Positions 1 through 64,000 of a stretch of 64,000 nucleotides of DNA are shown here, piece by piece. Positions within the stretch are counted from its first letter, which is position 1. The number at the start of each line of letters is the position of its first letter. Source of the stretch: Podarcis liolepis. Lineage: Eukaryota. The notes beneath the pieces are model-generated. The model ran no database searches. It saw only the letters and a list, made by a program, of their open reading frames with translations, and was not told the DNA's origin. The DNA is taken from NCBI GenBank assembly GCA_965112155.1, contig OZ218105.1; one strand, written 5' to 3'. The position numbers and the translations under genes are program-made.

Positions 1-289
1 ATTCATGTCTTTACTGCTAACTTTGGTTTTGAAGGAGAGGTGTGCTAAACAGCCCTATCAGAACTCAGCTAAAATCCTGGATTTCATTAATTTCTATAGG
101 CACTCCTGCCTCAGGGGCGGGAGAAAAAAACCTCAGCAGCTCAGTGGGTGAAGTTGAGCCTTGTGGGTGAGTCTAACTATTAAGTCTATGGGTGGGACGA
201 CTGTGGAACTTTATTTCCCTGCTCAGTCAAGCCTTCCTACACAGTGCCACTTAGTAATTACAATCAATATTACTGCTCTTGAGAAATGA

Positions 290-598
290 CATACCCTCCA
301 ACATTTCTCTGATGAAAATAGGGTTGTCCAATGCTATTTTTCTAGAAAAAAGAAGTGCCGCAACTCACCACGAACACCTCCGACATTTTCTTAGAATGGC
401 AATGGCGCCCACCTAAGAGGTGAATACTAGCTGAAAAAAAGCCATGGGGACGTCTTATTCCATACCCTCCAACATTTCTCCGATGAAAGTAGGGACAACC
501 TAAGGAAAAGCGGGACATTCCAGGATTAAATCAGAAACCAGGACGGCTTCTGTAAATCCAGGCCTGCCCTTGGAAATTAGGGACAATTGGAGGATCTG
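290..598. mobile_element. Non-autonomous DNA-transposon-like repeat with a nested hAT-type MITE (329-446)
   Basis: CATACCCTCCA...TGGAGGATCTG ends; same family inverted at 53127-54201; nested element flanked by GGGTTGTC/GGGACGTC and homologous to 29605-29727. Confidence 0.65.
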
Positions 599-1488
599 AT
601 ATTACTGTGATGTAATTATTCTGCTGATGCTATTAGTCACCTTGAGTTTCCTTTGTGAAGGAAAGGTGGGGGTATATAACTTGATTGAATAATATTAGAA
701 CGAAGTTCATTGGCGTGATTGCCAAGCCCAACTCAAAGATAGGCTGACACTTTCATTGGCTTCTGTCACTTTTCTCCCCCTTTCCCTTCTCCTCTCCTAG
801 ACCTCTTATTATTCTATATTCTCTTTTTCTCTCACACCTGATTTCTTAATATTTCCTCAGTTGCCTGCTGTGTTGAGTGTGTGTGATCTCTTGTCATACC
901 AGTTTTTCTATTCAGTGATGTTTTAATGATTTGTTTAAATCCCTCTCCTAGTACTTCAGGGCGAGATCAGTGTTTCCTTTCCAACTGACTTTACTGACTA
1001 AATTGCAGCCTCTTGATTGTTTCCTTGGTAATTTTTTGAATCTGCAGCATTGACTAGCATCCTTTTGGCTGCTTCTAGGCAGGACAAGGTAGGGCCTACA
1101 GGCCTCTGGTGTCACAAAGGTGTCCTTAGAAGACCTGAAACAACATGATTCTGGTTTATTTCGGTTAGCCCAGACTGATGTCCAGCCGGAGCCAAGAACT
1201 AAATTCTGTCTAATTATCTCACTTCTGATCAGTAAAATAATACCTTTTAAATTGTGTTTTTATGTATCCTACCTGTGCTCCGAGGTGCTCGAAGCAGCTT
1301 GCATGGGGTTTCACCCTATTTCATCCTCACAGGTAGGTGATCGGACTAAAGCACTCAGTGGATTTTGCCACGGAGCAGGAATTTGTACCTGGGTCTTCCC
1401 AGTTGAGTGCTATGCCCAATATACATAACCTCATTTCATATTGTGGATTTTCACCACCCCATTGTTGCTCTTTTGCTCCTTATTTCAG

Positions 1489-1608
1489 GTACTTCTGTTA
1501 TCCAAGTGACAGCTACAGATGCTGATGATGCTAACTATGGCAACAGTGCCAAAGTTGTTTACAGCATCCTCCAGGGCCAGCCATACTTCGCAGTGGATCC
1601 AGAAACAG
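1489..1608 (+). CDS. CDH9: Type II cadherin coding exon (EC2: [41 protein letters not shown])
   Basis: tttcag acceptor, G|gtgaga donor, 120 bp, phase 1-1; DADD calcium motif; closely matches recalled CDH9 sequence. Confidence 0.95.
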
Positions 1609-1769
1609 GTGAGAATGTCTATTGACTTGGCTTCCTTTCATTTATGCCAGCTCTGCTTTATTCTAATTATCTGGAGCTGTTGTCAGTCCTTTTAGTATTT
1701 CTTTCTTATATTTTCACCCAGTTTTCTTTTGTTTTTTTTTCAAAGGTTTTTCATTGATATATTCATATA

Positions 1770-2031
1770 CAGTGGTACCTCTGGATGCAAACGGGATCCG
1801 TTCCAGAGCCCCGTTCGCATCCTGAAGCGAATGCAGCCCGCGTCTGTGTGTCTCTGTGTGTGTGTGTGTCGCGATTCACCACTTCCGCGCATGCACGTAA
1901 CATCATTTTGAGAGTTTGCGCATGTGCGAGCGGTGAAACCCGGAAGTAATGCATTCTGTTACTTCCGGGTCGCTGCAGAGTGCAACCCGAAAACGCTCAA
2001 CCCAAAGCTACTTCAACCCAAGGTATGACTG
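1770..2031. mobile_element. Tc1/mariner(pogo)-type MITE
   Basis: TA|CAGTGGTACCTC...AAGGTATGACTG|TA; inverted homolog at 38659-38895. Confidence 0.85.
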
Positions 2032-3464
2032 TACTATTCATGTTCATCCGTTTTATGGTTGGAGCAGTTACTGCTGACTCCACCTTTTTTGGAGGGCAGA
2101 GGGGTCCTTGGACAAGGCATACTCTGTGGCCCCTAGTAACCTGGAAGAGGCAGACTGAACAAAAAGAGCAGCACCGGCCCGAATTTAAGCCCTGGGAGTG
2201 GACCAGAGTGGAAACCTCAGCAGTGAGGGCCTATCCCTGGCCTCGCCTCTCACCCAAGCCACCATGGATTGGCACAATTCAAACCAGGGCTTGGTGGGAA
2301 GTCTGCAGCATCGTGGAAGTCAGGAGAAGGGGCCAACAGCCAAAACCAACATGATGTGGCTCTGAGGGAAGGCAGGAGCCGCCATGCTGGGTTGCAAGTG
2401 CCGCCCACCATTGGACCAGGTAAACGGGAATTCTTTGGTTGGAGAAGTTACTGCTGACTCCATCTTTGGAGGGGCACAGGGGTCCTTGGACAAGACGTGG
2501 AAGAGACAGGTTGAACAAACAGCAAATATCCTCATAATGTCTCTTCTTGTGTGTGTCGCACAAAATAACAAGAAGAATGCTTTTTGGTTGGAGGGACATT
2601 TGCTGATTTCAAGCCCCCATCAAATGCCCAGTTTGCACCCTCTTCTTTAGCTGGCTCTGTGACAAAGCCATACTGCAGCCACACTGTGAACTATAGAAGG
2701 ACAGCTGATTCGTAAACCTGGTTGTCTGGCTTCATTTGCATATCATTTACATGAGCGTGGCAAATGCCAAGCCACAGCTGCTGGATGCTGCATCGGCTGT
2801 GTGATATTTTGGAATAGCTGATGCAAAATGAGAGCAAGAGGCAGGGAATGGAACCTTCTGAGCCAGCTCAATAAAAAATCATGACCCACTTTCAGAAACC
2901 ATACAATTTGAAAGAAGAAAAAAAAGAGGAATGAGGGAAAATGCCCTGTGATTTCTAAATTGCACAGAGCCCAATCAGCGCAGAAATGATGAAATTGATA
3001 ATGGGTGCATTGATATGAAGGAAGCTCCATGCTGTTTTCCTACCATCCCAAACCCCACCGTCTCATTCCATCCTGGCTGTTCTAAGAACCATCAAGGTTA
3101 GGCAGCCATCTTTTTTGGGGGGATGGGGGACTATTTCCTCTGGTTAGGTCTTCCCATACTGAACAATGACAAAGTACAGCAAAATGGTTGTAAGAGTGGA
3201 AGAGTGAACAGTATTGCTTCAGACTGTAGTTGGTGGGTACTGGTTTGGGTTGCTGCTCCTCCCCTGGTGTAACAATATGGTATGGCTGTGACCCTAATTT
3301 GTGTGTAGGAAAGTGGCACAGCAAACAAACAAACAAACAAAAGCTTAGCACATCCTTTTCCTTGATGTGTGCATTTCCTATTTACATGCATTTATATATA
3401 TATATATATATATATTTAAAAAATGTGGTCCCTCCTTAGCTATAGTCTGAACTGTTGTTGTTGT

Positions 3465-3599
3465 TAGTGCTTTAAAAAAAAAGTTTAGGGGGAACTGTCA
3501 TTTTCCTGCTCATATTGAAATACTGCCCCTAAGTGAGGCCAAACTTAGATTCACAAAATGTTTAGGGGTACCCCTGCGTCCCCCCAGAAAAAAGCACTG
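3465..3599. mobile_element. hAT-type MITE (CAGTGCTTT TIR family)
   Basis: Inverted homolog of 59032-59178; TIR AGTGCTTT...AAAGCACTG. Confidence 0.75.
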
Positions 3600-4050
3600 A
3601 TTATTATTATTCCTCCACCATATTCAGCTGCATGTATCGTTTCAGTCCCTGCCATGATTTTGGAGAGGGCTGCAAACTCTTGTTCATTGCAGCCTTTCAT
3701 CCTAAATGGAAAAATAACCACCAGTCAAAGTTGTTGTTGTTTTCAGAAAGCTTTCATTATGACAGATGTAACCATTTTTGGTTTTTCCCCCCAGAAGGAT
3801 AATTACATTGATTTAGTGCCAATTTAAAAACACTGAGTAATGGGAGCTTCTTGTTTCCCTCTTTTCTTGCTGTGACATTAAACTAGTCATGGACTGAAAG
3901 CCTTATTTCAGTGCATACACCTTCAATTTTGTTTATTTACTGTGGATTAACTGGCACAGCATATCTGACACAAATCCATTTTAATACTCTCCTTCGACCT
4001 ACTCCCACCTTCAATCTCATATTTCCTCCCCCTCTTCTCTTCCCTATAAG

Positions 4051-4218
4051 GCATCATCAAGACTGCTTTGCCCGATATGAGCCGAGAAAACCGAGAGCAG
4101 TACCAAGTGGTCATCCAGGCAAAAGACATGGGAGGCCAGATGGGCGGATTATCAGGAACCACAACGGTGAACATCACGCTGACCGACGTCAATGACAATC
4201 CACCTCGATTCCCCCAGA
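4051..4218 (+). CDS. CDH9: Cadherin exon ([55 protein letters not shown])
   Basis: polypyrimidine tract + aag acceptor, A|gtatga donor, 168 bp, phase 1-1; DVNDNPP linker motif. Confidence 0.95.
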
Positions 4219-4361
4219 GTATGAACCATTTAATACTTCAGATGTGTTCAAAAAGCCTCTTTAAACTCTGTAGTTCACGTTTCACCATCTGGGGACGTAA
4301 ATGCAGATGCACTTCTGGTGTTGCAGCTATTTAAGGTCACACAGGAACATACATACATACA

Positions 4362-4395
<34 letters not shown>

Positions 4396-4520
4396 ATATT
4401 TCCAAAGGAAATAAACAAAGTTAACTCCCATAATAGTGTTAGGTCTACAAGCAAAAACAAACAAACCAACAAATGCTAGAGGTACACAAAGCTTTGCTGC
4501 TTGTAGAATTATAAACAGCA

Positions 4521-5012
4521 CCATCATGCTGGGTTGCCCCAGCGACTCTGAGCGGCTTCCAACAAAATATTAAAAACACAATAGAACGTCAACCATTAAA
4601 AACTTCCCTGAACAGGGCTGCCCTCAGATGTCTTCTAAAAGTCAAATAGTTGTTTATCTGTTTGACATCTGGTGGGAGGGCATTCCACAGGGCGGGTGCC
4701 ACTACGAAGAAGGCCCTCTACCTGGTTCCCTGTAACCTTGCTTCTCTCGGTGAGGGAACCACCAGAAGGCCCTCAGAGTGTCCGGGCTGAACGACGGGGG
4801 TAGAGACGCTCCTTCAGGTATACTGGGCCAAGGCCATTTAGGGCTTTAAAGATCAGCACCAACACTTTGAACCACTACCAAGAAGGCCCTTTGCCTGGCT
4901 CCCTGTAGCTTCACGTCTCACAGTGAGGGAATTTCTAGAAAGCCCTTGGAACTGGACCTCAGCGTCCAGACTGGACAATGTAGGAGAAGACACTCCTTCA
5001 GGTACACAGGGC
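4521..5012 (-). mobile_element. L2-clade LINE 3' fragments (two partial copies in tandem)
   Basis: Reverse complement homologous to 37883-38212 and 59225-59428, which encode the RAFSVVAPxLWNxLP motif. Confidence 0.8.
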
Positions 5013-5534
5013 CCTAAAGAGTCAGGTGATAGCTTTATTTTTTTAAATAAAATATTTATTAAGAGTCAGGTGATAGCTTTAAGCCTGATTCTGCACAGCT
5101 CATAAACCATGAAACAGAAAGCAGCAACTCCAATATATTTTGACCTGCCAAATGTCCAGTAATGTCCAGGACTTTTAGCCACTGACAGGCCACCTTACAT
5201 GGGCAAAGTGTTGCATTCTGCTTGCTGGGAATCTAACTTGCGCACAATCTAGGTCACATCCCACAGTCACATAACTAAATAGCCACCACTGTCCTTCTCC
5301 GTCCTACTTGCTTCACAAACTGCACAGCACTTGATGGTCGTGCTGTGACAAAGGGGATGTTCTCAAAACTTTACACCCAGGAGCTGCAACCGGCATGATG
5401 TGCCTGATCATTGCAGCACATGCTGCAACACATGTGCTCATACACACACGTGGATGATGCAGCAATGCAAATCAAAACAGCTCTCCTTTTCAGGCACTTA
5501 TTCTCACAAATGGAGCCATAGACAGTGTTGTTAG

Positions 5535-5855
5535 GCTGATCGGAAGGTCAGTGGTTCAAATCCGCACGACAGAGTGAGCTGAGCTCCTGTTGCTCTGTCC
5601 CACCTTCTGCCAAGCTAGCAGTTCGAAAGCATACCAGTGCAAGTAGATAAATAGGTACTGCTGTGGTGGGAAGGTAAACAGAGTTTCTGTGCACTCTGGT
5701 TTCCATCACGGTGTTTAGTCCTGTTGGCCACATGACCCAGAAAGCTGCCTGTGGACGAACGCCGGCTCCCTCGGCCTGAAAGCGAGATGAGTGCCGCAAC
5801 CCCATGGTCGCCTTTGGCTGGACTTAACAGTCCAGGGGTCCTTTACCTTTTACCT
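5535..5855 (+). mobile_element. Sauria-type tRNA-derived SINE, 5' truncated
   Basis: B-box GGTTCAAATCC, body shared with five other copies, (TTTACC)n tail. Confidence 0.85.
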
Positions 5856-7891
5856 TTTGTACCCCACCCCTGTGCTCCTCAAAAACCACAAAGCCCAACT
5901 AAATTAAAACTTTGTAACCTATTAGCCGCTCTCTGCTTTCTACTATTTATCGGTTTTGTTCACTTTTTTATCATGCTTATAAAATATATGTATTCACTTC
6001 TCCTCATGACTTAGCTCAGAGGTCTGCTTAAAATGCAAGGGTGTGATAGAGTAATTAATCATACTGAAGTTGGCGAACCCAAAGTAGGCTAGTATCACAT
6101 ATATTTTGCTGTAGTGTATGTCACTCAGTGACAGTCTCATAAAGACTACATATTAGAAGGTACCCATAAAGAAGCTTTGATATCAAGGCTGCTGTTGGGG
6201 TTGTGTGTTTTTTTTAGCTTTTACTCTTCCCCGTCGCTTCTTTGTGAGCACAAAAGAAATAAGAGCCTATGGAGATTGGTGTGCCTTCTTTTTAAGGTCT
6301 TAGATTATTTTAGTTACAGCCTCAAATAACAAGTAAGTGTGCCCTTTATTCACTGGCATATCAAATCACTAAGAGTCAACAAACGTATTGTGGCATAAGC
6401 TTTTGTGCACCCGACAAAGAGGGGTTTGACTCACGAAGGCTCATGTCATCATACAGTTGTTCCACTATATGAAAACTCAGTTTTCATATCCTGACAGCTG
6501 CTTTGTTTGTGGAAAAACCACCTTGGAAAGAGCTAATTTAGAGTGGAGATTGAAAATAAATGTTTTCAACTTTTTCTTGCCCAGCGTTACTATTGCAAGG
6601 CACACACCCCTCCCCGCAAATTGCTGTCCCTACCAAGAGGTTCCAGGTTCTCGTGCATATTCAGATACATACAGTGTTACCTCTGGTTAAGGGTTCCAAG
6701 AGTTGTTAGGAGACCACTTGCAGAGTTCCTGCACCCTTAACAAACTACACTTCCCAGGATTCTTTGGGAGAATGTGTGTCAGTTAAAGGGACATAAGGTT
6801 GCTTTAAAGTGATGGTGTGCTCTTGGTATAAGTCAGCTTCCTGTGTTGCAGTGTATGGTGTGGCCATGACCCAAGGTGACTTTTTTGGTCCCTCCAAATG
6901 AGTATTGTCGACACTGATTGGCAATGGCTCTCCACGGTTTCAGACAGGGCACATTCCCAGTGAAATCTGGAGCTGCCAGAGATTGGACCTGGAATCTTCT
7001 GCATGCAAAGCACATGCAATACCAGAGAGCCCTTGAGCCCCTTCACCTTCTCCTCCTTCCTAGCATTGCTTGTTCACCTGTCCTCTTTGAGCATGCCAGC
7101 AATGGCAAGACATAAGAGAAAGAGCATAATCTTCCACTTGACTTGAACTCTGTCAGTTATACAGATTGGGCAAAGTGCATGTATTGCACTGGCGTCAGAT
7201 GGACCCATTCAGAGGAGGCGCCTAGCCTACCCCCCTTCCCCCCGAATGACTACACACTTGCACATATGTAACAGATCCAGGGGATAATTTATCAAGCTCA
7301 TCTTCAAAGACCTCGGCTCTAATCTTGACTGACCACCAAACAATAAATCTCAAGGGTTATATGTGGACTACCCATCTTCCTCAGAGACCTATATCCAGGT
7401 GTGTTAATTATTTTTGTTGCTGAGTAGGCTAGCTGTGCTTCTTCCCATTCTACTCCACCTGAGAAAAGAGAGGAGTAGGGATTATTTTAGAGTCAAGAAA
7501 TTGGCTATTAAGAGTCAGGTAGGAGTTACTGAACTGGAATAACAATCAGAGTGTTAGTGGCAGATAATAGGCTCTCAGGAAGGACAGCTTTCTTACACAT
7601 TCTGGAAAATGTGTTTGTACCCATCCCAGAAACTCATCCCCCTATCATCATTACATATATCCGGGAGAAGAGTCAATTCCACCATTACTCTTCTTCCCCC
7701 ACATTATAAAGCAGTTGAAAATTGTGGAAGTCAAAGGAATTTGTAACATCCAGCTATTCTGATACTGGTCCAATATTAGGGATTTGCGAATCAGCTTTTT
7801 GGAGCTAAAGTTACAGTTCCAATGACTTCTTCCATTCTTATTCTTATTTACCCACTTTGTTACCCACAAAGTTAAGATGGATGAACATAGG

Positions 7892-8647
7892 TGTCAGAGC
7901 TGCTTGAAGATCCTAGCTCACAGAGGATCACGCTAGCCAGCTATCATTAAGTAAAAGTCTTTATTGAGTTACAGTTTCCATTCTCACGCTGCTGCGCGCA
8001 ACTCTACGTCTAGTAGCTAGATCGGCGAAGCTCCGTCTGAGTCTCCGCCCCGTGTGCACCAACTTAATATCCTAGCCCGGCTCCACCTTTTCCGCCTGAC
8101 TGTCCTCCTCTGGGTCCCTCTACCCCCTGGGGTCTCTTCCTTCCGGGATTCTTCTGACGCTGACCCCCCGGACCCTCCTGTCTCCTTGCGCCGGGCTTTA
8201 GGACCTGGCTCCCTTTCCGGGCTGCTTACTGCGCCACCTTCCTCTGCATTTGAACTTGGCGCGCGCGCCCAACCTTCCACTTTCCGCTTAACCGTTTCTT
8301 CGCTCCCCGATGGAGGTGTGGCCACTCCTGACTCGTGCCCTCCCTCCTGTGTTGAGCTGCCAGCGCTTGCCCCCTGGCTCCTTTCCTCTTCCCTGCTCTC
8401 TGGCGGTGACGCTGGTCCCAATTTCCAACTGCTCTCCTCTGAGTCCCCTCTGGCTCTATCTTCCTGGGGTGCCCCCTTAGACTCCCCCCTTGCCCTGGCC
8501 ACTGGTGCTCCTTTCTGTGAATCCTCTGATTCACTGGAAAGACTCGGAGATCTCGGGTCGTCGTCATCACTCATCTTTTCTTCTGCCTCCTCCCCTTCGC
8601 TCTCTGTTTCCTCCCTTGCCCTTGCCTCTGCTCCTAAACCCCTGACA
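7892..8647 (-). mobile_element. Solo LTR, 756 bp
   Basis: TGTCAG...CTGACA termini, 5-bp TSD ATAGG (7887-7891/8648-8652), AATAAA on - strand at 7960-7965. Confidence 0.9.
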
Positions 8648-8656
8648 ATAGGAGAA

Positions 8657-8810
8657 GAGGAAGCTGCCTTATACTGAATTAGATCATTGGTCCAGATAGT
8701 CTATAATGACTGGCAGAGATTCTTTCAGGATTCCAGAGAGTGTCTCCTCCCTGGAGACACTGAGAACTTAATCTGGGACCCCAGGCATGCAAAACAGATG
8801 CTCTACCACA
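8657..8810 (-). mobile_element. Old tRNA-headed SINE (family also at about 6897-7030, 21531-21682, 39600-39725, 52217-52390)
   Basis: Shared body AGGAAGCTGCCTTATACTG...GACTGGCAG and tRNA-like head on the - strand (TGGTAGAGCATCTG.TTTGCATG). Confidence 0.7.
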
Positions 8811-9899
8811 TGACAGGTGCTAAATGAAAATGCACTCTGCATTCACATATATTTCCTTCTTCAAATTTCCCTCTGTTTGCCTAAGAATTTAATTTTCTGA
8901 ATTAAGTTTCCTTGTGGATTTATTTTAGTGATTTTGGAAGAAATGTCTATGTGGTAAAAAACGCAAAATCAGCACAGAGGATTGCCAGAGCATCTCTCAT
9001 CATCTCAGATCAATAACGAACCATATCTGCTTCTAGCAGTAATTTCTCCCATTCTGTCTGAGCAAAGCAGCGCCCAGGTATAATATATGTGTGTGAGAGA
9101 GAGAGGGACAGACAGACAGACAAAGATGGAAATGCCTTGTGATCTTAGAGTGGATTCACAGAGAACAGATATTTGGAACCACCAAGTAGATACAAGAACT
9201 ACAGTTGCCTTAAAAACTGGAGAGGCTCGGCTGCTACTTGCTTTTTCTCTAGAAAAGTTCACATTTCCCCACTATCCCAGAAAAATTATTTACAACAAGG
9301 AAAATTTCCCTCACCTTGATAATCCATATTTAAATTATATGTAATAAGCAATACCTCTTATGTTCTCTTCTCTTCTTCTCTTCTGCTCATAGTTGCCTTA
9401 CCTTTCAAAAGAGTGCACTGCTGACTTTAGACCAAAGTCTTCTTCCTGTTTTTTTGTATGCTGAAGGCAGCTAATGGGCACCTTGTATGCTGACTTAATT
9501 GTAGGTACAGCTCCACATCTCCCCCTAAAGGGCCCTTTCCCCTTTTACTAAATCTTGGTTGGATGCTTTTACAGGACTGGTATAGTGCACTCAAGTTACT
9601 TCCTTTAATTTTAAGAAAAAGCAGTTATTTTAACATTCAAAATGTGTCCCTTCTTACACCGACATTTTATCAGATTTCTTTTGTGCTGCTATGTATTTGC
9701 CTTCACTGATTTAGAGCTGTTTCAGCTTTGTCTCTTGCCAATTGAAATTCAAGCTCTTAACACCAAGTTGTGATTACATGGTATTGCTTCTGTTTATTGA
9801 CTGTGTGAGCATGAGTTTAATTAGGTTCTTGGTGCAAATGCAGGTAGAAAAATACACCTTTCAAATCCCACTGTTTTTCAGTCATCATGCAATTCCTTT

Positions 9900-12567
9900 G
9901 CTGCACCTGACATGATAAAAAAGGGCTGTGGCTGGACCCTCCCAGATGGTCATAAAACTGGATTAGATTTCTATGTCGATCGCATTTGCTTCCATGCCCA
10001 AGCTGAGGTAATCAGCAAACAGCATAATTTCGAAAATAGTACTGCCATCATAGTTAAAAGAGCTGACAAAGAAGCAGCAGTCATCATTGTGAACATTTCA
10101 GACATGAGGCTGCAAGGCAACTCCACCATGACATTTTACAGTACCCAATTATCAGATCCCACCGAAGAATACCAGAAAGATCTACACAATCTGATGAAGG
10201 AATTTCCTACCAAAGTGCAAATCAAAAGCCATACATCTGAGGAGCCTCAACTAAACATTTTCTATTTACTACCCAAACTACAGAAACCATGGCACTTTAG
10301 GTGCCCCATAAGTTTAGGCTTCCGGTACCATCACAGATGGGGCATTTGGATATACGGACTCTGTTTGAAGGCCATATGCCACCAGTACTCGTGCTTGGTT
10401 CTGAATACAACCAACTTTCTGAGGAAATGACAATCCGGTGACAAGCTTCCAGAACACAGTACCCTAGACCAGTGTTTCCCAACCGGTGTTCCGCGGCACA
10501 CTAGTGTGCCGTGAGACACCGGCTGGTGTGCCGTGGGAGGGAGGCGGGCGAGTCGGGCGGCGAGAGGCGGCGGCGGCGAGGATCCGCGTCGAGCCGGGGG
10601 CGGCTCCGCGGTGCTGGTGCCGAGCGGCGGGGCAGCGCGCGCAAAAGGGAGGAGCGCGAGACAGCGGAGGAGGAGGAGGCCGGCATGTCCGGGCAGCAGC
10701 AGCAACAGCAGCAGCAGCAACTCCCGGCGACGGCTCCTCCTCCGCCCGCTATCGCCGCCACCACCACAACAGCCGCCGCCGCCTCAGCTGCCGCCGTCCC
10801 TCAGTCCCTCGCTCTGCTGCCTCCTCCCACCCCGGCAAGGGGAAGGGAAAAAACTTTCACTTTTGTGCGTCCCTCCCGGCGTGACGCTGCGCGCTGACGT
10901 CACGGGGCGGGGCTTTAATGGTGGTGTGCCGCGAGATTTTTTCCCGGTAAACAGGTGTGCCGTTGCCCAAAAACGTTTGGGAAACACTGCCCTAGACTAC
11001 ACCAGTATCTCCACAAGGATGGGATATAAGCCATCAGTAATATCATCCTAGATGGAGTTCCAGCCACCAAACTTTGCCACGTAATACTCACTTTCATTTC
11101 AGATTTAGGGAGAACATTTATCTTCAGAACAATTGCTCTGCCATGGGCACTCTTGGATGGACCCAAAGTATGCCAGCATCTCATGGCTGATTTAGAATAC
11201 CTCATTCTCATTGTTTGTCTCCTAAAGCCTTTCCTCTCCTTGAAACACACTATACCTATGTCTATGTCTATCATCTATCTATCTATATCTATCTATCTAT
11301 CTATCATCTATCTATCCCGCCCATCTGGCTGGGTTTCCCCAGCTACTCTAGGAAGCTAATATCATATATAAAAACACAACACAACAAAACATCAAACATT
11401 TTAAGAAAACAAAATATCATTTACAAGCAACAAACAAACAAATCAATCAATAGAAATCAACAGCAACAACAGACAGTGTACAGTTATGCCCAAATTAAAA
11501 TAACCACCAACTCCAACTAAACATTTAACCAACACCAATCCGACAATAATAATAATAATAATAATGGAACCATTTAAAACATTTTAGCCAGTTTTCAGCT
11601 GCCACATTTATGACATCTTTATCATCTGGACTTATCAACAAAGACAGTTTGAGCGGTTCTACCCAGATTTCAATAAGCTTCAACCTGCAATCAACTTGAG
11701 CCTTGATCTATTCAGACAGCAGGTTCACTTTCTTGAAACTACTGTAAAATTATACGTACAATGGACATTTACTGGTAAGTATCACTATACATAGGAAACC
11801 AAATGTCTGCTACATCTATTTACATGATTCCGAAGTGCATCCAGAACATGCACTACAAAATCTATCGTCTACACCCAATCTCTATGATATAATTGCATCA
11901 ACTCAGATTCATCACACTCACAAGATAGAAAAAAGTTACATCAGGCATTAATCAAACCACATCACCTCCCTCATCCATTGATGTGGGAGATCAACCAAGC
12001 CAGATTGGTACTACTACAGGACAAACCTTGAAGAGAAAATGACAGAAATCCACTTGTCATTATTTATAGTTCCCAGCTGAAACCACTCAAACATAATCAG
12101 TGATCTATAGGCTATCATCAGTCAATAGACACCTCAATTTCACAGGTCTTAGGTGGTAGGTCTGTACTTACAGAAAGCCCCAGACAACTATCCCAAAGCA
12201 ACCACTCATCAGCAACTACAGGCCACATAACAGAGATCTGGGACCAGACCCTGCAGTAAACCCAGATGCCAAATCTGTCCCTCTTTCTACTCTGGCAACA
12301 CTATTACACTATCTAATTGCGTATTGTGCCAGTCACACAATCAGTTGTTCATTCAGCTGTTCATCTTCCAGAGTGATATATGTTATCTTCCAGCAGTAGC
12401 TTTCAGCATTCTGCATAGGACAAATAGCCCAGTCTCTACACAAAAGAACCAATTAATGTGATCCAGGAAAGCTTATGAAATAATAAATATACTGTAATAA
12501 ATATAGTTCCACAACACTCTTTCTTGTATCTGCTGCAACAAGCTACCATGGCTACCACTCTGTAAAC
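9900..12567 (+). mobile_element. Decayed Penelope-like retroelement (RT + GIY-YIG endonuclease + terminal repeat), interrupted by later insertions
   Basis: IIVKRADK and FYLLPKLQKP motifs; frameshifted YTSI, AMGT, YDIFIIW and VHFLETTV RT motifs; CSSSRVIYVI...IGQ GIY-YIG remnant near 12360-12430; GAAAGCTTATG...GGCTACCACTCTG terminal-repeat remnant at 12467-12563. Confidence 0.8.
10470..10989. mobile_element. Young non-autonomous hAT element with CpG-rich cargo, inserted in the Penelope RT region
   Basis: TIR CAGTGTTTCCCAA...TTGGGAAACACTG; perfect 8-bp TSD CCCTAGAC (10462-10469/10990-10997). Confidence 0.92.
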
Positions 12568-12997
12568 CTCGTAACTTCAGACTGCACATGGACACAGTAT
12601 ATTTTAAAATATGTATTTTAATATAAAAATAACCTTATAAATATTCCCAGTTATAAACACACAAACCCAAAGAAAACTAGAACATCCTCAGGAGTTAGTC
12701 AAGCCCTCTCCTTCATGTTCTCCTTTTGTACATAGAGGGAAGTTTGGGCTTTTATATGACGGAGCACTAAGAAATAGACCCTCTGACATGCACAATGAAC
12801 TAGCATGTTCCACATTGTTTGGTCTCTCACTTTGCTCTGCACAAAGTGATCTCGACTTCATCAACATAGTTTGTTCTGAAAAGAAAAGATCAACCAATGC
12901 TTCACTGGTGACATTCCAAAGTCTTCATTCATAACCTTTAGGACTGTGGCCCACAGACAGGTCACAGAGTACTTCAGACCTCAAGTACTCAAGTAAT

Positions 12998-13491
12998 CAG
13001 TGCTGGATTTACGTTTAAGCTAAACAAGCTATAGCTTAGGGCCCCACTTTCTTGGGGGCCCCCAAAAAAATTAAAGGCAAAAAAACTGGATGTACATTTC
13101 CAAAATATAAGATAAAAACAAATAGAATAAAACCTACATATAGCAACAGTGTTTTGTGTTGTGTAGGCCCCTATAATGTAAGTAATGGGCCCTGCCTGCC
13201 AGCCTGCTCCCTAAAATATCACTGGTTTGCTCATTTCTATATATAGGGTATCTACATTCTGTATGGACTGTTTGCATACTTCTTAATTGTATTTCAGTTC
13301 AACAATTACTTTGATAAAATACATATTTTGTTATGTGCTTTAGATACCTATTGGGTCCATAAATCGCCATATAGTATATATTCAACACAAAAAACAGTGA
13401 CAATTTGTTGTTGACAAAGGACAGCTGGACATATAAAGGGCCCCATTACCTTCAGTAGCTTAGGGCCTCATCAAACCTAAACCTGGCCCTG
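12998..13491. mobile_element. Non-autonomous hAT element
   Basis: CAGTGCTGGATTTA...TAAACCTGGCCCTG; TSD CAAGTAAT/CATGTAAT. Confidence 0.8.
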
Positions 13492-13661
13492 CATGTAATG
13501 CATTTTTTTCATGGCTCTGCCCTATATGACAGTGTTCAGGAACATCTCTGTAGTCAGGGCTAGTATGAAACAGGCGCCTAGCACTCGGAGATGGGCTGCA
13601 AACAGCAAATCCCACTTTTGGTAGCTTCTCTGAAACAGGTGATTGTGTTGGTTGTGATCAA

Positions 13662-14487
13662 CAGGGACGTCTTTACCACTGGGCATAGTGGTGTGGCGAG
13701 CCAGGGTGCCAAGCAGTGGAGAGCACCAGGCGGAGAGTCTGGGGAGGGGAGAGCGGGGAGGTAAGTGAGGCGAAGCAGGGGCTTGGTGCCTGCGCACCTC
13801 CAGTGCTTGTCGGAGGCGGGAAGGCTCCGGATGCTTTCCTGCAGTCCGGAGCTCTCTCTGCTGGCTCCGCAACACACCACCTCCTCGGCTGTGTGGTGTG
13901 TGCTTGTATCCCAAGCTCTGCATATAATAAACATGACTCTACCACCGCTCCCCCCATCCACTCTACCTCAAAAGATCCCTGCGCTTGTGGCTACACACTG
14001 CAACTGCTGCCCGCAGCGCCCCTCCCTCCTTCCCCACCGCCTTGCACAGAGCTGCCCCCACCACCTCTGCACTCCTTCACACGAACCAGGTTTTCTTCCC
14101 CTGCCCAATCCCCTCCCAGTCACACACTCTCTCCCCCCTTCCTCCCCAAGCAAGGATGGCGAGACTGTGGCTGAGTGAGCACGCTTCTCTACTGCGGCGA
14201 TGCAGACGGCCCAGCTCGCTTTGCCTGTCCCTGCCCGGATGAGACCCCCGCCTGCCTCCCCATCGTGCCTGGCTTCCCAGCCTCACACCATGATCCTGCC
14301 ACAGGAACTGGCCTCGTGTAAGCAGCACGGGGCAGCAGCGCAAGGGCGGGAGCAGCCTTTCCTAAAAAAAGGCCAACAACTTGAGGATTCCCGCCCCCCT
14401 TAATAAACGTTGACAACTCTGGGAAATGGGGGTGTGTGCTGGAGGGATCTTTGCACCACAGCACCGGATATGCTTAAGACAGCCCTG
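13662..14487. mobile_element. Non-autonomous hAT element with GC-rich interior
   Basis: CAGGGACGTCTT...AAGACAGCCCTG; perfect TSD GTGATCAA. Confidence 0.85.
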
Positions 14488-15422
14488 GTGATCAACAAAG
14501 CATATGCTGTAGCACTGGGCCACAAACTTCAATGTCCACATGTGTAGAAGCTTCTCACTTTCTTCTATGAAGGAAAATGCTTATTTGTCTGCATTGTAGG
14601 CTTTCTATATTATATGCTAAAACAATCTCCTGAACGTGAAAGAAAATGAGGAAAACCCTGGGCTTATAGGCCCCTGTGCATGCATCTGAACTCCTGCATA
14701 ACCGGCTGATTGCTATGTAGCATCCAGTACTGATTTATTCCCAGTGTCAGAAACATGATACATCTCCTCAGTTCTGAGATTGGATTGGAAAAGAGAACTC
14801 AAAATAGAAAGAGAAATTGTCCCTTTGTTTCCATGCCTTTTGATCAAAGTAGACATGATATATTCATTCGCTTAATTTTTAGCTCACCTTTCAGTTCAAA
14901 GAACATCTCCAGCATAGTTCCTAGAAAATAAAATTAGGCTTTCTAAACCATTCAATTATTAAAACAGCTAAAATATCCAATTACCATATGCAGTTCAAAT
15001 CACCAATCAGCCACAGCAAAAATAAACAGGAGCACAAAGATATTCATTATCAACTAACTCGAGACTTTAAGAAACAGAAATCTTCCCACCCTGGTTCAAC
15101 TTCTTAATCCAGAGATGAGTTACATTGGTAGATTTCCTTAGGCAGGAAGTTCCATGGGGAAGAGACAAATATTGAAAATACTGATTCTTTTAAGTGCCTT
15201 ATGGGCACAAAAATCTGTAGAACCCAAAGTAGGGCCGAATCTAAGGACCTAATCATACAAGGAAGTTAATACAGGAACAAACATTCCCTTAACAGCGAAA
15301 GCCTATGCATGCTTATTCAGGAGCATGTCCAATATTATCCAATGGAACATATGTGGGCACAGAATGTCAGCCTGGCAGAGCAATGCCAGGCTTGGGCTGT
15401 GTGGCTTGGACAGAGGTGCTGT

Positions 15423-15693
15423 CAGGGCCGCCTTACCCATAGACGCTAGGGGTGTGGGGCACCCAGGTGCCAGGCTCTCAGGGGCACCAGGCTGCGAATC
15501 CAGGGCCTGAGAATTGAGTCTGGGGAAGAGCCCACCCGTCGGTCAGTTGGAGCGCTGTGGTGGGCTCTTCTGCTGCGGGCGGCTCTGCAAGACACTGAGG
15601 CAGCCGGCCTACTCCGCCCTCCTGCATGCCTGGGAATGGGCAACCGGGGGGGGGGGGAGAGATCTTTGCACACCTCTGCTTAATACAGCCCTG
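15423..15693. mobile_element. Non-autonomous hAT element with the same termini as 13662-14487
   Basis: CAGGGCCGCCTTA...TAATACAGCCCTG; TSD GGTGCTGT/GGTGTTGT. Confidence 0.8.
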
Positions 15694-16001
15694 GGTGTTG
15701 TCCCCTCCACCAGCTAAACCAGCCTCCTGCTAGCCACTACCAACAGAGTGACACAAGCCTTAGTACAGCATTCCCCTACTGCCTGTCAAACAGATAGGTG
15801 GCAGTGCCATCAGTGGGATTCCCACTCCAGAAAACAGCAGGTGGTCTTGAAATCAGGCTTTCTGGAGGCAGGGTGAGGCTGAGCTGGCCTGGGATCCATT
15901 GGATCCCAAGCTGAGCACACTGATGTCATGTGATGGCAGAGAGCTCAATCGCTGTGCCAGCTTGCAAACAATCGTTCCATCATGAGTTGTAAAGGTGCAT
16001 T

Positions 16002-16449
16002 GTTGTTGTTGTTTAGTCATTTAGTCGTGTCCGACTCTTCGTGACCCCATGGACCAGAGCACGCCAGGCACTCCTGTCTTCCACTGCCTTCCGCAGTTTG
16101 GTCAGACTCATGTTGGAAGCTTCGAGAACACTGTCCAACCATCTTGTCCTCTGTCGTCCCCTTCTTGTGCCCTCCATCTTTCCCAACATCAGGGTCTTTT
16201 CCAGGGAGTCTTCTCTTCTCATGAGGTGGCCAAAGTATTGGAGCCTCAGCTTCAGGATCTGTCCTTCCAGTGAGCACTCAGGGCTGATTTCCTTCGGAAT
16301 GGATAGGTTTGATCTTCTTGCAGTCCATGGGACTCTCAAGAGTCTCCTCCAGCACCATAGTTCAAAAGCATCAATTCTTCGGCGATCAGCCTTCTTTATG
16401 GTCCAGCTCTCACTTCCATACATCATACATCCATACATCACTACTGGGG
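16002..16449 (-). mobile_element. RTE/BovB LINE 3' end, 5' truncated
   Basis: YGSESWTIKKADRRRIDAFELWCWRRLLRVPWTARRSN...WRALVHGVTKSRTRLND; (CAA)n tail; 11-bp TSD AAAGGTGCATT. Confidence 0.93.
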
Positions 16450-17415
16450 AAAGGTGCATTAGCAGTGCCAAAACCCCACCCACTGGGGACAAAAGGTTTG
16501 GATTGTGCTATAAGAAATTTTGGCCTCCTGTGATGTTGTGCATCCTTCACTTTGTATGTGAGCACTCAGCTTTTCTCAGAAGTCCTGAGTGACAACTTGG
16601 ACCTTTACAAAGCATTATTTGATCTAGGCAAGTTTTCCAGGTGTACTCAGATTTCCCCTACAACTCTGAAGGCAACCAACGTTAAAAGTGAGCAAACTGC
16701 TATGCTCAGGTTTCTAATTAGAGCCCGCATACTGAATTTCCTACTGCTTGCTTGGAAAGCTGATCTTACTTTGAACTATGTAATATCCACACAGATCAGT
16801 TGAATGTTACCTGACTTTACCCCATCCTTGAGCAGAAAGGTGACAAACCCTACTGAGAAATTTGGGCTTATTTACATTAAAAAGAGAGGACTTCTTTTTA
16901 AAAGTCCAACACATGTGTTGCCTGAACAGAGCCATCCAAAACCACCTCAGATTTTGCTTCAGGCAAAACCCAGTGGCAGTTCCATTTCCAAGATCCACCA
17001 GTTTCTGAGGCCATGTAAACTAAAGAAACCATTCTTGCTTTTAGATTTAATTTTCAAAATAGGGGGTGGAGATCATTAATGGCACTAGACAGTTAGTGCC
17101 ATAACCACGGCAGGGTTCCTATTTGCATTTGAATTTTTAAACATTTGCAAGAAAAGTAGCGGTAAGAGGCTTTTGAAGCAGTATAATCTTTTCCCACCAC
17201 AAGAAAAAACACACCCTTGTCTCTGACAGGTACTCCTTTCCACTGTGTTCAGATTAACTCTTGTCTTGTGGTGCTTTCCTCAACTCACCAGGCCACTGAG
17301 GAGCCTTCTCTGTTTCTTCTCATGGCATTTTAAAATTATGTATGCAGATGAAACACCTATGAATGTGTGCACACTCTCTCTCACAAGTTTCTTGCATTGT
17401 TGTTTTATTTCCCAG

Positions 17416-17603
17416 GCACATATCAGTTCAGCTCCCTGGAGTCTGCACCACTCGGAAGTTCGCTTGGCAGAATAAAAGCCAATGACCCCGATATGGGTGA
17501 AAATGCTGAGATTGAGTACAGCATAGCTCCCGGCGATGGATCGGACGTCTTTGATATCATCACTGACAAGGACACACAGGAAGGGATTATAACTGTCAAA
17601 AAG
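17416..17603 (+). CDS. CDH9: Cadherin exon ([36 protein letters not shown]...QEGIITVKK)
   Basis: cccag acceptor, AAG|gtttat donor, 188 bp, phase 1-0. Confidence 0.95.
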
Positions 17604-20517
17604 GTTTATTTTTCCTCCTTCTCTTTTTATTGGACTTAGCACTCCAGGTCTTAGGGTGTGTGTTTTCTCCCAGACAGGAGGGAGGAGAAGGTTCCCTGTG
17701 AGGTCAGCTGCAGAGAAGCTAGCATATTATGTCTGTTCTTCTTCTTTTCATTGCCAGGTAACCGTTAAACTTCAGAACTTGTGGTGTGGTTTTTTTTGTT
17801 TTGTTTTGAGTATGTCAGTTCACCTATAGAGATATCCTTGGGAGCTCAGGCCTGTCAGATGCATTCAGACATCCCTGCATGACAACTTCTGAAGGATGGA
17901 TATGTCAGGGTAAGGGAGGGTGGTTAGCTTCACAAAGCAGCCCACCAGGTGAACTCTTGCCGTTTGGTTTGCAGTGAATGGAGACAGCCAAACTATGAAA
18001 TCTGGTCCTGAAGATAGAGGTCTGAGGAATTCCAGCCTCTAATGAGCACATTCCATGGGCAGCCTTTGGTCTACTAATGAGACCTTCCCTGCTGCCTGGA
18101 CTCTGTCAAACAGCTATATATATAAAATGTGAACACACATAAATTTAATGTGGCCTTATAGCTACTGCTTTTCCTTTAAAGGAGATGGGCACAAATTGAA
18201 ATTGTGTCAGCAATACTTGGGTTCTAAGGCTTCCTCTCACCTTACTAATAAATATTTTGATGGGATCTTAACAGTCTCAAGCTTTTGGGGGGATGCCTCA
18301 TACCTGTGTCCTCCCTGCATGCCTGTTGGCTGTCTTCTCCACTCAAACACCTGCAGGTCAAGAAATTCTGTGGGCAAATTCCTTTAAGGAACTGCTGGCC
18401 CAGGGCATCTGCTCTCAGGTCTCTCTTGATCTCCCATTGGCTAGCATACAGATGACTTCTACTCACAGGTTATCTTGAAAGAGTGAGAGAAAATAATAAT
18501 AATTTGTGTGCCAGAACAAATCTATACCCTGTCTCTCCATAGTGCAAGGAGGTTGCAGGATAGACATATTATTTATTTTCAACAGTGTAGTATGTGCCTC
18601 TAAACTACAGTATGTGTTATAGCTCGCAGCTAGGCAGGAGTTAAATTGTATGCACATTAAAATATTTGGACAGCTTTCTGCTGTAGTGGGGACCACATGC
18701 CCTACTATGGGCATAGCCCAGATTTAAGGGGAGAGGGGCAAAACTTTTGTTGGGAAAACAGTGGGCTATATGTGTCCAGTCAAGTTATCCCATTAGGACA
18801 AGGAATCACACATGTTCAATGAGACTTCCTCTCTCTCTTCTCCCTGTACACACCTGCGCCACCCCCCCCCAAGACTGTTCTAGGATTTCCACACACCCCA
18901 ACCCTCCAGAGCTGATTGGGGGTTGGGTGGGTGGGGAGAAGAGGGAGATGAAGTCCTATTGCACAGACAGAAGTCCTTACACTAATGGGAAAACTTAATC
19001 AAATTTAACCCTATGAGATTACAAGAGAGTAGTAACCCAAAGCACAGGTTACCCATAGACTACTATAACTCTTCACTTGGTTCATATATTGAGCTAGAAC
19101 AGCGCTGCAGTAGCTTGGTAGATCAATTCTCTCCACTATACAGATGGACCCTGCTTGAACTGTGCCCTTCACACAAGCCAAATCCTTCAAACTGGAAAGC
19201 CTAGAGGAGATCATGTGAGATGGAGCATGGTCTGCCTAATCCAAGTGCTCACAGGGCAGGCCCAGTTCATATTGGAGGTTGTGTGGAGAGTAGCTTGCAC
19301 TGCTCCTTCACCTCTGCCAATTCACCATCATCTCCCAAGGAATGTAAGAGCCATAGTAACAGTCACCCAATTAAATTCACAAGTTTAAGTGACAGCAAAG
19401 CAGGAACAGTTTTACTAAAATTCAAGTTGCATTTCTGGCTTTAGGTTTACTTTGTCAGTACAACATCACATAGTTTTACACTGTAATTACAAGGGCCAAA
19501 CTAAATGTTAATGAATGCACCATTCAAAACTCCATATTCCCTTTGTAATATTATTATGGGGGATTGTCAGTGGCATTTTCTGGGTTAAGTGGGTGAATAG
19601 GAGGAGATCTGGGCAAAGCTAAACATCCTCTTTTCTTTCCTTATCTTCTCCTGATGAACGTTTTTTCTCTCTTTGCTGAGTTCAGCTTTAGTTAAAAATG
19701 AGCATCCTGAAGGTGCCAAGATTTATCCTAAATGAGAACAATTTCTGGCTCACATATATATATTCTACTGATTGTTACAGGACTATGTTTAGAATGGGTG
19801 TAATTTTGAGTCAACAGCAATTAGTCATTGATTTTGTGGATTGCAGCTAATGGTGCATGCAACATGCAGTGTGTTTTGGCAGATCTCAGAGAGATGAAAC
19901 AGTGATTTGTATTGATGGATATATAAGAACCAACACACCCACCCCAAACAAAACTTTAAAAATGCCACAGTAGGCAAAATTAAGTTGACGAGGGGCCTTT
20001 ATCAGAGCCATTATTATTTCAGAGATCATTATTGCAGCAATTAAGGCTGAATCCCTAAGCCCATTCACTTGGGTAAGTAAGTTTCATTGATTTCAATGGA
20101 ATGTACTCTGAAATAAATACCGGAATTTTGTATGAGTCTGGTGCATAGGTTTTGAAGATTGGTATAACAAATACATAATGACACTTCGCTCTCACAAATT
20201 CACGCTGAATGGATGAATCAAAATTGTGAGTGTACTTCCCCAAGATGACATTGAAAACTTGGTTCACGCATTGTCTAACATGTTCGGGTTATAAGAAAAG
20301 TCTGAAAATGGGATATTATTCACCTCTCTGCTTCAAAAGCTGGGACAAGAAATAGCAGCCAGCAACTGCAACACAGCCCAAGAGGAGATGGAAAGTTGCT
20401 TGGTGAGAGTTCCCGTTCACAAAATTTAAACTATGGAAGTATCTTCACAGTGGTAAATGGTGTATCTGTTATTGTGGAAAGCAGGAACTAAAACTAAATG
20501 AGTCAAACATACTAGTA

Positions 20518-20768
20518 CAGTAGTACCTTGGTTGTTGAACTTAATCCATTCCAGGAGACCATTCGACTCCCAGAACCATTCGAAAACCAAGGCACTGCTT
20601 CCTATTGGCTGCAGGAGCTTCCTGCATTCAATCGGAAGCCATATAAGCTGTGTCAGACTTTCGGCTTCCAAAAAACGTTCACAAACCAGAACACTCACTT
20701 CCAGGTTTGCGGTGTTTGGGAGCCGATTTGTTTGGGAGCCAAGCCGTTTGACAACCAAGGTACCAGTG
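20518..20768. mobile_element. Tc1/mariner-type MITE
   Basis: TA|CAGTAGTACCTTGGTTGT...ACAACCAAGGTACCAGTG|TA. Confidence 0.85.
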
Positions 20769-21078
20769 TACCTGGAAATGGGATGTTTCAAGTAGGTCTT
20801 ACAAGACTGAGGAAGGAGAATTTGCAGTGGGAGAACATACCTAGTGTTGCATTATGACTGAGCAGACCCAAGTTCAACTCCCTACACAGTTAAGAAGCTC
20901 ACTGGGTGACCTTAGGCCAATCCAAATCTGTCAGCCTAACGAGCCTCACAAATTCATGGTGAAGATATAATTAGAGGAGGCAGGAGTAGGTGCACCATTT
21001 TGAAAAGTGGGGCACTGTATTAGTAGCTAGCTCTATGCTTTTTCCCCACTGCCTTTAAAAATTATCTAAGCACATTAA

Positions 21079-21322
21079 CTCCTGCCAACCTAGCAGTTCT
21101 AAAGCACACCAAAGTGCAAGTAGATAAATAGGTACCACTCCGGCGGGAAGGTAAACGGCATTTCTGTGCGCTGCTCTGGTTCACCAGAAGCGGCTTAGTC
21201 ATGCTGGCCACATGACCCGGAAGCTGTACGCCGGCTCCCTCGGCCAATAAAGCGAGATGAGGGCCACAACCCCAGAGTCGGCCACAACTGGACCTAATGG
21301 CCAGGGGTCCCTTTACCTTTAC
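21079..21322 (+). mobile_element. Sauria-type SINE, 5' truncated
   Basis: Family body and TTTACC tail; 13-bp TSD CTAAGCACATTAA. Confidence 0.9.
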
Positions 21323-21852
21323 CTAAGCACATTAAAGTAATATAATAAAATTTACTAAGAGTAAAAATGTGGCAAGATACTGCCTCGTTTATCGTCTTTC
21401 CCCCACAAAACACTGTCAGAAATTGAGAAGAGAACATATTACCATGTCGTCGTCCCCCCATCATTTTGTTGTGATGGAATAGAACAGTTGGGAAACTGTC
21501 TTGGTGGATGATAGATAAGAACATAGTAATCTGCCTTATAGCAAGTCAGGCCTTTGAGCCCATGTAGATCTGTATTATCTGCCCTGATTGGCAGCGACTC
21601 TTCACATTTCCAGTCTTACCCGGAGATGCAAGGTCTTGAACCTGGGACCTTTTGCATGCAAAACAGGTGCTCTACCACTTAGTAGTATGACTGATCACAG
21701 GACAGATAGAAATTTCGGAGTTAGCAAAAAGATTTATATCAAGTGGTTTCCAACAGTGCTAGTTCTACTTCGTTATCCTTCTGAAATGTAGTTGTTTTTC
21801 TATGTGACATTCTTTTCCATTTCTTCTCCCCCACCCCACCTTTGACTGCAAG

Positions 21853-22106
21853 CAATTAGATTTCGAAAAGAAGAATCTTTATGTCCTAAAAGTGGAGGCA
21901 ACCAACGTTCATCCTGACCCGCGATTTTTCTACCTGGGACCATTTAAGGACTCAGCCTTGGTCAAAATTTATGTGGAAGATATTGACGAACCACCAGTGT
22001 TTAGCATACCTTCTAATTTACTAGAAGTAGATGAAGATGCCAGGGAAGGTAGTATCATTGGGCAAGTGGTAGCTCAGGATCCGGATGCAGCAAGGAACAT
22101 AATAAA
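21853..22106 (+). CDS. CDH9: Cadherin exon ([25 protein letters not shown]...EDIDEPPVF...DPDAARNII)
   Basis: tgcaag acceptor, AA|gtaagt donor, 254 bp, phase 0-2; LDFE and DIDEPP motifs. Confidence 0.93.
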
Positions 22107-22999
22107 GTAAGTCAACTTCCACAAACAGCGCAAATAGGCATCAAGTGTGCAATGTCCTTGCATTTCTCTAACAAAATAAAAAGAAAAAAGGGAGGCATAA
22201 AACCTTAAATCTTGCTTAACAGCCATTGTTGAAATCTTGTGATTTGAAGATATTATTGAAGTGCTTACTAATTTCAACAAGGATAAGTCCACAGTACTAT
22301 AATTATTGCTATTACTGTCGTTAGCATTTTATTATTATGTGTTACACTAAGGAGGTCAGAATGGATTATGTATGGTTCTTGCGTGCCACTTTGAGCATTA
22401 TTTGGAAACGTGACATATAAGTAAATTGGATGACGGTAACTCAAAAGTAGTCTCTTATCGAGGCAACTTATAAGGCCAAAATCTTCCGCAGTAAAACTGC
22501 AACATGTGACTTCCTACCATTTTTCTAGACTGGTCCATATATCACTTCTTTTTGAATAGTTATGTTTACTTCAGTTGAAATTCACATAGCTGTTTTGTTG
22601 TTACAGAGCTGTGAATTTCATTATTTGATGCATAACTCAGTAAGAATCTTGGTTCTTCATATTGTGTTTATATTTTAAATGATATGTTCAGTTCATAGAT
22701 TACTATTTCAGTTATAATATTACAGAGCTTTTACATCTGGCATTCAGTTGTTTGGATGTTTGGATTCTGGTTTCTTCCCATCTTTTACTGTAAGGTTCAA
22801 CTCCATTTTGATGTAAAAATATTTAGTAACGTATTTTGGGTAGCACAGCAGTTAGATTGTGTGTGTGTGTGTGTGTGTGTGTACTTATATACTGGTTATA
22901 AAGTGCACTATTTTAAACCTCTGTTAAATGTTCAAAAAATTAATTAAAATCACAGTATGACTAGAAGACCAAGAGGCAGCCTGTGTTGTAATTTGACAG

Positions 23000-23136
23000 A
23001 TATACTTTGGATCGGCACACTGATTTGGACAGAATATTCAACATCCACTCAGGAAATGGGTCCATATTTGTCTCAAAGACACTTGACCGAGAAGCGGCCC
23101 CATGGCACAATCTCACTGTCATAGCAACTGAAATCA
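23000..23136 (+). CDS. CDH9: Cadherin exon ([45 protein letters not shown])
   Basis: gacag acceptor, A|gtaagt donor, 137 bp, phase 2-1; LDRE motif. Confidence 0.95.
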
Positions 23137-23865
23137 GTAAGTGGCAGGTCATCCTGTTGCATGGTTTTAAGTGTTTCCATATATATATATATCTGCACAA
23201 TATCACACCCAGTACTGCAACAATATATTCTGGGCAGTATCCAACTAAATAGCTATGAGAGTGCAATGACTTTTAGCTGCACAATGTAACTTCCATACCA
23301 CCCTAAATCTACTCTGAGTTTCCCCCCAACCCTCTGGAGAAGATTTAGTTGACATGTGGGGAGGTGTGGGGAGAGTAGCAGGTGGGGCAATTACTTCATA
23401 CAGCTAAAAGTTGTTGGGCTAGTGTAAATGTTTTGTTAGACACCCCCCACAGGTCACACATAGTGCTGTAACAATATATGTCCTTTAAAAATTTTACAGA
23501 TCCATGCAAAACGTATTGTTACAGTTTAACACTTAGACTGCAATTCTATGTACATGTCTTTGGGTGTAAGCCCTGCTGAACCCAGTGGGAGTTATTTCTG
23601 AGTAGACATGCATAGGGTTACATTGTAAATCGTAAAAGAGAAGATGCTGTTTATAGAACCACCCAGGGGTTGAAATGGTGTCTTGTGTGTTACTGTAGTT
23701 TTTATCAGGGGGTTCAATAACGACACCTAATATATCCTCTTATGAGATGGTTCCCCAGTCAATATTTAGAGGCCCTTTCGTGTATCTTTCTTGAGAGGAC
23801 TAATAGATCTATTGCCAAACTGGTAGCAAAATATGTGTATGTTGTCATGTCTCTTAGATCTGCTC

Positions 23866-23866
<1 letters not shown>

Positions 23867-23913
<47 letters not shown>
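23867..23913. repeat. (CT)n microsatellite
   Basis: Direct observation. Confidence 0.95.
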
Positions 23914-23918
<5 letters not shown>

Positions 23919-24865
23919 CTATTCTGGCTGTGGGAGGTAGAGAAAGAGTGATGAGGTTGCTGTGGTGCTAATACATTGACAGAGCCAATTTGGTATTCTC
24001 ACAGATGTGTTTGCACTGCATCAACCTTGTTTCTGCCTTATCCCACCTCCTCTGTTTCTCAGTATGCAGCAGTCACATGAATGACCATAGGTCATATGAA
24101 CAGTGGCTCCCCACCAAGCCACCCACAACTGGTAACAGCCCAAGAGTTTCAGCAATAAATTTATTTCCTTCTGAAAAATAAAGTCTGGCAGATGAAGATA
24201 CAGGGGAAGGTTCGAACCCCAAACACCAGCCTTGCTCTGTTTTCAGATGTAATGCACAAAACCTTGGTGACTTCATATATCTCCTTTCTTGGGAATGGAG
24301 AATTCCCTAAGTGGGAAAGTCTTCTGATCTGTGAAGGTACACTTTGGGCCTTTAGGCAGGAGACTACCCAGTCCCTGAGAAGGCAGAGCTTTGAACGTAG
24401 TAGTAGTGCAGTGAAAGTAAAGGGGACAGGTTAGGGAAGCTCTGGTGGGCTAGCAGCTCAACGACTTGCTGGAGAGAGAGTAGGGATGGGCTGTGCTTGT
24501 GTCCTCATCTCTAGCTGAGATTCAGGTAACAGCCTTAATAAATAACAAGATGAAAGATAAAACAACAACAACAACAAGGTAACAGCCTTGTTAGACTTCC
24601 ATTCCATTCCCCTGCTCTGCATATGAATGTACACATACACCCTTTGTTCCTTGACCCGCCCCTCCAGGATTTTGGGAAAACTTGGGATGGCTTTAAAAAA
24701 ATATAAATTATGTACTTCTGCAAACCTTGGGGTTCTGCCAGATATGCTGTTTCCTGCCTCTGGCAAGGTGGGTGGATTTTGCTACATAAGGATCAGCACT
24801 GACACTGCAACATCAGAAATAGTGGGAATTATGGTATAAGATTGTGGCTATTGTTTCTGTTTCAG

Positions 24866-24987
24866 GCAACCCCAAGCAAAGTACCCAGGCTCCCATTTTC
24901 ATCCGGATTTTAGATATAAATGACCACGCACCAGAATTTGCCAAGTACTATGAAACTTTTGTTTGTGAAAATGCAAAAGCGGGACAG
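24866..24987 (+). CDS. CDH9: Cadherin exon ([40 protein letters not shown])
   Basis: tttcag acceptor, CAG|gtaaat donor, 122 bp, phase 1-0; absent from the ORF track, translated by eye. Confidence 0.95.
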
Positions 24988-25393
24988 GTAAATGCATATT
25001 TACTGTTACCAACAAACTTGTAGATGAAATCTCAACACTTTCTGCACTTAGATCAATCCATAGTGGCGGTCTGACCCATGCTTGATTGGTAGAGATGGGG
25101 GAAAGGGTCATATTTTTGAATCCCCCTAATTCACACATTTGTTTGTCTAAGCATTTTGATTTCATCTCTTTTATAGCTGGCCACACTGACTATTTGATAA
25201 AAGGCAGTATGTAAAATTACGATAATTGAATACGTGTGCTCCTTTGAGAGGAAGAGTGGGATATAATTACTACTACTGCTACTACTACTACTACTACTAC
25301 TACTAATAATAATAATAATAATAATAATAGACATAACAACATATTACGACTGTGGAAAAAAAGTTACTGAATTAATTGTTCCATTCTATAAAC

Positions 25394-25582
25394 CAGTGGT
25401 TCCCAATTAGCTAAGCACCACAGACAACCCATTTTTCAAGAGCTAAACCATGGATCCCCTACTTTTCAAAATTTCGATATCTCTATGGTCGTTTTTGTTA
25501 TGTATTATAAGAAATAATAATTATAATGTGAATGGTGCCATGGACTCCCTGGGGTCCGCAGACCACCAATTGGGAACTACTG
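25394..25582. mobile_element. hAT-type MITE
   Basis: CAGTGGTTCCCAATT...AATTGGGAACTACTG; TSD CTATAAAC/TTCTAAAC. Confidence 0.75.
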
Positions 25583-25606
25583 TTCTAAACTGATATGTGT
25601 CTAAGG

Positions 25607-25792
25607 CCGGGGTAGTCAACCTTTTTATACCTACTGCCCACTAATGCATCTTTCTGGATGGTAAAATTTCCTAACAGCCCACCAGTGCTCGATGGAAGGA
25701 GGATTCAGCTTGTGCAATAGAACCCCCTACCACTCACCTAGAATCCTGAAACGCCCACTAGTGGGCAGTAGGGACCAGGCTGACAACCCCTG
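25607..25792. mobile_element. hAT-type MITE
   Basis: CCGGGGTAGTCA...TGACAACCCCTG; perfect TSD GTCTAAGG. Confidence 0.85.
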
Positions 25793-25806
25793 GTCTAAGG
25801 ACTATA

Positions 25807-26046
25807 CAGTCGTACTTTGGACTTAGTACTCGGATGTTTTGACTTCCAAACGCTGCAAACCCGGAAGTGAGTGTTCCAGTTTGTGAACGTTCTTTGGAAC
25901 CTGAACATCTGACGGGGCTTCCACAGCTTCTGATTGGCTGCAGGAGCTTCCTGCAGCCAATCATAAGCCGCACTTTGGTTTCTGAATGTTTTGGAAGTCG
26001 AATGGACTTCCAGAACGGATTCCGTTCGACTTCCAAGGCACAACTG
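25807..26046. mobile_element. Tc1/mariner-type MITE
   Basis: TA|CAGTCGTACTTTGGA...TCCAAGGCACAACTG|TA; related to 20518-20768 and 39983-40220. Confidence 0.8.
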
Positions 26047-26859
26047 TATAGATTTTGACTATCATCTAACTAATGCAGACTGCTGTGGGGGTTTTTGTCA
26101 GAAGCAAAAGCAAGAAGGCAAAAGGAGTTCTACTTTCTTGATATTTCAATGTTACTGCATATGACACAAATCTGTATTCAAGACCCAAGCATTAGTATCT
26201 AGGTCCATTTTGCCTACCTAAGATGCATCCACACCAAGACCGCTGAAGGGAAAATATTGGAGCTTGAAAGAGACCTAGGCTTGATGAAGGGTTTCAGGGG
26301 GTGTATCCAATGCCAGGCAGGTAATCAATATCTGCCTCAGGGTGAACAGGTAGAATTACATGCTTTGGCTAAAATTACTTTGATACTTTGTGTATATTTT
26401 TCAGGGTAAAGCTAAAGGGTTAGTTAGCAATAAGCATGGGGGAGGCTTTTGATTCAGTTCACATTTAAAGATGAACCAGCCTAACTCTCTGAAACAAAGC
26501 ACAAACCATAACACAGCCACCCATCAGAATTTGCACCTTTCCTAATACTTGGATAACAAAACTGCATGGACAGCGTCTCCATCCTAATAAAGACACATGC
26601 ACAATATCACTATTTAAACTTAGTTCCAAAATGCACATCACCATAAATAAATGCCAATTTGCTGTGCATCAATGGTGCCCCGAATCCAACACCTTAGCTT
26701 GCCAAGTTACTGTACTGTGTGGTTAAAAAAAAAAAAAAGGTAAAAGGTGTGGTATGAACAGTCCACATCCTCCTTTTTGCATCTCATGATATAGTAGTCA
26801 AATAAGATTCCTATGCTTTGCCTTTATTGTGGACATTCATTGTGTACTAACCAGTGTGA

Positions 26860-27102
26860 GAGAGCCAGTGTGGTGTAGTGGTTAAGAGCGGTTGTCTCGT
26901 AATCTGGGGAACTGGGTTCGCATCTCCGCTCCTCCACATGCATCTGCTGGGTGACCTTGGGCTAGTCACACTTCTCTGAAGTCTCTCAGCCCCACTCACC
27001 TCACAGAGTGTTGTGGGGGAGGAAGGGAAAGGAGAATGTTAGCCGCTTTGAGACTCCTGAAGGGGAGTGAAAGGCGGGATATCAAATCCAAAACTCTTCT
27101 TC
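26860..27102 (+). mobile_element. tRNA-derived SINE, Squam3-like
   Basis: A-box TGGTGTAGTGG, B-box GGTTCG, GGGTGACCTTGGGCTAGTCAC core, (CTT)n tail; near-identical inverted copy at 42548-42806. Confidence 0.85.
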
Positions 27103-27754
27103 AAATCCAAATGCATCGTCTTCACTTAATTATTAGTGGAAAGGTTATGGTCTTCAAGTCTTGGAAAAACTGAAAGGCGGGATATTGGCCTTCCCAGCTT
27201 CATAATAGCCCATGGTTATACTTGCTCAATTGCAGTGTTAGGCAACACAGAATATCAGACATTAAATAGATGTTTAATGATACAGCATCTCCAAGTGACT
27301 CCAGCTCAATTCTTATTTAACATGAGAGGTAGGGTTGCTGATATCCCTTGCTTCTATTTCGTGCTGCTCTGGGAATGCACAGAAGTGTAAAAACAACATG
27401 GAGTCCAAGGCTGGATGCAGGAGGTATGATTTGAGTGGTTTCCCCTATGGTTTATGTAATTGCAATGAAGGCAGGAAGCAGCAAACACACTGGCCCCGTA
27501 AGCCTCAGACCTTTAACAGTGCAACAAATGTACAGGCCTGATGCACACAAAGTTTTTTGAAGTGTTGACTACAATAGATGCATCTCGCTAGTATAGCTTT
27601 GTTTTCCCGTTATGCATAAATTTACACTGCCGCTGCTTCAGCGAGAAACCAACTTTCTTATTCTTAAATACTGAAGCCGCAGATAATGAGACACCACACT
27701 AGAAAAACATCTTCGCAAGTAAAACGGATAAATTAGACATTCCCCCTCCCCAAT

Positions 27755-27787
<33 letters not shown>

Positions 27788-27908
27788 CACATATGGGTGA
27801 TGGCACTTAACAGCCACACAATGACATAGGAACTGCAAACTTCCATTAACATTCCCTACATTTTCAGAGTGAAGGTGGAAATACTTGTAGCTCACTTACT
27901 TAAAGGTA

Positions 27909-28150
27909 CAGTGGTACCTCGGGTTAAGTACTTAATTCGTTCTGGAGGTCTGTTCTTAACCTGAAACTGTTCTTAACCTGAAGCACCACTTTAGCTAATG
28001 GGGCCTCCTGCTGCCGCCACGCTGCCGGAGCACGATTTCTGTTCACATCCTGAAGCAAAGTTCTTAACCCGAGGTAATATTTCTGGGTTAGCGGAGTCTG
28101 TAACCTGAAGCGTATGTAACCTGAAGCGTATGTAAGCCGAGGTACCACTG
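27909..28150. mobile_element. Tc1/mariner-type MITE
   Basis: TA|CAGTGGTACCTCGG...CCGAGGTACCACTG|TA; internal TAACCTGAAG repeats; homologs at 42167, 50984 and 57642. Confidence 0.9.
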
Positions 28151-28989
28151 TACATGAAACAACATTTGGGACCTCATGATCAATTATAGTTTATCATGGT
28201 GGAAATGAACTGCTGTGAACCTTGGATGTTCCTCCTCTTCCTATGCTCCTGTGAGTCAGATGGCTCTCATATCTGCTATGCCACACTGACTTACACATTT
28301 TAATATACATCTGCTCCTCATGTGACATAAAATTCTCCCTACCACTGGGATGATGTAGATAACTAAAGTATCACATTATGAAGCTCACCTAAGGGTAGTT
28401 TGGGAATCTTCAGTGGCTAAGTCAAAAGGCTCATCCACACTCCCATTAGCCTTGTTGATTTCCCCTGGGGAAACCTGTGGTTTAGTGCTGAATCCAAACA
28501 AATGCCCATCAGGTTTTCCGCACATTGCTCTTTATTCCAATTTAGTGCTCAAGGTTTTCCAGGAGGAAGCAATGGGGCAAAGCTCAGAACTGTGCCTAGG
28601 AACCACATGGCAAGTGGAAAACCCATGCTTTCTAGGCATAGAACAAGTGGAAATGTGGACGAGCAGAAAGCATGGCAAGATGTGTGACTCAAAGCCCTTC
28701 CACATATATCATAAATAGTGGCATCATATATATAATATATAGCAGCATATATCATATATAGTGGTATGGCTACTGGAGTGTGTTTTTTGGGTGTGGGTGT
28801 GGTTGGAGTCTGACAAATAAGATCATCATTCATCAGCTAGTATTCCAGAATATTGTACCAGCTCCACCCGTTCCTTTTTTTATACTGAGGGGAAAAAAAA
28901 CTGACTTTTGTGAAAGAGCCAGAATCAATCCTCAATATTTACATTTGTGTGGCATCTGTACAAGCATTGTCCCAGATTGTGTGTGGAGG

Positions 28990-29534
28990 CAGTGGCATCG
29001 CAATGGGGGTGGGGGCGGTGTGCCCCGGGTGCCATGTCTGGGGGGACAACAAGAAGGCAGCCTGCGGGGGCTCGCCCCGCTGCGGTGGCACGAGCAGCCA
29101 TCGCACCGCTGCAGCCACATTGTGGAGGATCCTCCATTCGTGGATGCAGCCACAAGCAGAGGATCCTGGTGCCAGTGGCAAACCGCTATGTACAGCGCAT
29201 GTGCGGCATCACATGCATGCTCTGTACATAACGACGATGCCCATGCGCTGTACATAGCGGTTTGCCGCCGGCGCCGCTCAAGCGCCATATGGACAGTGGT
29301 GGGATCCTTCCGTCGCCGCTGCAGCCGCATGTAGAGGATCCTTCGTTCATGGCTGCAGCCACGAGCAGAGGATCCCGGTACTGTCCATAAGGCGCTGGAG
29401 CGGCGCCGCTGGCAAACTGCTATGTATAGCGCATATGCGGCACTGCTACGTTGCGTTGTACGTAGTGACACTGCACATGCGCCCTTCGTAGCGATGCCCC
29501 ACCCTGGGTATCACGATGCCTTCGTTCGCCCTTG
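28990..29534. mobile_element. Non-autonomous hAT element with internal inverted and duplicated blocks
   Basis: CAGTGGCATCGC start; perfect TSD TGTGGAGG (28982-28989/29535-29542). Confidence 0.85.
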
Positions 29535-29604
29535 TGTGGAGGGGTTGGAATGTGGTTCAGCTTTCATTTAAAGTTGATCTTACCTAATTTACACTTTTCA
29601 GAAC

Positions 29605-29727
29605 CAGGGCTTTTTTTCAGCCGGAACTTGCCGGAACTCAATTCCTAATGGCTATTGCCATTCTAAGAGAATGAGGGAGGTGTTAATTGTGAATTCTGGC
29701 ACCTCTTTTTCTAGAAAAATAGCATTG
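29605..29727. mobile_element. hAT-type MITE
   Basis: CAGGGCTTTTTTTC...GAAAAATAGCATTG; TSD TTCAGAAC/TCCAAAAC; inverted homolog at 329-446. Confidence 0.7.
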
Positions 29728-32343
29728 TCCAAAACTATATGCGCAGTGAAACATAGCAATCCTTCAAAATTCCCACATCACCAAATATGACAAGGCAGTT
29801 CCCCAGCCATGTATACAAAAATACATATAATAGGTTAAAGAGTTTACAAAAAATGCACATATTCATGAAAATAACACAAAACATATCATGTTAGGAGAAA
29901 ATGCTTTGTGGAAATGTGTACATTAGGCCACATTGCTTACTATTGTCTATATTGGGAGAAAATCACACAAAAACGCAGATGAATTTCCATGAGGACCTTT
30001 AAATGATGATTTCAAACTGATGTGGAAATGTGGAGAAGTGAATTTAATATTGGGAACATGAGAAAACTGAGAGAAACCATAACCAACAGATTCACCCATC
30101 CCACACTGGGGGGCCTAAGAGCCTTATAATAAATTGTTAGAATTTGTCTTCTAGTTAGACATTTTCTCCTTGCATTCCTCAAGGCAGTAATTGCAGGGAT
30201 CTAATTACATCCCTTTTTAATTAACTTGCTTATCTTAGTTTTGTTGTTTTGCAGGCCTCTACAAAGGGGAAGTTTTCTCTTGCTGTTTTGATGCTTATAT
30301 GAGAAGACTTTTCCTGTACACTTCAAGAAAAATTGCAGGGCTTGATCATGACACAGAGGTTGAAAATGCTGACAGCTATTTGACCCCCTACCCCCTCATC
30401 TAAGCCGTTGTACTTGCCATTTTTGCTGCAGGGGGAATTAAACAGGTAGCAGCGACTCTGGAAAAAAAAACAAAATCAACAATTCAAATAAAGGATCAGC
30501 TTTGACAATAAGGTTGTTTTATGAAGCATGGAGGATTGTGGAAACATATTCAAAATGTGTGTTGCCAAGTGCAATATATTTCTTCATGGTCCTGCCACAA
30601 CTACATTATGTGGGTGGATGACTCACAGAGGAGTTTTTTCACCCTTCTTCTTTCTCTCAATTGCAACAGGAAAGCCTTATCTACAAAAATAGAGTTATGC
30701 AGTGAGCAAGGAATGACACTTTCTGGTGATCTTCTATTAAGATTTATGAGAGAATTTTTGTTTTTTTAAACTCACTAACTTGCCTAAAAATAGCCTGTTT
30801 ATGAGAGATAGATAATTTCACCCAGAAACAATTTTTCATGCTTGCCTTGTGGACACCGTCCTAAGTTTTGGGTCATTTCTTGGCAAGAGGTGTCAGTGAA
30901 AATGCATTAACATCCCATTTCACCTGTTCTGCGGCTTACTCATAGAATACACAATTGCTGCAGCTAAACCCAGGTGACCGCTGACTCCAAGATGAAGATC
31001 TGTGTATTTATATCCAGAGCTGTTTATAGTCCATGCTGTTGTTACTGTTGGCTGTTGTTATTTTTTTTAATGTGAAATGATGTGTAAAGTAATCCTAATT
31101 CAGCACCAAGGAAAGCTCAATTCTTCAATTTCCACATCAAATGAATTTGCATCTTTTATTCCACATAATTGCTTCTGCTTTTTGTTTTATTTTACTGTCT
31201 TGCATAATTGGCTCTGGGTTTGCTAGTCAGGCAGAGGAAGTGACAAGGAGCTATGCAGGGGACAGAAGCACCCCCTCCTTCGCCTAGAAACCTTTCTGAA
31301 TATGCAAACCCTCTGATTCCCAAGATTTTAGCAAGCCTTGCCTTCCATTAGCAGCAGACAGCATGGCAGGTCTGTGCCACTCATCTGGTCTTCCTCTGTA
31401 TGCATCACTGCTGTATGCTGGGAGCAGAAAGGTTGGCACAATGAAAACGCACTGGGAGGTATGCTGGATTGGCATTCCTCTCCACTGCAGTATGCAACAA
31501 TGACAGAAACAGAGGGAGTTCAGGTGAGCAGCTCAGCCCCATAAAGCCATCAACTACTGCCCTTCAGATTTCCACATAGATCGTCACAGCCAGGAAGACT
31601 GGAAACTTGCTCCTGTATTTTTAAAGGGAACCTGATGCTCAGCAAACGAAATTCTAGACCCAATAAACATTCTTCAGGTTTCCTTCGCTGAATTGCAGCA
31701 TACACCCAGTACTAAAGAGACTCTTATTTTCCCCCTTACTTGGTCCTTCACCAGTTAAGAAGCTCTGTCTTTTGAACATCATTTAGTGCATGAGTGTCTA
31801 TGTGTTGAATGAAGTCTTAAAGACTGCAAGGGCCCCTACGCACAGATAATGGTTCTTTTGCTTGTAGGATCATAAGCATTTATGCCCCATCCTTCCTAAT
31901 GCCTGTAAGCTGCTTCCTCCTCCTTCGTCTCAGTATTGCCCTTGTAGAACAGCAGGGAGGAGCCAACTAGAATTACTTGGCTCCAACTGTCATTGCCTCA
32001 GTCTCCACCAGCTGTTTGGGCTACCTGCTCTGCATCCCACTAGACTTGAGGGGAACCAGCCACCACCGAAAAGACCAATTTCATAGGCAGGAACATGAAA
32101 GGAGGACTATTTATTTATTTACTTATGGGGGTGAATGCTTGCTAAAGGGGTTCTTGTAATGTGGTGGGTGTAGACTCTAGCTATTAAGAATCAAATCTGC
32201 TCCCATCTTGGGTTCTTGAGGCCAGTGAATATGCAACGTTCTTAACCACACTACTTTTATTTGGGAGAAGCAGCTGTGGGGTTCCAATCTGGAACATGTT
32301 CCTGATCCAAAACTGAGACGCTCACTGGTTTTCTCATTTAAAG

Positions 32344-32839
32344 CAGTGTTTCCCAAAGTGGGCGAGACCGCCCCCCCGGGGGGGGGGGTGCTAGAATGAT
32401 CCAGGGGACAGTAGTAGCTTCAAGTGCAATTGGGGGGCATTGGATAAAAATAAGTGGGCAGAGGAAGCATAAAGAAAGAAAAGAATTTTGAACAACTGTT
32501 TGTACAATTGTATGCTGTGTACTGATGCTTACTGCCAGGTCAGGCACCATAGCAGGATGGCAACAACACCTCCCCCAGATTCAACAGTTGTGCTAGAGGC
32601 GAGGAGTTTTCCTGGGCTTTGGTGAACCATTTTTGGCTTCAGCCAGGCCCAGGAAGTGGATTGCAACTTTACTATGTTGTAGGACGTAGGTAGAAATATA
32701 GAAAGATAAAAAAACACAAATTTGTCACTGCATCTTTTTGTTTTTCCGCTTAGAGAAGTTGGATTTCCAGGGCCACTGATTTGTTGTTGTTGTTGTTTTG
32801 GAAAGGGGGCAGCAGGCCAAATAAGTTTGGGAACCTCTG
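32344..32839. mobile_element. Old hAT-type element
   Basis: CAGTGTTTCCCAAAGT...AGTTTGGGAACCTCTG; TSD degenerate (ATTTAAAG/CTCTGAAG). Confidence 0.6.
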
Positions 32840-33802
32840 CTCTGAAGCATGGCAGAATATTGGGAACTTGTTCATATATGTACGTATGTATGCATAGACA
32901 TATAGACACCAAGACATTTCAGTGCATGTTTGGCTTGTAGGATTTCCCCAGTCACTTCCCCTCCTCGCTCTCAGCGTTTCATGTCAGCTCTTTTGTCTTT
33001 TCAGATAAAGATGAAGTGGACTAGCTTGTCTTTTTGAGTCTGCCAGTATCGCCCTTCAGCTAGCATTGCATAGGCCTTACTTCCCCCCCCTCTTTCCGTC
33101 CCCTCGCAGCTCCAGCTGAGCATTCTGCTTCATCCCTGTGACTTGAACAGGGACTTGAAATCTACTTGACAGTGGGTAGTGCATGTGGAGTAGCTGTAAT
33201 TGTAATGTGAGGCATTAGAAGTGGCTGGAGATTCCAGAAGGTCGCTGTTGAGCTTGCCAATCAGGACTTTGAGTATTATATAGAGCACCAAGGGCTGCCT
33301 GCTGAAGCTAAGAGCAAGCCATTGTTTGTGTGCTCGGAGGAGGATGCAAAGTCAAACAACCTGAATTGACATATGGGTGCCACAAATAAATGCATGGGTG
33401 AAGGTGGTTTTGCACCTACTGCAGTGGAAAGTGGAAGGCAGGGATTTCCAAGTGTGCAAAGACAGAGATCCGAAGCATCAGGAATACCATTTTGACATAG
33501 GAAGGAATTTACTGATCCTCTTATTGAGCAACTCTTTATAAACTTCCAACAAACCCCATGGTTTTCTGCAACACAGTTTGAAAAGAACTGTGCTAGGGCA
33601 ATAGATAGCAAGTATCGAGAAACATTCCCGCATAGGTGTTGTGAGTTGTGCCTTATCCGTAAACCAAGCTCCAGTATGAACTCCACACAACAGTAGTAAA
33701 ATGCCATTGATCTGGTTCTTCTGAAGTCATTTCAGGTATTTCAGAATTAGAGTGTGAAAAGGTGGTTTTAATTTTCTCACATTTCCCTATGTTTCCTGGC
33801 AG

Positions 33803-33920
33803 CTCATACAAACGATTAGTGCTGTGGACAAGGACGAGCCACCACGTGGACACAAATTTTTTTTTGAGCTGGTGCCAGAATACACAGTCCATCCAAACTT
33901 CTCCATCGTGGACAACAAAG
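33803..33920 (+). CDS. CDH9: Cadherin exon ([39 protein letters not shown])
   Basis: ggcag acceptor, G|gtaggc donor, 118 bp, phase 0-1; translated by eye. Confidence 0.95.
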
Positions 33921-34016
33921 GTAGGCTCTAATTATTAGCTCTAGGTGCCCTGATTTCATCCCTGCACGTAAAGATTCCTAATGTGAGTTTCCATTTCTCT
34001 TGGTCTTCTGGTTCAG

Positions 34017-34268
34017 ATAACACAGCAGGCGTTATAACAAGAAGGAATGGATACAGCCGGAATAAAATGAGCACCTATGTCCTGCCAGTGGTAATATTTG
34101 ACAATGACTACCCCATCCAAAGCAGCACTGGCACACTGACTATCCGGGTGTGCACCTGCGACAGCCGAGGAAACATGCAGTCTTGCAATGCTGAAGCTTT
34201 GCTCCTTCCAGCGGGTCTGAGCACAGGAGCCCTCGTTGCCATTCTGCTCTGCATCGTGATTCTCCTGG
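34017..34268 (+). CDS. CDH9: Cadherin exon, EC5 end and start of the transmembrane helix ([20 protein letters not shown]...[18 protein letters not shown])
   Basis: ttcag acceptor after a 96-bp intron, G|gtaggt donor, 252 bp, phase 1-1. Confidence 0.95.
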
Positions 34269-34446
34269 GTAGGTGATTTTGTCCCCTTCTCTTGCTTTAC
34301 ATCTGAAAAAAATGATTAAAATGTCCAGACAAGGGGAAGAGGATATTTGACCTAGGGGCCAACTTCTAGTCATTCCTTTTTCCAGACCTGCACAAATCAA
34401 GTTAAGAGGTGCTTTAATATGGAGATAGGTTGGCTCAGTTCTGTAA

Positions 34447-34823
34447 GGTAAAGGACCCCTGGACAGTGAAGTCCAGTCGAATTTGACTATGGGGTGCGGC
34501 ACTCATTTATGCTTTCAGGCCAAGGGAGCTAGCGTTTGTCTGCAGACAGCTTTTCTTGGTCATGCAGCCAGCAGGACTAAACTGCTTCTGGTGTAACAGA
34601 ACACCGTGATGAAAGCCAGAGCACACGGAAACGCTGTTTACCTTCCTGCCGCAGCAGTACCTATCTATTTACTCACACTGGCATGCTTTTGAACTGCTAG
34701 GTTGACAGGAGCTGGGACAGCGAAATGGAAGCTCACCCCATCGAGAGGATTCAAACTGCCGACCTTATGATCGGCAAGCCCAAGAGGTTCAGTGGTTTAG
34801 ACCACAGCACCAGCTGCGTCCCA
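34447..34823 (-). mobile_element. Sauria-type SINE, full length
   Basis: GGGACGC head on the - strand, family body, TTTACC tail; imperfect TSD GCTCAG.T.TGTA. Confidence 0.9.
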
Positions 34824-36007
34824 ATGCTCAGCTGTGTAGGTCAGCTGTAACCAGCTGATAGTTTAGAGATGTTTTGATACTAGTGAGGGAACATGCAAAA
34901 CAACATGTTGTACTTGCTGAGACTCAAAATTGCTGTTTTGGAAAAGTAACATAGATTACTCATCCAAAACATACATTGCACATGCTCATTTTTAAAATTG
35001 GCGTTTTTGGGAAATGAAAATAGTTCATACATGGGTTCAACAGTACCTCTGTATAACCCACCAGGTGGTTGTGTGCCATCCTATGTCTCTGATCAACAGC
35101 CCCAAAGCTCATTGCAAAGGGATCAGGGGAATTCTGCCAGATTCCCATAGTTCAAATACCAACTGAGATATAAGGATAGTTATATTTAATAATATTGCAT
35201 ACTATCTAACATGCTGAGGGGTGAAAGTCATGATGTATGAGCATTTCTGCCAACATTGACATACCAGTGAAGTGGGAAGGGCATATGTCAGGAATGATCT
35301 TTACTTTCTGAGGAACGGCCATGTCTCTGCTTTGCTTGTAGTGACTGTGGACAATGTTGCCTCTTGGCCATGTGTCAGCCTGAAGAGCTGCATCCCACCA
35401 TCCATTGTGATGTCACAAAGTTAGACCACAATTCTTTGCTTGTGTGCGACTTATCAACACTAAGATCAAAAGGAAGAAAGTTTCACCTAGTGGGGTCAAA
35501 AGTTGGAAAAAAAGAAGTGCCAGAGGCATCTTAGTTTGATGTAGTTCTGTGCAGCATACAAATTAATCCAAGGTCCAATTCAGGTGGCCTTCTCCCAATT
35601 AGTGGTTAATTAACAAAGCTAGAAAAATGAAGATCCCTGCCCTGTCTGAGATCTGTAGTATCGGATTAAGAATTGACACATCCATCTATTTCTGGTCCAC
35701 ATCACTTTCTCGTGTCTTCACCCATAAGTCTACTTCATTCAGTTTCTGAATACATGCAGAATTCAAAAGAAAAACTGTAATAAAATGTGCATATAATACA
35801 TATTTAAATACATATTTTCAAACCTAATGGGCAGCACCCAGTGAACTGGTTCCATTAGTACAAGGATGTATATTTGCACATTGGAACCTCCCCTCTTCTC
35901 TTCTCCCCATGCCCCCTTGTGCCCTCCTCAGATCTGCTCTGGAGGCTTGTGGGAACTCCAAAAGATATTTAGCAGGTGCATGGGGAGAGAAGATGGAGGG
36001 GAAACAT

Positions 36008-36758
36008 TTGCATGATGAGGCCCCAGGCCCCACAGTTCCCTCAGAAATAAGCACACAGACATGAATATGTTGGGTTAATGGGATAAATTAGGCCCCAACG
36101 TTATTGCTTACAGATGTGAGCAGTCTGGCTTAGGCAATTGGATGAAGCAAGACTATGTTCTGAATCCTGCCCATCTGCAGGGGTCCCATAAGGGTCAACC
36201 ACCAATAGGGGGAGCCCTATGGTATACATCAATTGAGTACCCCCAAGGTTACCGATGGGGTCGTGGCATGGCCCTAGCCCATGCCCAGGCTTCGGGCAGG
36301 AACCACACCCCTGGATCCTTTAACAGGATACCCTTAACGTGGAGAGCCAGGCCAGAGGCAACAACTGCCCCTCCCATGACAAGGCTTACCTAATGCCTAA
36401 CCTTACAAAGTTGTGACAATTGCTACTAGGTAGGCGAAAACCAAATGGCTGGTGCCAGTTTGCCAAGTAGAAAAATTCCTACCTGGCCTCAACAACCAGA
36501 CGACCGACATTAGTCATAGCAAGGCCATAGTCAAGCACACAAGAAAAGAGGGTGGGTGGGCTGGGAGATCTGAGGGAGGAGATGAATGGAGGCCACCCTC
36601 TCCAGCCACGCTGCGGTTTAAATACCACATGGCCACGCCCCCGGCTAACCTGATTGGTCAGCCGGGGGACGTGACATGGCAGCTGGGAGTCCTAATGATG
36701 TGGGCAGCATCCTTGCCCACAGCCGGGTCACTGGGAGGTCTCGGGTTGCCACCCGCAA
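36008..36758 (-). mobile_element. TSD-less LTR-like structured element, copy 2 (possibly DIRS/Ngaro-derived)
   Basis: TTGCG...TGCAA ends on the - strand; shares ordered conserved blocks with 45747-46473 and 59429-61226; CCAAT, GC box and TATTTAAA near its 5' end. Confidence 0.7.
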
Positions 36759-37882
36759 TGCTGCACCCCCCCAAAAGGGAGCCATTTTCTAAATACATTT
36801 TCTTTCAAAATTTGCATTTTTAGACATACATTATATTTATTTGGGGGTGAGTACTGCTTCAGAACATCCAGGAATGATCGGAATGATCTCATCAGGGAAG
36901 CATGTCTGGTGCCACCACAACTTTCAGACACCAAGAAACTCTTGGTTACCCATGCTTCTCCTCCCCAGCCCTCTGCAGTTCTGGGGCTTTCCCCAACTTC
37001 CCAGAATCAATTTAGGGGCAGGCATGGTAGGAAAGGAGAGGAAGCAAAGCCTTGTTGTGTTAGTGGGAATTGGCACTAGCACAACTGTGGCACTAACTTA
37101 GTCATGTTCATCAGTTTCAATGGATCTCCCCTTCAGTAAAAGTTCACTGACTACCACCCAATAATTATAACATCATAGTTTGTTTCGAAGGGCAGAAAGC
37201 AACCCATCACCAAAGGAATGTAAGTGCAGCTGAAGATGAACTAAAAGCACCCTGGCTTGTTGCGTTGTTTCCTGCTGTTTAATGCAGCAATTAAATTTAT
37301 GATGAGCTTTTACAAGTTCATAAAAAGTCCCAAATACAAATGCAGAAGAAGCCACTTCTCTAATAAGAGGGCACCTCCTCTAAGGATCATGCTTTTAACT
37401 GTTGAAGTATGAAACTTGATGTGTTGCCCATAACAACAACAAAGAAGAGTGCTAAAGGGGGATAACTGAATAGACTGGAGAGCCAGGGAGAGTATTCTTT
37501 GTAGTGAAGGCAAAAGGGAAGTGCCAAGGTTCTCTAAAACTTGTTTGTGAAAACAGCATGTGTAGACTAAACCATACACATTTATTAGTCAAATTGCTTC
37601 AGCAACATCCTCACTACAATATAACCTTGGTTGAGTCATTTGGTACCCATGAGCACCAAATGCATGCAGAGGGTTCTGAGAGCTTTCCCTCCTAAATGCC
37701 AGCATAGGTGCCACCTCACCCCACCTGATGATGCTCATAGGTGCATAGGAAGCTGCTTGATCTTCAGTCAGACCATTGGTCTGTCTTGTTCAGTACAGTC
37801 TACACCGAGGACCAGAAGTTTCTCATCCATGAGGCTAATTAGCCCCTTGAGGCCTCCCCACTTGGCCCACAAGGCCATTTTG

Positions 37883-38212
37883 CCCGGAAACTGAGGTCTG
37901 CCCCGGAAACTGACGTCCAGCACTGAGGGCCTTCTGGTGGTTCCCTTGCTACGAGAAGCCAAGTTACAGGGAACCAGGCAGAGGGCCTTCTCGGTAGTGG
38001 CACCCGCCCTGTGGAACGCCTTCCCACCAGATGTCAAAGAGAAAAATAACTACCAAACTTTTAGAAGACATCTGAAGGCAGCCCTGTTTAGGGAAGCGTT
38101 TAATGTTTAATAGGTTATGGTATTTTAGTGTTTTGTTGGAAGCCACCCAGAGGGGCTGGGGAAACCCAGCCAGATGGGCAGGGTATGTATAAATAAATAA
38201 ATAAATAAATAA
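37883..38212 (+). mobile_element. L2-clade LINE 3' end
   Basis: Encodes EGLLVVPLLREAKLQGTRQRAFSVVAPALWNAFP; GC-rich 3' end followed by (AAAT)n tail. Confidence 0.85.
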
Positions 38213-38658
38213 TTTTGACTAAGCCATGCCTACCTGACCTACAATGGGGCTGCTCTCCCTGCTTGTTCCACATGCCGCTGAAGGCAAATGGGCATAATGG
38301 TCACGAATCCAGGATTGGCACAGTCCATAAGAAATCCAGTTGCAGCAGACTTATCTTAAACTTGACAATAACTTATAATAAGACAAAACCTTAACACTAC
38401 ATACAGAGCAGAACACCACACCAGAACAAAGAGATAGAAAGAGAAAGTGTGAAACCCAGGCTCCTCCTGACCTGACTATTATAGTCAGCATGACCTTGAC
38501 GGAAAGGATAACAGAACCAGTTTAAACCAGCTGTACTCAGCTTCCCAGAAGGAATAACCCAAACATCAAAAACCTTCTGCCTACTTCTTTCACGTTGAAA
38601 GAAACCTTCCAGAACACTCTTGAACTAAGTAGAATAGGAAAGAAACATCAGACCAATA

Positions 38659-38895
38659 CAGTCATACCTCGAGATAGCTTCGGAATAAGTATTTTCGGGT
38701 TTTGCGCTGCGGCTACCCGGAAGTAACGGAGCGCGCTACTTCTGGGTTTCACCGCTCGTGCATGCACAGACGGTCAAAATGGCATCACACACATGCACAG
38801 AAGCAGTGAACGCAAGCACGGACGCGGGTTGTGTTTGCTTCTGGATGTGAACAGGGCTCCGGAACGGATCCCGTTCGCATTCAGAGGTACCACTG
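38659..38895. mobile_element. Tc1/mariner-type MITE
   Basis: TA|CAGTCATACCTC...GAGGTACCACTG|TA; inverted homolog of 1770-2031. Confidence 0.85.
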
Positions 38896-39982
38896 TACTT
38901 TCTGTACCAAGAAATGCAAGCTGACAGTACTCGCCATACCCTGTTCCATTTACACCTGACTAAACCCTTTACACATTACCCACCCCCTCACCTATCCCCG
39001 CACAGCTTGCCACAAACCCTTTTAAAGGAGGGGCAGGCACTCTGGAAAATGGTTTTCTAAATCATCTCCCTCCTCCATTAAACCTTGCCATATCAATGTT
39101 TAATAGAGGGAGAGAAGCACCTCACAGAGCACTCTGCTAAACCATTCTGTGAAGTGCCTTCCCCCTCCATTGAACCTTATGCAGTTGCATTTAACAAAGG
39201 GTGGGAGGAGCTTCACAGAGCAGTTTGCCAAAGTGCGCTCTGCTTCCATGAAACCTCGCTGCGCACATGTGCAGCCAACCCTCCTCCACTATACAGTTCC
39301 AACATGCTAGAGTTGGTGTGGCCACCAACTGGCAAACTACAGCATGATTACAGCCTTACATTTTTATGTATAGAGGGAAATATAGGATGCTGAGTGTGAT
39401 GCAGGTAAAAAAAAACACCAAAAACTGGCTCAGTTCAAATAGCAATTTGAATTTTCCAGAGACCTACAATCTGCTGATTGTCAGATCATCATAAGTCCCT
39501 TTCAAAGCACTGTAGGGGGATTCTGTCGATGGCAAAAAGGCCAACTGTCTCCTCCCACCTCTCAAACTTAGCTCAGACTAACACATTTCTCCACCCCATT
39601 CTATACCGACGGGCAATGGCTCTCCAGGATTTCAGACAAAAGTCTCCTCCAGCCCTCTCAGCCCTGCTGGGGATTCAAGCTCGATTCTTCTACATGAAAA
39701 GCAGTTGCTTTGTTACTAAACTGCATCACAAACAATATTAGCCTGAAGAGGGCACTGTGCATATGTAGATGTGCACCTATATGGCTCCTTCAGGGGAAGG
39801 GGGACCTTTTTCAGTGTTATTGTTCCATGGAAGGAGTCTGTGCACACAAATTGACACCGATTGCACATCAATATCTAGTGAGACTGTCAGGACTCACTTC
39901 AGGACTTCAACAGATAAATCCTATGGTTGCATACTCATACGTCTGATTGAATTCAGTGAGCTTTACTCCTGATAAGCATGTA

Positions 39983-40220
39983 CAGTTATACCTTGGAAGT
40001 CGAACAGAATCCATTCCGGAAGTCTGTTCGAAGGCGTGGCTTCCAATTGGTTTCCGATTGCACAGACGCACCAGAAACAATAATGGAAGCCATGCCAGAC
40101 GTTTGGATTCCAAAATAAAAAATAAAAAAATTGAAAACCGAAACACTCATTTTTGGTTTTCGATCATTCAGAAGCCAGAACATTCGACTCCCAAGGTGTT
40201 CAGGAGCCGAGGTACAACTG
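39983..40220. mobile_element. Tc1/mariner-type MITE
   Basis: TA|CAGTTATACCTTGG...CCGAGGTACAACTG|TA. Confidence 0.8.
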
Positions 40221-40368
40221 TATATCATTGAAGTCCTAGGTCCCATTAATTTTAATGGGAGAGTCAAGCACACACCTATTGTGATCAATGAGGCTTTCAA
40301 ACTGCTTTGTCTAGGTGATGCCCTTTTAATTTGCTTTCCAGTATCCACCTGCTTTTCTAGCCTGATAT

Positions 40369-40403
<35 letters not shown>

Positions 40404-40487
40404 TTTGTAATTCTATACCACTTTTTATTTTTAATAAATATCTCAAAGCCGTTTGTCTGTTCCTTACTTGTCTTTGTTTGCTCCCAG

Positions 40488-40978
40488 TTTTAGTCGTGCT
40501 GTTTGCCGCAATGAAGCGGCAGAGGAAGAAAGAGCCCTTGATCATTTCCAAGGATGATGTCCGAGACAATATTGTGACCTATAATGATGAAGGAGGTGGC
40601 GAAGAAGATACTCAAGCTTTTGACATTGGTACGCTAAGAAATCCCGAAGCCAGAGAAGAAAGCAAAATGAGGAGAGATGTGATGCCAGAAACTATCTTCC
40701 AGATAAGGAGAACTGTGCCGCTGTGGGAGAACATTGATGTCCAAGATTTTATCCATCGAAGGCTAAAGGAAAATGATTTGGATCCAACGGCACCTCCTTA
40801 CGATTCTTTAGCAACATATGCGTATGAAGGGAATGATTCTATAGCAAATTCGCTTAGCTCTTTGGAATCACTCACTACAGATGGTGGCAACCAAGATTAC
40901 GATTATCTCAGTGACTGGGGACCTCGGTTTAAAAAATTGGCAGATATGTATGGCGGAGATGAGAGTGACCAAGACTGA
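40488..40978 (+). CDS. CDH9: Last coding exon: end of the TM helix and cytoplasmic tail with p120- and beta-catenin-binding regions, TGA stop
   Basis: cccag acceptor; [14 protein letters not shown] and [14 protein letters not shown] motifs; [36 protein letters not shown] matches recalled CDH9 rather than CDH6/7/10. Confidence 0.95.
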
Positions 40979-41710
40979 CATCCCGATCCAGGGATTCCAA
41001 GCGCAGATGAAAGGTTCCATGTGGTGAGCCAGATTTGCCCCATCCTTCTCAATGACAATGGCTCTGTGTGTCCAGCCCCAATAAATATCTGCAGAGCATT
41101 CCTCAAGGTTGTAGAGAATGGGAGCAATTCTACATAGAAGGAAGGGGCTTGCGTGCTTACACTGGAGACCAGGCAGCCTTGGATCATGGCCTAATAATAG
41201 CATTTTGTGACTTGGTCAGTGTTGATGGGATTAATGCCTCTGTATCTAGATAAAAGTGGCCTACATTCTCTTACTTGGAAAAATACAAAAATAGGTGTTT
41301 GTCTTAGTAAGGGTTTGCTTAACAAGTCTACGTGAATGAAACTGGTTAGATTTTATAATTGCTATTTTAAGACAAAACTATATTTCACCCTCTCTGCCTA
41401 AGATGTTGGAAAGAAGATACTCAGCACTTATGAAAAGATACCTAAAAAGGCTTTTTGTGCCTTTAATAAACAAGTTGGAAAGTATAACTTTTTTTCTAAA
41501 GGAACACTTTGCTTCACTTTTCCTACGGCTGTCTGGGACGATATGTACCCATCTTATAATCTGATTACACCTTAAAAATAAGAATGAATATTACTGCCAT
41601 ATTTATTGAGTAAAAGAATGTCTGTGTGTTGATTCATGATATTTTTATATATGTATATTTATATTTTTGTATTTTTATTAAATAAATTAGTATTGATAAA
41701 TGAATGGCTG
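40979..41710 (+). other. CDH9: Probable CDH9 3' UTR with candidate poly(A) signals AATAAA at 41465-41470 and 41681-41686
   Basis: AT-rich, apparently repeat-free stretch after the stop; U-rich sequence upstream of the distal AATAAA; 3' end approximate. Confidence 0.55.
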
Positions 41711-42166
41711 GTTTCATTTGCTCAGCATGTGGGACACTTGAGTCAATGATAGGAAATGCATATTTTAGCCTTTCCCAACCCAACCTAGTGCTCTTCACAC
41801 GTATTGGACTATGACTCCCACAGCCCTGGCCAACATGACAAATGGTCAGGGATGTTGGGAGTTAATCAACCAAATCCAAAATATCCAAAGGGCACCAAAC
41901 TAGGCTAGTGTGTTGTAACTATTTGTGGGAGGCAGGTTGCTTTTCTTTTCAGATATATGAATTAGATGTAAATAGTTCCTGTTCTCAGGACACCCCGAGA
42001 ATGATTGGACTGTGTTGTGGAACTCTCCACTTTGAGGTTTGTTGTCTAGCAGAGACCAATAACAGGTAGCAAAGCAGAAAGGATTTATTCTTGCACAAGA
42101 ATGGTGTTCCATCTACCTGTCTGTGCAGACAATTGAGCCTATCTGCAGGTCACATTTTTTTAAATA

Positions 42167-42408
42167 CAGTGGTACCTCGGGTTACATATGCTTCAGGTTA
42201 CATACGCTTCAGGTTACAGACTCTGCTAATCCGGAAATAGTGCTTCAGGTTAAGAACTTTGCTTCAGGATAGGAACAGAAATCGTGCTTCGGCAGCGCGG
42301 CAGCAGCAGGAGACCCCATTAGCTAAAATGGTGCTTCTGGTTAAGAACAGTTTCAGGTTAAGAACAGACCTCCGGAATGAATTAAGTACTTAACATGAGG
42401 TACCACTG
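42167..42408. mobile_element. Tc1/mariner-type MITE
   Basis: TA|CAGTGGTACCTC...GAGGTACCACTG|TA; inverted homolog of 27909-28150. Confidence 0.9.
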
Positions 42409-42547
42409 TAGTTTCCCCCAGTGGGTTTTTTTTCTGGGGGGACTCATTACTGGCACTTTTTTTTTTCTTAGAAGAAAAGCACTGGTTTTCCCACAATGTG
42501 ATACACACATCTTTGATTCCAACAGACCCCTGTGTGTCACCCAATAA

Positions 42548-42806
42548 CAAGAAGAAGAAGAAGAAGAAGAGTTTGGATTTGATATCCCGCTTTTCACTCC
42601 CCTTCAGGAGTCTCAAAGCGGCTAACATTCTCCTTTCCCTTCCTTCCCCACAACAAACACTCTGTGAGGTGAGTGGGGCTGAGAGACTTCAGAGAAGTGT
42701 GACTAGCCCAAGGTCACCCAGCAGCTGCATGTGGAGGAGCGGAGACACGAACCCGGTTCCCCAGATTACGAGACTACCGCTCTTAACCACTACACCACAC
42801 TGGCTC
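42548..42806 (-). mobile_element. tRNA-derived SINE, Squam3-like
   Basis: Reverse complement of 26860-27102 with a longer (CTT)n tail. Confidence 0.85.
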
Positions 42807-43502
42807 CGATTACAAGTGTCCCCATCCAGCTTGCCCCACTTTTATGCAATTTTTATAGCCAACCTTAACTATGCATTTTGGGATCTATATCTCCTCCACT
42901 AAGTCCTCCCTAACTTCCTTTGTTCTTCTAACTGTCAGTTAGCACAATCTACTTAACACATAACTCAGTCACAAGCTTCATCCATTCATTACCTTGCATT
43001 TAAGAGAGTTTCCTGTTGTTGTCTGGAACAAGGTGTTCAGAGAAGCAACTGTTAGCTGCTTACAAGCTGGTGTTGCATTTCTCAGGAACAGGCCCTAGAT
43101 TTAGCCTGGGGCATTTTCATCTCTATCTTAAGTATCATTTCCTCTTTAGCTCATTTCTTTCTTTCCTCCTCTCTCTTTGATATTAATATTTTATTTGGTT
43201 TCAAGATTCAACATTACATTTTGACACTCAATAATTATAATTCTGTTCTGCAACACTAACAACTTCCCTCTCACCCATCTTCGATGTTTAGAAGTCATTT
43301 AGCTAATTTCTCCTGACCAGAGTGCCTCTATTTTCCAACACAATTCCAACCCCCCTGTGAGGACAGAAGATCAGCTGACAATATTTTATCCTGCCTTTTC
43401 ACTATGTAGTTCAGGACCATACATGATTCTCCCTCTTCACTCCCCACATACTTTTATTCTCACAACCAGAACCTCTTTACAATTGAAGGCCCCAGAAACT
43501 GA

Positions 43503-43620
43503 GAGTTGTATCCAATGTTGCTTCTACCCAGAGTAGACACATTGATATTAATGGACTTGACTGATTTAGGTCCATTAATTTCAGTGGATGTACTCTGAGT
43601 AGACTTTAGGGATACAACCC
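43503..43620. mobile_element. Palindromic MITE, PIF/Harbinger-like
   Basis: GAGTTGTATCC...GGATACAACCC ends, internal CAGAGTA/TACTCTG and ATTAATGGAC/GTCCATTAAT arms; TGA/TTA flanks. Confidence 0.6.
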
Positions 43621-44323
43621 TTAATGTTCATTTGAGGCACATATTTTCCTCTCCTTTTCAGCTTGGGCAATGTCGATCATAGCCTCTTCCAAGTGTGATA
43701 TGTGAGACAATTGCCCATTTCCTTTTAAAAAAAAAAAGGTGTCATCCCTGTGAGGCAAATTGGACTGTGAGAATGTGATTAGTCCAAGGTCAAAAACTGG
43801 GCTTCAGTGTTTGAAAGTCACATGCTCTGAGACACATTCAGTTACTCGATGGGAGCAGTCTACATAATTGCTCTACTTAATGAAGAGGATGAAATCCTCT
43901 GGCTCCACCTTCAGAGTGGGTGGAACACTTTATGTTATCTCATATAAACAGCACACAGGCAGAATCAGAAGGCAGCAATGACCCTGCAGTAATCTTGCCA
44001 TAAACATCTGGGGTCCCGGTTGTCACGAGTGAAAATATTGGCCTAATAAAATACAGAAAAGCCAACAGAATCTTGGGAAAACATTACTAGTGGGCCAAAG
44101 AAAGGGGGGACAGCTCAAAGTGCTAGAAATTAGATTTATTCCAGGCCTGGCATATTTGGAAACAAGTCTTTCTTGGGGGAACATTTCCAGCAGCCATTTT
44201 TATAAATACATCTAATTTCTAGCACTTGGGAGTTTTTCCATTTCCCCCCTGATAAATTCTAGACCAGCCTTCCTCAGGTTAAACATGTGAGGAAGAAGAA
44301 GAAGAAGAACCTGTTTAGAGAGT

Positions 44324-45015
44324 CAATGGCATCGCAAGGGGGGGCAGGGGGGGCAATGCGCCCTGGGTTCCACGTCACGCTGCCGCATGTGGAGGATCCT
44401 CCGTTCGCAGCTGCAGCCACAAGCTGAGGATCCCGCCACTGTCCATACGGCATTCGAGCGGCGCTGGCGGCAAACCGCTATGTACGATGCATGCGCAGTG
44501 TCGCACACATGCACTGTGTGTAGCAACGCCACACATGCGCTGTACATAGTGGTTTGCCACCAGCGCCGTTGGAGCGCTGTACGGACAGCGATGGGATCCC
44601 TCCTCCCCAGCTCGCCATAAGCGGCTCCTGTTTTGCTGCTTTACAGTGAGCCAGGGAGGGGCGGATGGGAGCCACGGCTCCCCCTCCCTCCTTCCCTCCC
44701 TGGCTTGCTGTAAGTGGCTCTGGCTTTGCCAAAATTGAGCCAGGAAGGGAGGGAGGATGGACGAGAGCTGTGGCTCCCAAGAGGATGAGCTGCGCAGCTT
44801 TGCCAGTGCCTTGGCAAAGTAGCATAGCTCCCCCCCTTCCCCTGATGGCTCAGGGTACTTGGGAGTCATGGGGTGGGGGCACAGAGGCGTAGGAAGGGGG
44901 GCGGACATTTGGCGCCCACCCGCAACTCCCAAGCCTACCCCGAGCTGTTGATGTGGGGGGAGGGGTGACCCAAAAAAATCCGCACCGGGTATCACCTGGG
45001 CTTGCTACACCTCTG
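44324..45015. mobile_element. Non-autonomous hAT element related to 28990-29534
   Basis: CAATGGCATCGCAAG...CTTGCTACACCTCTG; TSD TAGAGAGT/TAGGGAGT; shared internal block. Confidence 0.8.
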
Positions 45016-45746
45016 TAGGGAGTTAGGGACATGCACACTGTCTGAACCCAAGAATGCCAGGTGAGCCTGTTCTGTTTCCCATCCTTTGTGCATTGATAGG
45101 AAGGTTTCACATGGACTGAACATGCTTAGAAGCTGTCTCATGATCAGAAACCTTGATAACTTGCTTGGGAGACTTTTTTTAGACCTTTGCACTAAGAATG
45201 TGGAAGTCAGGGATGGAGTGGATTAGGAGGTTGGGGTCAGGAGTATGGATGCCAGAAAATTCCTACAGAAACAGAAATGGTTGGTCTTTACTTATTTGTC
45301 CTTCATCCATAACAAAAATCAGTTCGGTGAGTACAATGGATGTCTGTCGATGCATACATGACTATGCTTCTCCCTCCCATTTGCACTGTGTTTCCTTTCC
45401 ATTGAAATGCATAGGTTGTCATAAAGTAATGACAACGTAACTTACAAACCTGAGTTATGGAAGTTATGCAATTTATCCACAGTGGACAGAAAGACAAGTA
45501 ACATAGTTTTTGGCAGAAGAACTGCAGCAGAATGGAAACAGTGCTGCGGGTGATGAATACAAGACAGAACAAAATAATAATAATCAATGTCTTCTGATAT
45601 CCCTAGTCAGGACACAACCTTTCCCCCCTGTCTGTTCTAGCTCAATGCTGTAATAGGACTAATATCCACTACGTAGGCTATGACACAGTTTATAGGTTGT
45701 GTGTATGAAACATTCCTTTCTCCCATACTTATGCCTTCAGCATGGG

Positions 45747-46473
45747 TTGTGAGAAAGACTCTCCTCCCTGCAAGAGAGGGGAGTGGTTGTGGCCGGGAGC
45801 CGGACTCCACCTCAAGCAGGGGGCGTTTGCCCCCTGCCTCCCACTCACCTGGCTGGCGCCCACGCCCTCGGCCAGGCACCGTTTGCGAGTCACCCACCCT
45901 CCACTCCCTTAGAGCAGGGTTCCAGTTTTCTTTTGGCCTTGCTATGGACCTTAGGTTGGTCGCCCTGGTTGTTCGGGGGGCCTGGTAGGAAATTTTCCAT
46001 TTGGCATTAGGCTTTTTGGTTTTTTCGCCTACCTCATAGCAATCGTCACAACTTTCGTGGTATTGGTGGGTAGGTTAGGCATTGGAATAATGTGTTGTGG
46101 TGTCGAAGGGCTAGGTGTGGCCATCGCCTGCGCCTTCAATTTTTGGGTATTCCGTTAAAGGAATCCAGCGGTCGTGTATTCTGTCCGATGCCTGCGTGGC
46201 GGGAGGCCATGGCACGACCCTCGGTGACATCAGGGGAGAGCTTGTAGTTGGATTAGCATCAACAGGCTCCACCTACTGGTGAATAACCCCCCCTTTTTTT
46301 TGACTCACCCCTCTCTGAGTGGGTGGAGTCAGCTGACGTAATCCAATGCCTAAGCCAATACCTTTTCACTTGCTGTAATCAATAAAGTTGTGGCCTTTTC
46401 TTGCCCATTAACCTTATATCACGTGTCCTTGTGTTTCATTCCACTGCGCGGGGTACGGGTCCTCGAACCACAA
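45747..46473 (+). mobile_element. TSD-less LTR-like structured element, copy 1 (possibly DIRS/Ngaro-derived)
   Basis: TTGTG...CACAA ends; AATAAAGTTGTGGCC at 46381; conserved blocks shared with two other copies. Confidence 0.7.
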
Positions 46474-48128
46474 TGCTGATGTTCAGACAAGTGTATTTTT
46501 TCTTCTCCACTGCCTCCATATATACTAAGCAGATCTCTTAATTCCTTCTATCTGGAAGATCTGGAACCACACCCTGGAGAAAAATCAGCTGGAAATTGGA
46601 AAGCATGAGGTGACTTTATAGCAAATTAGACTATTTGTCCATCTAACCCTTCAGGTTGTTTTTCAGCAGGTGAAGCTGACTCCTGGCCCATGAAAGGAAT
46701 GCTATGGGAAAATGTTCAAAATGGAATGTCCCTTTTTGTGGAGTTGAGTTGAGGAGAAACGGCATGATTTTTGTATGCCTGGCCATTGGGAAAAAGTTGG
46801 CCACACTACCCATAATTGAAATAAATATAGCTAATGGAAGCCATTGTCTTTTCTGTACTGGGCTGTATGTCAAACCTCCCACCCCTCTCATTTCCATTTT
46901 CAAGCAATAAGCAAATGTCAGCAATCCAAGAACGTCTGCAGCAATCCAATCTAATACACTTTTAAAGACTATTAAGCAATTAAAGATTTGTCACTAATGG
47001 CTTTTAAAACGAAGGGGAAGCAAAACAGGGAAACAAAAGAAGCTTGATACTCTAAAAATAGGTTACATGGTGTATTCCTTCAAATAAAACATCTTGTTAA
47101 CTTACACAGAAACATTTTGCTTTCATGCTTTCAATGATTTGGTGCTAATGAGGGATGCATTTCCTTAAAAAAAGAGAGATGATAATGTATATATTAAAAT
47201 ATGCACTGGGTTTATGAGATTATTAACCATTCACTAACTTTGCAAGAATAGGATTTCACACATAATGGAATTAGTGGTGCTGTCCTTTTCATTCAGTATA
47301 TTTGCTTGGTGGTGGCAAATGGATTAAAGTTGGCCATCTACAATTTATTATTATTATCATCATCATCACCATTATTATTATTATTATTATTATTAACATT
47401 TATATCTGACTTTTCTTCCAAGGAGCTCAAGGTGGTGTTGATGGTTCTTCTCCTCACTGCATCCTTACAACACTGTGTGGTGAGTTAGGCTATGAGAATG
47501 ACTGACTCACAGCCACCCAGTGAACTTCATGGCTAAGGCTGGATTTGAACCCTGGTCTACCAACTCCATTCATTCAGTCTAACTTAGCTCCAGTAGTGGT
47601 GGTTCTTGATCCATCTCTGACCACACAGAATGACTAGAGCAGCATTTTCAAACTGCTGATAACATCTGGACCACACTTCTAACCGAATTAAAATAATCAT
47701 CCTCACCTTCTCTCCTTTGGTTTGTTTTGGAACACCCCTAGGCAGGATCCCACAGGGTGAGGGCATATTTGGGTACATCTCTGCTTAAGGCAGCAGTACC
47801 CAGGTTCACCTCAGGCTTATGCAAGAGTAAGCCAGATGCTCCCATTGGGTCAAAGATGGTGCCACTGCTTCTCTCTGGAGGCCTAGCCTGGTTCAGGGGA
47901 TTCCTCCAAGCTGAAGCCACTTTATCCCCATCCACTCTGAAGTGAGGTCTTCCCTCTGCCAGCAGATCCTTCGCTGGCATGTGTAAGAATCCCATCAGTC
48001 TACACAGAGGTCGCATAGATGCTTATGCCACCTTGTTTGTTCACAGGCGCTTTGGGCTCATTTATTTATTTGACTTGCTGATTACAGGTAAGATCAATTT
48101 AGTGGGCAGGAATGGGGAATGTCTAGAT

Positions 48129-48266
48129 CAGCAGTTCTCAACCTGTGGGTCCCCAGATGTAGTTGGACTACAACTCCCATCATCCCTGAGCTCTGGCCTT
48201 GCTAGCTAGGGATGATGGGCGTTGTAGTCCAACAACATCTGGGGACCCACGGGTTGAGAACTGCTG
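48129..48266. mobile_element. Young palindromic hAT MITE
   Basis: About 60-bp near-perfect inverted arms; perfect TSD GTCTAGAT. Confidence 0.92.
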
Positions 48267-48300
48267 GTCTAGATGCTGCTGGATAACGACTGCCATCACC

Positions 48301-48780
48301 TGTCAGGCTGCTGGAAAAGCCCCTCCGTCTGTTGTCTGTAAGCAGAACCAGGCACAGAGCTTGAAGCAATCAACTTTATTGTTCAATAATCAGCACATGG
48401 CACATCAGATGAGCATTGCGGATGCTAAAGTTCCCTCCTCTCTCCTCCTCACTCATATACCTCCCTCCTTGCATTTTTTCATCATGACCGAGCTTTTCCT
48501 AATTGTTCTAGCCTTTTCTTGACCCTTCTTTCCTGTCCTGAGAGTGGGGGAGGAGAAGGAGCTGAATCGGGACTGTATTGGAGAGCAGGAGACACAGCCC
48601 CTTCTCCTTCTCTGTCAGCATCTGTGGCTACCTCAAGCTTCTCCCCTTCACTTTCACTCTCTGCTTATAATTCCTTCCTGTCCCACCAGTCTGAACCTGG
48701 TTCAAAGTCCCCTTCCCCCCTCAGGTACCTCCTGGACTGCTGGTGGCCACCACTCTTCCTCATCCAGCCAGTCCCTGATA
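48301..48780 (-). mobile_element. Solo LTR, 480 bp
   Basis: TGTCAGG...CCTGATA termini, 5-bp TSD TCACC, AATAAA on the - strand near 48375-48380. Confidence 0.8.
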
Positions 48781-49659
48781 TCACCCCCTCACCATTGACC
48801 ATGCTGCCTGGGATGGATTGCACTTGGAGTTCAACAACTTCTGGAGCAACCAGGTTATCTACCCCTAACGCTGGAGGAAGGACCATAGCTCAGAAGCAGA
48901 GAAGATGTTTTGTATGCAAAAGACCTCAGCTTTGTTCCCTGGCATCTTCACATGAGGCTTGGAAAGAATTCTTTCGATGAGTGACCTGAGCACGTATAAG
49001 GAAATCTCCTGTGTTTTATTATATGGAATCCAGCCTCGTCAGTTATTAAAATGCACAACACTGTTCCAAGCATGTTTCTCCTTGTCCCCATCTCTTAATT
49101 GGGATCATCGGGTAGTGGCAGAAGCATGGGTTGCAGGATGTTTCACCAAATCCATTAGGTTGCTTTCTCCTCCCTCTTCTGTTTGATGTTGGCATGAAAA
49201 AAAGAAAATCACTATTCCTGCCTTTGTAACTTCAAGACCTGGCTGTAATTCATCCTGAGTAGTACTACCTTTGAAGACAGTTCAGAGGCTGCAGCTGCTG
49301 TAGAATGCAATGGCTCACCCAGAATATTTGTGATGGGATAAAGAGCCTATAGCTCAGGGCTCCTTTTGGAGGAAGGATGCAATATTATAGATCGATTGAT
49401 CAATAGCATTAGTGTACAAGAGTGAGAAAATGCAAAGGAGAGGGCTGCTATGCTTTAAATAACATGTTGATCTAAATATATGCTGCACTCCCTAGCTGTG
49501 ATTCCTACATTGCTGAAGGGTCTTTGGGTCCCTTTCAACTCTACAATTCCATGATTATATTATTCCCCCTTCAAAAAAAGGCATTAGCTGGTATAAAACC
49601 TGAGTGTGGACTTCATTCAGCGATGACCTATATTCAGGTCAATACAATAACTGCATAGA

Positions 49660-49661
<2 letters not shown>

Positions 49662-49695
<34 letters not shown>
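49662..49695. repeat. (CA)n microsatellite
   Basis: Direct observation. Confidence 0.95.
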
Positions 49696-49698
<3 letters not shown>

Positions 49699-50425
49699 TC
49701 TTTTGCACAGCTATGAAAAGCAGAGGTGTGTTTTCTTTCCTGTATTATCTGCTCATCCAAGCATCCAATAATGCTTGGGTCTTATTTAAATATAAAACAC
49801 TATGAATGCTTCTATAGTGCTCTAATGGAACTGCTAGTTGTCCAATCAGTTCAATGGGTATCAGGGCTCTACAGGGGACAGGCATGAAGGAATCATGCCC
49901 ATTCAAGTTGGGTAGGATAACAAATCCACACAGCAGCAATAAAAGATGAGAAGACCAGAGGGAAGCACCAAAATCCAAGGTAAGGGAGTAAGGGCTAAAC
50001 TGCCCCAAAGCCAAAATGACGGGGAAACAGATATTAGAACCTCTGGTGACCCGAGTTGCTCAGATTAAGAAGAACCACCTGAAACATTAGAGCTTCGACA
50101 GGGATCGACTCATGAAACTCAGCTGCTATGCAACCAGTTGGCAAATGCCTAAGCTACAGCTTTGAAGCACAGAGTTGAATCTCTTGAGTTTGAAGTTGGT
50201 GCAAGTTGTAAGGAACGGGGGCCAAGCCGCTGGAAAGACTAGCACGAGATAAAACAAACACACCAGTACTTCACACTGAGTTATCTATAGTATGCACCTT
50301 TGAGGTCCTCTGAACGGCAAGCTTCCATAGGTTCCCTTTCCAGTTGAGCTTCAGGAGAAATGGCCCCTCTTTGGGCCACTTCACACACTATGCAGGAGCA
50401 AATATGGGTTGGGCAAGGTGCAAAT

Positions 50426-50821
50426 TGTCGAGATTCACAGAATGCTGTGTGAGATGGTAAGTCTGCAGGCTTGAGTTTGCTAGCTGATGCAATCAGCCTG
50501 CAATACTTTCTATGGAAGTGCTGGGTCAGAAAGACTCAGCAATAGTGTGCTGTCAGTTGATTGGCTATCATCGGTTTAATGGGGAAACCTGTCCAGCAGT
50601 AAGTGGGTGGTGTAGAAAAGTGTGGTCAGAGAGATAGAGATAGAAAGGTCTTCCTATTTGCCTTAAGGTGCAGCCAGGTACTCCGTTTGACTGTATGAAC
50701 TGGTCGTGTACTATAGCCTGTAGATATTTGTATATATAGCTCACAATAAATATACTGCACTGCACTGAAGAACCTGGAACTCTGAGCATTTCTGCTAAAG
50801 CGCCGCAGAGAATTTTCGACA
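50426..50821 (+). mobile_element. Solo LTR, 396 bp
   Basis: TGTCGA...TCGACA termini, 5-bp TSD CAAAT, AATAAA at 50745-50750. Confidence 0.88.
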
Positions 50822-50983
50822 CAAATATGGGTTTGGCAAGCAGCATGCACTCAACAGAGAGTTACGATGTTATCATCCAGTTATGATGTTCTCAGCACCG
50901 CTGTGACCGGGAGGATGACCCTGCCTCCACCCACCCACATCGTGAGCCACTATTGTTTTCTGAAGGTGTCAAATGCACCTGCA

Positions 50984-51214
50984 CAGTGGTACCTCAGGTT
51001 ACAAACTTAATTCATTCTGGAAGTCCATTCTTAACCCAAAGTGTTCTTAACCTGAGGTGCAGATTTCCTACATAGGCCTCAGGTGGCCCCGGAAGTGGAT
51101 TAAGTTCGTATCCCGGGGCAAAGTTTGCAACCCGGAGCACCGACTTCCAGGTTTGCAGAGTTCGTAACCCAAAGCGTTCATAACCTGAAGTGTTCGTAAC
51201 CCGAGATACCACTG
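50984..51214. mobile_element. Tc1/mariner-type MITE
   Basis: CAGTGGTACCTCAGGTTAC...GTAACCCGAGATACCACTG|TA. Confidence 0.85.
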
Positions 51215-51673
51215 TATCACATTATTTTTTAAGTGTACAATTAGAATATCTTAGGCATGTACCCCAAAAAAGTAGATGACTGGCATCAGTGGACAGGCAG
51301 GTTGGGCACTAGTCAAGTCCTCTAACAGCTCAGAAGGGCCCCTCACTGGTTTGACTGAGCTGTGCCAACTTATCATGCCCCTTGTCAGGCCCCTTAGCAA
51401 CCATTTTAAGATTCGGAAGTTAGCGGTACACTTTTGAACAGGAGCTGGCTCCCATCCACAGTTTTCATACCCATTGTTTTAATTTACCCACATGCAATGC
51501 CCCAGCCCATAGACATTGAGTAGAGAAGTGCATCAGAAGAAGGAATTTGTATCAGTATTTGTTTCTTATTAGTTCGTATCAATGCTTTTCTGCTGTATTT
51601 TGTAGCATTTGTTGCTGTTTTAGTTTGCTGTATTGGAGATTTTTTAAAATATATATATATATTAAGTAGTATA

Positions 51674-52021
51674 AAGGTAAAGGGACCCCTGACCGTTAGG
51701 TCCAGTCGTGACCGGCTCTGGTTGTGGTGCTCATCTCACTTTATTGGCTGAGGGAGCCGGTGTATAGCTTCCGAGTCATGTGGCCAGAATGACTAAACCA
51801 CTTCTGGCGAACCAGAGCAGCGCACGGAAATGCCATTTACCTTCCCGCCAGAGCGGTACCTATTTATCTACCTGCACTTTGATGTCCTTTTGAACTGCTA
51901 GGTTGGCAGGAGCAGGGACTGAGCAACAGGAGCTCACCCCGTCACGGGGATTCGAACCGCCGACCTTCTGATCAGCAAGTCTTAGGCTCTGTGGTTTAAC
52001 CCACAGCGCCACCCGCATCCC
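51674..52021 (-). mobile_element. Sauria-type SINE, full length
   Basis: Family sequence; 13-bp TSD ATTAAGTAGTATA. Confidence 0.92.
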
Positions 52022-53126
52022 ATTAAGTAGTATAGAAATGTCCCAAATAATATAAATACATTTATTGATGCTTTAAGCATGTTTTGAGTAGCATCTGATT
52101 TTTTTTAAAAAAATTGTTGAATGACTGGTGATGCCTTTTGGATAACCCATGATGCTTCATGGCTGGGTGGGGATTAGAATTTGGGTATCCGCCATCCTAA
52201 CCACACACTGGAACACAGGAAGCTGTCTTCTATCGAATCAGACCATTGGTCCATCTCTTTGAGTGTTGTCAACCCTGATTGGCAACAGCTTTCCAGGATT
52301 TCAAGCAGGGATTCTTAATTCCCAGCTCTGCCCAGGATTGAATCTGGGACCTTCTGCAAACATGCAGAAGGTGAGCTCCACCACTGAGCAAGGGCCCTTC
52401 TCCTTCCTGCCTCTCTGAATGTGCTTTTTCTCATTTAGCATGCTGCTTTTCCAAGCAAGAGGGAGCTCCAGTCCCATACAGAAAAATCGGCAATGTGCTT
52501 TCCACAGCAAGATACCGCTGCCTGCTGCCCTGTGTTGCCAGTCTATTTCGTGTCACTGATGTACAGCCAGCTCCGCAAGGCTTCACAGCCAATCGCAATA
52601 TTGGAGGCAGAATTTCACCTACCGTATTTCACTTCCAAGTACACTGATTCATTGCCAGAGCCTCCAGTGCCAGCGCAGAGCATTAGCTGTGATTTTGTCA
52701 TAATACTCTGCCATGTAATTTGCTGGAAGAAACAATGACCCCATGCTGACACAGTCCTTTTTCACAGCTTGTGTATCCCAGCTTCGGAGGGAGCTTTCAG
52801 ATTAGCTGTAAATATTAGCTCAGGCCTGGAAACCTGTTGGTCTGAAATTCTTTCCCTCCCTCCTTCCCCCTCTCATTGCAATAGTACACATATCTGAGTT
52901 TGGCCGTGAAAACTTTCAGTCTTGTAGAGAATCCTATACATTCTCTGCAAATTTTGAGGGTTTTTAAAACAGACTGCCACTCTCCAGAATTCTCTTTAAC
53001 TAGTTCTTCAGATATTAAATGGACTACTTCAGCTACAGAATTGTTGAAGATACCTTTCTCTAATAAGGTCCTCCTGTTCAAATATGAAAAGAGTTGATCC
53101 CTTCACAATAATGAAACAGCCTGTCA

Positions 53127-54201
53127 CAGACCCTCCAAGGGTACCTATTTTCCAGGGACAGTCCTGGATTTACAGAAGCTGTCCTGGTTTCTTATTTGAT
53201 CCCAGAATGTCCCACTTTTCCTTAGGATATCCCTGATCTCATCAGAGAAATGTCTGAACATATGGTAAGGTAAAGGTAGAGGGACCCCTGACCATTAGGT
53301 CCAATCGTGACCGCCTCTGGGGTTGCGGCGCTCATCTCGCTTTATTGGCCGAGAGAGCCGGCGTTTGTCCGCAGACAGCTTCTGGGTCATGTGGCCAGCA
53401 TGACTAAGCCGCTTCTGGAAAACCAGAGCAGCTGGAGCGGTACCTATTTATCTACTTGCACTTTGTGCTTTTGAACTGCTAGGTTAGCAGGAGCTAAGAC
53501 CGAGCAACGGGGTTCGAACTGCTGACCTTCTGATCAGCAGGTCCTGGGCTCTGTGGTTTAACCCACAGTGCCACCTGCGTAGGACGTCCCTATTTCCATC
53601 AGAGAAATGTTGGCGTGCATGGAGTTAAGGGACACCCAAGCCAACTATACAACCTTTAGAAGAATTCTGAAGGCAGCCCTGTACAGTGGTGCCCCGCAAG
53701 ACGAATGCCTCGCAAGACGGAAAACTCGCTAGACGAAAGAGTTTTCCGTTTTGGAGGTGCTTCGCAAAACGAATTTCCTATGGGCTTGCTTCGCAAGATG
53801 ACAATGTCTTGCGAGTTCCTGCTGGTTTTTTCCCCTTCCCCCCTTTTTTCTAAGCCGCTTATCAGCTGATCCGATCAGCAGATAAGCCGCTCAAAGCTGC
53901 TAATAGCGCTAATCCGCTAATCCTTCAATGGGCTTGCTTCGCAAGACGAAAAAACCGCTAGACGAAGAGAATCACAGAACGGATTCTTTTCGTCTTGCGA
54001 GGCACCACTGTATAGGGAATTTTTTTAATGTTTAATGTTTTATTATGTTTTTATATATGTATCTGGAAGCCTCCCAGAGTGGCTGGGGCAACCTCTTCAG
54101 ATGGGTGGGTTATAAGTAAACATTATTATTATTATTATTATTACTATTATTGAATAGGACATCACATCCCTATTTTCATCGGAGAAATGTTGGAGGATAT
54201 A
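53127..54201. mobile_element. DNA-transposon-like repeat (family of 290-598) containing a Sauria SINE (about 53264-53580) and an L2 3' end (about 53643-54151)
   Basis: CAGACCCTCCAAG start, repeated CCCTATTTTCATCGGAGAAATGTTGG motif, homology to 290-598. Confidence 0.7.
53684..54010. mobile_element. Young Tc1/mariner-type MITE inserted in an L2 tail
   Basis: TA|CAGTGGTGCCCCGCAAGACGAA...TTCGTCTTGCGAGGCACCACTG|TA; splits GCAGCCCTGTA/TAGGGAA. Confidence 0.9.
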
Positions 54202-54345
54202 CTCTCATACACAGCTCAAAAGGATTTATGGGAACAAGGGTACTCAACTGATAGGATGAGAACGTGTATTTAAGCAGCCTTGAACCTTGATGAAAGGCTA
54301 AGTGTAAATATTTTAAATAACCAAATAAATATTATTCATTCATCT

Positions 54346-55066
54346 CAGTGATGGCGAACCTTTTAGAGATCAAGTGTCCAGACTGCAACCCAAAACCCAC
54401 TTATTTATCTCAAAGTGCCAACATGGCAATTGAACCTGTATATCTCTCCCCCCCCCCCATGTTTTTCACGTTTCTTCTTTATGACTGATGTTGTAATAAA
54501 TAATCCTTTGCATTACATTCTTCATTAAATTATTTTTCCATTGATATGTAATTTCATGGTATAACTAAGTGCTTTTTTTCTAAAATTGTTTAGGGGTACT
54601 CTCATTTTGACTCAAGAAAATCACCACGGGGGTGTGTGGAGCGCGTTCTGTGAGTGTGGCATGCTGCCCGTGGGGGCATGGCACCTGGTGCATGGGAGGG
54701 TGTGCAGCATATGCCGGGGGGGGGGCGTCGCGATGGCACCCTACCGGAATAGTGGTGCCAGGGACGGTCTGCTCCTTCCGCACCCCCATTCCTCCGCCAG
54801 TGACTACTTGGACCTTAACACTTCAAACCCGGAAATGAGTGTTCCAGTTTTGGAACTTTTTCCGGAACCTGAATGTGCTCTGTTCTGAGTATAACTTCCA
54901 CTTTGAGTGCCACACTTCAGTTTTCCTAGTGAGGGAAGGCGGGTCAGGTGGCAAGCGAGCCGCTGCCACAACAGCAACCACCCCCTCCTCCAGCTCTGGC
55001 AGCCCCGGCGCTGAGTGAGGGAAGGCTGAGCCAGGGCAGCAAGCGTGCAGGCAAGGGATGTTGCCG

Positions 55067-55112
<46 letters not shown>

Positions 55113-55756
55113 CAGCCTGCTCCCGCTTGTAGGCCACTTTTGATTGATGGGGTCTGTGTGGAGAGGGTACCAACGTTCAGATTTTGGGGCATTGAATTAC
55201 AAGAGGATTTGTCCTGGAGTGTCAACACAATGGGGCTTGTGAAGAAGGCGCAGCAGAGACTGTACTTTTTGAGAATACTAAGGAAAAACCATCTTCCGCA
55301 GAAACTGCTGCTTGCCTTCTATCACTGTGCCATTGAGAGCGTGCTCACTTATGGCTTATGTGTGTGGTACGGAAGCTGTACTACTCAAGACAGGATGGGG
55401 TTGTGCAGGGTTGTTAAGGCAGCAGAGAGCATTGTTGGCTGCCCACTCTCCACCTTAGAGCAGATTTATGCCACAAGGTGCCATAGAAAGGCACTGGACA
55501 TAGTAAAAGATCCATCGCATCCTGGTCACTGTCTCTTCGAGCTCTTGCCGTCGGGACGGAGATGCAGGACGATGAAGACAAGAACGAGCCGTCTTAAGAA
55601 CAGCTTCTTCTCCAGAGCGATCTCGGCCCTGAATGGGAAGCCCGGACTTTGAAAGTCATCTAATCTCCCTTGCTGTATTATACTGTATTGTTCAATTTGT
55701 GTTTTTATGGAGCAGTCAAGTAATTTCATTGTCCCCGAAGGGGGCAATGACAATAA

Positions 55757-55810
<54 letters not shown>

Positions 55811-56308
55811 AAATAGGAGTGGGATCAGGCTGCTCCGCTAGGCAGCATTGCTGCTTGCACGAGAACAGGAGCTGGATTGTGGCTGCTCAGCTGGGGAGCA
55901 CACTTTCCATAGAGGGGTTCCCGGCTGCACTCCCCTTGTGGGTGAAGTTTAAAGGAGCCCTCACCTCCACATCAGATCCCCTGCAACCCCGTGAAGGCAG
56001 CCAGGCTGAATAGTTGCTGGGGTTGGGGAAGGTGGAAGCAGCCCGGAAGCTGCATCTGAGAGCCCCTGCACCACCTGAAGGCAGCTGTGCTGCCTGCTCC
56101 TGCTCCTACTTGCATGCAAGCAGGAGTGGAGGCTTCCCGCTGAGAGATCCCCACCTCCACTCCTGCTTGCATGCAAGCCCTCCTCTCTTCCCTTCCCCAC
56201 CCACAGCACAGAAGCTAGGACCCTGCTGGGGCGTCAGCGTGCATGCCCAAAGAGAGGGCTTTATTTGCCCTGTCTGGCATGCATGCCATAGGTTCACCAC
56301 CACCACTG
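54346..56308. mobile_element. Composite non-autonomous hAT element, about 1.96 kb
   Basis: CAGTGATGGCGAACCT...AGGTTCACCACCACCACTG; TSD ATTCATCT/ATTTATCT. Confidence 0.75.
55125..55809 (+). mobile_element. Rex1/Babar LINE 3' fragment (C-terminal RT-associated domain)
   Basis: VKKAQQRLYFLRILRK...IESVLTYGLCVWYG...DPSHPGHCLFELLPSGRR...RLKNSFF; AATTTCATTGTC...GACAATAA terminal hairpin; (TTA)n tail. Confidence 0.88.
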
Positions 56309-57641
56309 ATTTATCTGACCATTTAATAAAGAATTTGATTGGAAATATTATTCAGTTCTTCTCTTGTTGGGTTCCTTACTTAATTAATCCATTAATCTGA
56401 GCTCCCATTTCACACCATTGTGGAATTTCCGTTAGAATAACATTGCCTTTTAAAAACGAAGGGAATCGGAATGTTATTGAGTTCATTAATTAAATGTTTA
56501 TAAAACGTTCATATAGTGAAATCTCCAGACGTAAGCCCAAATTGACTTCAGTGTGTGCAATCTTTCAACTCAATAATCAGCTTCAGTGTTAATCTCCACC
56601 TGCTTGACAAAGATTTCGCAAATCCTAAAGATTGTTCCTTTCTCACTCTGACTTAACAGTGCTTAGGCAGTAGTGGGGTACAATATCAGTTTCCCCACTA
56701 AAATGCAATGCAAATGGCATTCTGCATCCTTTACCTAAGCAAAGGGAAATTCAGAGCACACATGTGGATTGGGGAGGAGTGAACCAGGAGAGAATTGATA
56801 GTATATCTATTTATTATTTACAAATGTACAGATCCAATTATTATTGTGCTGGGTCCATAAGAGAACATGCAATGAAACAATGCTTGATTCACAGTGACTT
56901 CAGTTACAAAGCAACAAGACAAATTTCTTCAGACCTCTGCACTGCTCAAAGATGAAAGCCGCATGCCAAGCCAGTTTCACAGTTTTCTGAGCAGGTCCAT
57001 CCACCACAGAAATGAGGGAAGTTACTTTATGTGCTGGTTATTTTAGGACACCTGCACATATTTTTTACATGTATAATATTGCATATAATATGTAAGGATT
57101 GTTCATATTTATATATTTAAGGATTCTTGTTGAGTTCAAAAACAAGAGAGAAATTAAAACAAAAATCTCTGGAGATAAGCCTGGCACTGATATTTTCAGA
57201 AATACGTACTTCAATGCGATATACTATATCGTTTCCCCAATGACTGGCAGCTACTGTTAATAGCCACCCATTGTTAGACTTCCAATAATGCAACAGCTTG
57301 AATCGTAACAATAGACTTCAGGATTAATGTTGTCGCTAAAATCAGAATAGTGATTCGATGTGAAGGCAATTAACTGAGAACCCATGACACATAGTTATGG
57401 GTCTACTCTTCTGTAGGCCTAACTCTACTCAGTAATGGCAGAAATTCATATCTGGATTTCCAAATATATCTTCCCATGAGCTGAAGCAGACCATAAAATT
57501 ATTCATTTTTTCTTCTGCTTCCAACTCTACTTTCTCCTCTTTTCCTTGCATTGTTCCTTTTCTGTCTCATGTTTGTTTTGAGTTCCAAAAGATCTCATTA
57601 CTGTGCCATTGTACTCTTAATTGTTTCCCAGAATCATAGTG

Positions 57642-57864
57642 CAGTGGTACCTCAGGTTACATACGCTTCAGGTTACATACGCTTCAGGTTACATACTCCG
57701 CTATCCCAGAAATAGTGCTTCAGTTTGAGAACAGAAATTGTGCTCCGGCGGCGCAGCAGCAGCAGGAGGCCCCATTAGCTAAAGTGGTGCTTCAGGTTAA
57801 GAACAGTTTCAGGTTAAGTACGGACATCTGGAATGAATGAATTACTTAACCCGAGGTACCACTG
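57642..57864. mobile_element. Tc1/mariner-type MITE
   Basis: CAGTGGTACCTCAGGTTA...TAACCCGAGGTACCACTG|TA. Confidence 0.88.
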
Positions 57865-58607
57865 TATCAGAACAAGACATCATACTAACAGCACTGATGT
57901 GAATGGGACATTTGCATTTGTGTTTCGTGTTAATTCTAGTTTCTTCAATGAGGATGCATCATAAACAAAAAAGCCATAGCCTTTCTGCAACTGGCTTTGA
58001 AACACCTGACACTGATCTCCCTAATAAAGAACAGAGGGGAAGGCTGAAGAAGGCAAAATGCGTTGGCTGCTTTCATCCACCAATAATGGTTCTCCCTGCT
58101 ACAAACTTTAAGTGGCTTTAGAGTATCGAAAGATCATTACACCTACAGTTGTGACATGCTCCTCTTTAGCCCTTTCCAACAATCTAAGTTCCTAGGGTTG
58201 TGTGTAATGTAGCACTAAGGTGAATATTCCATTAGTGCAAGGATTCCTCCATGCACAACAGAACACCTCCTCTCTTCTCCCCTACAAGCCTACTAACTAT
58301 GTTCTGTCATGGATGGACCTGCTCACATATTTGTGGATAACACAGGACATGCGTGGAGGATGGTGAGTGGGGGAACTCCATTGCACTAGAGCTAATCCTT
58401 ATCCTAGCACAACTATTTAGTTGTATTTTACCCCAAGAATTTTAACAGCATAAAGTCAGTCTGGGAAAGATATCTCTTCTGGAAACCCTGTGATGGAAAA
58501 TTTTAAGGCATCAGTTATGCTATGTCAGGTTCCCCCATCCTGGTGCCCTCCAGTTCTTGTCAAATCCAACCCTCATCAGCCCCAACAAGTGTAGCCAATG
58601 ACAGGAA

Positions 58608-58975
58608 GGGATGCGGGTGGTGCTGTGGTCTAAGCTACTGAGCTTCTTGGGCTTGCTGATCAGTAGGTCAGCAGTTCAAATCCCCACAATGGGATGAGCT
58701 CCTGTTGGTTCTTGCCAACCTAGCAGTTCAAAAGCACACCAGTGCAAGTAGATAAATAGGTGGCAGAAAGGTAACAGCGTTTCCCTGCGCTCTGGTTTCC
58801 ACCATGGTGTTCCGTTGCACCAGAAGCAGTTTAGTCATTCTGGCCACATGACCCAGAAAGCTGTCTGTGGACAAATGATGGCTCCCTTGTCCTGGAAAGC
58901 AAGATGAGCTCTGCACCCCATAGTCACCTTTGACTGGACTTAACCATCTAGGGGTCCTTTACCTTTTACCTTACC
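58608..58975 (+). mobile_element. Sauria-type SINE, full length
   Basis: GGGATGCGGGTGG head; TTTACC tail; imperfect 16-bp TSD TAGCCAAT..CAGG.A. Confidence 0.9.
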
Positions 58976-59031
58976 TAGCCAATTCCAGGGATGATGGGAG
59001 TTGTAATCCCCCCCCAAAAAAATCTGGTAGG

Positions 59032-59178
59032 CAGTGCTTTTTTCTGGGGGAATGCAGGGGTACGCATACCCCTAAGCATTTTGTGAATCTAAGTTTGGCC
59101 TCAGTGAGGGGCAGTATTTCAATTTGAGTAGGAAAATGAGAGTACCCCTAAACAATTTTTTGAGGGGAAAAAGCACTG
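59032..59178. mobile_element. hAT-type MITE
   Basis: CAGTGCTTTTT...AAAAAGCACTG; perfect TSD CTGGTAGG. Confidence 0.9.
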
Positions 59179-59428
59179 CTGGTAGGCATCAGGTTGGGGA
59201 AGGCAGCTTTACATCCTCAGTGCCTTCTAAATAGCCTCAGTCCAGTATATCTGAAGGAGCGTCTCCACCTCCATTGTTCTATCCGGACACTGAGGTCCAG
59301 CACCGAGGGCCTTCTGGCGGTTCCCTCACTGAGAGAAGCCAAGTTACAGGGAACCAGGCAGAGGGCCTTCTCAGTAGTGGCACCCACCCTGTGGAACACC
59401 CTTCCACAGATGTCAAAGAGAAAAACAA

Positions 59429-61226
59429 TTGCGTGTTGAGTCCCACAAGCCACGCACCAAAAAATTCACACTTCACACGTGAATTTTGTTTAAGGTTTTT
59501 GGCATAATTTTGGCCACAACTTTATTTAAATACAAAAAATGTGAGTGGTTGCTTAGGCATTGGTTATGACTATCTGTCCTTGCCCTCAAGGACAGAGCCA
59601 GTGGCGTAGCGTGGGGGGTGCCAGGGGTGCCAGCCGCACCGGGCGCAACATTTTGGGGGGCGCGTTTGGCCGGCCCCCCTCAAGGAAGCGGGAACCTCTC
59701 CAAGGCACAGCGTGCCGTCGGTAGAGGAAAAAAGCCGAGCAGCAGCAGCAGCAAAGTCGGGAGGAGGAGGAGGTGGAGCGAGCCTGCTAATTCCTTGCAA
59801 AGTCGGGAGGAGGAGGAGGTGGAGCGAGCCTGCTAAGAATTCCTCGCAGCTGGCCATCCAACCTCCAGCGAAGGAGGGCCCCGCTCCACCTTCCGAGGGA
59901 GCCTGCTAGGACCCCCGGCTCCCTGCAGGTGGCTCACAACCCCTGCTAGCCCGGCCGGGGCTCGGGGAGGATGGGAGCCGCCTGCTGGGCTGGCACAGCT
60001 GCGTGTGAAGGCGCGGAGGGAGGCGCTCCCAGGGCTGCCGGCGGCCTTTCCCCGCACGCGAAGGAGCAAGGGCGGCGGCGAGGCTGCGCAACAGCCGCTG
60101 CGTGAGAACGAGCCCTTGCCCAGCCCGGGGGACGATCCGGAGGCCCTCTCCGAGCGCGTCGCGTGTAGCCAGCCTGCCAGCCTGCCTGCCAGGGTGGAGC
60201 AAAGCGGCGGAGTGGGGAGAGGTTGCCCTTCTTCGCACGCAACCCCCCCCCCGCGTCACGCCTTAAATCCACCCTCCCACAAACTAGGAGCGAGCAGCTG
60301 AGAGGGAACAGCTGAGAGCCACGAGCAGCTTTTTCTGAAAATGCCCTTTAAAAAAAAAAAATCCTAAAATTTATAAACCGCTTGACAGCTACAAAAGCGG
60401 TTTGCCAAGAGAATAAAACTGCCAGGAAGCAGTGGCGTAGCGTGGGGGGTGCAGGGGGGCCGGCCGCACCGGGTGCAACATCTGGGGGTTAGGGTTAGGG
60501 GGCGCAAATCCACGGGTTAGGGGGCGCAAATCCACAGGTTAGGGGGCGCAAATTACTTGCCTTGCCCCGGGTGCTGACAAGCCACGCTACGCCACTGGAC
60601 AGAGCTGGCCCTTCCGGACACCAACGGAAGCCAGCGTGGGAAACAAGTATTGGGTGAGAAATCTGAAACTGGGCAACAGTCCCTCACTTCTCACCCTCAT
60701 ATTCCGGTGGGGCTTGCACGGCCGCAGGTCCGACTCCGGGGACAAGGACAAATTGTATGGCAAGCCCCTGGATTCCTTTAACGGAATTCCCTTTCCGCAT
60801 CATTTGGAGGGGTAGGCACTTACCCCTCCAAGCACCAATTTAACCAATGCCTAACCGCCAACCTTACAAGTTGTGACGATTTGCTACGTAGTAGGCAAAA
60901 ACCAAATGGCACCAGCCAATCAGCCAGATGGCAAAATTCCTACTAGGCCCCCACACCAAGGCAGACGACCCCATGACAGGCAATAGCAAGGTCAAGCGAG
61001 CAAAACAAAAAACCACCCTATAAAAGGGCAGGAGGGCGGGTGATCCGATGCAAAACGGCCAAGAGAGCGTCCAACGTCTGGCCCCTATATTTAAGGACTC
61101 TGACCCCTCCCCCAAATTGACCACAATTCAAAACTCCCCAGCAACCCAATTTAACCACTTAAAGGCTTGGGTTCCTCACCAAATTTGCCTAGTCACTGCA
61201 GGGTGGCCTGTTCTTCCCAACCGCAA
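59429..61226 (-). mobile_element. TSD-less LTR-like structured element, copy 3 (791 bp after removing the nested hAT element and one TSD copy)
   Basis: TTGCG...CGCAA ends; AATAAAGTTGTGGCC on the - strand near 59511-59525; conserved blocks shared with the other two copies. Confidence 0.7.
59599..60597. mobile_element. Young composite hAT element with two left ends
   Basis: CAGTGGCGTAGCGTGG at 59599 and 60430, CCACGCTACGCCACTG at the right end; perfect TSD GACAGAGC. Confidence 0.9.
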
Positions 61227-62079
61227 CACGTGCTCTCTGTTATGGAGAACACGCTCTACCAGACTTTTAGACGACATCTGAAGGCAGCCCTGTTTAGGGA
61301 AGCTTTTAATGTTTGATGCATTACTTTATTTTAATATTGTGTTGGAAGCCGCCCAGAGTGGCTGTGGAAACCCAGCCAGATGGGCGGGGTATAAATAATA
61401 AATTATTATTATTATTATTATTATTCTGTGCCTCTTGGGCTTCCAGCACTTGCTACAGAGCATTGTAATCACCAGTCTTATAATTTAAGAGGCTGTTCTC
61501 CTGCACACCTGCCATGATAGGGAGCAGACAGTACAATTAACCACAAAAGCCTACATGTTTGATTTCCAGCTGCCTTTTCTTGAAGTCACACGGGCAATGC
61601 AGTGCCGTAGGATTGTGGCGTGTGGTGAGACTCTGCTAGTACTCGAATGGGTAAGAGTGAAGTTCACAAAATGCTAAATGAAAAGACAGTACTATCAGAA
61701 GGGGGTCTTTGTATCGAAACTTACTGCTTCCAAGTTTCCTGCATATTCAAGAGATGCTTAGTCTGTGCTTCAAAGCCTCCTGCGGTTTCTTTTAAGCTCC
61801 TCCCGCAAGCCTTGTGAAGCCACCGGGCTTCATCATTGAAAAACAGACAGCTGGTGAAACCATACTAAATGATAATCCGGGTGAAAGCTACCTATGAGAA
61901 ACTTTGCTGGATTTCCAGACTTTTCCCACAAGTGGATAAGGGAGGGCGAATGTCACCCTCATAAAGGTACATACACTTAGCCTGAAAAGGGACACAGACA
62001 AAGCTGCAGGCAGTAGGTGCCTCATCCATAGTTTTCCAGTGAAAACGTTCGATTTCAGTAGTACATTCGCCACCTCATG

Positions 62080-62282
62080 ATAATAATAAAAATAATTTTA
62101 TCATTTGCACTCCTTCCATCTGGCTGGGTTGCCCCAGCCACTCTGGGCAGCTTCCAACACATAAAAACATAATCAAACACCAAACATTAAAAGCATCTCA
62201 TTGCAGGAGTACCTTCAAATGCCTTCTAAAAGTTGTATAGCTGTATATCTCCTTGACATCTGATGTGAGGGCATTCCACAGC
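62080..62282 (-). mobile_element. L2-clade LINE 3' end
   Basis: Reverse complement of the L2 tail family. Confidence 0.8.
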
Positions 62283-62928
62283 TCACACTGAGTTTTGAAG
62301 GAAGATTTTTGGTAAGACTACTGACGCTTCTCAGTGGAGTTCAGTGCATGCATATGTGTGATACCACAAAAGGGGGAAGGACAAAAAAACATTAATGACA
62401 TTTTTTCAATACTGTGGGTGTGACATCTGCTTCATGCCAACACTGGCAGTTTTGATGGGATTTGAGGGAAGAAATCCTCCACTTAGCAGGCAAAGCTGGT
62501 AGGATCTGATGCTCAAAAGCGAATGGAAATTCACCAAAAGGGAAATTCGGAGGTAAGCTTGGAGGCACCCACACAATAAAAGAAAGCTAAACAAACATGA
62601 GGTCAGAATACTCCTTAGAACAGAATTTGAGGGGTGCATAGCAGTCTGCAGGGGAGAAAAGAAGAAGCCATTTCCATTAACACGAGCAGAAGTCAATCAC
62701 ACAACATTGGATTCTGCCTAATGTATTTTAAAAATATACATTTACAAGAATTTTCATGCCAATTTCTCCCCAACTAACGCTCCGGAGATGGAGGGGGTCG
62801 CAAGGACACACAGGGAGAGAACAGGGTGGGGAAGTTACACTGTGCAGCTAAAAGTCATTGTGCTAGCATAACTATTTAATTGGATACAACCCTTCTTATT
62901 TCCTGTTACAACGATAAACATTGACCAG

Positions 62929-62974
<46 letters not shown>

Positions 62975-62977
<3 letters not shown>

Positions 62978-63470
62978 TTATTGGCATTTTCATTTTGAAA
63001 AAACACCATGTGATTTTACATATCTTTACATTTCCTATATTCTGACTCTCTCAAGTAGCGACTTCCCCCTATCCCTACCAACTGACTTTCTAACTTCCAA
63101 TTATAATTTCATCCGCATTTCTCATTCCCCCTATCTACCTTTCCTTTTACTTTGAGATTCCTTATCATTGTAAACAAGTTTCTAATTTTAACTGACAAAC
63201 CTTTAAGCCAGTCCTGTTAGTGTTGTTAAGTGTTTACAATGTTCTTTCAAATAAATAATAAATTTACTACAGTCTTTTTCAAACTGTTGGTCTCACTGGT
63301 CTTGGATTTTCCCAGACAGTCTTACCAGCTCTATATATTCAATCTTGCTCTGCCATTCTTCTACTGTCAGAATTTCTTGCTGTTTCCACATCGGAACTAA
63401 AAGAATCCTTGCCACTGTTGTTGCGTATAAGCGTATAGTATGGTCTTTCTTAGGAATCTTTTCTCCTAAA
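62975..63470 (-). mobile_element. L1-clade LINE 3' fragment
   Basis: Minus strand reads YATTVARILLVPMWKQQEILTVEEWQSK, similar to the recalled squamate L1 ORF2 C-terminus; followed by a 3' UTR-like stretch and (TAA)n. Confidence 0.65.
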
Positions 63471-64000
63471 ATACCTAACCTTTCTCCTAAAATACCTTTC
63501 TTAGGAATCTCTTCTCCTAAAAAAATTTGACCAGTTTAACAACCATAGAAATATTGGCCTTCTTGCCACATTGTCCATCTTCCTCTGAATTTATACTTCT
63601 GTTAGAAGGCATTAAAGGGTTAATGAATCCATGACCACAAATCACTCTCCATAGCTTCCCATATGCTACACATGCACACAGCATCAATGTCAGGTATGTT
63701 AAGTTGCCCTTCTCTATGTATAACCTCCTGGATGTGATTTTTGTTTTATTTATTTAAAAACACGGAGAGAAACATCCATGCGAACTCATGCCATTGTTTC
63801 AGCTCCAAATAATAGGAGTTATTTTGGAGGAGAAATTAAGTGAGTAGCGTCACTGCAGCATCAACTACAGAGTCAGTACATTAGCAAAAGTCCTTCTTTC
63901 CTTGCTAATTCGCCTCAAAACCAGCATGGGGTCAGTCGCTCCTCAGACTCAGCATGGGAAGAAACTCCATGCTGGGTAGCGTAATTTTTTAGGGGCTTGT

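Follow-up and report, generated by a model that had tools for sequence, protein, structure and literature searches.

A U-rich hairpin in the LTRs of a lizard retroelement, a candidate ENE variant tied to its poly(A) site by predicted long-range helices

Three homologous LTR copies, found in a 64-kb stretch of the Podarcis liolepis genome (the whole of the DNA analyzed here, hereafter the window), carry a hairpin with a U-rich internal loop that the initial annotation had read as an ENE, that is, as an element protecting a poly(A) tail. Our analysis partly supports this interpretation, to which conserved long-range helices, predicted to place the poly(A) site beside the hairpin, add evidence. 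The reading that we favor, with a confidence only slightly better than even, is that the hairpin would act as a single-domain ENE variant, in which about four U-A-U triples would form with a tail delivered by long-range pairing.

Genomic Setting of the Three LTR Copies

The + strand of the window contains the 3' part of a cadherin gene (Pfam), the exons of which, located between positions 4050 and 40978 (+), are attributed to cadherin-9 (CDH9) by Pfam and protein match: the last of them encodes 161 aa with 100% identity to a cadherin-9-like protein of Podarcis muralis and 99% identity to the cadherin-9 of Zootoca vivipara, which identifies the DNA as that of a lacertid lizard. The vertebrate retroelement that had been proposed as the carrier of the hairpin is an LTR element, with the hairpin upstream of an AATAAA. 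Copy 1 (45649..46472, +) is a solo LTR of an LTR retroelement: 824 bp long, it has TG...CA ends, a poly(A) signal, and no internal coding sequence, and it is flanked by a 4-bp target-site duplication (45645-45648 / 46473-46476), although an alternative reading with a 6-bp duplication and an end 2 nt earlier fits too. It lies in sense to CDH9, ~4.7 kb past the stop codon, where its poly(A) signal could serve transcripts reading through from the gene.

Copies 2 and 3 are homologous to copy 1 (nhmmer E-values of 6e-41 and 2e-22, respectively) and have imperfect ends, local alignments between copies reaching 67-76% identity; the three hairpins are therefore not independent occurrences. Copy 2 (36013..36761, −) is a decayed LTR that sits antisense within the last CDH9 intron, with an identical 4-mer on both sides and a 5' end that is not TG. 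Copy 3 (59434..61228, −) consists of two pieces with TGTTG...CAACA ends, and its flanking 4-mers (61229-61232 and 59430-59433, −) differ at two of their four positions; both differences could be explained by CpG decay of a single target site. The ~1-kb insertion that splits it (59599..60597, −) ends in perfect terminal inverted repeats of 16 bp and shows an 8-bp duplication, features by which it would be a hAT-type MITE; a terminal segment of it is repeated near 60430-60488, suggestive of nesting. Beyond this insertion, copy 3 resumes at 59598, and its 3' piece holds, at 59513..59565 (−), an AATAAA (59521-59526) and the partner strands of the two long-range helices described below. All three copies are most likely relics, selection having acted in their source lineages.

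Among the 129 ORFs of at least 88 aa in the window, Pfam detected no coding domain of an LTR element or other retroelement, the matches being the cadherin exons, one ALKBH8_N domain, and two sub-threshold hits. The parent element may be ERV1-like or Gypsy-like, the window holding no internal region to tell them apart and a 4-bp target-site duplication being compatible with either. The ALKBH8_N match (E-value of 1.3e-21) falls in an ORF at 54933-55649 (+); this domain is often located at the end of LINE ORF2 proteins. Two related palindromic repeats, at 29106-29493 and 44379-44603, are probably non-autonomous DNA transposons.

Sequence, Fold, and Rarity of the U-rich Hairpin

The three hairpin sequences were each found where the initial annotation had placed them, at 45984..46033 (+) in copy 1, 36428..36484 (−) in copy 2, and 60889..60945 (−) in copy 3. 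When the copies are cut at these coordinates, the announced succession of stem, U-rich loop, and stem is the minimum free energy (MFE) structure in all three (-14.5, -17.0, and -19.9 kcal/mol). In copy 1, fold prediction delimits a lower stem (45984-45989/46028-46033, +), the U-rich loop (45990-45996/46020-46027, +), a 3-bp stem (45997-45999/46017-46019, +) followed by a small pyrimidine loop, and a top stem (46003-46005/46011-46013, +). Slightly longer sense pieces gave z-scores against shuffles of -2.1, -3.1, and -2.2 for copies 1 to 3, the value of copy 2 belonging to a different fold. On the antisense strand, copy 1 folds less strongly (z of -1.2), whereas for copy 3 the z-scores show no clear difference of this kind.

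Folded with its natural flanks, the hairpin has a probability of 0.98-0.99 in copy 1, 0.89-0.92 in copy 3, and 0.00 in copy 2, meaning that the U-rich fold is preferred in two of the three copies. All its pairs are possible in copy 2, where the prediction in context is another hairpin, a perfect one of 11 bp (36462-36487, −; probability 0.97; -23.7 vs. -19.4 kcal/mol) that excludes the U-rich fold. Since only 9 of these 11 pairs exist in copy 1 and 7 in copy 3, the alternative hairpin does not look like a conserved switch. We infer that copy 2, which also has AATAAC in place of the hexamer and two mismatches in one of the long-range helices (PA, below), has decayed after insertion.

A generic ENE descriptor, which asks for two runs of at least four U's and for two G-C-closed stems, the lower one no shorter than 6 bp and the upper one no shorter than 3 bp, and whose thresholds were set knowing the motif, returned three matches on both strands of the 64 kb, all of them these three hairpins, when 60 block-shuffled windows gave a mean of 0.25 and a maximum of 1. 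No further copy of the motif was found in the window, and five other one-mismatch matches to the 5' half of the hairpin within it all lack the 3' half. Matches to the end pattern in bacterial GTDB genomes served as a chance set: 8 of the 120 matches listed, with one visible mis-score, scored with this fold, against two of three here, so that, for given ends, a loop of this shape is in itself no rarity.

Within the loop, each strand bears at least four U's in all three copies, those of the 5' strand being predicted unpaired with a probability of at least 0.97 in copies 1 and 3. The lower stem ends in two invariant G-C pairs and the upper stem opens with an invariant C-G, above which the upper loop consists of 3x3 U's in copy 1 and, in the two other copies, of mixed pyrimidines (2x2). 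Between the lower stem and the 5' U-tract stands an invariant AA, extended by a third A in copy 1, and the loop has a likewise invariant G at its base. Facing this AA is CG or UG, which creates an A-C opposition in two copies and an A-U in the third, and thereby suggests a non-canonical extension of the stem: the AA and the opposite YG would probably stack as non-canonical pairs lengthening the lower stem. As for the possibility, raised at the outset, that the A's of the loop pair with the opposite U-tract and close it, the nearest-neighbor model yields an expectation of 0.6 cross-loop pairs in copy 1 and ~0.24 in copy 3, and the loop is thus predicted to stay open.

A compensatory base change had been claimed in all three copies; the G-C to A-U replacement is in fact present in copy 3 only. 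A second variable column reads A-U in copy 2, U-A in copy 3, and U-U, unpaired, in copy 1. Two-sided changes thus affect 2 of the 21 hairpin pairs, a score that 115 of 500 shuffles equal with only three related sequences, and the covariation of the hairpin is not significant. The pairing itself is maintained in 61 of 63 cells (21 pairs in three copies), compared with 28-56% in slid registers; 15 of the 21 paired columns are invariant, and the changes seen in the stems are either the two two-sided ones or wobble-preserving, with an A-C mismatch in none of the 63 cells.

A Wider Fold Predicted around the Hairpin

New relative to the first reading of this locus is a wider fold, in which conserved blocks of the LTR are predicted to pair into two long-range helices and a stem beneath the hairpin. 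The stem (P1, 45939..45945 / 46036..46042, +) comprises 7 bp, with 7/7 pairs in each copy; its probability is 0.89-0.93 in copy 1 (0.29-0.95 with other fragment ends) and 0.20 in copy 3. The junction between P1 and the U-rich hairpin is occupied by one or several variable side hairpins (45946..45982, +), where 43% of the positions are invariant. The 5' strand of the first long-range helix (PA, 46045..46055 / 46384..46394, +) begins 2 nt after P1, and its pairs can form at 11/11 positions in copy 1, 9/11 in copy 2, and 10/10 in copy 3; its probability in copy 1 lies between 0.34 and 0.97 depending on the fragment, rising to 0.87-0.97 if the RNA ends at the predicted cleavage site, and is 0.62 in copy 3 folded with its insertion. 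The second (PB, 46075..46087 / 46341..46353, +; probability ~0.9 in copy 1) pairs at 12/13, 10/13, and 13/13 positions in copies 1, 2, and 3, one A-U of copy 1 being a U-A in copy 3. The two helices span 270-350 nt. Inside the domain closed by PB, a small hairpin with a conserved A-rich loop (46149-46164, +; 36308-36338, −; 60766-60796, −) folds in all three copies, and its invariant runs (46154-46161 and 46163-46168) are among the best conserved blocks of the LTR.

Invariant positions are unevenly spread over the LTR: they make up 76 of the 94 positions of the paired core in the three copies, against 176 of 393 elsewhere, the core having been defined post hoc. A test on runs chosen solely for their identity is less circular in this respect. 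Nine such runs, at least 8 nt long and identical in copies 1 and 3, are mutually complementary over 11, 10, and 6 bp, which none of 2,000 letter shuffles and none of 2,000 random LTR pieces reproduced; for the twelve runs shared three ways, the same test gave 0/2,000 and 10/2,000 in the two nulls. Likewise, the duplex between the 5' and 3' pieces reaches -44.3 kcal/mol in copy 1 and -37.2 kcal/mol in copy 3, values attained by 3/3,000 and 2/3,000 random pieces of the window (themselves left uninspected), whereas the duplex of copy 2 is matched by 398/3,000 and is not significant. The whole architecture is the MFE structure of positions 45880-46425 of copy 1 (z of -2.9, equaled by 0/100 shuffles), the centroid structure being devoid of PA.

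Poly(A) Signal, Predicted Cleavage Site, and R Region

The hairpin had been located about 350 nt upstream of AATAAA, and 347 nt do separate its end from the hexamer in copy 1. This hexamer (46381-46386) overlaps the 3' strand of PA (46384-46394, the two together covering 46381..46394, +), its last three A's being predicted paired, with an unpaired probability of only 0.00-0.22 in copy 1. Downstream, a putative cleavage site with a GU-rich stretch following it can be recognized at 46405..46437 (+), where a CA ends 21 nt past the hexamer in the three copies, a position that would fit the spacing of 15-23 nt given in PMC12789967. This predicted poly(A) site is 13 nt beyond PA and, in the fold, ~15 unpaired nt from P1, and would be distant from the hairpin by sequence and adjacent to it in the predicted structure. 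The long-range helices would thereby bridge the 350 nt that separate the two, from which the ENE reading gains support. In addition, no run of four or more A's was found downstream inside the LTR in copies 1 and 2, which makes the poly(A) tail the likely third strand.

Consensus matches to a CCAAT box, a GC box, and a TATA-like motif, in promoter order, lie at 36617..36657 (−), 140 nt upstream of the copy 2 hairpin, and a TATA-like motif, again a consensus match, lies 149 nt upstream of the copy 3 hairpin; upstream of the copy 1 hairpin, no promoter motif was found. The motifs of copies 2 and 3 suggest that the hairpin may belong to an R region of ~500 nt.

Discussion

If the RNA folds in vivo as predicted, PB and PA would fold out ~330 nt of the element RNA and, with PA starting 2 nt from P1 and the poly(A) site lying 13 nt past PA, a new tail would emerge beside P1. 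It may then climb P1 and the lower stem and reach the loop from its base, running parallel to the U-tract of the 5' strand. Such an arrival fits the polarity of the MALAT1 triplex, a parallel one in which the 5' U strand serves as Hoogsteen strand and the basal helix carries A-minor contacts (PMC6379651). The two G-C pairs would receive A-minor contacts from the tail, which would then form about four U-A-U triples in the U-rich loop (three to four being possible depending on the register), and its clamping could slow the deadenylation of the intronless genomic RNA.

How far the hairpin resembles ENEs can be judged from their geometry. A U-rich loop between two helices is present, as are flanking G-C pairs and U-tracts on both strands; the 5' U-tract, in turn, does not abut the lower stem with extra bases confined to the 3' strand. 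Since one canonical geometric feature is thus absent, we regard the hairpin as an ENE-like variant and not as a confirmed member of the class. In outline it is built like the ENE of KSHV PAN RNA (PMC7583470, PMC13541005): both have a single U-rich internal loop with G-C-closed stems on either side, two extra nt on the 3' strand at the base, and a poly(A) signal downstream; 2-nt basal bulges are reported for PAN and MALAT1 alike (PMC13541005, PMC6379651). Unlike PAN, whose ENE makes five triples plus A-minor contacts (PMC7583470), the lizard hairpin has four U's in place of five, a 5' U-tract set off from the lower stem by 2-3 A's, a multi-way junction beneath it, and ~350 nt to the signal, bridged by long-range helices.

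ENEs do occur in LTR elements, some of them within the LTRs (PMC13541005, PMC7583470). The LTR host and the flanking G-C pairs are shared with the transposon ENEs of Tycowski et al. 2016, known from plant and fungal elements, Arabidopsis Evade, and stickleback retroviruses, the last of these as named in PMC7583470. The Evade ENE is functional, its U's and flanking G-C pairs being essential; in contrast to the lizard hairpin, its 5' U5 abuts the stem, its extra bases or bulge are on the 3' strand only, and it has no 5' A's (PMC12501189). It is moreover double-domain and located between the ORF and the 3' LTR, when ours lies in the LTR and has an upper loop of 2x2 or 3x3 pyrimidines. Double-domain ENEs are characterized by two U-rich loops, a short helix between them, a 3-4-nt bulge, an adenosine triad, and a pocket (PMC7583470, PMC13541005), and by its upper loop, mixed in copies 2 and 3 and all-U in copy 1, the lizard hairpin is not a clear case of them; interrupted A-minor stems are nonetheless known in that class (PMC7583470).

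With MALAT1 and MEN-beta, the hairpin has in common a U-rich loop on a short G-C basal stem, and lizards, anoles included, possess dozens of MALAT1-like loci (PMC10869381). A blunt triple helix of the MALAT1 type was considered and set aside: copies 1 and 2 encode no A-rich tract, ARAGORN, which may miss mascRNA-like folds, detected no tRNA gene, no Rfam family matched, and the loop is much shorter. Retroviral R regions offer a parallel of another kind, because the pairing predicted to hide AAUAAA in the lizard LTR, and the long-range fold by which the poly(A) site would come closer, recall the polyA hairpin of HIV-1 and the long R of HTLV-1 and BLV (PMC12789967). Unlike in these folds, the lizard hexamer stands at a normal spacing from the predicted site, and it is the U-rich loop, not the signal, that the fold would bring to the 3' end; the putative R of ~500 nt also exceeds the 15-250 nt given for retroviruses in PMC12789967.

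Other explanations of the conserved blocks deserve to be weighed against the ENE reading. The fold may be real and its U-rich loop a protein-binding site serving export, packaging, or transactivation within a long structured R, in the manner of a CTE, a TAR, or a Rex-response element. The invariant AA and G at the base of the loop do suggest specific recognition, the promoter motifs of copies 2 and 3 would place the hairpin in R, where retroviruses keep such signals (PMC12789967), and runs of U-U pairs can make an ordered helix without a third strand (PMC6633196); we nonetheless find this explanation unlikely, for it accounts neither for the four U's kept on both strands between G-C-closed stems nor for helices that place the poly(A) site beside the hairpin, and no matching Rfam family was found. 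Alternatively, the structure could serve to control the poly(A) site only, PA hiding half of AAUAAA and suppressing premature cleavage in the 5' LTR like the HIV-1 polyA hairpin, with the U-rich loop as a spacer. A signal located in R needs such occlusion at the 5' end (PMC12789967), the last three A's of the hexamer are predicted mostly paired in copy 1, and copies 1 and 3 both retain an unbroken PA, but the U-rich hairpin and P1, conserved as well as PA, are left with no role, so that gating by itself seems to us a quite improbable answer. Gating and an ENE role can coexist.

It could also be that the blocks are DNA-level factor sites, namely an NF-kB/NFAT-like GGAA box and two inverted CCAAT boxes (named after consensus motifs), or plain inherited sequence, with an incidental RNA fold. 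Each strand of PB does carry a CCAAT, in opposite orientations, in copies 1 and 3, and the many paired columns that never vary, as well as the lack of significant covariation, are in keeping with this view. Yet PA, P1, and the lower stem pair sequences that differ from one another and are not palindromic, the changes in the stems are two-sided or G-U-compatible throughout, and conservation is uneven, unlike neutral decay from one master, all of which makes an incidental fold very unlikely in our eyes. Hardly credible, lastly, is an internal third strand, in which the small conserved hairpin would dock its A-rich loop (46154-46159) into the U-rich one as a tertiary contact: it would give a role to a hairpin and loop that are conserved in three copies and otherwise unexplained, but with only three A's, in a 5-6-nt loop, from a separate domain closed by PB.

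Returning to the ENE reading, database searches brought no known relative. Rfam gave no match at the gathering score in the window, and in copy 1 four weak ones far below the threshold. In GTDB genomes, scanned for possible stray vertebrate DNA, the strict end pattern had no match and the loose one at least 120, none homologous to the LTRs among the matches listed (best E-value of 0.28); the phage collection contained no match. In the literature covered, the primary ENE catalogues being outside its scope, we found nothing on this lizard LTR element, its motif, or an ENE in an amniote LTR, and nothing related to a CR1 stem-loop motif such as the hairpin, a resemblance that the initial annotation had mentioned. 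A similar motif may have been described before, for instance in those catalogues. Most of the poly(A)-clamping ENEs described so far come from viruses or from transposons of plants and fungi, and the vertebrate cases of ENEs or triple helices named in the reviews covered are stickleback retroviruses, MALAT1, and MEN-beta (PMC7583470); viral ENEs and the two vertebrate lncRNAs are listed in PMC4378190.

More speculatively, and with little confidence on our side, the LTR could be a self-contained 3'-end device, in which a long-range helix would gate AAUAAA and pass the tail on to an ENE of a new class, distinguished by its AA/YG base; the 5' copy, within an R of ~500 nt, could also catch the tail and join the genome ends for strand transfer. 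If the resemblance to CR1 holds, the loop would be shared with CR1 LINEs, and poly(A) clamps would be widespread in amniote retroelements, where earlier searches would have missed them.

If true, the ENE reading would extend the ENE strategy to amniote retroelements, here to a lizard LTR family, and would show how an element located 350 nt from the 3' end reaches the tail. The A's on the 5' side of the loop could be what kept models based on known ENEs from detecting the lizard variant. Finally, solo LTRs such as copy 1 could lend a clamp of this kind to host RNAs.

Follow-up and report, generated by a model that had tools for sequence, protein, structure and literature searches.

Three diverged copies of a repeat (c1, c2 and c3) in the 64-kb window, by which we mean the whole stretch of 64,000 nucleotides of Podarcis liolepis DNA that was analysed, are probably the terminal-repeat units of a pol-II-transcribed tyrosine-recombinase (DIRS order) retroelement whose leader fold was kept by selection. 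Among such retroelements a split-direct-repeat type (Ngaro/PAT-like, A1-[ORFs]-B1A2B2) is the likeliest, in which case c1, c2 and c3 would be 'solo AB' units belonging to three subfamilies whose identity has fallen to about 66%. A promoter, a non-coding leader of about 500 nt, an AAUAAA signal with a GU-rich element and a tail of about 65 nt would be present in each unit. The sense leader RNA is predicted to fold into stem A with a U-rich-loop hairpin, followed by stem B, which encloses stem C, a GUUAAA hairpin and variable arms, and this fold would have been maintained by selection while the lineages were active.

Copies and anatomy of the repeat

Searches with blastn (short words) and nhmmer found exactly three copies of the repeat in the 64-kb window, and an nhmmer profile built from c1–c3 detected no fourth copy within it. 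The first, c1, is a whole unit of 718 bp on the + strand (45754–46471), and read and contig depth was restricted to this span; its ends are ambiguous by two nucleotides (AA), and 45756–46473 is an equally good placement. The second, c2, is a decayed copy on the − strand (approximately 36008–36786) whose ends were placed from homology alone, while c3, also on the − strand (59429–61255), measures 820 bp after subtraction of a nested insert. This insert is a hAT-type insertion of 999 bp (59599–60597, − strand) that lies in the variable loop of c3, is foreign to the family and carries 16-bp terminal inverted repeats (CAGTGGCGTAGCGTGG) and an 8-bp duplication (GCTCTGTC). It is non-autonomous and has an additional internal copy of its end repeat at 60430–60445, so that it consists of a 168-bp mini-element beside about 830 bp of GC-rich sequence, the latter with 22-bp and 46-bp tandem repeats.

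Overall, the three copies are about 66% identical (blastn: c1 versus c2, 65.9% over 574 columns; c1 versus c3, 66% over 306 columns plus a 75-column 3′ piece). The original prediction had described them as barely aligning, which holds for the upstream 170 nt or so, where c1, c2 and c3 are essentially unalignable, but not for the part from leader to tail, where they are about 66% alike over approximately 550 nt and where ordered blocks are common to all from CCTTGCTAT on. Near-identical c1 copies are present in several related species, and public runs of several related organisms contained about half of the sampled words, from which it follows that the c1 subfamily is young and widespread. The decayed c2, and c3 with its nested insert, are members of other subfamilies.

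All units follow the same order, with a variable upstream or promoter part, a folded leader of about 500 nt, the AATAAA hexamer, a GU-rich element and a tail of about 65–90 nt. In c1, the upstream U3-like part (45754–45900, + strand) is GC-rich and barely alignable to c2 or c3. TATA boxes were present in c2 and c3 and none was seen in c1; the promoter-like motifs of c2 are CCAAT at 36657–36653 and TATTTAAA at 36624–36617, and c3 has a TATA-like TTAAATATA at 61094–61086 (all on the − strand). Downstream of the leader, c1 carries AATAAA at 46381–46386 and a GU-rich element at 46422–46436, 35–50 nt beyond the hexamer. The same arrangement was read in c3 and, with the hexamer AATAAC, in c2, and 46381–46436 (+ strand) is a putative poly(A) site. 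No conserved or notable ORF was found inside the unit, which, together with the empty sites of c1 and c3 described below, bears out its earlier description as a non-coding mobile element.

Pfam scans of the 13 longest ORFs of the window detected no RT, integrase or recombinase. Roughly 4.8 kb upstream of c1 and on the same strand, an ORF at 40478–40978 (+ strand) that strongly matched the cadherin cytoplasmic tail (PF01049, E = 3e-31) probably represents the final coding exon of a cadherin gene. Another ORF at 54948–55652 (+ strand) matched PF09004 (ALKBH8_N, E = 1e-21), a domain that often matches the C-terminal part of LINE ORF2, and this ORF is presumably a LINE fragment.

A nested fold conserved among the copies

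A consensus fold was calculated with RNAalifold on an anchor-guided alignment of the three copies. Every motif on which the original prediction had been built was present at its coordinates in the window sequence, and the consensus recovered all of the stems that it had proposed plus two more. The nested domain occupies 45939–46394 of c1 (+ strand) in both the minimum-free-energy (MFE) structure of c1 and the three-copy consensus. Its 5′ sub-domain (45939–46042, + strand) is closed by stem A, in which TTGCTAT (45939–45945) pairs with ATAGCAA (46036–46042) in both structures, and contains in the consensus an inner stem (45983–45989/46028–46034) with two pairs changed on both sides and a further helix (45997–46005/46011–46019) across a U-rich internal loop.

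The remainder of the domain is enclosed by stem B, whose 5′ arm GTCACAACTTT (46045–46055, + strand) pairs with the 3′ arm AAAGTTGTGGC (46384–46394, + strand), the latter overlapping the last three bases of AATAAA. In the consensus fold stem B is 46045–46058/46382–46394, and a U.G wobble within it was kept in all three copies. Stem C is formed by GGTTAGGCATTGGA (46073–46086, + strand) and TCCAATGCCTAAGCC (46342–46356, + strand), as 46073–46086/46342–46355 in the consensus, with a bulged G in the 3′ arm that was likewise kept in three of three copies. Inside stem C lie a covarying hairpin (46105–46114/46128–46137, + strand), which reads GAAGG/CCUUC in c1, GGAGG/CUCC in c2 and GAGGGG/CCCCUC in c3, and the GUUAAA-loop hairpin (46146–46153/46160–46166, + strand), the loop of which is invariant. 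The core of the latter, ATTCC-GTTAAA-GGAAT, is at 46149–46164 in c1, and in c2 its stem is one pair shorter on both sides. The longer arms that had been noted for the third stem of c3 (GGTTAGGCATTGGTTA and TAACCAATGCCTAAGC) were present, and so were the mismatches reported for the poly(A)-signal stem of c2, a copy with the hexamer AATAAC and mismatches in both stem B and stem C.

Folded alone, c1 reached an MFE of −183.4 kcal/mol (z = −3.5 relative to dinucleotide shuffles) with a structure that includes the hairpin as well as stems A, B and C, and c3 without its hAT insert retained stem C, the hairpin and the inner stem. The complementarity might nevertheless have arisen by chance among three unrelated or merely decaying repeats, a reading to which the small number of sequences (three) and the behaviour of c2, which did not adopt the family structure when folded alone (z = −2.1), lend some weight. 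To this we oppose the score of the consensus, −99.6 as compared with −49.9±5.6 in 200 column shuffles that preserved conservation and gap classes (z = −8.8). The comparison of stems with loops, set beforehand as a test that could refute the prediction, gave the better conservation to the stems, with 134 of 232 paired columns (58%) and 72 of 343 unpaired columns (21%) identical in the three copies. In addition, 91.5% of the cells in paired columns were able to pair, as opposed to 35–49% after sliding the partners by one to three columns. Chance is thus so improbable an explanation that, at the level the data allow, we regard it as refuted.

Compared with the sequence between its stems, the nested fold is the better conserved, and it shows compensatory changes, the covariation resting on three sequences from which the consensus structure was itself derived. 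In the inner stem, GGUAGG/CCUACC in c1 and c2 is replaced by AGUAGG/CCUACU in c3, and one position outside this helix an A-U pair is exchanged for U-A; elsewhere GAAGG/CCUUC alternates with GGAGG/CUCC, and AUUCC/GGAAU with AUCC/GGAU. Within the 5′ domain 94.9% of cells were paired and four pairs were changed on both sides, and its covariation score was matched in 6 of 500 shuffles. Of the variant positions listed for related copies between 45930 and 46400, the 26 with the best support all lay outside stems A, B and C and outside the hairpin core. In public runs, some expressed relatives showed joints from 46043, 46053 or 46054 to 46373, the sides of which were only 21–24 nt long, and from these relatives everything between the arms of stem B is apparently missing; in other relatives the spacers were replaced and the blocks retained. 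Both the replacement of spacers and the loss of the segment fit a modular RNA that retains its closing stem.

The complementary blocks could instead be inverted repeats at the level of DNA, such as the terminal inverted repeats of nested DNA transposons or palindromes bound by a recombinase, with no selected RNA or ssDNA fold. Stems B and C are indeed visible as inverted repeats in the DNA, and variants that apparently lack the segment between the stem-B arms are what an inserted module would produce. However, the fold bears the signature of the sense strand, that is, of RNA: the sense alignment reached −99.6 kcal/mol as compared with −74.6 kcal/mol for the antisense, the sense strand folded better in each of the three single copies, and G.U cells outnumbered A.C cells by 45 to 4 in the three-copy fold. 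The conserved U.G of stem B and the bulged G of stem C would be unexpected for transposon ends, the arms lack flanking duplications, and short-range hairpins covary too, making this reading very improbable. Conservation, compensatory pairs and the sense-strand signature, in three copies only, agree with the original proposal of a nested fold of about 450 nt under selection.

The prediction had also recognized no described structure, and Rfam 15, which includes ribozymes, ENE and retroviral cis elements, gave the same answer. No family scored above the gathering threshold in the whole window, and at E≤10 only noise was returned on c1, with no match on the 131-nt 5′ domain. By eye, no hammerhead core was seen.

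Stranded raw RNA reads of a public run over 45910–46320 had their first mate mainly on the − strand, which implies sense RNA provided that the library is of the usual dUTP type; the bias started only at about 45910. In raw RNA run X23, approximately 280 reads of the opposite mate orientation were confined to the 54 nt from 46343 to 46396, the stretch from the 3′ arm of stem C through the 3′ arm of stem B. As these reads were flanked by uniform unrelated sequence, a single highly expressed transcript elsewhere apparently carries a short fragment of the family in antisense.

Integration footprint and element class

Public sequencing runs (reads and contigs) were mapped onto 45500–46700, where depth was limited to 45754–46471/83, the span of the repeat. 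An empty site for c1 was provided by a 248-nt contig from a related organism, in which 45641–45753 was fused directly to 46472–46606. The two junctions of c1 share at most 2 nt (AA), with no duplication of 4–6 bp. This contig came from a presumed RNA run, and the flanks are perhaps transcribed at a low level in the relative; the empty site may reflect precise excision instead of ancestral absence.

For c3, the empty site was given by paralogues, since this copy interrupts a SINE-like repeat whose other copies (38200–37901, − strand; 4501–4786, + strand; 62095–62281, + strand) read ..GGTAG|TTRTTTTTCTC.. across the insertion point, which in the uninterrupted repeat at 37901–38200 falls between 38050 and 38049. 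The occupied site reads GGTAG|AGCGTG...CACGCAA|TTGTTT, with no target-site duplication (TSD). The SINE-like family (..CCCGCCCATCTGGCTGGGTTTCCCCAGCC..), which by eye we take to be typical of a squamate genome, is abundant and has AAT/ATTT microsatellites upstream; it also occurs at 54121–54000 (− strand) and 11310–11400 (+ strand) and forms the flanks of c3 (61405–61256 and 59428–59284).

Several other interpretations of the ends were tried and rejected. Overlaps between nhmmer and blastn matches had hinted at a decayed duplication of 12–18 bp at c3, with the segment approximately 60–75% alike and the flanks 80–90%; homologous sequence starts c1 and c2 at their 5′ end too, and the segment is therefore part of the element and not a duplication. 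To the eye, the flanks of c1 and c2 had some likeness to the host repeat of c3, but an nhmmer profile of that repeat missed them, and the notion of a shared or specific target was abandoned. A Helitron-type insertion (A|T target, TC...CTRR ends) fits neither c1 nor c3, and a putative tRNA primer-binding site (TGGCGCCC), present only in the upstream part of c1 and not conserved, was treated as chance.

The unit ends are AG...CAA in both c1 and c3. A joint of the end of the unit to its start (46471 to 45754) occurred in one raw RNA read and in the contigs of two runs, each from a different study, and in run X15 the contig with the joint contributed 145 of the approximately 157 depth over the upstream part; the runs with junction contigs are RNA by guess only. 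The junction of c1 reads ..CAC-AAA-GAC... That of c3 would read ..CGC-AAA-GCG.., flanked by perfect 7-bp inverted repeats and thus like a small recombinase core site, given that the termini of c3 are 7-bp inverted repeats (GCGTGTT...AACACGC). Inspection of c1 for inverted repeats found none at its termini, so that among the copies they are a feature of c3 only. In the published DIRS model, the junction trinucleotide recombines with a like target trinucleotide and no TSD is formed (PMC3266345, PMC7192593). Both insertions match this model: c1, with the junction AAA and the target AAT (..GAG-AAT-GCT..), shows AAA at its left end and AAT at its right end, and c3, for which the junction would be AAA and the target AGT (..GGT-AGT-TGT.., by paralogue), shows AGA and AAT, respectively.

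Solo AB repeats have been described for Ngaro elements (PMC8547959), and in split-direct-repeat elements with the structure A1-[ORFs]-B1A2B2 the end of one unit is joined to the start of the next at B1A2. The joint found here is compatible with the B1A2 of a full-length element, with a tandem or with a circle. Taken together, the absence of a TSD, the joining of end to start and the terminal-repeat anatomy indicate that the unit is most likely a 'solo AB' unit rather than a stand-alone element of no known class. As no RT or YR gene is present in the window, the assignment to a YR family is inferred from a single junction and the integration footprints. Within the 64-kb window only bare units and no A1-[ORFs]-B1A2B2 copy were found, and exact-pattern scans of viral and metagenome collections for the conserved blocks gave only chance matches, none accompanied by a second block.

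A U3-R-U5-like layout, with a promoter, a long leader, AATAAA and a tail of about 65–90 nt, would also be expected if the copies were solo LTRs whose parent, an integrase-type LTR retrotransposon or an endogenous retrovirus, had a structured R of unusual length, and structured R regions are well known in retroviruses. This interpretation is disfavoured, and we consider it distinctly improbable, because the ends are AG...CAA rather than TG...CA, because there is no TSD at two independent empty sites (at most 2 nt in c1), and because contigs carry an end-to-start junction, which LTR-internal-LTR proviruses do not have. A less unlikely explanation, though still an unlikely one, takes the bare unit of about 720–820 bp as the mobile entity, a non-autonomous parasite of tyrosine-recombinase elements that is integrated in trans, moves as a transcript from its own promoter or as an excised DNA circle, forms head-to-tail circles or tandems and has a fold recognized by helper proteins. 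That all three copies in the window are bare units would agree with this, as would the head-to-tail junction in nearly all of the U3-containing depth of run X15, the occurrence of near-identical c1 copies in several related species when an empty site nevertheless exists, and the conservation of the fold across subfamilies. On the other hand, recombination of A1 with A2 yields solo units equally well (PMC8547959), the joint is explicable by the B1A2 junction of full-length elements, circles were not demonstrated here, and a 64-kb sample is too small to show that full-length copies are absent. Slightly more doubtful is the version in which a gene-less, structured and possibly circular RNA cassette acts as a hyper-parasite of DIRS/Ngaro elements and inherits its fold rather than its sequence; here the nested fold would draw the two ends of the unit together, and the unit would then be copied, closed head to tail and integrated by the tyrosine recombinase of a helper.

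Relation to known systems and possible role of the fold

Under the preferred reading, the units are terminal repeats of the DIRS order in the form of solo AB units, an element type that is already known. Compared by repeat unit, they resemble the split direct repeats of the Ngaro/PAT type (Goodwin & Poulter; Hackl et al. 2021, PMC8547959) in having a directly oriented terminal-repeat unit, no TSD and isolated units that are scattered, and in a joint of the unit end to its start that may correspond to B1A2; they differ from them in that no linked RT/YR genes lie in the window. DIRS1-like elements have inverted terminal repeats, an internal complementary region and a trinucleotide circle junction (PMC3266345, PMC7192593). 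As in DIRS1, the junction AAA appears to have recombined with a similar target (AAT or AGT) with no duplication, and on the other strand these trinucleotides (TTT, ATT and ACT) correspond to the published 'NTT' ends. Unlike in DIRS1, the promoter and the poly(A) signal are in one orientation, and there are no long inverted terminal repeats, those of c3 being only 7 bp long and c1 having none.

Structured leaders are known in general from the terminal repeats of retroelements. In retroviruses, the R or leader region contains the TAR and poly(A) hairpins of HIV-1 and, in HTLV-1, the Rex-responsive element (RxRE) in R. The present unit shares with these a long folded non-coding region that extends from the transcription start to the poly(A) site, with the AAUAAA partly in a helix, and differs in its integration mechanism, in a much longer-range fold with closing arms 330 nt apart, in the lack of sequence or Rfam similarity and in the weak occlusion predicted for the hexamer. 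ENE-type elements, with U-rich internal loops, occur in viral, lncRNA and transposon transcripts. The hairpin at 45983–46034 is similar to them in that its two helices are separated by an internal loop with U-rich sequence on each strand, and its lower helix shows compensatory changes, although, unlike ENE, the 131-nt stretch matches no Rfam family even at E≤10. Searches of the literature and of Rfam yielded no published description of a conserved nested RNA fold of about 450 nt in Ngaro/PAT or DIRS repeats, and this is the part of the finding that we could not find described and that is apparently new.

To our knowledge, hardly anything is known of the cis-acting RNA signals used by tyrosine-recombinase retrotransposons, and how their RNA is recognized and how transcription gets past the internal poly(A) signal are, as far as we know, open questions. 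For the DIRS order, the primer for cDNA synthesis is still unknown (PMC7192593). The fold is presumably a cis-acting RNA signal; our best guess is that the Gag/RT of the element itself would recognize it in packaging or in cDNA synthesis. Three of its features, the GUUAAA loop, the bulged G and the U-rich internal loop, resemble contact points for protein or RNA.

A gating of 3′-end processing by the fold, which had been suggested originally, found little favour. The mean pairing probability of the AAUAAA was 0.50 in c1, 0.53 in c3 and 0.22 in c2, as compared with a molecule-wide mean of 0.61, and the predicted ensembles pair just the last three bases of the hexamer. Because the values for c1 and c3 are below the mean of the molecule, a modulation of poly(A)-signal use is rated as a weak candidate for a secondary role. 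A transcript of an A1-[ORFs]-B1A2B2 element would have to read through the poly(A) signal of B1 once, and it is at this step that the fold may modulate.

For the annotation of genomes, solo-LTR-like units without a TSD should not be classed as integrase LTRs. The family itself offers a comparative system, in which subfamilies that are only about 66% alike have the same helices, wobble, bulge and loop sequence, and in which one subfamily or more is so young that a relative lacks the insertion at the orthologous site. The conserved helices indicate which parts of the RNA should be the first to be mutated.
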